Assembly: GCA_038999435.1 (NCBI GenBank)
Contig: JAVZYR010000006.1
Span: 1 to 25,383 of the forward strand
DNA from: Candidatus Aenigmatarchaeota archaeon
Lineage (GTDB): Archaea > Aenigmatarchaeota > Aenigmatarchaeia > QMZP01
Direction of reading: 5' to 3'
Length of the DNA: 25,383 nucleotides
The position numbers were made by a program, and so were the translations under genes. Shown here piece after piece: positions 1 to 25,383 of this stretch. The notes under the pieces were generated by a model. That model searched no databases. It had not been told where the DNA came from and saw only the letters and a list, made by a program, of their open reading frames with translations. The first letter of the stretch is position 1. Every line of letters begins with the position of its first letter.

Positions 1-66
1 AGGCAGGTTGTGAGGATACCAATACCAGAAGGTGTAAAGATAGATATAGAATTTAAGGAGAAATAG
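1..66 (+). CDS. rpsJ: 30S ribosomal protein uS10, C-terminal fragment (5'-truncated by window)
   Basis: Frame 1 reads RQVVRIPIPEGVKIDIEFKEK*, resembling the archaeal S10 C-terminus (RQIMRIxVPEGVxIEI). TAG at 64-66. Not in the ORF track. Confidence 0.75.
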   Translation, partial: RQVVRIPIPEGVKIDIEFKEK

Positions 67-460
67 CCTGGCCTATATCTTTTGCAAGCTCAGCAAGTCT
101 TTCTTTTAGTGTGTTGAATTCACTCTGTATCCTTTCTATCTCACTCTCTATTGCCTTTGATCTCTCTGATAGTGCCTTTTTTACATCCTCTATGCCCCTT
201 TCAGCATATATACCAGCACCAAGATTGAATAAAATCGCCTTTGGCCTTTCTATTCTTGAAAGTGTCCAACAACCTGAGCCAAGTGCAACATAAATTTCAT
301 TTCCACTTTCTATTTTAGAAAATTCTTCAATAGCCTGTTGGGTTGCATTGATCTCTAAAAGTTTGTTCTCAAGCATGACTGCCTGCTCACTGAGTGCCTC
401 AATGTATCTCTGGAGGATTTGATATGCAACTATCTTCTCCTGTAATGCCTTATCTTCCAT
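53..460 (-). CDS. pfdA: Prefoldin subunit alpha
   Basis: 135 aa; coiled-coil ends flank a central beta-hairpin region EIYVALGSG...ILFNLGAGIYAE typical of alpha prefoldins. Confidence 0.9.
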   Translation of the reverse strand: MEDKALQEKIVAYQILQRYIEALSEQAVMLENKLLEINATQQAIEEFSKIESGNEIYVALGSGCWTLSRIERPKAILFNLGAGIYAERGIEDVKKALSERSKAIESEIERIQSEFNTLKERLAELAKDIGQAISP

Positions 461-470
461 AATATGGATT

Positions 471-815
471 TTATTTCAACAATTTAAGCTTTCCTGTAAG
501 CTTATCTATTTCTCTTTCAGGTGCTGGGCCTATACCTATACATGTGAGCGTGCCTGGCTTAAGTTCTGTCCTGCCTGCATCTTTTATGACAGATACAGGA
601 AGCCCTAATTTTTCAGCAAGGGTAGCTATACGTCTAATCTCTTTTATGTCTGCGGCAAGAATAACCTTTTTCGCTCCTTCCTTTTCCCATCCTCTTATTG
701 CAGCCTTCTTTGCTAATTTATATGCTTCCAAGGATGCATGTGCAACCTGTGCTGCAAGCTTTCCTCGAGAAAGTTTGATATCTGACCGGACAACAATAAC
801 CTGTTTATATATCAT
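471..815 (-). CDS. pth2: Peptidyl-tRNA hydrolase Pth2
   Basis: Motifs KQVIVVRSD, GKLAAQVAHAS, DAGRTE, TCIGIGP, IDKLTGKLKLL. Confidence 0.97.
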   Translation of the reverse strand: MIYKQVIVVRSDIKLSRGKLAAQVAHASLEAYKLAKKAAIRGWEKEGAKKVILAADIKEIRRIATLAEKLGLPVSVIKDAGRTELKPGTLTCIGIGPAPEREIDKLTGKLKLLK

Positions 816-843
816 AAAAGTATTAGAATATGTTTATAAAATT

Positions 844-1257
844 TTAAGCGCCAAGGCCGACTATGAGGTCTTTCTTCATGGAATCGTATACCATCGGACA
901 TCTCATGCTTCGCATGCTTATTTCATTAAGATTCGATGCCACATCAGATAGTTGGAATGATTTGACGCTCTGCCTTGGAACATAGAATGTCTCTTGCCTT
1001 ACATTCCCATCGGCAAATATCAAGTTTGCAGAGATATTCAAATCAATTTCACCCCAGTTATCAATCAAGATAGAAAGCGTGGATGTCCCTGAATCGTAGG
1101 TTGCACCTTTTATCATAAACCGTGCTTTACTGCACAGCTCTGCCTCAGCCCTTTGCTGTTGAGCAAGGTTTGTTGCCCATCCTGCAAGCACACCTGCCAC
1201 AACAAGTGTGAATGCAATTAAGAGGAATGTTGCAACCAATGGGGATATGCCTCTCAT
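844..1257 (-). CDS. Archaeal type IV pilin-like protein (class III signal peptide)
   Basis: N-terminus MRG|ISPLVATFLLIAFTLVVAG: basic residue-Gly cleavage site followed by a hydrophobic helix. Confidence 0.85.
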   Translation of the reverse strand: MRGISPLVATFLLIAFTLVVAGVLAGWATNLAQQQRAEAELCSKARFMIKGATYDSGTSTLSILIDNWGEIDLNISANLIFADGNVRQETFYVPRQSVKSFQLSDVASNLNEISMRSMRCPMVYDSMKKDLIVGLGA

Positions 1258-1282
1258 AATTTAATTTTATTGTCAGGTCTAT

Positions 1283-1768
1283 TTAAATTAATTTTTGTAT
1301 GTTTGTGGTTTTTGCTGATACAGCACGACAAACCTCATTCGTGATGATTATCTCATTAACAGTCATTGCGAATGTGCTGTTAAATTCTTCACCTGTATCT
1401 GAAATAGAACTAGAATTTAGCTTGATATATGCTGTCCGTTCCCTCTCGAGTGGTTTGCTTGCATTTATTTCTGGTTGCCAAACCTGTGTATAGTTGAATT
1501 GTTGTGCATGCGTACCATTTGTCAACACAACACCAAAGCCATAAATCTCTCTTTTGGCTTTATTTGTAATCTTGATTAGGAGCTCATTTGTTTGATTTGT
1601 GTATACCGCAGAATCTATCACATAGTTTGTTGTAAGTGCACATGCAAGCTCAGGGTTTGTTGTCTGAAATGTAACCCAATTTGTTATCCAAACCGTAACA
1701 AGTATAGAAATCGAGACTGTAAGCCCTATCATTAGAACTATTGCAACTATTGGAGAAAGACCTCTCAT
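1283..1768 (-). CDS. Archaeal type IV pilin-like protein (class III signal peptide)
   Basis: N-terminus MRG|LSPIVAIVLMIGLTV; several N-x-S/T sequons (NQT, NGT, NYT, NAS, NSS, NST). Confidence 0.85.
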   Translation of the reverse strand: MRGLSPIVAIVLMIGLTVSISILVTVWITNWVTFQTTNPELACALTTNYVIDSAVYTNQTNELLIKITNKAKREIYGFGVVLTNGTHAQQFNYTQVWQPEINASKPLERERTAYIKLNSSSISDTGEEFNSTFAMTVNEIIITNEVCRAVSAKTTNIQKLI

Positions 1769-1800
1769 TTTTATTTTTGTTGTGATTTTATAAATTGTAT

Positions 1801-2634
1801 TTAGATTAGTTTTATCTGCAACTGACTTACCATTGCAAATATGCTATAACCAAATGCGATAAGAAGGATTGAGTGTTTAAGACCTGCCTTCACAGTACCC
1901 TCTGCCATCTTACCTGTTGCAAGTCCTGCAAAAAAGCCCTGTATTATGATGAAGTTTATAAATGCCTGTTCATAGATGGCAATACCTGCTTGCTGTGGAA
2001 GTGTGAGCATACCAGGTATCTGCTCAGGTGACATAAGTGGTATGAGAAAAATCTTCAGTATAACAAGTATGAAGACAAATGTGAAGAATATGAGATAGTT
2101 TGTCACAATCTGGCTATGTACAGCCAAGGAACGCTCCTTTTTTATCTTATTGATTGTGATGAGGGATTCGCTAACAGCTGAAAGCGTATCTCCAATCTTT
2201 CCTCCCATCTTGTATGTCTGGATGATTGTTGATGCTGCCCTCTTTATCTGTATCTGACCTGTCCTATTTGCGAATGTTTGCAAGGCCTCTTTGAATGGCA
2301 CACCCCAATCTACCTGTGCAGAAAGGCTTCGAACATAAGGTGTTAGTGCTGCATAATCCCTTTTCTCAAGATGCTTAAGCGCGATTGGAAGTGTCATACC
2401 AGAATTTATGCATTCTGTTAAATCTTTGATGAATATGATGAATTGTTCTTCAATCTCCTTTTGTTCTGCAAATTTTATATAAAATAGGTATGCAGGCGGG
2501 ACAACTGCAACCAAACCTCCGATGAGATTTATTAGAGGTGAGATGGATGGAAAAATTTTTGACAAAAAAAGAAAATTTATACCTATTATTACACAGCCTG
2601 CTATAATAGACAAAATTTCATACACGTATCTCAT
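1801..2634 (-). CDS. Type IV pilus membrane platform protein (T2SS-F / TadB-C / FlaJ family)
   Basis: FIKDLTECINSGMTLPIAL, DWGVPFKEAL, IIQGFFAGLATGKMAEG..KAGLKH; several TM segments; adjacent to pilins. Confidence 0.9.
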   Translation of the reverse strand: MRYVYEILSIIAGCVIIGINFLFLSKIFPSISPLINLIGGLVAVVPPAYLFYIKFAEQKEIEEQFIIFIKDLTECINSGMTLPIALKHLEKRDYAALTPYVRSLSAQVDWGVPFKEALQTFANRTGQIQIKRAASTIIQTYKMGGKIGDTLSAVSESLITINKIKKERSLAVHSQIVTNYLIFFTFVFILVILKIFLIPLMSPEQIPGMLTLPQQAGIAIYEQAFINFIIIQGFFAGLATGKMAEGTVKAGLKHSILLIAFGYSIFAMVSQLQIKLI

Positions 2635-2858
2635 GTCTTCTTCTTTATCTCAGCCCTTAATGATGGGACCTTTATTAGGTGTCCACACCCTGTGCATTTG
2701 ACTGAAAAAGGCCTTTTCCATTCCTTTTTTGTTGCCTCTGTATGACCGCAGTTAGGACATTTGTACTCAACCTCGGCTGTGTTCGAATCTGCAGGCACGA
2801 GCACTTTTATCCATCCTCCATCAAATGTTCTGTTTGTTATGTAGCGATATTTTCCCAT
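2631..2858 (-). CDS. Small zinc-ribbon protein of unknown function
   Basis: 75 aa with CPNCG and CTGCG pairs; 1 bp from rnz and 4-bp overlap with the platform gene. Confidence 0.75.
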   Translation of the reverse strand: MGKYRYITNRTFDGGWIKVLVPADSNTAEVEYKCPNCGHTEATKKEWKRPFSVKCTGCGHLIKVPSLRAEIKKKT

Positions 2859-2859
2859 A

Positions 2860-3759
2860 TTAATCTTTGAGTTTAATCCTCATAAAATCTTCTGCTACCA
2901 TTGTATTTGAAAATATCTTCTTTGCCTCATCTAACAAAGGCCTTGTATCCTGATATCTTCGAGAGAAATGTGTGAGCACAAGCCTTTTCACCTCTGCTGC
3001 CTTTGCAATCCTTGCAGCATCCTTTGCACCTGCATGCATCCTATCCTCCCTCTCCTCAAGAAATGTTGCATCGTGTATCAGAATGTCTGCACCTCGAACA
3101 AAATCTATAAGCTTATCAAACGGCTTTGTATCGCCAGTATACACAACCTTTAGGCCTTTTTTCAAAATTGCCACATCTTCGAGCCTTATCTCTTTTCCTT
3201 TGAAAACAATCTTTCCTTCTTCCTTCAGCTTTCCCACAAGAGGGCCTTGTCTCAGGCCATAAAGCCGCTCTGCCTTTTTAATATCAACATTCCATCGCTC
3301 CTTTTCTTGAAAACAATAAGCAACAGATGGTACAGTGTGTAAGGTTGGGCAGGTGTAGATATCATAGTCTTTATGTTTATATATACAGCATGGCTCGCCA
3401 TCAGCTGGCACATCCTTTGCAATAATTCTGAATCTCGGGCCCCAGTATTCCATGTCAAGTATATCTGCAACAAATCGTTCTGCTTCGGGGCCATAGATAA
3501 AAAGTGGCCTTGTCCTTTTTTCAAGATTCATTGTTTGTATGAGGCCTATAAGGCCTGCCCAATGATCGGCATGCCAATGCGTGATAAATATCCTGTCTAT
3601 GCGCATGAAATTTAGCTTTGCAAGCAACATTTGCCTTTGTGTGCCCTCTCCACAATCCCAAAGCCAAACATCTTCGCCGTATGCTAGCCATATAGCAGAG
3701 TGATTCCTGTTCTTTGTCGGTATACCAGAACCAGTTCCAAGAAATACAAGCTCAAGCAT
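2860..3759 (-). CDS. rnz: Ribonuclease Z (tRNA 3' endonuclease)
   Basis: LGTGSGIP, DCGEGTQ, THWHADH, exosite GPLVGKLK, YTGDT, HDATF, LTHFSRRY. Confidence 0.96.
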   Translation of the reverse strand: MLELVFLGTGSGIPTKNRNHSAIWLAYGEDVWLWDCGEGTQRQMLLAKLNFMRIDRIFITHWHADHWAGLIGLIQTMNLEKRTRPLFIYGPEAERFVADILDMEYWGPRFRIIAKDVPADGEPCCIYKHKDYDIYTCPTLHTVPSVAYCFQEKERWNVDIKKAERLYGLRQGPLVGKLKEEGKIVFKGKEIRLEDVAILKKGLKVVYTGDTKPFDKLIDFVRGADILIHDATFLEEREDRMHAGAKDAARIAKAAEVKRLVLTHFSRRYQDTRPLLDEAKKIFSNTMVAEDFMRIKLKD

Positions 3760-3785
3760 ATTTAATATTTTGACAAATACATAAA
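3760..3785. promoter_or_regulatory. Probable overlapping divergent promoters for rnz and the KaiC-like gene
   Basis: 26-bp spacer with TTTAATAT about 25 nt upstream of ATG 3786 (+) and TTTATGTA about 26 nt upstream of ATG 3759 (-). Confidence 0.5.
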
Positions 3786-4499
3786 ATGATTAGGATTGAA
3801 AGTGGCATTAAAGGGTTCGATAAGCTGATAAATGGTGGCTTTCCATCAGGCTCTTGTACCTTGTTAAAAGGTGCAGCAGGTACTGGAAAAACTATATTTG
3901 CACTTCAGTTCTGCTACCATGGCTCTGCTAAAAATGAGCCATCTATTTTCTGTTCACTTGTGCAGAGAGAGGAGGAGCTGATTGAGCAGGCAAGGCAATT
4001 TGGTTGGAAAATTCCAGCAAAAAATCTTTCTTTGTTATGCATAGACCCAAAACAAGGTGCTGCGCCCATTTTTGAAAATATTGTAAAAGAAGTAAAAAGG
4101 ATTGGTGCAAAAAGGCTTGTGGTTGATTCGCTCTCATCTCTTGTTGCCTATACAACGCTTGCAAGCAGAAAGATTGTAGGCCCTTCTGCTGTATTTTTGA
4201 AAGAGATAGAACCTATTGTGAGCAGGAAGCCGAACAAGGTTGTACTTAGGATGGTTACAGATATGATTGTAGGTGAACTTAAAAGGCTTGGCTGTACAAC
4301 CCTTCTTACATCAGAAGGGCTTGAAGAGGACATTGCATCAGAGTATGCATGCGATGGCATAATAGCACTAAGTGCTGATGTAGTGGGAAAGGTTCTTGAA
4401 AGGACTGTTAGGGTTATAAAGATGAGGGAAACAAAAATAGATGGTGGGATATACAGCTTTGAGATAGGGCCAAATGGGCCAAGGGTGTTAACGAAATAA
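3786..4499 (+). CDS. Single-domain KaiC/RAD55-like RecA-superfamily ATPase (divergent)
   Basis: RIESGIKGFDKLINGGFP, Walker A GAAGTGKT, Walker B LVVDS, KMRET. Confidence 0.88.
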   Translation: MIRIESGIKGFDKLINGGFPSGSCTLLKGAAGTGKTIFALQFCYHGSAKNEPSIFCSLVQREEELIEQARQFGWKIPAKNLSLLCIDPKQGAAPIFENIVKEVKRIGAKRLVVDSLSSLVAYTTLASRKIVGPSAVFLKEIEPIVSRKPNKVVLRMVTDMIVGELKRLGCTTLLTSEGLEEDIASEYACDGIIALSADVVGKVLERTVRVIKMRETKIDGGIYSFEIGPNGPRVLTK

Positions 4500-5624
4500 T
4501 TATTCAGATAAAAGCAATAGAGTGAAGCTGCCTTCAGAAATCCCTTTTTCTTTCAAAGCAAATCTTATGTTTCTGTCCTCAAAACCTGAAAATATGCCTG
4601 ACAGCAATCCTCTCAGCATCATAAAATCAATCTCATCAGCCCATTTTGTCCATGGAAATAATCTGAAATACACTTCATAATTTTTACCTTTCTTAACAGC
4701 CAAAACATCACCAAATCCCAGTGCAGGTAGGAAATCCATCACAAACCTGCACGGGTCCTGCTTTCCAGAGATTTTAGCCAGCCTTTTCCCAAAATCAAAG
4801 CTACAATCCCAAAGGACTTTTAAGCCATTTTTTACTTTTTTCAATTCTTTCTCAAGTATGTACATAAAGCTTGCCTCACATAAGAAAAAGCGCTCGCCCT
4901 TGTAAGTAACCTGACCATGCCTATAATCAAATACCCCTGAATCCATCAGTGATTTTAGGCTATTCCTTGCCCATTTTGTTGGCCTAATTTGATTTAGCTT
5001 GGCATATTCAGGTGTAAGTTCTGCCTTTTCAAGTTTTGTGTATCTGATTGGCTTGTAGCCCATCTTAACCAAAGTTTCATAAGGTGCTGCAATCACTTCG
5101 CATTCCTTATCCCCACGGCCTTGGCATTTTGGTTGAACTGCTTCGATGGTTGGGTCTTGACAGGCATAGGCCCAAATGCCTGCAATTCCGCCTGTTGAGA
5201 AAATATAACCGAGACCGTTTTTAGAGCAGATGATGTAGTTTTGCATTCGTAATTTAAAAATTTTCTGGCTATAGTCAATTACGTGATAAAGTTTACTTGC
5301 CCAAGTGCCTTCAACATATCTTACCAGATTATATGCAAAATTTAAAAATTTATTTTTATTTTTCACGGTTTTAATGTTAGGAAAATTGGATATCAAAGCA
5401 TTAACATATCCAAATTTTTTACCAATTTTATAATATAATAAATTTTCAGAGTAACTTTCTAATATTGAAAACAATGATTCAGATAAAAAAATTTCTCTTA
5501 TATCAACATCAAGTTTAATTTCGGAGAATTTTGCAACAATATAACCTGGGTGATTTATAATTTCTAATTTGGGCAATAACACATTTTTTAAATACCATGA
5601 AACAATGATATCTTTTACTCTCAT
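4500..5624 (-). CDS. V4R-like domain protein, apparently two related halves
   Basis: GGIAGIW...EAVQPKCQGRGDKECEVIA is a V4R-type signature; the second half parallels it (GERFFLCEASFMYILE...FDFGK, ALGFG, LRGLLSGIFS) without the Cys pair. Confidence 0.65.
   Translation of the reverse strand: MRVKDIIVSWYLKNVLLPKLEIINHPGYIVAKFSEIKLDVDIREIFLSESLFSILESYSENLLYYKIGKKFGYVNALISNFPNIKTVKNKNKFLNFAYNLVRYVEGTWASKLYHVIDYSQKIFKLRMQNYIICSKNGLGYIFSTGGIAGIWAYACQDPTIEAVQPKCQGRGDKECEVIAAPYETLVKMGYKPIRYTKLEKAELTPEYAKLNQIRPTKWARNSLKSLMDSGVFDYRHGQVTYKGERFFLCEASFMYILEKELKKVKNGLKVLWDCSFDFGKRLAKISGKQDPCRFVMDFLPALGFGDVLAVKKGKNYEVYFRLFPWTKWADEIDFMMLRGLLSGIFSGFEDRNIRFALKEKGISEGSFTLLLLSE
5083..5104 (+). repeat. 22-bp direct repeat, copy 1 (GGTGCTGCAATCACTTCGCATT)
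   Basis: Identical to 6483-6504, exactly 1400 bp away. Confidence 0.95.
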
Positions 5625-6448
5625 AAACCAAAAATATACACCAATATCATAATTATACCTATGAAAATATATTCTCCATCAGCTAATATGTCACATACAA
5701 ATTTTATATTATTTTCTCTTATAAGAGTAATATACACAAAAGAATAAATGATAAGGAAGAATAGATAATAGAATGATGATGGAACAGAAACAAAAAATGG
5801 TATAACAAAAAGAAGTAATATACATATAAAGTTAATACAATATAAAATATTTTTTGTAAATTTAATACCGTATTTAACAGGAATTGTTGATATTTTATAG
5901 ATCTTGTCACCTTTTATATCTTTGATGTCAAAAACTATTGTTGTTATCAAAACTCTGAAAAATATAAAAATAGAAAGGAAAAATACAAAATAAAATAAAT
6001 CTGAAAAATTGTAATATGAAGCTACAAGAAAAACTATCAAACTCCATCCTATGCCTACGATCAAATCTTTTATCAAAAAAATTTTTTTAGCTCTCAGAAC
6101 GCTATACAAAAAAACCAAAATAAAAGGAAGTAATGCTAAAAATCCAGTTAATAAATTATTTGCAAAAGCAATAAAAAGTGCTGTGAAATAAAAAATGCTA
6201 CTAATTTTTATAAGTTTTTTACCATATTTTTCTGTAAATCTTGTTCTTGAAGGATAGTTGATTCTATCTTCTTTTATATCTGTTATTCGATTTAGATTAT
6301 ATAAAAAAAATGTGCCACAAAAAGCTATGAAAATAGGTTCCCATCTGAAAGGCATTTGTAATAAAATAATTATCATTATTGCAACAAGTCCAGCCCCTAT
6401 TGCCAGGTAAATATTGCTGTGTACCAAAAACTCAACCAATTTATTCAT
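5621..6448 (-). CDS. UbiA-family prenyltransferase
   Basis: Multi-TM protein with YNLNRITDIKEDRINYPSR and FDIKDIKGDK Asp-rich motifs, YS...K loop and TIPVKYG; very AT-rich DNA. Confidence 0.88.
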   Translation of the reverse strand: MNKLVEFLVHSNIYLAIGAGLVAIMIIILLQMPFRWEPIFIAFCGTFFLYNLNRITDIKEDRINYPSRTRFTEKYGKKLIKISSIFYFTALFIAFANNLLTGFLALLPFILVFLYSVLRAKKIFLIKDLIVGIGWSLIVFLVASYYNFSDLFYFVFFLSIFIFFRVLITTIVFDIKDIKGDKIYKISTIPVKYGIKFTKNILYCINFICILLLFVIPFFVSVPSSFYYLFFLIIYSFVYITLIRENNIKFVCDILADGEYIFIGIIMILVYIFGL

Positions 6449-6470
6449 ATATAAAATTTATTAAATTCGA

Positions 6471-6510
6471 TACATAAAGCTTGGTGCTGCAATCACTTCG
6501 CATTTTTTAT
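6471..6510 (-). pseudogene. Mosaic remnant of the V4R-like gene (includes repeat copy 2 at 6483-6504)
   Basis: 6483-6504 equals 5083-5104, and 6471-6483 (TACATAAAGCTTG) equals 4861-4873. On the minus strand it reads KCEVIAAP-SFMY. Confidence 0.65.
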
Positions 6511-6522
6511 GAAGTTGCAAAA

Positions 6523-8847
6523 TCAGAAAAACAATAAAATTTCTTCCCCCCATTCAATCTGTTTAATATTGTGAGCTGCTTTCAAATCTTTTTCGATTGC
6601 CTTAAACTTTTTGGGAATCCTTGCCCTTTTTATCTCAGCACGAAGAGAAAGACTTTTATCTTTTTTTGCCTTCCATATCATGCTATTAAGTTCAGCGAGC
6701 TCTTTTGTTGTGAATGCTGGTCTTTTTGTTTTTTGTTTTTTTGGAAAAGTCTCAAGATGCACAGATCTGCCATAAAGTTTTCTATAGATATAGTCTGTTA
6801 CAAAAGGTGTGATTGGTGCCAAAAGGATTAGAGCAGCCCTCATGCAAGCATGCAATGTGTATAGCGCTGATGCATCTCCACTATAAGCTCTGACTTTCAC
6901 AAGTTCAATGTAGTGAGATGCAAAAACATTCCATAACCAATCCCTTATTGCATTTGAAGGTATAAAGAAATTAAAATCTTCATAGCCTTTTAGACATTTT
7001 GATATAAGTTCATTTAATTCATATAAAATCCATCTATCTAATGGTGAAAGTTTTTTTGGTCTCTTCTTCTCATCAAACATCGAAACAAACCTGCTCACAT
7101 TCCATAATTTTGTGAGAAAAGGTAATGTTGCAGCAATCCTTGCCTCCGAACAACGAAAATCAGAACCCAGATTTGCCTCGCTTGCAGACCAAAGACGGAA
7201 TGCATCGGCACCGTATTTTTCGAGTATAGGTATTGGATCTATGACATTCCCTTTTGATTTTGACATCTTCTGTCCCTTCTCATCAACACCCCATCCCCCA
7301 ATCCATGCATGCCTAAATGGGCTCTTGCCTGTTAGCTGCCAACATCTAAGAAGTGTATAATAAAGCCATGTTCTTATGATCTCTTTTCCTTGTGGTCTCA
7401 ATGTGACAGGGTATGCCTTCTTTATTTTTCTTGTTATGAAAAGAGGTGATATTGAAGAATCCATCCATGTATCGAATGTGCGCTCTTCACCTCTAAAACC
7501 AGTATCCGATCCACAATACTGACATTTTTTAAAAGGTGGCTCCTCGCACCATGGTCTCCAATATCGACCTGCTTCTGGTAAGTTTGGTTTTCCACAAGAA
7601 TTGCAATACCATATAGGTATCTCTGTTGCATAATACCTTCTTCTTGAGATTGGCCAATCAATTGTAATCGAGTCTATCCAATTTAGAAGGATCTGACGAT
7701 GATGCAAGGGATGCCATTTAAGCTGTTTTGATATCTTTCGAATCTCATCTACAAAATCGATTTGTTTCAAATACCATTCATTCATTGGAATTATTTCTAT
7801 TGGTGTTTTTGATCTTTCGCATATAGGCGTTCTATGTTTTATGTTTTCCTCCTTTTCAACAATACCAAGGCCTTTCATATCATTGATTATTGCCTTTCTT
7901 GCCTCCTCAATCAACATGCCTGAATATGGCCCTGCATGATGTGTCATCTTACCTTCCAAATTTATTGCAATAATCTCAGGAAGCCTAAGCTCCCTGAATA
8001 TCCTTACATCAGAATAGTCACCATAAGAGCATATCATCACAATACCGCTACCAAATTCTGGCTTTGCTATTGTATGTGCAATAATTGGCACAGACCTGCC
8101 ATATATTGGAAGTATAGCATGCTTCCCAATTAGATGTTTATATCTTTCATCAGCAGGGTTTACAGCAACAACTTGACATGCACAAAGCAACTCTGGCCTT
8201 GTTGTGGCTATAATGATATTTTCTCCTGTCTCCTGAACCTTAAACTTAATGTAAACCAGTTTTGTTGGTCTTTCCTCATATGAAACCTCTGCATCTGCAA
8301 TGGTTGTGCCACACATAAAACAGTAATTATTAGGTCTTATATCTTCATATATCAATCCTCTTTTCCAAAGTTCTATAAATGTTGCTTGGGTAAGGGCCCT
8401 GTATTCGTTGGAGTCAGTTCTGTAGTAATTAGAAAAATCACATGAAAGACCCATCATTTCCATTATCTTTAGCATTTCTGCTTCAAGTTCATCAAGTGAT
8501 GTTTCACAAAGTTTTATGAAATCCTTTCTATTCAGATCCTGTAAATGTATACCATGCTTTCTCTCAGTATATATCTCTACAGGCAAACCATTTCTATCTA
8601 TACCTATTGGAAATAGCACAGAATAGCCCTGTGCCCTTGCTGTTCTTGCAATCATGTCTATCTGTGAATATTGCGCTGCTGCACCAATATGCCATGGCCG
8701 ACCTGATGGATATGGAGGTGGTGTATCAATGGAAAAAATCTTTTTTGCTTTAACATCAAATGTGTATAATTTTTCTTTTTTCCATTTCTCAAGCATGACC
8801 TTTTCCAAATCTTTTGACCATCTACCTTCTTTCAGTTTTGGTTGCAT
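6523..8847 (-). CDS. valS: Valine--tRNA ligase
   Basis: FSIDTPPPYPSG..WHIGA (HIGH-like), IATTRPEL, DWPISRRRYY, FDTWMDSS, LRPQGKEII, KMSKS. Confidence 0.96.
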   Translation of the reverse strand: MQPKLKEGRWSKDLEKVMLEKWKKEKLYTFDVKAKKIFSIDTPPPYPSGRPWHIGAAAQYSQIDMIARTARAQGYSVLFPIGIDRNGLPVEIYTERKHGIHLQDLNRKDFIKLCETSLDELEAEMLKIMEMMGLSCDFSNYYRTDSNEYRALTQATFIELWKRGLIYEDIRPNNYCFMCGTTIADAEVSYEERPTKLVYIKFKVQETGENIIIATTRPELLCACQVVAVNPADERYKHLIGKHAILPIYGRSVPIIAHTIAKPEFGSGIVMICSYGDYSDVRIFRELRLPEIIAINLEGKMTHHAGPYSGMLIEEARKAIINDMKGLGIVEKEENIKHRTPICERSKTPIEIIPMNEWYLKQIDFVDEIRKISKQLKWHPLHHRQILLNWIDSITIDWPISRRRYYATEIPIWYCNSCGKPNLPEAGRYWRPWCEEPPFKKCQYCGSDTGFRGEERTFDTWMDSSISPLFITRKIKKAYPVTLRPQGKEIIRTWLYYTLLRCWQLTGKSPFRHAWIGGWGVDEKGQKMSKSKGNVIDPIPILEKYGADAFRLWSASEANLGSDFRCSEARIAATLPFLTKLWNVSRFVSMFDEKKRPKKLSPLDRWILYELNELISKCLKGYEDFNFFIPSNAIRDWLWNVFASHYIELVKVRAYSGDASALYTLHACMRAALILLAPITPFVTDYIYRKLYGRSVHLETFPKKQKTKRPAFTTKELAELNSMIWKAKKDKSLSLRAEIKRARIPKKFKAIEKDLKAAHNIKQIEWGEEILLFF

Positions 8848-8877
8848 TTTAAAAATTGTTCAAACTGAATTTTAATC

Positions 8878-9585
8878 TTAACCTATTTCAAAAATAACTC
8901 TAACACTGGCTCTAACCTTAATCTTCCCAACTTCAATTGGGGTTGGTATCTCAGGCATCTCTGCCATTCCTGCCTCATATGCCACTATTCTTGTCGATGG
9001 AGACCAATCCCAGCTTGTGCTTGTATCAGCAACAGATTTTACACCCAATACCCTTAGGCCCAAACCAGATGCTATAGACTCTGCTTTTGCTTTTGCAGCC
9101 TGAGATGCCTGTCTCAGTGCCTCTGCTTTTAGGTTATTTCTCTCCTCTTCGGCTATGTCATATTGTATGCTATCAACAAAATTTGCACCTGCCTGAACAG
9201 ATTTGGTTATCCATTCTCCGACTGAAAGATTTCTTATTGTTAACTTTAACCTATGTACTGCTGTATAGCCAATTATTTCTTGCCTTCCACTCCACCAGTT
9301 ATATTCTGGATCTATGTAATATGAATCCGTTTCTATCTCAATTCCGCCCAAAGCTGCTTTTATGTTTGCAATAACCCGTGCATTTTCTTGTTCTGCTTCT
9401 TGTGATGTTTTGTTTGTGTTGCGATAACCAAGATATATTATTGTCTGTGTCGGCATTGTCTCAATCTCAGCATTGCCTGTCACCTCTATTGTTTTCTCTT
9501 CTTTTGGTATGTTGAGTGCTATCAAAATTCCTGCAACAATCACGATTGCAATAATGATAATAGAAATGTAAGCAATGTTTTTCAT
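8878..9585 (-). CDS. SIMPL/DUF541 domain protein, N-terminally anchored
   Basis: N-terminal TM, IEVTGNAEI..P, IDPEYNW, IIGYTA, AGANFVDSIQY, ALRQA...AKAKAESIA, VRASVRVIFEI. Confidence 0.9.
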   Translation of the reverse strand: MKNIAYISIIIIAIVIVAGILIALNIPKEEKTIEVTGNAEIETMPTQTIIYLGYRNTNKTSQEAEQENARVIANIKAALGGIEIETDSYYIDPEYNWWSGRQEIIGYTAVHRLKLTIRNLSVGEWITKSVQAGANFVDSIQYDIAEEERNNLKAEALRQASQAAKAKAESIASGLGLRVLGVKSVADTSTSWDWSPSTRIVAYEAGMAEMPEIPTPIEVGKIKVRASVRVIFEIG

Positions 9586-9611
9586 TATTATTATTTATTT
9601 TTTATTTAAAT

Positions 9612-10700
9612 TTATTTCTCAAAAATCACAGCACTCTCTCTCAAAATACCTTTCTTTTTTGTTCGCTTTTCGAGGGCCCATCGTTTGTTCAGCACAACAA
9701 TCTCTTTTGTGCTAAAGCCAATATCCTCTGCGAGCTGACCAATCATAGCATCACATTCTATGATCTGCCCTTCAATGTATGCATTACCAACAACAAGGGC
9801 CAATTTAGCTCCTGGCCTGCACACCCTATATAACTCTTTTAGAACATTTTTCATGTCCTCTATGTATGCTTCAACAGGTTTGAGTTTATCGATAAAAGAT
9901 TCTCTTAGCCCAAGATATGACCTGATAGCTGGTTTAGAAAAACCAACAAACCAGTTTTCGACTAAATACACCTTTGTATAGTCTATTTGATTAAGGTATG
10001 GTGGGCTTGTTATAACACAATCTATGCTCTCATCTTCAATTTTAATTTTCCTTGCATCTCCAAAATCAACAGTGCATACAGCATCTGTTTTCGGCGCCAT
10101 CTCGTACTCCTTTATCATCCTCTTCAAATTTCTTGCATAAAATTTTCTGAATGGAGGTATGGGATGTTTTCTAATCTTCAGCACAGCACCATCCTTCCAT
10201 ATCCAAGAACATTTAACCGCTGATGATATAAGCCCTAAAAGAAAAAAATCTCTAACGGCAACAGGCCTTATTTTTTCTATGTAATTTTTGAAAAATATTA
10301 TATCCTTTCTCGTATGTGTTGAGAAATACTTTCTCATCCATTCAGGCAAATCTCCCATATCAGAAAATTTTATAGAAAATATCTGCTTAAATGTCTCTTT
10401 AAGAATGTTGGTATCATATTCAGCTATCTTGACCTTTGATGCGAGCACAGCAATTGGCAGAACATCAATGCCAATGCTGTTTATGTTTAACTGTTTACAT
10501 GCCAGAAGTGTTGTCCCAACACCACAAAATGGGTCAAGAACTGTTTGTCCTGCCCTGATATCAAATGCTTTTATCAAATTCCATACAAGGTCTCTGCTAA
10601 AACCCTCTTTGAAATAGAACCAATTGTATATAGGTAGTTTTTTGTTTGGCACGAATGTCGCAAGCGGCCCCCAATCAAGCCTTTCAGTTATCAGAGTCAT
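9612..10700 (-). CDS. DNA amino-methyltransferase (N4-cytosine/N6-adenine family, SPPY type)
   Basis: WFYFKEGFS, motif I VLDPFCGVGTT, motif IV VITSPPY, LVVGN. Confidence 0.85.
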   Translation of the reverse strand: MTLITERLDWGPLATFVPNKKLPIYNWFYFKEGFSRDLVWNLIKAFDIRAGQTVLDPFCGVGTTLLACKQLNINSIGIDVLPIAVLASKVKIAEYDTNILKETFKQIFSIKFSDMGDLPEWMRKYFSTHTRKDIIFFKNYIEKIRPVAVRDFFLLGLISSAVKCSWIWKDGAVLKIRKHPIPPFRKFYARNLKRMIKEYEMAPKTDAVCTVDFGDARKIKIEDESIDCVITSPPYLNQIDYTKVYLVENWFVGFSKPAIRSYLGLRESFIDKLKPVEAYIEDMKNVLKELYRVCRPGAKLALVVGNAYIEGQIIECDAMIGQLAEDIGFSTKEIVVLNKRWALEKRTKKKGILRESAVIFEK

Positions 10701-10729
10701 AGATTTAAATTTTTGTTTTGATATTTAGT

Positions 10730-11218
10730 ATGAAAAAGGTGAAAATATATATCGCATCCCCACTTGGTTTTTCAGAGGCAGGAAGGGATTTTTTGTATGA
10801 AAAAATCATTCCACAAATTGAAGAACTTGGTTATGGCGTTCTCGATCCGTGGAAGTTAACACCTGATAAGTATATAGAGAATATTAAATGTATGCCATAT
10901 GGGTTTGAAAGAAAAATGGCATGGGAAAGATTAAATAGAATAATTGGTAAAAATAATGCCCGTGCAATTCGAGCATCTACAGGGCTTTTTGCTGTACTTG
11001 ATGGCCCTGATGTGGATAGTGGCACTGCTGCAGAGATTGGTTTTGCTGCTGCTTTAGGAAAGCCTATACTAGGCTACCGAGGTGATTTTAGGCTCTCCTC
11101 TGATAATGAAGGCTCGGTTGTAAATCTTCAAGTTGAGTATTTCATCAAACTTAATGGAGGAAAAATTATCACAGAAATATCTAAACTAAAAGATGAATTA
11201 AAAAACATTTTTGGTTAA
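10730..11218 (+). CDS. Nucleoside 2-deoxyribosyltransferase / nucleotide N-glycosidase family protein
   Basis: KIYIASPLGF, VLDG.DVDSGTAAEIGFAAALGKPI..YRGDFR, NLQVEY. ATG 10730 preferred over the TTG at 10718. Confidence 0.88.
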   Translation: MKKVKIYIASPLGFSEAGRDFLYEKIIPQIEELGYGVLDPWKLTPDKYIENIKCMPYGFERKMAWERLNRIIGKNNARAIRASTGLFAVLDGPDVDSGTAAEIGFAAALGKPILGYRGDFRLSSDNEGSVVNLQVEYFIKLNGGKIITEISKLKDELKNIFG

Positions 11219-12657
11219 TACTGCTTTCCTACATAAACAACATGCTCTGCTTTCCTTCCGCAAATTATACAGTTTCCTTCAGGTTTTTCTTTCTTGTCTA
11301 TCCTTTCTCCTCGCACATGGAGTGCAAACTTATCTTTTAGTTCTTCAGCACAGCCAATACCATCCTTATCTGTACTACACCATGGTACTCTTATAAGGCC
11401 ACCTTTTATTCTTTGCACATCTGATATGTTCTTTGCATTTTTTATCATAGAAAAAAACCACTCATCGGCCCTCTTCAAAAGGTTCGCTGTAATCGCATCC
11501 CCAAGTTCTGTTATCTTGTTTTTAAGTTGATCTTCTTTAACGCTAATCCTTTCTCTCGTATCACGCCTGCAGAGTGTGATTGTTTTATTTTTGATTTCTT
11601 TTTGTCCAATCTCAACCCTTATTGCAGCCCCTTTTAATTCCCACTCATTGAACTTCCATCCAGGTGTTGCATCAGACAGATCGAGCTCTGTTCTAAAATC
11701 AGATTTGAGATTGCTATATATCTCTCTACATTTATTTATCGTAACTTCATCATGGCTTACTGGTATTATCACAACTTGAATAGGGGATATCTTGAATGGG
11801 AAAACAAGCCCTTTATCATCACCATGTAGAGCAATTACAGATGCGAGCATTCTCCATATACACGGGCCATAGCATGTCTGCCATGCGTATCTTTTTTTGC
11901 CATTTTTATCAACATATTTTATTTTAAATGGCTTTGAAAAATTTTGACCAAGAAAATGCGTTGAAGGTTGTTGTATTATCCTTCCATCAGGCATAAGACT
12001 ATCTGCTGCATATGTATGCACTGCACCAGCAAATTTGTCCCATTCTGGCCTTTTGAAAAATATAAAAGGTATGCCAAATTCTCTATGCATGACATTTTCT
12101 GTCATTGCCATATCTTCCATGACCTGTGCCCTTGCTTCAGCTTCTGTTGCAAATGCATCATGTGCTTCTATCCACCAAAACTCCCTGCCACGTATAAATG
12201 GTTTTGTTGCCTTTGTTTCCCATCTCCACACCTGACATGACTGATAAAGTTTTAATGGCAGGTCCCGCCATGACCTTATCCATAGTCCATACATCCTATA
12301 CATACCAGTTTCAGATGTTGGTCTCAGTGCAATCCTTTCTGTTAACTTTTCTCCAGCACCATGCTCTGATATCCAAAATACTTCTGGTGCAAAGCCCTCC
12401 ACATGTTCCTTTTCAACCTTGAAATTTGATTCTGGTATCACAGCAGGAAACCAACACGGTTTATGCCCTTTTGCCTCAAGCTCAGCCTCATACAGCGCAT
12501 ACATAGCCTTCATGGCTTTAACAGAAAATGGAAGATGGACAAGAAAGCCCTTCACATTATATCTCATATCAGCAAGCCCTGCCCTTGCTATGATTTCTGA
12601 AAACCAGCTTGAGAATCTACTTTTAGGATTTTTTAGTCCTTTTTGCAAATCATGCAT
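11215..12657 (-). CDS. proS: Proline--tRNA ligase (archaeal/eukaryotic type)
   Basis: HVEGFAPEVFW, LRPTSET, RWETKATKPFIRGREF, HGDDKGL, TPGWKFNEWELKG, C-terminal Cys motif. Start placed at ATG 12657 to avoid overlapping bud32. Confidence 0.95.
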   Translation of the reverse strand: MHDLQKGLKNPKSRFSSWFSEIIARAGLADMRYNVKGFLVHLPFSVKAMKAMYALYEAELEAKGHKPCWFPAVIPESNFKVEKEHVEGFAPEVFWISEHGAGEKLTERIALRPTSETGMYRMYGLWIRSWRDLPLKLYQSCQVWRWETKATKPFIRGREFWWIEAHDAFATEAEARAQVMEDMAMTENVMHREFGIPFIFFKRPEWDKFAGAVHTYAADSLMPDGRIIQQPSTHFLGQNFSKPFKIKYVDKNGKKRYAWQTCYGPCIWRMLASVIALHGDDKGLVFPFKISPIQVVIIPVSHDEVTINKCREIYSNLKSDFRTELDLSDATPGWKFNEWELKGAAIRVEIGQKEIKNKTITLCRRDTRERISVKEDQLKNKITELGDAITANLLKRADEWFFSMIKNAKNISDVQRIKGGLIRVPWCSTDKDGIGCAEELKDKFALHVRGERIDKKEKPEGNCIICGRKAEHVVYVGKQY

Positions 12658-12685
12658 ACTTAATTTTATTTTAGAAATAAAAAAT

Positions 12686-13282
12686 ATGCTCATTCAAAAG
12701 GGAGCAGAAGCAGAGATACATAAAGAAGGTGAAATTGTTAGAAAAGTTAGAATAAAAAAGTCATATAGAATACCCCAGCTCGATGAGAGGCTCAGAGAAG
12801 AAAGGACCAGATTTGAAGCAAGAATGATACAAAGTGCAAGAAGGACAGGTATACTTGCACCAAAAATCTTTGATGTCCAAAGATATGAGATAAGAATGGA
12901 ATGGATAGATGGCGAAAGGGTTAAAGAATACCTTTTTAAAGCAAGTAAAAAGGATAGAGTAAAAATATACACTGAAATTGGTCATGTTGTCGCTACACTT
13001 CATCGTTGGGGTATTATACATGGAGACCTCACAACATCCAACTTCATAGTTAAAGAAAATCATCTCTGGCTTATCGATTTTGGACTTGGAAAATTTAGCA
13101 GAAAGATTGAAGACCAGGCTATTGATCTTTGGCTTTTATATGAGGCGATAAAAGCTACACACTTTAAATTCGTTAAAGAGGCATGGAAAGAAATTTTAAA
13201 AGAATATAAGGCAAATTATTCAAATGCAATATCTGTGCTCTCTCAACTTGAAAAGATAAGACAAAGAAGGAGGTATATGTAA
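12686..13282 (+). CDS. bud32: KEOPS complex kinase Bud32 (stand-alone)
   Basis: KGAEAEI, KVRIKKSYRIPQLD..LR..RTRFEAR, IIHGDLTTSN, IDFGL, RRRY. Real start ATG 12686; the track's upstream extension is antisense to proS. Confidence 0.93.
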   Translation: MLIQKGAEAEIHKEGEIVRKVRIKKSYRIPQLDERLREERTRFEARMIQSARRTGILAPKIFDVQRYEIRMEWIDGERVKEYLFKASKKDRVKIYTEIGHVVATLHRWGIIHGDLTTSNFIVKENHLWLIDFGLGKFSRKIEDQAIDLWLLYEAIKATHFKFVKEAWKEILKEYKANYSNAISVLSQLEKIRQRRRYM

Positions 13283-13926
13283 TGGCTGAATGGATACCTA
13301 AAACAGAACTTGGAAATAAAGTACTGAAAGGTGAATTCAAGGATCTAAAAGAGATACTTGAAAGAGGACTGACAATACTTGAACCTGAAATTGTCGATAC
13401 ACTTGTACCAAACATAAAAACAGAGGTTATATATATCGGAGGTAGCCCTGGTAAGGGTGGTGGTATAAAAAGGACTATTACAAAAAAAACAGCCCGCATG
13501 CACAAATCAGGCAGGAGATACAAAGTCTCAGCCCTTGCAGTTGTGGGGAATGAGGATGGCATAGTTGGTGTTGCAAAAGCAGAAGCAGTAGAACATAAAC
13601 CAGCCATTGACAAAGCAACACAACAGGCAAAACTTGCTGTGATAACAATAAGACGTGGTTGTGGAAGCTGGGAATGTGGATGTGGTGGTCAACATTCTAT
13701 CCCTTTTGCTGTTAGCGGTAAATGTGGCTCTGTAAAGGTAAGGCTTTTACCTGCTCCAAAAGGTGTTGGGCTTGTTGCAAGTGATGAAGCAAAAAAGATA
13801 CTCAGGCTTGCTGGAATAAAGGATGTATGGGTTGTTGCAAGAGGCAAGACTGCAACAAGAATAAACTTAATCAAAGCTATGTTCGATGCATTAAAAAATC
13901 TTAGCAGAACAAAAGGAGGGGTATGA
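13282..13926 (+). CDS. rpsE: 30S ribosomal protein uS5
   Basis: WIPKTELG, RMHKSGRR, VVGNEDG, RRGCGSWEC, LLPAPKGVGLVA. Confidence 0.97.
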   Translation: MAEWIPKTELGNKVLKGEFKDLKEILERGLTILEPEIVDTLVPNIKTEVIYIGGSPGKGGGIKRTITKKTARMHKSGRRYKVSALAVVGNEDGIVGVAKAEAVEHKPAIDKATQQAKLAVITIRRGCGSWECGCGGQHSIPFAVSGKCGSVKVRLLPAPKGVGLVASDEAKKILRLAGIKDVWVVARGKTATRINLIKAMFDALKNLSRTKGGV

Positions 13927-14267
13927 TAGCTGTAATTCGTATAAGAGGGCCTGTGAAAACACCACATGATGTAAAAAGGACATTGGAACTTCTTAGACTT
14001 AAAAGGGTAAATCATTGTGTTTTGCTTAATGAAAAACCAGAAATAATAGGAATGTTGAAAAAGGTTTCTGATTATATAACATGGGGAGAGATAGATAAAA
14101 ATATGCTAAACAAGCTTTTGGAAAGAAAAGGTGTGAAAGAGCCAAAAGGTATTTTTAGACTGAAGCCACCAACAAAGGGGTTTAAATCAACAAGGCTGCC
14201 TTGGCCAAAGGGTGATCTTGGTTATAGAGGCGAGGCAATAAACAAGCTTTTAGAGAGGATGATATGA
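13923..14267 (+). CDS. rpmD: 50S ribosomal protein uL30 (shortened archaeal form)
   Basis: AVIRIRG, TLELLRL, DYITWGE, FRLKPP..GFK, GDLGYRG.AINKLLERMI; conserved position after uS5. Confidence 0.95.
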   Translation: MIAVIRIRGPVKTPHDVKRTLELLRLKRVNHCVLLNEKPEIIGMLKKVSDYITWGEIDKNMLNKLLERKGVKEPKGIFRLKPPTKGFKSTRLPWPKGDLGYRGEAINKLLERMI

Positions 14268-14656
14268 GAAAAAAGAGGGTTAAACTTAGAGGCTCAAAAA
14301 CACATGGCCATGGTGCTAAGAAAAAAAGGAGAGGGAAGGGCAGCAGAGGTGGGAAAGGAAGGGCAGGGACATTCGGACAAAAGAAGATTTTAAGATTGCG
14401 TACAGAGCCACAGATTATATATGGCAAAAAGGGCTTCAAATCGTTAAAAATGAGGAAAATAGAAAAAAGGTTAAAATGTATAAATCTTTCAGAGCTGAAG
14501 AGATTTGGCCAAGAAGTTGATGTAACAAAGTTAGGTTATGATAAGGTGTTGGGAAAAGGTAGCATAGATACTGCCCTAACTGTTAAAGCAAGGTCATTTT
14601 CAAAATCCGCAATTAAAAAAATTGAAGAGAAGGGTGGAAAAGCAATAAAGGTATGA
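14264..14656 (+). CDS. rplO: 50S ribosomal protein uL15
   Basis: RGSKTHGHG..KKRRGKGSRGGKGRAG, GKKGF, DKVLGKG, FSKSAIKKIEEKGG. Confidence 0.96.
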   Translation: MRKKRVKLRGSKTHGHGAKKKRRGKGSRGGKGRAGTFGQKKILRLRTEPQIIYGKKGFKSLKMRKIEKRLKCINLSELKRFGQEVDVTKLGYDKVLGKGSIDTALTVKARSFSKSAIKKIEEKGGKAIKV

Positions 14657-16170
14657 GCTTTTATATCAATCTGCTACAAAGGTTGCCCAGTATACAGAAA
14701 CCTTTGCAGGTACAGAACTTCAAATCTAAACTTAAATGGACAGGTGCGATACTGATTCTTTATTTTTTGATGGGGCAAATATCTGTATGGGGGATTGTTA
14801 AAACATCCTTTGAGCGTTTTAGGATTTTTGAAATACTGCTTGGCTCTTCTTTTGGCTCATTGATGACACTTGGTATAGGACCAATCGTAACTGCAAGCAT
14901 CATTCTTCAATTACTTGTCGGCTCAAAGGTTATCCCATGGGATCTGAGGACAGAAGAGGGAAGGATACTTTTTAATGGAACACAAAAACTTCTGGCATTC
15001 CTATTTTGTTTTGTAGAAGCAAGTGCGTTTGTGATAATGGGTGCAATACCAGCTGAAATGGGCCTTGAATGGGCAGTCATACTTCAATTGGCAATGGGTG
15101 GAATACTCGTTGTGTTTATGGATGAATTGATATCAAAATGGGGATTTGGTTCCGGAGTAAGTCTTTTCATTGTTGCAGGTGTTTCAAAAAGTATTATAGT
15201 CAGGGCACTAAATCCACTTACAACATCAGGTATGCTCCCAGGTGTAGAGCCACCTGCAGGTCTTCTACCATTTGCAATTACTGCACTTGCGGCGGGTGAG
15301 CCAATGCAAGCAGGCCTTGCACTTATGCCAATAATTGCAACAATCATCGTTTTTCTCATCGTTGTTTATGCGAATGCAATAAAGGTTGAAATACCTATTG
15401 CATTCTCATCTATCAGCGGTTTTGGTAGGAGATGGCCTCTAAAGTTTTTCTACACATCTAATCTACCTGTAATACTTGTTGCTGCCCTACTCGCTAACAT
15501 ACATTTTATGGCAAGGGTCCTTGCAGATAGAGGGATTGGTATCCTTGGGGGCTTTGATGCCGAAGGGAATGCAGTTTCTGGTATAATATACTATCTTTCA
15601 GTTCCGCATTCACAGGCACTTTCAGGTTTTATGATATTCATAAGCATGTTTGCCTTGATGGGTGCGGTGATAAATTATAAAATGAAAAGGAGCAGTATCT
15701 GGCTTGTTCTTGGGCTTGGTGCTATGGGTGGTTTCGTATGGTGGGCTATAACATCAATGGCCGGGCTTACATCACTTGCATTCATTCCACTTGCAGACAT
15801 TGCAAGACTCCTGACATACATGCTCTTTATGATGATTGGTTGTATAATATTCTCTGTATTCTGGGTTGCAACATCTGGCATGGACCCTGCCTCTGTGGCA
15901 AGGCAGATCGAATCTATTGGAATGCAAATACCTGGTTATAGAAGGGATGCAAGAATAATAGAATCTGTTCTAAAAAGATACATACCAACCCTTACAATTG
16001 TAGGTGGTGCTGCTGTTGGCTTTCTTGCTGCATTTGCAGACATGACAGGTGCATTAGGAACAGGTACAGGTATTCTCCTTTCAAGCATGATTATCTACAA
16101 CCTTTATGAAGAACTTGCTGCAAAGCATCTTGAGGATATGCATCCTGCATTAAGGAAGTTTATGGAATAG
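14653..16170 (+). CDS. secY: Preprotein translocase SecY
   Basis: GSLMTLGIGPIVTASIILQLL, DELISKWGFGSGVSLFI, PLKFFYTSNLPVIL, MQIPGYRRD, GTGTGILL. Confidence 0.97.
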   Translation: MSFYINLLQRLPSIQKPLQVQNFKSKLKWTGAILILYFLMGQISVWGIVKTSFERFRIFEILLGSSFGSLMTLGIGPIVTASIILQLLVGSKVIPWDLRTEEGRILFNGTQKLLAFLFCFVEASAFVIMGAIPAEMGLEWAVILQLAMGGILVVFMDELISKWGFGSGVSLFIVAGVSKSIIVRALNPLTTSGMLPGVEPPAGLLPFAITALAAGEPMQAGLALMPIIATIIVFLIVVYANAIKVEIPIAFSSISGFGRRWPLKFFYTSNLPVILVAALLANIHFMARVLADRGIGILGGFDAEGNAVSGIIYYLSVPHSQALSGFMIFISMFALMGAVINYKMKRSSIWLVLGLGAMGGFVWWAITSMAGLTSLAFIPLADIARLLTYMLFMMIGCIIFSVFWVATSGMDPASVARQIESIGMQIPGYRRDARIIESVLKRYIPTLTIVGGAAVGFLAAFADMTGALGTGTGILLSSMIIYNLYEELAAKHLEDMHPALRKFME

Positions 16171-16173
16171 GTT

Positions 16174-16617
16174 ATGCCAAAGCTTGTCATAATAGCAGGT
16201 AAAAATGATGTGATTGATTGGGCATTAGATACATATAAAAAATTGTTGCCAAGATTTTCATACTTTAGATTTGATAAAAAAATTGATAGTTATAGTAGCC
16301 TTGATGATGTGATTAACTTCAGGGATAGATTAGAGAATGACATCAGCAAGGCTGTGAGAACAAGTATAAAGAGGGATATGCATGTAATTGTCTGTTTAAA
16401 CCCGATTATATATACGGATATGGGATATGTACCAATTTTAACAGAAAGATTTTTTAAACAACACAAACCTGATGTGATATTAATTGCTAACAACGATGAA
16501 TTGATAAATAAATGGGTGTATGGAAAGGATTGTTTGATAGGATATATAAAAATAAAAGGAAGAGCACAAAAAGGGATAAAAGAACTTATAGAAATGCTTA
16601 AAAAGATATTGATATGA
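16174..16617 (+). CDS. Degenerate adenylate-kinase-like protein lacking the P-loop
   Basis: Occupies the adkA position between secY and DUF106; VIVCLNPIIYTDMGYVPILTERFFKQHKPDVILI resembles archaeal AdkA; no GxxGxGKT. Confidence 0.6.
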   Translation: MPKLVIIAGKNDVIDWALDTYKKLLPRFSYFRFDKKIDSYSSLDDVINFRDRLENDISKAVRTSIKRDMHVIVCLNPIIYTDMGYVPILTERFFKQHKPDVILIANNDELINKWVYGKDCLIGYIKIKGRAQKGIKELIEMLKKILI

Positions 16618-17027
16618 TATCATTACTCTCCTTGATCACAATATGCATAATGTTTGTTGTTTCGTTTATATACAGGATAAGCATAAATCCAAGTGAAATG
16701 AGAGATTTGAAAAAACAGATTGAAAAATATCGCATTGAAGCAGATAAAGCAAGAAAAAATAACGAAAAGGAAAAAGCTGAAAAGTTAATGAATGAAATGC
16801 TTAAAGTTAGCCAAAAACAACTTAGATTGAATTTAAAGCCTCTGATGATCTCAGGTATTGTTTTTCTATTAACATTATCTTGGATGTCCCGATATTTTAC
16901 TGGGTTTGAGATATCCTTACCTTTCTCTATTGTGTTTTTGGGAAACAGCATAAGTTGGTTTTTGTGGTATATTCTACTTGCTATAACATCAACACAAATC
17001 TTCAGAAAATTATTGGATGTTGATTAA
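16614..17027 (+). CDS. DUF106 / EMC3-TMCO1 (Oxa1 superfamily) membrane protein
   Basis: TM, coiled-coil, LKPLMIS, then SWFLWYIL....QIFRKLL; conserved position downstream of secY/adk. Confidence 0.88.
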   Translation: MISLLSLITICIMFVVSFIYRISINPSEMRDLKKQIEKYRIEADKARKNNEKEKAEKLMNEMLKVSQKQLRLNLKPLMISGIVFLLTLSWMSRYFTGFEISLPFSIVFLGNSISWFLWYILLAITSTQIFRKLLDVD

Positions 17028-17056
17028 AGGAAAATATAATAATAAATATAAGATAT

Positions 17057-17155
17057 CCCGGGGTAGCTCAATGGCAGAGCATGCGGCTGTAGTCTGCTGA
17101 AAAGAAATGATGACCTGAGACCGCAGGGTTGGGAGTTCAACTCTCCCCCCCGGGA
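17057..17155 (+). tRNA. tRNA-Tyr(GTA) with 27-nt anticodon-loop intron (17093-17119 if at 37/38)
   Basis: Acceptor CCCGGGG/CCCCGGG, A73, C1:G72; D arm GCTC/GAGC; anticodon stem TGCGG/CCGCA with spliced loop CT-GTA-GA; T arm GGGAG-TTCAACT-CTCCC; CCA not encoded. Confidence 0.93.
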
Positions 17156-17156
17156 T

Positions 17157-18473
17157 TTATTCAATGTCTATCTCATTTGAAAAAACAGAATATTTCTTTC
17201 CTTTTATATCAAAATTCAATTTTGCTGGAGGAAGACGCACCGAAGCAGGCATTGGTAGTTTAATGGTATAGTTTACAATCCTAATTTCTCTTGGAGGAAT
17301 ATTACCAAGACGCCATATCAGTTCTGTTCCTTTTTCACCCTTTCTTGTTACAGGATTTAGATGACCTGAATCAGCAAGTTGTGATAGTGGGGAGATGATA
17401 TCTTTTAATATAGCATCCTTAACACCTCTCAAAAATGGTGATTTTATCTCAAGTACAACAACATGGTCATTCGGGCTTTTTTTAACTATCTTCTTTGTTA
17501 TTACAGGCCTGCTTATTCTGAACTTGTAAAACCACACAATAAAAATGAACATTATAACAAAACCTACAACCTCTGATATTGTTGGCCAATAGCTTATTGA
17601 ATATACTATCTTTGCACTCGTGCCTGGTTTTATTTCTTCTATCAAGAAATCACATTGACCACCATCGCATTTCACAGGCTTTGTAATAAAACCTGTAAAC
17701 CATATTGGAGATATGTCTCTTTTGACAGTATAATTATAAATCGGTTGATTTCCTTTGTTCTCTACTTCTATTTCTACTATGTCCTGAAGGAAGCCAGATT
17801 TGATATTTATGTTCTCTACAACATCTTTTATAGGACTTATTCTGAATTCATGGCTTACCTCACAACATTTAGAAGATATTTTCAAAACATAATCGCCATA
17901 TACAAGCCCTTGAAGTGACATCTCATTTTTAAATCTTTCTTCATCTTTAACCCATACATCTATTTGAGATGAAGAGATGATGTTCTTGCCTGAATATATA
18001 CCAAAGATTAGATTAACTTTCCCTGCCTCTTTTACCTTAATTGCCCCATTTACAACCAACACATCGCCTTTTACTTCAAGTGCAATATCATGGATATATA
18101 TCTCAGGTAATACCCTTAGTGAAAATATCCTTTCATAAACAGCACCAGAACTTGTTTTTATGATAAGTCGGTATTGTATATTTTTTTCTTTATCTGTTTT
18201 TGGTAAAAATGTGATGTTAAATATTTCTGACTGATTTGGGCTTAATGAAAGATAAAGAACAGATGGTATTTGCCATTCGAGATGTTCACCTTGAACTGAT
18301 ATCTCAAGTCCTTCTGTCCAATTTTCTGTATTTGTTACAGCAACTTCAAAATCGGCCCTTTCTCCTGAAAAAATGACAATCTGTGGGTTTTCAATTCTTA
18401 CATCGAGTGCATATACAGATGAGGCACAAAACATAATACCAATGAATGCCAAAAATATAATTTGAAATTTCAT
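17157..18473 (-). CDS. Cell-surface / single-pass membrane protein with beta-rich (Ig-like) domains
   Basis: Signal peptide ending ..VYA|LD, beta-rich segments (VTNTEN, EVENKGN, IKPG), TM WPTISEVVGFVIMFIFIVWFY, basic C-terminal domain. Confidence 0.7.
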   Translation of the reverse strand: MKFQIIFLAFIGIMFCASSVYALDVRIENPQIVIFSGERADFEVAVTNTENWTEGLEISVQGEHLEWQIPSVLYLSLSPNQSEIFNITFLPKTDKEKNIQYRLIIKTSSGAVYERIFSLRVLPEIYIHDIALEVKGDVLVVNGAIKVKEAGKVNLIFGIYSGKNIISSSQIDVWVKDEERFKNEMSLQGLVYGDYVLKISSKCCEVSHEFRISPIKDVVENINIKSGFLQDIVEIEVENKGNQPIYNYTVKRDISPIWFTGFITKPVKCDGGQCDFLIEEIKPGTSAKIVYSISYWPTISEVVGFVIMFIFIVWFYKFRISRPVITKKIVKKSPNDHVVVLEIKSPFLRGVKDAILKDIISPLSQLADSGHLNPVTRKGEKGTELIWRLGNIPPREIRIVNYTIKLPMPASVRLPPAKLNFDIKGKKYSVFSNEIDIE

Positions 18474-18489
18474 AAGAATAATTGCAACA

Positions 18490-18556
18490 AAGATTTAAAT
18501 TCTTAACTAAATTCAGAAAATCAATCATCTGAGAAATCTTTAAGAATGTTAATCTT
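18490..18556. repeat. Imperfect inverted repeat in the divergent intergenic region
   Basis: 18490-18506 pairs with 18540-18556 at 15 of 17 positions; inner TCAGA (18513-18517) pairs with TCTGA (18528-18532). Confidence 0.7.
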
Positions 18557-18591
18557 CGTGGATTTTTATTTAAACTAAAACAAGATAATAT

Positions 18592-19071
18592 ATGGCAGTA
18601 CCCGAGCTTGTAGAATATGTCAAAAACAGACTTGCTGCAGGATGGACCGAGGCTGATATAAGAGAGAACTTGCTTGAATATGGCTGGACAGAATCTCAAA
18701 TTCTCGATGCAATAAAAGAAGTGAAATCAGCAAAACCTGAACAACCAAAAGAGGAGGTAAAAGAGAAAAAAATAATCTCATTTGGTGCGATACTCGGCTT
18801 TGGTGCTGGGCTTTTCATATTTCTTGGTTTTATCATGCCATATTTAGCAGGGCTGCCAAGCTTTTCTATTTTTGAAATACCTATCATAGGTCAGTATCTT
18901 TCTGCCTTAATTGGTTTGATTATGATCATTGCAGCACTTTTAGCCAACAAAACGAGATTCTTTGGTGCCCTGATTTTGATATTCTCTATATTATATCTTT
19001 TAACAGGAGGAAACATCCTAGTTTTTGTTATAGCATTAATCGCATCTGTGCTTGCTATAGCAAAAAGATAA
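18592..19071 (+). CDS. Hypothetical membrane protein with small N-terminal helical domain
   Basis: YVKNRLAAGWTEADIRENLLEYGWTESQILDAI helical module, charged linker, then about 4 TM helices. Confidence 0.75.
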   Translation: MAVPELVEYVKNRLAAGWTEADIRENLLEYGWTESQILDAIKEVKSAKPEQPKEEVKEKKIISFGAILGFGAGLFIFLGFIMPYLAGLPSFSIFEIPIIGQYLSALIGLIMIIAALLANKTRFFGALILIFSILYLLTGGNILVFVIALIASVLAIAKR

Positions 19072-19157
19072 GCTCGGGGTGGGATTTTCAGCTTTTGACA
19101 ATTGAACCCACTTCCGCGGCTCTGCAGGCCGCTGCATAACCGGTCTGCCACCCGAGC
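19071..19157 (-). tRNA. tRNA-Cys(GCA) with 16-nt intron at 59/60 in the T-loop (19085-19100)
   Basis: Minus strand: GCTCGGG...GCGGC-CT-GCA-GA-GCCGC...GTGGG-TTCAAT[TGTCAAAAGCTGAAAA]T-CCCAC-CCCGAGC-T; U73 discriminator fits Cys. Confidence 0.93.
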
Positions 19158-19185
19158 ATTTTAATAATTAATCAATTTATAATAT

Positions 19186-19359
19186 ATGGCAAGAGTAAAA
19201 TCTCCAGAGGCTGAAGCAAGGCTATTCCATCGCGTTTTCATATGCATGGCATGTGGTGCGCGAATCAGGGCAGATTTACAAAAGGTTAAAGAAGGGAAGG
19301 TGAAATGCAGAAGATGCAAAAGAAAACAGCTTAGACAAATCCATAGGGAGCTAAAGTAG
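19186..19359 (+). CDS. rpl40e: 50S ribosomal protein eL40
   Basis: 57 aa MARVKSPEAEARLFHRVFICMACGARIRADLQKVKEGKVKCRRCKRKQLRQIHRELK; below the ORF-track cutoff; PEAEARL and CxxC...CRRC. Confidence 0.88.
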   Translation: MARVKSPEAEARLFHRVFICMACGARIRADLQKVKEGKVKCRRCKRKQLRQIHRELK

Positions 19360-19360
19360 C

Positions 19361-19609
19361 ATGAAAAAGGGCTTTTATAAGAGGGGTTGGAAACATACAA
19401 AAAGGAGAGGCAGAGAGGCCACGGTTATATGCGGTTATTGTGGTCGAATAGTGCCAAAATATAAAACATTTTCTGTTACAAAAGGGATGAAGATCACAGA
19501 CCCTCTTTTGAGAAAAGAGCTTGGAAGGAAGATTTCTATGCTCTCTGAAAAGCTTTATGCCTGTCCTGCATGCGCAAGATTTCATAGAATAGTAAGAAAA
19601 AAGAGATAA
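19361..19609 (+). CDS. rps26e: 30S ribosomal protein eS26
   Basis: RGREATVICGYCGRIVPKYK...DP.L.KEL...YACPACARFHRIV matches the S26e zinc-binding pattern; follows eL40. Confidence 0.85.
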   Translation: MKKGFYKRGWKHTKRRGREATVICGYCGRIVPKYKTFSVTKGMKITDPLLRKELGRKISMLSEKLYACPACARFHRIVRKKR

Positions 19610-19621
19610 ACAATATTTAAT

Positions 19622-20497
19622 ATGCTAAAATTTTATCAAAAGGTTGCAACAACAATATTCGATCCATTGTCAAAAAGGCTTGAACCCTCATTTGAGACGC
19701 TCAAACCACATCTAAAAGGTGCTGGGATGACGATAAGCCTTCGTGCCTGGATATCTTCTTGTCTTCTAACCACCCTTCTTACTTATACATTGACATTCAT
19801 TTTTATTGAAATTGCCAACATATATCTTCTCCTCGAGCCCTTCACATTTCTTTATATCCTTGTTTTTGTTCCGATTCTATCTGCTGCATTCTCTTTTGTG
19901 CTGCTATACATTTATCCAATAGAGCTGGCAAAATCTAAACAAAAATCGATTGATACAAACCTTCCTTTTGCGCTTGCACACATGTCGGCAATTGCTTCCT
20001 CAGGTATTCCTCCTGAATTTATGTTTGAAATGTTGACAGAGTTTAAAGAATATGGTGAGATAGCAAAACAATCAAAGATGATTGTAAACAATATGAAAGT
20101 TTTTGGTATGTCATCTGTTGCTGCAATGAAGGATGTTGCTGAAAAGAGCCCTTCAAAGCTTTTTAGACATGTTATACTTGGCATTGCATCAACAATAGAA
20201 AAAGGTGGTAACCTTGTCGAATATTTAAAAGTGATGTCTGACAAAGCACTTTTTGAATATAGAATAAGAAGGGAGGCATATCTTAAAACACTCTCAACCT
20301 ATGCAGACCTTTATACAGGCCTTCTTGTTGCAGCACCACTTATCATTTTAGCAACACTTGCTGTGATGGCAATTGTTGGTGGGGAGATACTTGGTATGAC
20401 AATTGGTGATGTTATAAATCTCATCACATGGACAGGTCTACCATTCTTAAATATAATGTTCTTGATATTTGTTCATATCACATATCCTGGTGTTTAG
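19622..20497 (+). CDS. Type IV pilus membrane platform protein (T2SS-F / TadB-C family), second paralog
   Basis: IDTNLPFALAHMSAIASSGIPP, EYGEIA, SPSKLF, GGNLVEYL, ADLYTGLLVAAP. Confidence 0.9.
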   Translation: MLKFYQKVATTIFDPLSKRLEPSFETLKPHLKGAGMTISLRAWISSCLLTTLLTYTLTFIFIEIANIYLLLEPFTFLYILVFVPILSAAFSFVLLYIYPIELAKSKQKSIDTNLPFALAHMSAIASSGIPPEFMFEMLTEFKEYGEIAKQSKMIVNNMKVFGMSSVAAMKDVAEKSPSKLFRHVILGIASTIEKGGNLVEYLKVMSDKALFEYRIRREAYLKTLSTYADLYTGLLVAAPLIILATLAVMAIVGGEILGMTIGDVINLITWTGLPFLNIMFLIFVHITYPGV

Positions 20498-22116
20498 CGA
20501 GGCAAAATACGTGGTTTTATATCCTTTTTCACCCAATCTAAAACCGTATCCTTATCTCTATAATAAAGATTTACAATCGAGCAAAATTGATCATATTGGC
20601 TTATCTTTTTCCTTGCTGCCCATTCAAGCACCTTCTTCCTGTTTTCAATTTCATCGATAATTTTTTGGAATGGTATACCTGTCTCGAATGAAAGCCTTCT
20701 AAGAATGTGGGATTGGGCAATATTTTCTCTAAAATCATCTGTTACAGGTATCCATGTGAATGTTTTGACAACACGAGCCCTTCCTGTTGTGATGTCTATA
20801 GATTCTATCTCATTTACAGATTTCACCCTTCTTGCTGATTTACCTTTCTCGACAGCATGCGTCATTACAATTACAACATCTAATGCCTCGATTAATGATG
20901 GGCTTAACTCGATTGGTGGTGTTTCGAGTCTTTTTATCATATCTTCAACAGAACCAGAATGTATTGTTCCCATGCTTGGATTTCCTGATGCCATACCTTG
21001 GAAGAGCACGTATGCCTCCTTTCCTCTTACTTCACCAACAATCGTATAATCAGGTTTCATTCTGAATGATTCTTTTAATAGGTCAAAAAGTTCAATCTCA
21101 CCGTATTTTTTACCTTCTGGTCCTGGTATTCCAAAACCTACACGCGTTGCTGCAGGAATCCAATTTTTGTGTGGTATATTTATCTCTCTCGTCTCCTCTA
21201 TCGAGACTATCTTTCTTTCCTCTGGCACAAACATTGTGAGAGAATTTAAAAATGTTGTCTTTCCTGTTGCAACAGCACCGCATACCATAATTGATGCAGA
21301 ATGCTCAATAAGAAACCAAAGATATGCAAATAGAAGGCTGTCTGCAGTTTTAAATTCCATCAAATCTATTGGAGAAAATGGTATTTTTCTAAACTTTCTT
21401 ATTGAAAATGTGGGCCCTTTTGTTGTGACATCTTTTGCAAGCGTTGCCTGGACCCTGCTGCCATCAGGTAATGTACCATCGAGGAGTGGCTCGGCGTATG
21501 TAACATACCTACCACAACGCTCTGCAAGCTTGACAACAAAATTATTTAGCTGTTCAAAGTCATTATAGACTATATTCGTCTCAAGCGAACCGAACTTTCT
21601 ATGCACAATATAGATTGGTACTTCGGTTCCTGTACAACCTATATCTTCTATATACGGGTCATGCATCAAAACTTCTATTTCATTTAAACCATAGAAGTTT
21701 CTCCATATATAATACATAAATTTGAGCCATACCTTTGCACTCAATTTTATCTTGAGTTCTACCAATACCTCTTTAAATTTTCTTTCTATATAATCAATCA
21801 GTTTTTCTTTGTCAATAACATCCATTGATGTGTCTATCTTTTCTGATAGTGCTTTTGATAATTGTATAAAGAGTTTTTTTTCAGATTCTGTCAGCTCGGG
21901 CTCAATAACATGATATTTTAACTTTTTATCTTTTTCGTCCCATAATATGCGAACACTTGCCCACGGCTCGAGTAGCGGATAGGTTATATCAACCTTTTTC
22001 TCATCTTTTATTTCAGGTATGATTATAAAATGCCTTGGCTCCCTTATTCTAAACCTTGGATATACCTTTTCTGGTTTTATGAGCTTCCTTCTCAAAAGAC
22101 CTCTTAGCTGTATCAT
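20494..22116 (-). CDS. Type IV pilus / archaellum-type assembly ATPase (FlaI/TadA family)
   Basis: DPYIEDIGC, LPDGSRVQAT, FSIRKFR, Walker A GAVATGKTT, SIEETREI, RMKPDYTIVGEVRG, TIHS. Confidence 0.95.
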   Translation of the reverse strand: MIQLRGLLRRKLIKPEKVYPRFRIREPRHFIIIPEIKDEKKVDITYPLLEPWASVRILWDEKDKKLKYHVIEPELTESEKKLFIQLSKALSEKIDTSMDVIDKEKLIDYIERKFKEVLVELKIKLSAKVWLKFMYYIWRNFYGLNEIEVLMHDPYIEDIGCTGTEVPIYIVHRKFGSLETNIVYNDFEQLNNFVVKLAERCGRYVTYAEPLLDGTLPDGSRVQATLAKDVTTKGPTFSIRKFRKIPFSPIDLMEFKTADSLLFAYLWFLIEHSASIMVCGAVATGKTTFLNSLTMFVPEERKIVSIEETREINIPHKNWIPAATRVGFGIPGPEGKKYGEIELFDLLKESFRMKPDYTIVGEVRGKEAYVLFQGMASGNPSMGTIHSGSVEDMIKRLETPPIELSPSLIEALDVVIVMTHAVEKGKSARRVKSVNEIESIDITTGRARVVKTFTWIPVTDDFRENIAQSHILRRLSFETGIPFQKIIDEIENRKKVLEWAARKKISQYDQFCSIVNLYYRDKDTVLDWVKKDIKPRILPR

Positions 22117-22799
22117 TTCTTTATGAATGCTTCTTCTTCAGGTAAAATCCTTATACCATTTTTATCTATATGATAGGGGTGCATTTTTTGTGAATGCGGT
22201 GAGCCTCTCATCTTCCATACTTGAATTGCCCTCAAAAACTGTGATTCAACCCTTTCATAGTAAAAAACGATCACAGAATCGGCAACGAACTCCTCGACAC
22301 CATACCTTGAAAGACCAGGACTACCAGGCACAATCTCAGAAACAATAAGCGCAGTGCAGCCAAGACGGCGAAGCAATAATGATATATCAAATATCATCCT
22401 TCTCAGTTCTGCTCTATCCTTGACATACAGGCCTAATGCTGAGATTGAATCTATCGCAACTCTTGTTGCACCAATCTCCTTTATCGTTGATTCGAGTATG
22501 TCTATCACATCCTCTATCCGATAAGGATCATAACGCATGATAGCTATCTTTCTTTTTTTCTCAAGTGCATTGAAATCCCATCCAAAAACAGAGGCATTCT
22601 GTCTTATGTATTCTGCTGGTTCTTCGAATGAAAGATAAACACCTGGTTCATTGCCCTTTGCACCAAAATTCAAATATTGCATACAAAATATGGTTTTTCC
22701 AGTCCCTGAAGTACCTGTAATGAGCAAAAGCTGGTTCTTTGGTATACCTCCCCCCACCAACTCATCAAAACCTGGTATACCTGACTTTATTCTTTGCAT
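22113..22799 (-). CDS. Single-domain KaiC/RAD55-like ATPase
   Basis: RIKSGIPGFDELVGGG, GTSGTGKT, SFEE, IDSIS, YGVEEFVADSVI, KMRGSPHS; 4-bp overlap with the pilus ATPase gene. Confidence 0.93.
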   Translation of the reverse strand: MQRIKSGIPGFDELVGGGIPKNQLLLITGTSGTGKTIFCMQYLNFGAKGNEPGVYLSFEEPAEYIRQNASVFGWDFNALEKKRKIAIMRYDPYRIEDVIDILESTIKEIGATRVAIDSISALGLYVKDRAELRRMIFDISLLLRRLGCTALIVSEIVPGSPGLSRYGVEEFVADSVIVFYYERVESQFLRAIQVWKMRGSPHSQKMHPYHIDKNGIRILPEEEAFIKK

Positions 22800-22826
22800 G
22801 TATAATATTAATTCGATTTCATATTT

Positions 22827-24029
22827 ATGGATATGGACAAAGAAGAACTAAAGCTACTGTTACAGGAACTCGAAAAGATTAGAGGCAGGCATACCGAACT
22901 TGTTTCTGTATATGTACCTGCAGGTTATAATATCCTTAAAGTTGCTGAACAGATAAGAAGCGAGCAATCTACTGCACAAAACATAAAATCAAAAACTGTT
23001 AGAAAGAATGTACTTGCTGCACTTGAAAAAATATCAGGTCATCTAAGATATTATAAAGAGACACCACCCAATGGCCTCGTAATATTTTGTGGAAATATCT
23101 CTGAAAGAGAAGGTGTGGCAGACATCAGGCTATGGGCAATCGAGCCATTCGAACCGATAGGAGTAAGGCTTTATCGTTGTGATCAGATATTCATTCTTGA
23201 TCCGCTAAAGGACCTTGTGAGAGAAACAGAGATCTATGGTCTGATTGTACTTGATAAATCAGAGGCTGACATCGGGTTATTAAAAGGAAAGGTTGTACAG
23301 AAAATCAAACATCTGGATTCGATCGTTCCTGGAAAGACAAAGGCAGGTGGATGGTCTCAACAAAGATATGCAAGGGTCAGAGAAGCGCTGCTAAATGACT
23401 TTCTCAAAAAGGTTGGAGAGATTGCAAGTGCGCAGTTTAGAGGTATGCGTGATCTAAAAGGGCTCATTATTGGTGGACCAGGACCAATAAAGGAACAGTT
23501 CTTTGATGGTGATTACCTTGCCTATGATATCAAACAAAAGGTGCTTGGTGTTGTCAACACATCATATACAGGTGAGTATGGGCTTAATGAACTTGTTGAA
23601 AGGTCAGAGGAGATACTCGCTGAGGCAGCAGTGATGAAAGAAAAGAGGATTCTTGAGAGGTTTTTTGATGAGCTTGCAAAAGGTGGGGAAAAGATTGTAT
23701 ATGGGCTAAAAGAAACTGTGTCAGCACTTAAGATGGGCAATATTGAACTGCTTCTCATTTCAGAAGGCTTTGATTTGATAGAAGTGGATGCAAAATGCAC
23801 ATGTGGTTGGGCAGGAAAGATTATTGTAAAGAAAGGTGAAGTGATAAAATGTCCAAAATGCAGTGCTATAATAGAAAAATATGATATATTCGATGTGAAA
23901 GAGAATGTGATAAAGCTTGCAAAAGAAATGGGAAGCCAGATTGAATGGATATCTACACAAACCCCACGTGGTCAACAGTTTAAGGAGTTGGGAGGGATTG
24001 GCGGTATCCTGAGATATAAGTTAGGATAG
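22827..24029 (+). CDS. prf1: Peptide chain release factor aRF1 (GGW variant)
   Basis: GRHTELVSVYVP, NIKS, YRCDQIF, GGPGPIK, GGIGGILRY; the GGQ position reads GGW. Confidence 0.95.
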   Translation: MDMDKEELKLLLQELEKIRGRHTELVSVYVPAGYNILKVAEQIRSEQSTAQNIKSKTVRKNVLAALEKISGHLRYYKETPPNGLVIFCGNISEREGVADIRLWAIEPFEPIGVRLYRCDQIFILDPLKDLVRETEIYGLIVLDKSEADIGLLKGKVVQKIKHLDSIVPGKTKAGGWSQQRYARVREALLNDFLKKVGEIASAQFRGMRDLKGLIIGGPGPIKEQFFDGDYLAYDIKQKVLGVVNTSYTGEYGLNELVERSEEILAEAAVMKEKRILERFFDELAKGGEKIVYGLKETVSALKMGNIELLLISEGFDLIEVDAKCTCGWAGKIIVKKGEVIKCPKCSAIIEKYDIFDVKENVIKLAKEMGSQIEWISTQTPRGQQFKELGGIGGILRYKLG

Positions 24030-24950
24030 CTTTTTGATCTCCTCTTCCAAATCCTTTTTCAACTCGGCTGATCTGTCCTCTTTACTGAAATAATCTATTC
24101 TTGCTGCTAAGCTAAGCTTTGCAGCTAAAAGTCGTGCAACCTTCCCTCTATTTTCTGGTTTTGCATGTTGAACAAATGGATGGAGAAATATTATACCATA
24201 CTTTGGTACTTTTGCCTTCTCTTTTAGATGTCTGAACAATGCCTTCTCTGCACCAAGCAGTTGTATTGTGGATGCAGGCATCTTTGCCAGTTTTTCAAGG
24301 CTACCTGCATGTTCAAGTAGCTTTGCTGCAATGAATGCGCCTGCAATCCCATACAAATTTGGCATCGTCTCTTTGCATATCTTCTCAAGATATTTGAAAA
24401 GCGCCTTTCTTTGTTCAAATATCTGAGCTAACATACCTGCCCATGCCCTTGCCGTTTCCACATCTTGTGGACTAAATTCCATGCCTGCTGAAGTGCTTGC
24501 AAGGTTCTCAAAACCTTTTATTTTATCCCTGCTCCCTCCTTCTGCAACGAGCTGAACAAACCTTTCATTGTCTGTCACAACTTTTGTTAATTCTGGAAAG
24601 TGAAGGCCATACCATTCCCTGAATCTCTCAACAAATGAGTTTAGGTTTTTGTCAATTTGTTCTATCATCCCAACAACAGGCTTTGCGATATTTTCTTTCC
24701 TTCCTTGTCTTAGCTTTTGTTTTACAGACAAAATACCTGCCTCATTCAGCATGATGTTTATCTCTAAATCGCTCTTTGCGAGCCCTGCTTTGATAATAGC
24801 ATTTCTAAGACCTTTTCTAAGAAAAGTATTATCTTCAATTATATCTTTAAATCTCTTTTTTATTTTTTCATCCTTTGAATAGCCCAAAAACCTGCCCTGC
24901 TCATCAAAAACAAAAAAACCGAGAGGGCATTTTGCAAGGTACACTGCCAT
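24021..24950 (-). CDS. nop5: C/D box sRNP subunit Nop5 (Nop56/58), compact
   Basis: RFREWYGLHFPEL, MPNL, AGSLEKLAKMPASTIQLLGAEKALFRHL, PKYGIIF.HP, RGKVARLLAAKLSLAARIDYF. Confidence 0.95.
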   Translation of the reverse strand: MAVYLAKCPLGFFVFDEQGRFLGYSKDEKIKKRFKDIIEDNTFLRKGLRNAIIKAGLAKSDLEINIMLNEAGILSVKQKLRQGRKENIAKPVVGMIEQIDKNLNSFVERFREWYGLHFPELTKVVTDNERFVQLVAEGGSRDKIKGFENLASTSAGMEFSPQDVETARAWAGMLAQIFEQRKALFKYLEKICKETMPNLYGIAGAFIAAKLLEHAGSLEKLAKMPASTIQLLGAEKALFRHLKEKAKVPKYGIIFLHPFVQHAKPENRGKVARLLAAKLSLAARIDYFSKEDRSAELKKDLEEEIKKLS

Positions 24951-24978
24951 TTTTATTTAATGAATTACTGCACTTTAA

Positions 24979-25383
24979 ATGAATATCCTCATCACAGGCA
25001 GGCCTGGATGTGGAAAATCAAGATTGCTTCAAGAGATAGTTAAAGAGCTGAACCTAAAGGTTGGTGGTATAGTCACACCTGAGATAAGAAAGAGGGGAGA
25101 GAGGATTGGTTTTGAGATTGTTGACATTGCAACAGGAAAGAGACAGCTCATGGCAGGGATTGGTATAAAAGGGCCAAAGGTATCAAAATATGGTGTTAAT
25201 ATCTCAGCCATAGAATTTGGCATAAAAGCCATAGAAAGGGCAATAAAAGAAGCAGAGCTAATAGTGATAGATGAGATTGGAAAGATGGAGCTATGTCATC
25301 CAGATTTTGATGCGGCTGTTAGGAAGGCGTTTCTATGTGGCAAACCTGTGCTTGCATGTGTACAGTTAAAATTGATTGACAAT
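24979..25383 (+). CDS. Nucleoside-triphosphatase THEP1 / NTPase_1 family (3'-truncated by window)
   Basis: MNILITGRPGCGKS, GGIVTPEIR..GERIGFEIVD, VSKYGVN, IVIDEIGKME; no stop in the window, so missing from the ORF track. Confidence 0.92.
   Translation, partial: MNILITGRPGCGKSRLLQEIVKELNLKVGGIVTPEIRKRGERIGFEIVDIATGKRQLMAGIGIKGPKVSKYGVNISAIEFGIKAIERAIKEAELIVIDEIGKMELCHPDFDAAVRKAFLCGKPVLACVQLKLIDN

Follow-up and report, generated by a model that had tools for sequence, protein, structure and literature searches.

A 27-nt tRNA-Tyr intron as a candidate minimal box C/D-type methylation guide in a DPANN archaeon

The 27-nt intron of the tRNA-Tyr gene located in our window, the whole stretch of 25,383 nucleotides that was analysed, probably serves, on balance, as a methylation guide of the box C/D type, minimal in size and with a single kink, that acts from within pre-tRNA-Tyr, as judged from its sequence and from that of its relatives. 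Within a conserved family of putative guides carried by introns, it is the member reduced furthest, and the pairing pattern of this family suggests that it most likely marks the anticodon stem of its own tRNA, at C39, for ribose methylation before splicing. In sequence, the element CUGA-N6-AUGAUGA corresponds to a C'/D' K-loop, and it is position-homologous to the K-turns present order-wide in tRNA-Tyr introns. In addition, the bases directly 5' of the D' box are complementary, in a fixed register, to the sequence running from the 3' splice junction into the 3' strand of the anticodon stem.

The tRNA-Tyr intron, its K-loop and the guide machinery

The host genome (549 kb in 30 contigs, 86% complete, 38% GC) contains the window as contig C6. 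The pre-tRNA-Tyr(GUA) gene occupies positions 17057-17155 of the plus strand, where the Rfam tRNA model (RF00005) scores 55.2 bits; it is the only model that matches in the Rfam scan of the locus, which recovers no C/D family. ARAGORN, when used in intron mode, calls a tRNA-Tyr(gta) with a 27-nt intron, and without this mode it calls no tRNA at 17057-17155. All on the plus strand, the 5' exon (17057-17092) is followed by the intron (17093-17119), which is inserted at position 37/38 and carries the K-loop module, and by the 3' exon (17120-17155). As the 5' exon and the intron both terminate in AG, the exact splice register can shift by 2 nt. Every register leads to an identical mature loop, CUGUAGA, which is also the one given by an orthologue devoid of intron (G002), and to an identical circle. 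DNA of the locus is found in hot-spring metagenomes. Among the contigs covering 16850-17350, obtained from four DNA metagenome runs of a single hot-spring study, no intron variants are found.

The intron reads UCUG-CUGA-AAAGAA-AUGAUGA-C-CUGA-G. The D'-type box CUGA (17097-17100, plus strand) corresponds to the non-bulged strand of the K-loop, the loop AAAGAA follows at 17101-17106, as read from the sequence, and the C'-type box AUGAUGA (17107-17113) corresponds to the bulged strand with its sheared GA pairs. The length of the intron, both boxes and the 6-nt loop are exactly where the sequence-only reading had located them, and the consensus D box, the loop and the consensus C box stand in the D'-loop-C' order of a K-loop. 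The intron has this K-loop alone, and neither a further C box nor a further D box is present in the exons. The C' box is separated from the target by a 4-nt linker, CCUG (17114-17117, read by hand), which corresponds to the strand that the intron contributes to the central helix of the bulge-helix-bulge splicing motif. The linker of the relatives is ACAG or GCAG, complementary to C32-U35, whereas in CCUG just two of the four positions pair. A second CUGA (17115-17118) was considered as a D box and rejected, as it lies 1 nt past the C box and is absent in the sister species. An H/ACA-like role, combining an L7Ae-bound K-loop with psi35 of tRNA-Tyr, was also dropped, the intron having neither ACA box nor pocket geometry, and the target being in cis.

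The near relatives show which parts of the intron are kept. In G001, which belongs to the same genus, the homologous intron is 24 nt long, UCUG-CUGA-UAG-AUGAUGA-UUGGAG. When it is compared to the intron of the host genome (G000), UCUG, CUGA and AUGAUGA are identical, and the loop (UAG instead of AAAGAA) and the first three bases of the tail (UUGGAG instead of CCUGAG) are replaced. Both boxes are thus kept although loop and tail differ; the C' box is also the same in G007. An identical copy of the G001 intron is present in one metagenome contig and in one GenBank MAG. In G031, from another genus, the intron is UCUU-UUGA-[UUGGU UAAC ACCAA]-AAU-GA-GAGAAGGAG, a textbook example of a K-turn, with a 5-bp hairpin in place of the loop and the same distances to the splice sites on both sides. 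More generally, the loop sequence is replaced in other genera by hairpins of 3-8 bp whose sequences are unrelated. The tRNA-Tyr intron of G021, AACGGUCUU-UUGA-CGUAAG-GAUGAUA-UACGGAG, contains by eye a K-loop like that of G000. Scans of metagenomes and genomes with 19-20-nt exon anchors retrieved only G001-like and G031-like copies, remoter tRNA-Tyr genes and unrelated bacterial matches. The earlier description of the intron as a box C/D-type K-loop element, akin in kind to the tRNA-Trp intron guide, is supported.

The proteins that such an element would require are encoded in the genome. A homologue of Nop5, the box C/D RNP scaffold, is encoded in the window itself (24030-24668, minus strand; PF01798, 218.8 bits, E 1.6e-65), and fibrillarin (PF01269, 266 bits) and L7Ae (PF01248, 107 bits) are encoded on contigs C8 and C4, respectively. 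Other introns of the same genome have a related organization. Those of tRNA-Trp (UGGAGCU-AUGA-UUC-GUGAUUGA), tRNA-Ser(UGA) (CAAGGU-CUGA-CCU-UGAUGA) and tRNA-Glu(UUC) (CGAAAGGU-UUGA-[GC CUUU GC]-AAU-GA) contain one K-turn or K-loop adjoining an antisense, with the wobble nucleotide 34 at N+5, i.e., opposite the fifth base upstream of the box. The tRNA-Trp introns of G001 and G011 show the same arrangement, with other box and loop sequences. No stand-alone C/D sRNA was found by three pattern searches of the genome, so intron-embedded guides may be a main use of its fibrillarin machinery. Regexes for canonical two-kink C/D sRNAs give 0 genome matches, and the stand-alone stem-C-guide-D pattern gives 13 matches, all in reading frames of at least 100 codons, when shuffles give 11.4. 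One weak non-coding C...D candidate is present at C16:3018-3070, on the minus strand.

Antisense pairing with C39 in the order and in this genome

The order (Aenigmarchaeota-type DPANN) was searched with an exon pattern excluding the intron. Among the 91 genomes, 58 match this pattern, at 60 places, and 33 do not. All these places were read save one (G089), yielding 56 distinct strings: one intron-less class, three strings that the parser left undelimited (G021 included) and 52 usable introns. A guide was scored when an NNGA box was preceded by bases N+2 to N+7 pairing, at five positions out of six at least, with the last two intron bases and A38, C39, C40 and G41, a Watson-Crick pair being also demanded at N+5, opposite C39. 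An antisense is present directly 5' of the NNGA box in 40 of the 52 distinct introns, counts that overstate independence as the sequences are related, and the 12 others are without guide module. When eight other registers are tested, only 1-12 introns are retrieved, near the shuffled expectation; at the true register, 200 shuffles retrieve 2.8 introns on average and never more than 7. The 40 introns, 24-104 nt in length, come from four families. The consensus antisense is CGGUCUK or CGGUUUK, with C39 opposite N+5. In the relatives it pairs in the same register over 6-8 bp only, which is below the length of typical archaeal guides (10-12 nt). Rfam scans of eight relatives' loci recovered no C/D family, a single Caenorhabditis snoRNA match reaching 22 bits for a threshold of 60.

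The module is arranged in two ways. In the canonical layout, found in 29 of the 40 introns (families f2, f5 and f6), the C box is upstream of the D box, in the order: closing stem of 4-10 bp, one spacer base, C box, guide, D box and other stem strand. The C boxes are GUGAUAU, AUGAUGA, GUGACUU and others, the D boxes are AUGA, UUGA, ACGA, UGGA and CUGA, and the spacer from C to D is of 12 nt in 20 of these 29 introns. When 28 of them are aligned, the 98-nt canonical intron being excluded, pairing reaches 98.6% in the closing stem, and four of its five pairs show double compensatory changes. In the permuted layout, found in 11 introns (10 detected by script and one, L092, by eye), all of family f1 and including those of G000, G001 and G031, the guide comes first and is followed by the D' box, a hairpin or short loop, and finally a 3-nt bulge and GA, which form the C' box. 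The hairpins are unrelated (GGAC/GUCC, GGGAU/AUCCC, UUGGU/ACCAA, UUCGC/GCGAG and others) and the GA dinucleotides are fixed; in the permuted introns other than those of G000, G001 and G007 the C' box is a variant of the form xUGAxxx. By hand measurement over all 11 permuted introns, the C' box ends 6 nt (9/11) or 7 nt (2/11) before the 3' splice site. This guide-D'-loop-C' layout can be derived from the stem-C-12 nt guide-D module of the three other families by circular permutation, with a break placed between C box and guide and closure across the stem.

The pairing itself also varies in a concerted manner. Position N+3 of the guide and the final base of the intron covary, as C:G in 25 introns, U:A in 14 and C/A in one (n = 40), and both the C:G class and the U:A class are present inside family f2. 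As this final intron base is missing from the mature tRNA, the covariation speaks for pairing of the guide with the precursor before splicing.

In our intron, the correspondences of the guide are set by aligning UAG|UCUG-CUGA with the relatives' CGGUCUG-UUGA. The antisense strand (17087-17096, plus strand), homologous to the relatives' CGGUCUK, is composed of intron bases G4, U3, C2 and U1 as N+1 to N+4 (17096-17093), of exon base G37 as N+5 (17092) and of A36 to C32 as N+6 to N+10. The predicted target strand is A26 G27 / A38 C39 C40 G41 C42 A43 G44 (17118-17126, plus strand), in which C39 (17121) is opposite N+5. Pairing of the guide with its own 3' junction gives the string x||||x:|||, and a separate target search led to the same target. 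Watson-Crick pairs join N+2 to N+5 to A26, G27, A38 and C39; they are followed by an A/C mismatch, one GU pair and three further Watson-Crick pairs. The mismatch results from A36 standing where the relatives' G pairs with C40. A wobble pair is possible between U35 and G41, and C42, A43 and G44 are matched fortuitously by G34, U33 and C32, the anticodon itself being thereby involved. The intronic antisense has been reduced until N+5 comes from the exon: only UCUG is left inside the intron, to which exon G37 is added.

These features can be combined in the following mechanism. In the unspliced precursor, the K-loop would be bound by L7Ae, which would recruit Nop5-fibrillarin. The strand G37-U1-C2-U3, extended by U35, G34, U33 and C32, would pair with A26-G27|A38-C39 and onward to G44, in a conformer that takes the place of anticodon stem and splicing motif alike. 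The nucleotide facing the fifth base upstream of the D' box, C39, would be 2'-O-methylated, and the RNA would then refold to its bulge-helix-bulge form and be spliced. Since both splice sites are within the guide helix, the guide conformer is predicted to be unspliceable, and methylation would have to precede splicing. When energies are computed without the non-canonical pairs of the K-loop, the guide:target conformer is at -31.4 kcal/mol, the cloverleaf-like minimum-energy fold at -38.8 and the cloverleaf with an open intron at -32.5. The first two values make the guide conformer plausible only when protein-bound, a dependence that is accepted for pre-tRNA-Trp. In the literature searched, we found neither documentation of Cm39 in an archaeal tRNA-Tyr nor any report of a tRNA-Tyr intron guide.

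Alternative readings of the intron

The sequence-only reading had proposed that the guide spans the junction of the circularised intron and is directed against a tRNA-Leu(CAG). One part of this proposal stands, as the guide does include one nucleotide from across the splice junction. Circularisation, on the other hand, is unneeded, since the relatives' antisense CGGUCUK lies entirely inside the linear intron, immediately before the D' box. The proposed target was not recovered. No tRNA-Leu(CAG) was found in the assembly, where tRNA annotation is incomplete because many tRNAs have T-loop and D-loop introns, and the exact sequence CAGACTCAGG is absent from it: the genome search gives 0 exact sites and 16 one-mismatch sites, which is at chance level, none of them in a stable RNA. 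In 16S rRNA (C8:1156-2756), every site has at least two mismatches to either candidate guide. Of the 10 proposed guide bases, 3 are different in the sister species. 23S rRNA was not found in the assemblies G000, G001 and G031. In six relatives' 23S loci, the only match is CAUAYUCAGG, on the sense strand of four of them, with a mismatch at N+3 and a wobble at N+5 in three of those four; it was considered as a target and ascribed to a single chance event at a conserved position.

A function of the circle in trans was nevertheless reassessed with other tRNAs as targets. The intron would be excised and ligated into a 27-nt circle, and only then would C box-CCUGAGUCUG-D box guide methylation in trans, at C32 of another tRNA, a tRNA-Leu here and perhaps a different tRNA in relatives; we regard this as improbable. 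The circle would restore the canonical C-guide-D order, and its spacer, counted by hand, is of 10 nt in all three minimal introns (G000, G001 and G031), whose tails poorly fit the splicing helix of their own tRNA. This 10-nt spacer follows just as well, however, from the K-turn lying at fixed distances from both splice sites. In the eight longer permuted introns the circle spacer is of 16-72 nt, with no visible selection for a circle-specific guide length, and the family as a whole is thus not built for a circle-only guide. At the level of targets, the circle guide of G000 forms 8 contiguous bp, six Watson-Crick and two GU, with positions 30-37 of tRNA-Leu(UAG) (contig C18), from N+3 to N+10 and with C32 at N+5, and that of G001 pairs at 9 of 10 positions with positions 28-37 of tRNA-Trp, a stretch that is identical in G001. 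With a fixed 7-nt core and the 25 annotated tRNAs, only 6 of the 64 possible 3-nt tails would give such a match. Yet tRNA-Leu(UAG) is mismatched at N+1 and N+2, and 100 genome sites pair equally well. The circle guide of G001 misfits this tRNA (xx|:||:x::), so that the species would need different targets, and in G031 none of 26 tRNA candidates qualifies, the lone script match being on the wrong strand and with U32. Positions 32-33 of tRNAs are mostly CU, and nearly any triplet is the anticodon of some tRNA. Targets in two of three species, for a null of about 9% and with a criterion chosen after the matches were seen, are a hint and not support. A scheme in which the intron would act twice, the precursor K-loop guiding Cm39 and the spliced 27-nt C-10 nt-D circle guiding Cm32 (in Leu-UAG here and in Trp in the sister species), appears very improbable. 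If it were true, splicing would switch the target of the guide, and the permuted layout would have arisen through such circles.

Two further possibilities leave the intron without any guide function. It is hardly credible that C-like and D-like words occur in this AU-rich intron by chance. The regex CTGA-N3-8-RTGATGA, searched on both strands of the 549-kb genome, does match 10 times, for 3.7 matches in block shuffles, but nine of these are inside long ORFs and the tRNA-Tyr intron is the sole non-coding match, the chance of a match being about 1e-4 per intron. The boxes are kept in G001 while their flanks change, and homologous K-turns, covarying stems and a fixed antisense register are found in 40 of the 52 introns of the order; chance is effectively refuted by these conservation data. 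Alternatively, the K-loop could be a working L7Ae site having lost its guide function, the complementarity of UCU being a relic of the ancestral guide. Binding of L7Ae could then stiffen the apex of a short AU-rich intron, replacing the inner helix of the bulge-helix-bulge motif, or time splicing. Such a loss, which we consider unlikely, would fit with boxes perfectly kept between G000 and G001 while the antisense is down to four Watson-Crick pairs, with the fixed distance of the C' box before the 3' splice site, where it abuts the central helix of the splicing motif, and with the weakness of the canonical central helix in G000. It does not fit with the N+5:C39 register and the UCU kept in all three minimal introns, nor with the covariation of N+3 and the last intron base, which shows order-wide selection on the pairing itself, and other introns of the same genome retain a full antisense beside their K-turns. 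A single-kink guide acting on C39 of its own precursor is thus the reading that we retain as probable.

Implications and relation to known systems

If the tRNA-Tyr intron does guide methylation of C39, a box C/D guide RNP works from an intron of 24-27 nt, with one K-loop and a base borrowed from the exon. This size is, to our knowledge, far below that of any described archaeal C/D RNA. Intron-guided Nm39 would extend from tRNA-Trp to tRNA-Tyr, and tRNA-Tyr introns would persist in highly reduced DPANN genomes since tRNA modification needs them. The two circularly permuted layouts in sister families would moreover be a natural test case for the movement and rearrangement of C/D RNAs, possibly via circular intermediates.

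Archaeal C/D sRNAs normally contain two K-turns, C/D and C'/D', about 12 nt apart. Like the internal C'/D' K-loop of these RNAs, the module of our intron consists of CUGA, a loop in the range of 3-9 nt and UGAUGA, and its putative antisense directly 5' of D' would follow the N+5 rule. Unlike it, the K-loop of G000 stands alone, without a terminal C/D pair, and only in a circular intron would a C box anchor the 5' end of its guide. Pre-tRNA-Trp guide introns are about 60-105 nt long; the intron guide of pre-tRNA-Trp in Haloferax volcanii and Pyrococcus (sR50) was reportedly studied by Clouet d'Orval in 2001, Bortolin in 2003 and Singh in 2004.

Two other systems can be compared to the tRNA-Tyr family. 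In minimal single-domain C/D snoRNAs, as summarized in an excerpt of PMC7994747, one C box and one D box accompany an antisense of about 14 nt (Deryusheva and Gall, 2019), and the stem-C-12 nt-D form of the three other families matches this layout, as far as the excerpt describes it. In Nanoarchaeum equitans, according to the accessible portion of the article, a putative C/D sRNA is present in the 66-nt intron of elongator tRNA-Met, only tRNA-Trp introns having been known before to contain a functional C/D sRNA, and a permuted C/D sRNA, in which box D precedes box C, is also described, as are circular forms (Randau, 2012; PMC3491384). As in our case, this is an intron-borne C/D-like RNA of a DPANN archaeon; the differences, within the same portion of that article, are the tRNA, a much longer intron, a degenerate C box and a target left unassigned.

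The closest comparison is with the euryarchaeal tRNA-Trp introns, in which, in the parts of the two sources consulted, a box C/D guide directs Cm34 and Um39 (or Cm39) (PMC7994747; PMC6313347). Like this guide, the tRNA-Tyr element is located in an intron at 37/38, would use L7Ae, Nop5 and fibrillarin, and is predicted here to act on its own anticodon arm, position 39 included. As in tRNA-Trp, the predicted guide conformer competes with the splicing motif and would have to act before splicing. The two nevertheless differ in several respects: our element is hosted by tRNA-Tyr(GUA), it has a single K-loop and a single guide where tRNA-Trp introns have C/D plus C'/D' and two guides, its intron is only 27 nt long, its layout is the permuted guide-D'-loop-C', and the exon supplies part of the guide, N+5 included. 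Boxes, K-loop and proteins are those expected of an archaeal box C/D guide, but the element has one kink instead of two and a short antisense; we set the tRNA-Tyr intron apart from the tRNA-Trp intron guide family.

Box C/D machinery and predicted intron-borne guides

The genome under study (G000) encodes fibrillarin, Nop5 and L7Ae, and the clear K-turn guide modules seen in it are all located in tRNA introns. Three pattern searches of the whole genome found no stand-alone box C/D sRNA. Consensus C and D boxes, 42 nt apart (ATGATGA...CTGA), are combined in a single non-coding stretch (contig C16, 3018-3070, minus strand), which has no obvious terminal stem or internal boxes. The 23S rRNA is absent from the assembly.

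A single K-loop or K-turn together with an antisense element is found in the introns of tRNA-Trp (C9, 12349-12450, minus strand), tRNA-Ser(UGA) (C3, 4089-4164, plus strand), where the intron apparently lies at position 30/31, and tRNA-Glu(UUC) (C18, 509-602, minus strand). In all three, wobble base 34 stands opposite the fifth base upstream of box D or D' (N+5), where the paired nucleotide is the predicted target of 2'-O-methylation. The tRNA-Trp introns of the same-genus relative G001 and of another compared genome, G011, have the same single-kink and antisense arrangement, with nucleotide 34 at N+5 and different sequences.

tRNA genes interrupted in the T-loop or D-loop

Long introns split many tRNA genes of G000 in the T-loop, and some in the D-loop, on contigs C2, C3, C11, C14, C16, C18 and C29 (for example C16, 2140-2410, minus strand). 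These introns consist of recurring hairpin modules, such as GAGCCCTTTCTTTCAAGAAGAAAGCGCTCGC. Because so many genes are interrupted in this way, standard detectors recover only 10-15 tRNAs.

In the window, tRNA-Cys(GCA) (19090-19157, minus strand) carries a T-loop intron of about 15 nt (GGTTCAAT[tgtcaaaagctgaaa]ATCCCA, with the inserted bases in brackets); the gene is not called by ARAGORN, and its match to the Rfam tRNA model is weak (E 0.85, 15 bits). A T-loop intron is also present in tRNA-Leu(UAG) (C18, 365-470, minus strand), which has tRNA-Glu(UUC) directly upstream. Its variable-arm region is unusually long, at about 46 nt, and may be the site of a further insertion.

Layouts of the predicted tRNA-Tyr intron guide

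The predicted guide of the tRNA-Tyr intron occurs in two circularly permuted layouts, divided by family. Families f2, f5 and f6 (loci L071-L083 and L103-L117) have the order stem-C-12 nt guide-D, and family f1 (loci L016-L018, L031, L032, L036, L085, L088, L092, L098 and L101) has guide-D'-hairpin-C'. The existence of both layouts is a hint that the module was rearranged, either by way of a circular intermediate or because an intron boundary shifted.

The 78-84-nt introns of more distant DPANN tRNA-Tyr genes, found on metagenome contigs and in one Pacearchaeota MAG (loci L051, L052, L054 and L061), share the motif GAUGA-A(G/A)(C/U)-GUGA, which is possibly a K-loop of the AUGA-N3-GUGA type.

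What the first reader, a model, noticed from the sequence alone, without database searches (positions are those of the whole stretch)
23346..23366. aRF1 with GGW-S-QQ instead of the GGQ catalytic motif
Seen: codons ggt gga tgg tct caa caa aga give KTKA-GGWSQQR-Y in an otherwise intact aRF1 (NIKS, YxCxxxF and C domain present). TGG is at least 2 substitutions from a Gln codon, so a single base-call error is unlikely. All three stop codons end genes in this window. Known: GGQ is essentially invariant in class-1 release factors, whereas VLRF1-clade proteins (Vms1/ANKZF1 and relatives) have an altered loop with a shifted Gln. From memory, GGWSQ occurs in actinobacterial VLRF1-type proteins. Inference: this may be a codon-reading release factor that uses a register-shifted Gln, meaning non-canonical termination chemistry in this lineage or a rescue-type paralog.
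Basis: partly seen in the sequence, partly recalled or inferred. Interest (0 to 1): 0.85.

Follow-up and report, generated by a model that had tools for sequence, protein, structure and literature searches.

The report
Release factor without its catalytic glutamine
The only stop-codon release factor of this tiny archaeon, and of most of its phylum, has replaced the glutamine long described as universal in its catalytic GGQ loop with a bulky hydrophobic residue, gained a glutamine two positions later, and lost the enzyme that methylates the original glutamine.

Summary
Window 22827-24029 (+) encodes a full-length aRF1 whose loop reads GGW-S-QQ-R-Y (W176 = TGG 23352-23354), with NIKS and YxCxxxF intact.

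It is not an artefact or a paralog:
- It is the only aRF1 found in the 549-kb genome (86% complete).
- No bacterial-type release factor was found in 41 related genomes.
- Of 159 Aenigmatarchaeota species genomes where I read the motif, 101 lack the glutamine (W 68, M 29, Y 2, F 1, A 1) and 58 keep GGQ.
- The change arose or moved several times. An AU test rejects a single clade, and a GGW-SQ factor also occurs in an Iainarchaeum genome.

Two features go with the change:
- Gln at +2 (GGxSQ) is present in 106 of 120 non-Gln factors, against 24 of 165 GGQ factors. Tyr at +5 shows a similar bias.
- The glutamine methylase Mtq2 reached its score cut-off in 2 of 101 non-Gln genomes against 48 of 58 GGQ genomes. 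Both of those 2 hits, and five weaker ones, fall in a paralog clade.

Best reading: this is the working terminator. Its loop has converged on the GGxSQ form of VLRF1-type hydrolases. A shifted glutamine, the main chain, or both would do the chemistry, and the bulky residue would do the packing. This is inferred, not shown.

I found no paper describing it. Earlier notes from this scan recorded inteins at this site, but not this substitution.

The parts
22827..24029 (+). aRF1 gene, 400 codons plus stop; the only class-I release factor found in the genome
   Evidence: ORF. TIGR03676 457.4 bits against cut-off 234.7. Only full match in G000. AlphaFold2 model mean pLDDT 94.1.
22863..23216 (+). N domain (eRF1_1, residues 13-130), the stop-codon reading domain
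   Evidence: Pfam PF03463, E 8.2e-16.
22980..22991 (+). NIKS motif (residues 52-55)
   Evidence: Translation. NIKS or NVKS is kept in 112 of 120 non-Gln factors.
23172..23192 (+). YxCxxxF motif (YRCDQIF, residues 116-122)
   Evidence: Translation. Kept in 120 of 120 non-Gln factors.
23235..23621 (+). M domain (eRF1_2, residues 137-265), which carries the catalytic loop
   Evidence: Pfam PF03464, 131.9 bits; 134.9 bits in the genome search.
23346..23369 (+). Catalytic loop G174-G175-W176-S177-Q178-Q179-R180-Y181 in place of canonical GGQ-S-A-x-R-F
   Evidence: codons; aligned without an indel to GGQSAQRF of 4af1_A and GGQSALRF of human eRF1.
23352..23354 (+). TGG codon for W176 at the position of the canonical catalytic, methylated Gln
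   Evidence: W in 68, M in 29, Y in 2, F in 1, A in 1 and Q in 58 of 159 phylum genomes.
23358..23360 (+). CAA codon for Q178, the candidate register-shifted Gln (GGxSQ)
   Evidence: Gln at +2 in 106 of 120 non-Gln factors against 24 of 165 GGQ factors.
23367..23369 (+). TAT codon for Y181, which co-varies with loss of the Gln (canonical residue is Phe)
   Evidence: Tyr in 89 of 101 non-Gln genomes against 8 of 58 GGQ genomes.
23631..24023 (+). C domain (eRF1_3, residues 269-399), with a four-Cys insert at 23796-23861 (C324, C326, C342, C345)
   Evidence: Pfam PF03465, E 1.4e-25. The four Cys are invariant or nearly so in alignment A1.

Best explanation
This gene encodes the organism's single working release factor for all three stop codons. 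In it, and in about two thirds of the sampled species of its phylum (Aenigmatarchaeota, DPANN archaea), the glutamine of the GGQ loop has been replaced by a bulky hydrophobic residue: Trp here, and Met, Phe or Tyr elsewhere. The loop has become GG-x-S-Q, the form described for VLRF1-type peptidyl-tRNA hydrolase domains.

Proposed mechanism (inferred, not shown):
- The two glycines still let the loop enter the peptidyl-transferase centre.
- The main-chain NH at position 176, with the side chain of Gln178 two residues on, positions the hydrolytic water.
- The large side chain at 176 supplies the packing against the ribosomal RNA pocket that N5-methyl-glutamine supplies in ordinary factors.
- With no G-Q target left, the methyltransferase Mtq2 became useless and was lost.
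For: Shown by tool results:
1. It is a sole, intact aRF1. TIGR03676 scores 457 bits. The only other eRF1-domain-2 gene in G000 is a Pelota-like frame. No bVLRF1 was found in G000. The bacterial release-factor domain PF00472 was found in 0 of 41 relatives, while it was detected in 10 bacterial control genomes. Relatives have one aRF1 gene or one split gene each; second matches in 5 genomes I checked are fragments or contig-end halves.
2. The decoding motifs and the rest of the loop are kept. YxCxxxF is present in 120 of 120 non-Gln factors and NIKS or NVKS in 112 of 120. G174, G175, S177, R180 and R183 are invariant in A1. All three stop codons are used.
3. The change is lineage-wide: 101 of 159 phylum genomes lack the Gln.
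4. It recurs. The 285-row tree needs 13 changes between Gln and non-Gln. The 95-row IQ-TREE needs 11, and an AU test rejects one clade (delta lnL 563.6, p 5e-45). A GGW-SQ factor also occurs in an Iainarchaeum genome (L226).
5. Coupled Gln at +2: 106 of 120 against 24 of 165. Among 9 independent pairs, averaged over 200 random pairings, it went the same way in 5.6, the opposite way in 0 and did not differ in 3.4 (median sign-test p 0.031).
6. Mtq2: hits at or above the 87-bit cut-off in 48 of 58 GGQ genomes against 2 of 101 non-Gln genomes. All 7 hits from non-Gln genomes fall in a paralog clade without the NPPY-LP signature. The clade carrying that signature holds hits from GGQ genomes and one genome whose motif I did not read.

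From papers:
- GGxSQ in aVLRF-1 and acVLRF-1 (PMC6514570, section read).
- The Gln side chain has a packing role, and methylation adds van der Waals contacts in the pocket (PMC5799190, passages).
- Archaeal Mtq2 methylates the aRF1 GGQ (PMC6144793, passages).
- HEMK2 needs G-Q-X3-R (PMC10804810, passages).
Against: - No biochemical or structural evidence exists for any of these factors.
- 14 of 120 non-Gln factors lack Gln at +2. Three of them (G025 GGW-SAS, G143 GGM-SAR, P0220 GGS-SAG) have no Gln or Asn at +2 or +3, so a shifted Gln cannot be strictly required.
- 24 of 165 canonical factors also carry Gln at +2, so it is not specific to the variant.
- Within the phylum there are only 3-4 independent contrasts. 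There the links with Mtq2, +2 Gln and +5 Tyr are consistent in direction but cannot reach significance.
- 6 of 58 GGQ genomes also showed no Mtq2 hit. These are incomplete genomes.
- The trees are aRF1 gene trees, mostly FastTree, not species trees. The group tested by AU was defined by the trait after the tree had been seen.
- In the free-protein model the helix starts at W176, so residues 176 and 178 point in different directions. The ribosome-bound shape is unknown.
Confidence: 0.6

Rival explanations
1. Main-chain-only catalysis. The factor is the working terminator, but Gln178 has no part in the chemistry. The NH of residue 176 and the ribosome do the work, any bulky residue at 176 suffices, and the +2 Gln and +5 Tyr are structural adjustments of the first helix turn.
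For: Position 176 varies among W, M, F and Y, and rarely A or S, as expected for a packing role. 14 of 120 non-Gln factors lack Gln at +2, and 3 have no amide at +2 or +3. PMC5799190 states that the Gln side chain has a packing role (passages). From recall, not read here: Shaw and Green 2007 and Seit-Nebi et al. 2001 reported that many substitutions of the Gln keep part of the release activity in vitro. Both papers were requested and are not held.
Against: The repeated, one-directional coupling with Gln at +2, and an amide at +2 or +3 in 117 of 120 non-Gln factors against 56 of 165 GGQ factors, are hard to explain if that position were irrelevant.
Confidence: 0.27
2. Catalytically dead A-site binder. 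The GGW factor recognises stop codons but cannot hydrolyse, like Pelota or the bacterial Balon-type eRF1 homologs, and another enzyme releases the peptide.
For: Pelota and Balon lack the GGQ (PMC10901736, passages). Earlier unchecked notes of this scan report GGW in bacterial Balon-family proteins. The own genome is only 86% complete.
Against: No second aRF1, bacterial release factor or bVLRF1 was found. There is a single aRF1 gene in 199 of 201 phylum genomes, including 91 of 92 that are at least 90% complete. NIKS, YxCxxxF, GG, S177 and R180 are conserved as in active factors. NF052289 (Rv2629 family) scores 32.7 bits against a cut-off of 320. All three stop codons end genes.
Confidence: 0.05
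3. Artefact or recoding. The Trp codon is a sequencing or assembly error, or is not read as Trp.
For: None found.
Against: The same residue occurs in 110 of the 120 closest homologs from independent assemblies and in 68 of 159 species genomes. Other lineages use ATG, TTY or TAY codons at the same site. A tRNA-Trp (CCA) is present in the genome.
Confidence: 0.01

Closest known systems
Canonical archaeal and eukaryotic class-I release factor (aRF1/eRF1), e.g. PDB 4af1_A, human eRF1, Haloferax volcanii aRF1
   Same: Three domains, NIKS, YxCxxxF, and the loop frame P-G-K-x-x-x-G-G-x-S-x-x-R-aromatic with identical spacing. It is the single copy that must serve all three stop codons.
   Different: Trp replaces the Gln of GGQ, Gln replaces Ala/Ser at +2, and Tyr replaces Phe at +5. 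No Mtq2 methylase is present, whereas H. volcanii aRF1 is methylated on that Gln by Mtq2 (PMC6144793).
[quoted passage not shown]
   Same: Same RNase-H-like hydrolase domain superfamily, with a GGxSQ loop motif (section 2.3). The weak cross-hit to PF18859 (47.4 bits) covers the same stretch.
   Different: Those are short, codon-independent, predicted rescue factors, and the paper describes a longer catalytic loop for the VLRF-1 family. This protein is a full aRF1 with its decoding domain and an unchanged loop length. NF041024 scores 44.7 bits against a cut-off of 125. I did not verify which residue x is in those families.
Vms1/ANKZF1 (eukaryotic VLRF1)
   Same: A natural member of the same fold that works, per the literature, without the exact GGQ tripeptide. 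The paper gives GxuQ, where u is a tiny residue.
   Different: It acts on split 60S subunits, reads no codon, and has other accessory domains.
Balon / Rv2629-type bacterial eRF1 homologs (ribosome hibernation factors, PMC10901736)
   Same: eRF1-like A-site binders without the GGQ Gln. Unchecked notes of this scan report GGW in some of them.
   Different: They also lack NIKS, bind without mRNA and do not release peptides. This protein keeps the decoding motifs and is the only terminator.

Membership tests
aRF1/eRF1 class-I release factor (TIGR03676) | Three-domain architecture eRF1_1, eRF1_2, eRF1_3 and a family HMM score above the curated cut-off | tested here: met
   Pfam E-values 8.2e-16, 2.4e-38 and 1.4e-25. 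TIGR03676 scores 457.4 bits against 234.7. 4af1_A matches at E 1.7e-79.
aRF1/eRF1 class-I release factor (TIGR03676) | Stop-codon recognition motifs NIKS and YxCxxxF | tested here: met
   Residues 52-55 and 116-122.
aRF1/eRF1 class-I release factor (TIGR03676) | GGQ tripeptide with Gln at the tip of the M-domain loop | tested here: not met
   The loop reads GGW and aligns without an indel to GGQ. The two Gly are kept.
aRF1/eRF1 class-I release factor (TIGR03676) | N5-methylation of the GGQ Gln by Mtq2(-Trm112) | tested here: not met
   The best TIGR00537 hit in G000 scores 29.5 bits against a cut-off of 87. No Trm112 was found in G000. There is no G-Q-X3-R context in the loop. Methylation itself cannot be tested here.
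aRF1/eRF1 class-I release factor (TIGR03676) | Stop-codon-dependent peptidyl-tRNA hydrolysis | not testable with these tools
   Inferred only, from its being the sole candidate and from the use of all three stop codons.
VLRF1 clade (aVLRF-1 / acVLRF-1) | GGxSQ catalytic loop | tested here: met
   GGWSQ at residues 174-178. The motif is as stated in PMC6514570.
VLRF1 clade (aVLRF-1 / acVLRF-1) | Family HMM above the curated cut-off as the best match, short codon-independent architecture, longer loop | tested here: not met
   NF041024 scores 44.7 bits against 125. PF18859 at 47.4 bits lies under the much stronger eRF1_2 hit at 131.9 bits. A full N domain is present, and loop length equals that of canonical aRF1.
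Balon / Rv2629 hibernation factors | Family HMM above cut-off; absence of NIKS | tested here: not met
   NF052289 scores 32.7 bits against 320. NIKS is present.
Pelota/Dom34 | TIGR00111 above cut-off; no NIKS or GG loop | tested here: not met
   TIGR00111 scores 96.1 bits against 177.65, matching the M and C domains only. A separate Pelota-like frame lies on contig C16.

The most novel reading that the evidence does not exclude
A large archaeal radiation has rebuilt the chemistry of translation termination:
- The 'universal' catalytic glutamine of the release factor is dispensable.
- Its role has moved two residues along the loop (GGxSQ).
- A Trp, Met, Phe or Tyr plug stands in for the methyl-glutamine.
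- The dedicated methyltransferase was discarded.
- All this happened on ribosomes whose peptidyl-transferase centre itself carries substitutions at nucleotides otherwise conserved across archaea and lining that pocket. These substitutions may have made the change possible.
Probability: 0.4. Interest if true: 0.9.

Novelty: new variant of a known kind. Interest (0 to 1): 0.82.

Why it matters
The papers read here (for example PMC6144793, PMC5799190 and PMC6514570) describe the GGQ glutamine and its N5-methylation as universal to class-I release factors in all domains of life. PMC6144793 also states that Mtq2 orthologs occur in all archaea. The exact role of that glutamine (water coordination, nucleophile selection or packing) is still debated.

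Here nature supplies the experiment. Over a hundred species rely on a single release factor without that glutamine and have no recognisable Mtq2. The residues that changed along with it are known: +2 Gln and +5 Tyr. This gives a small, defined set of loop swaps that could be tested in a model archaeon or in vitro. It also links the canonical factor to the GGxSQ loop of VLRF1-type rescue hydrolases.

For annotation, it means a missing GGQ should not be used to call an aRF1 inactive.

Tried and rejected
- Recalled bacterial 23S motifs used as fuzzy patterns to find the peptidyl-transferase centre gave only chance matches. I replaced them with BLAST against a stored locus and an Rfam alignment.
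- Trm112 (PF03966) was tested as a marker. It passed its cut-off in 25 of 41 relatives, whichever loop type they carry, so it is not diagnostic.
- The ribosomal RNA variant was tested as a correlate of the loop change. It occurs in GGQ and non-Gln families alike, so it does not discriminate.
- Independent-pair tests inside the phylum have only 3-4 pairs and cannot reach significance. The wider 285-row set gave 9 pairs.
- The raw count of 7 Mtq2-like hits in non-Gln genomes was checked by a tree, and all 7 fall with paralogs.
- A possible second aRF1 in G167 turned out to be a 72-residue remnant with stop codons.
- Shaw and Green 2007 (PMC2175178) and Seit-Nebi 2001 (PMC60236) are not held. What I say of them is recalled.
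- The listing of cluster members gave no organism names for the outlying variants.
- Literature searches for this variant found nothing: 'GGW' + 'release factor' + 'archaea', 0 papers; 'Aenigmatarchaeota' + 'GGQ', 0 papers. The searches listed no title on it. Subscription journals and supplements were not searched.
- I ran no fold search, no read mapping and no complex prediction.
- An idea not tested: intein homing may co-convert the loop. This could explain why the GGQ genera nested in the GGW order carry the whole canonical loop and a different intein type.

Full report
**What is in the window.** Codons GGT GGA TGG TCT CAA CAA AGA lie at 23346-23366, in frame in a 400-codon ORF at 22827-24029 on the + strand. 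The product has the three eRF1 domains. It scores 457.4 bits on the NCBIfam aRF-1 equivalog, whose cut-off is 234.7. NIKS (residues 52-55) and YRCDQIF (116-122) are present. In alignments to a solved archaeal aRF1 (4af1_A) and to human eRF1, W176 stands exactly where the Q of GGQ stands, with no indel between the conserved P-G-K and the R-aromatic that follows. An AlphaFold2 model built on 67 aligned sequences has mean pLDDT 94.1, and its long M-domain helix begins at W176.

**Not an artefact and not a paralog.** The window is contig C6 of a 549-kb, 30-contig genome estimated 86% complete.
- The whole-genome search finds this gene plus only a Pelota-like frame on C16 and a 33-residue chance-level match.
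- No bVLRF1-type domain was found in the genome.
- The bacterial release-factor domain PF00472 was found in 0 of 41 genomes (own plus 40 relatives), while it was detected in 10 bacterial control genomes.
- Long ORFs of the genome end in all three stop codons: TAA 160, TGA 106, TAG 67 of 333.
- Names attached to close homologs place the organism in Candidatus Aenigmatarchaeota. Of the 120 best homologs, 110 read GGW, 9 read GGQ and 1 is interrupted at the site.

**Distribution.** Among 40 relatives of the same order, 39 had an aRF1 match.
- Of the 30 loci returned (29 relatives plus the window's own gene), 28 read GGW and 2 read GGQ.
- Nine further genes were fetched: 5 GGW and 3 GGQ genes interrupted by an intein exactly between residue 176 and S177, and one partial GGW gene.
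- In G009 no aRF1 was found with this query, and G010 has only an N-terminal fragment.

A sample of 201 genomes of the phylum (one class, 33 family codes) had an aRF1 in 199. I fetched the first 120 of the 129 newly listed genes. They read GGQ 53, GGW 34, GGM 29, GGY 2, GGF 1 and GGA 1. About 52 genomes of that sample were not read, because their gene is split or their coordinates were not listed.

Altogether, 159 genomes gave W 68, Q 58, M 29, Y 2, F 1 and A 1.
- By family code, f1-f6 (the window's order), f11, f16 and f20 are mostly GGW.
- f13 is mostly GGM. f26 is GGF and f29 is GGM.
- f7, f8, f9, f14, f15, f17-19, f21, f22, f24, f27, f28 and f30-33 are GGQ.

In a search of 1.84 billion cluster representatives, the best 150 added more GGW, GGM and GGF factors and single GGS and GGA factors. 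One of them, P0183 (GGW-SQ), is identical to a gene of a Candidatus Iainarchaeum genome, which belongs to another DPANN phylum (L226).

**How often it arose.**
- On an aRF1 tree of 285 rows, with the loop columns left out, 13 changes between Gln and non-Gln are needed (FastTree).
- On a 95-row IQ-TREE (LG+G4, short search), 11 are needed, 9 of them forced by well-supported branches.
- An AU test rejects the tree in which all 42 non-Gln rows form one clade (delta lnL 563.6, p 5e-45).

Caveats: these are gene trees, the tested group was defined by the trait itself, and transfer cannot be told apart from independent mutation. The outgroups and the basal family f8 are GGQ, so Gln is the likely ancestral state.

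Within the window's order, six GGQ genomes (G006, G012, G020, G021, G024, G134) are nested among GGW genomes, both by family code and on the tree. They carry the whole canonical loop, GGQ-S-[A/S]-x-R-F. I could not decide whether they kept it or regained it.

**What changes with it.** In the 285-row set:
- The residue two places after the variable position is Gln in 106 of 120 non-Gln factors (Ala 13, Ser 1). In the 165 GGQ factors it is Gln in 24 (Ala 104, Ser 35).
- Among 9 independent pairs on well-supported branches, averaged over 200 random pairings, Gln at +2 goes the same way in 5.6, the other way in 0 and does not differ in 3.4. The median sign-test p is 0.031.
- An amide (Gln or Asn) at +2 or +3 is present in 117 of 120 non-Gln factors and in 56 of 165 GGQ factors. 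The three exceptions are G025, G143 and P0220.
- Tyr replaces Phe at +5: 89 of 101 non-Gln genomes against 8 of 58 GGQ genomes.
- No other column of the protein switches its majority residue between the two groups.
- YxCxxxF is kept in 120 of 120 non-Gln factors and NIKS or NVKS in 112 of 120.

So the loop became GG-x-S-Q-x-R-Y, with x bulky and mostly hydrophobic. [quoted passage not shown]

**The methylase.** The archaeal Mtq2 model TIGR00537 (cut-off 87 bits) was searched in the same genomes.
- Of 58 GGQ genomes, 48 have a hit at or above the cut-off, 4 have a hit of 56-87 bits and 6 have none.
- Of 101 non-Gln genomes, 2 have a hit at or above the cut-off, 5 have a hit of 56-87 bits and 94 have none.
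- A tree of 24 of these hits separates two clades. One carries the NPPY-LP signature and holds hits from GGQ genomes and from one genome whose motif I did not read. The other is a paralog clade holding all 7 hits from non-Gln genomes together with the second hits of three GGQ genomes. The split has 91% SH-like support on FastTree.
- The own genome has no hit above 29.5 bits and no Trm112.
- Inside the phylum there are only 3-4 independent contrasts. Mtq2 follows the Gln in 2.7 of 3 on average and never goes the other way, which cannot be significant.

According to PMC6144793 (passages read), Haloferax Mtq2 methylates the GGQ Gln of aRF1, its loss halves the growth rate, and Mtq2 orthologs are said to occur in all archaea. 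PMC10804810 (passages) gives G-Q-X3-R as the target of the human enzyme, and the loop here does not offer that context.

**Mechanism.**
- Shown: a single, conserved, full-length decoding factor lacks the canonical Gln in many species that use all three stop codons, with coupled changes at +2 and +5 and without the methylase.
- Inferred: the factor is active. The main-chain NH at 176 and/or Gln178 hold the water. The bulky residue fills the pocket that methyl-glutamine fills in other organisms. PMC5799190 (passages) describes a packing role for the side chain, with van der Waals contacts of the methyl group to nucleotides 2506, 2451 and 2452.
- A plausible path runs from GGQ-SA to GGQ-SQ, which is seen today in f9, f17 and f21, and then to GG-x-SQ. 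The second Gln would cover for the first while it passed through intermediates; TGG and ATG are each two changes away from a Gln codon.
- The main rival is that Gln178 is irrelevant and the main chain alone suffices. The 14 factors without Gln at +2 speak for it. So do older mutagenesis results that I only recall and could not read.
- A dead-factor reading and an artefact are very unlikely, for the reasons given above.

**Literature.** Searches for this variant found nothing. Related searches listed no paper on it. PMC6514570 does not contain 'GGW'. Papers of subscription journals and supplementary files were not searched. Earlier notes of this scan describe inteins at the GGQ site of DPANN aRF1 genes, and GGW in bacterial Balon-type homologs, but not this substitution in a bona fide aRF1. 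I treated those notes as leads only.

**Verdict.** This is a real feature spread across much of a phylum, and I found no description of it. It is a new variant of a known kind of factor, and it touches a residue treated as invariant across life. Interest is high. The mechanism remains to be tested.

Noticed in passing
Relatives: L049 (G024), L060, L061, L050-L059, L062, L066-L068, L071-L073, L076, L077: All 22 of 22 23S rRNA genes of the window's order that cover the peptidyl-transferase central loop share substitutions at positions conserved in the Rfam archaeal LSU model. By my recalled E. coli numbering these are C2452U, A2453G, A2499U, U2500C, A2503C and U2504C, plus A2497U in 21 of 22. 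Two of the changes look compensatory. A2451, G2505 and U2506 are unchanged. One strand of the variant occurs in 65 of 201 phylum genomes, in GGQ and non-Gln families alike (7 control hits). The canonical strand occurs exactly in only 5 genomes. The own genome has no LSU rRNA assembled.
   Followed up: partly
Relatives: L038-L045; representatives P0121-P0253: Inteins, both mini (about 145 aa) and large (about 500 aa), sit exactly between residue 176 and S177 of aRF1 in many lineages. In a set of 189 sequences the counts are GGQ 42, GGW 11, GGM 4, GGF 2 and GGS 1. The GGQ genes nested in the GGW order carry a different intein type from their GGW neighbours, which raises the untested idea that intein homing co-converts the loop. 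Earlier notes of this scan had seen these inteins.
   Followed up: partly
Relatives: 23S loci L050-L077: Many 23S genes of the order are 4-6 kb long and break into several BLAST pieces in domain V. The breaks recur near positions 28, 54-59, 112 and 161-176 of the 240-nt reference stretch, as if several small introns or insertions lie around the peptidyl-transferase centre.
   Followed up: no
Whole genome G000 (window tRNA-Tyr at 17056-17156): ARAGORN finds only 10 tRNA genes in the 549-kb genome, 5 of them with predicted introns, and no suppressor anticodon. Most tRNA genes are either unassembled or of a form the program misses.
   Followed up: no
G038 (L048 versus L073): This 1.9-Mb bin holds three LSU rRNA matches. 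One has the canonical peptidyl-transferase strand and one has the phylum's variant, which suggests two organisms in one bin.
   Followed up: no
G193:C3:76807-78000 (L153): The aRF1 match of this genome (family code f32, GGQ) contains one in-frame TGA. It could be an error, a recoding site or a broken gene.
   Followed up: no
L198-L203, L206, L207, L209, L214-L216, L037: A separate clade of Mtq2-like methyltransferases, some with NPPF in place of NPPY and some about 385 aa long, is present in both GGQ and non-Gln genomes. Its target is unknown.
   Followed up: partly
window 20494-22799 (-) and 24021-24950 (-): The neighbouring genes look unrelated to termination. By their motifs (my reading; no family search was run) they are a FlaI/VirB11-type secretion ATPase and a KaiC/RadA-like ATPase upstream on the opposite strand, and a Nop56/58-like protein downstream.
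   Followed up: no
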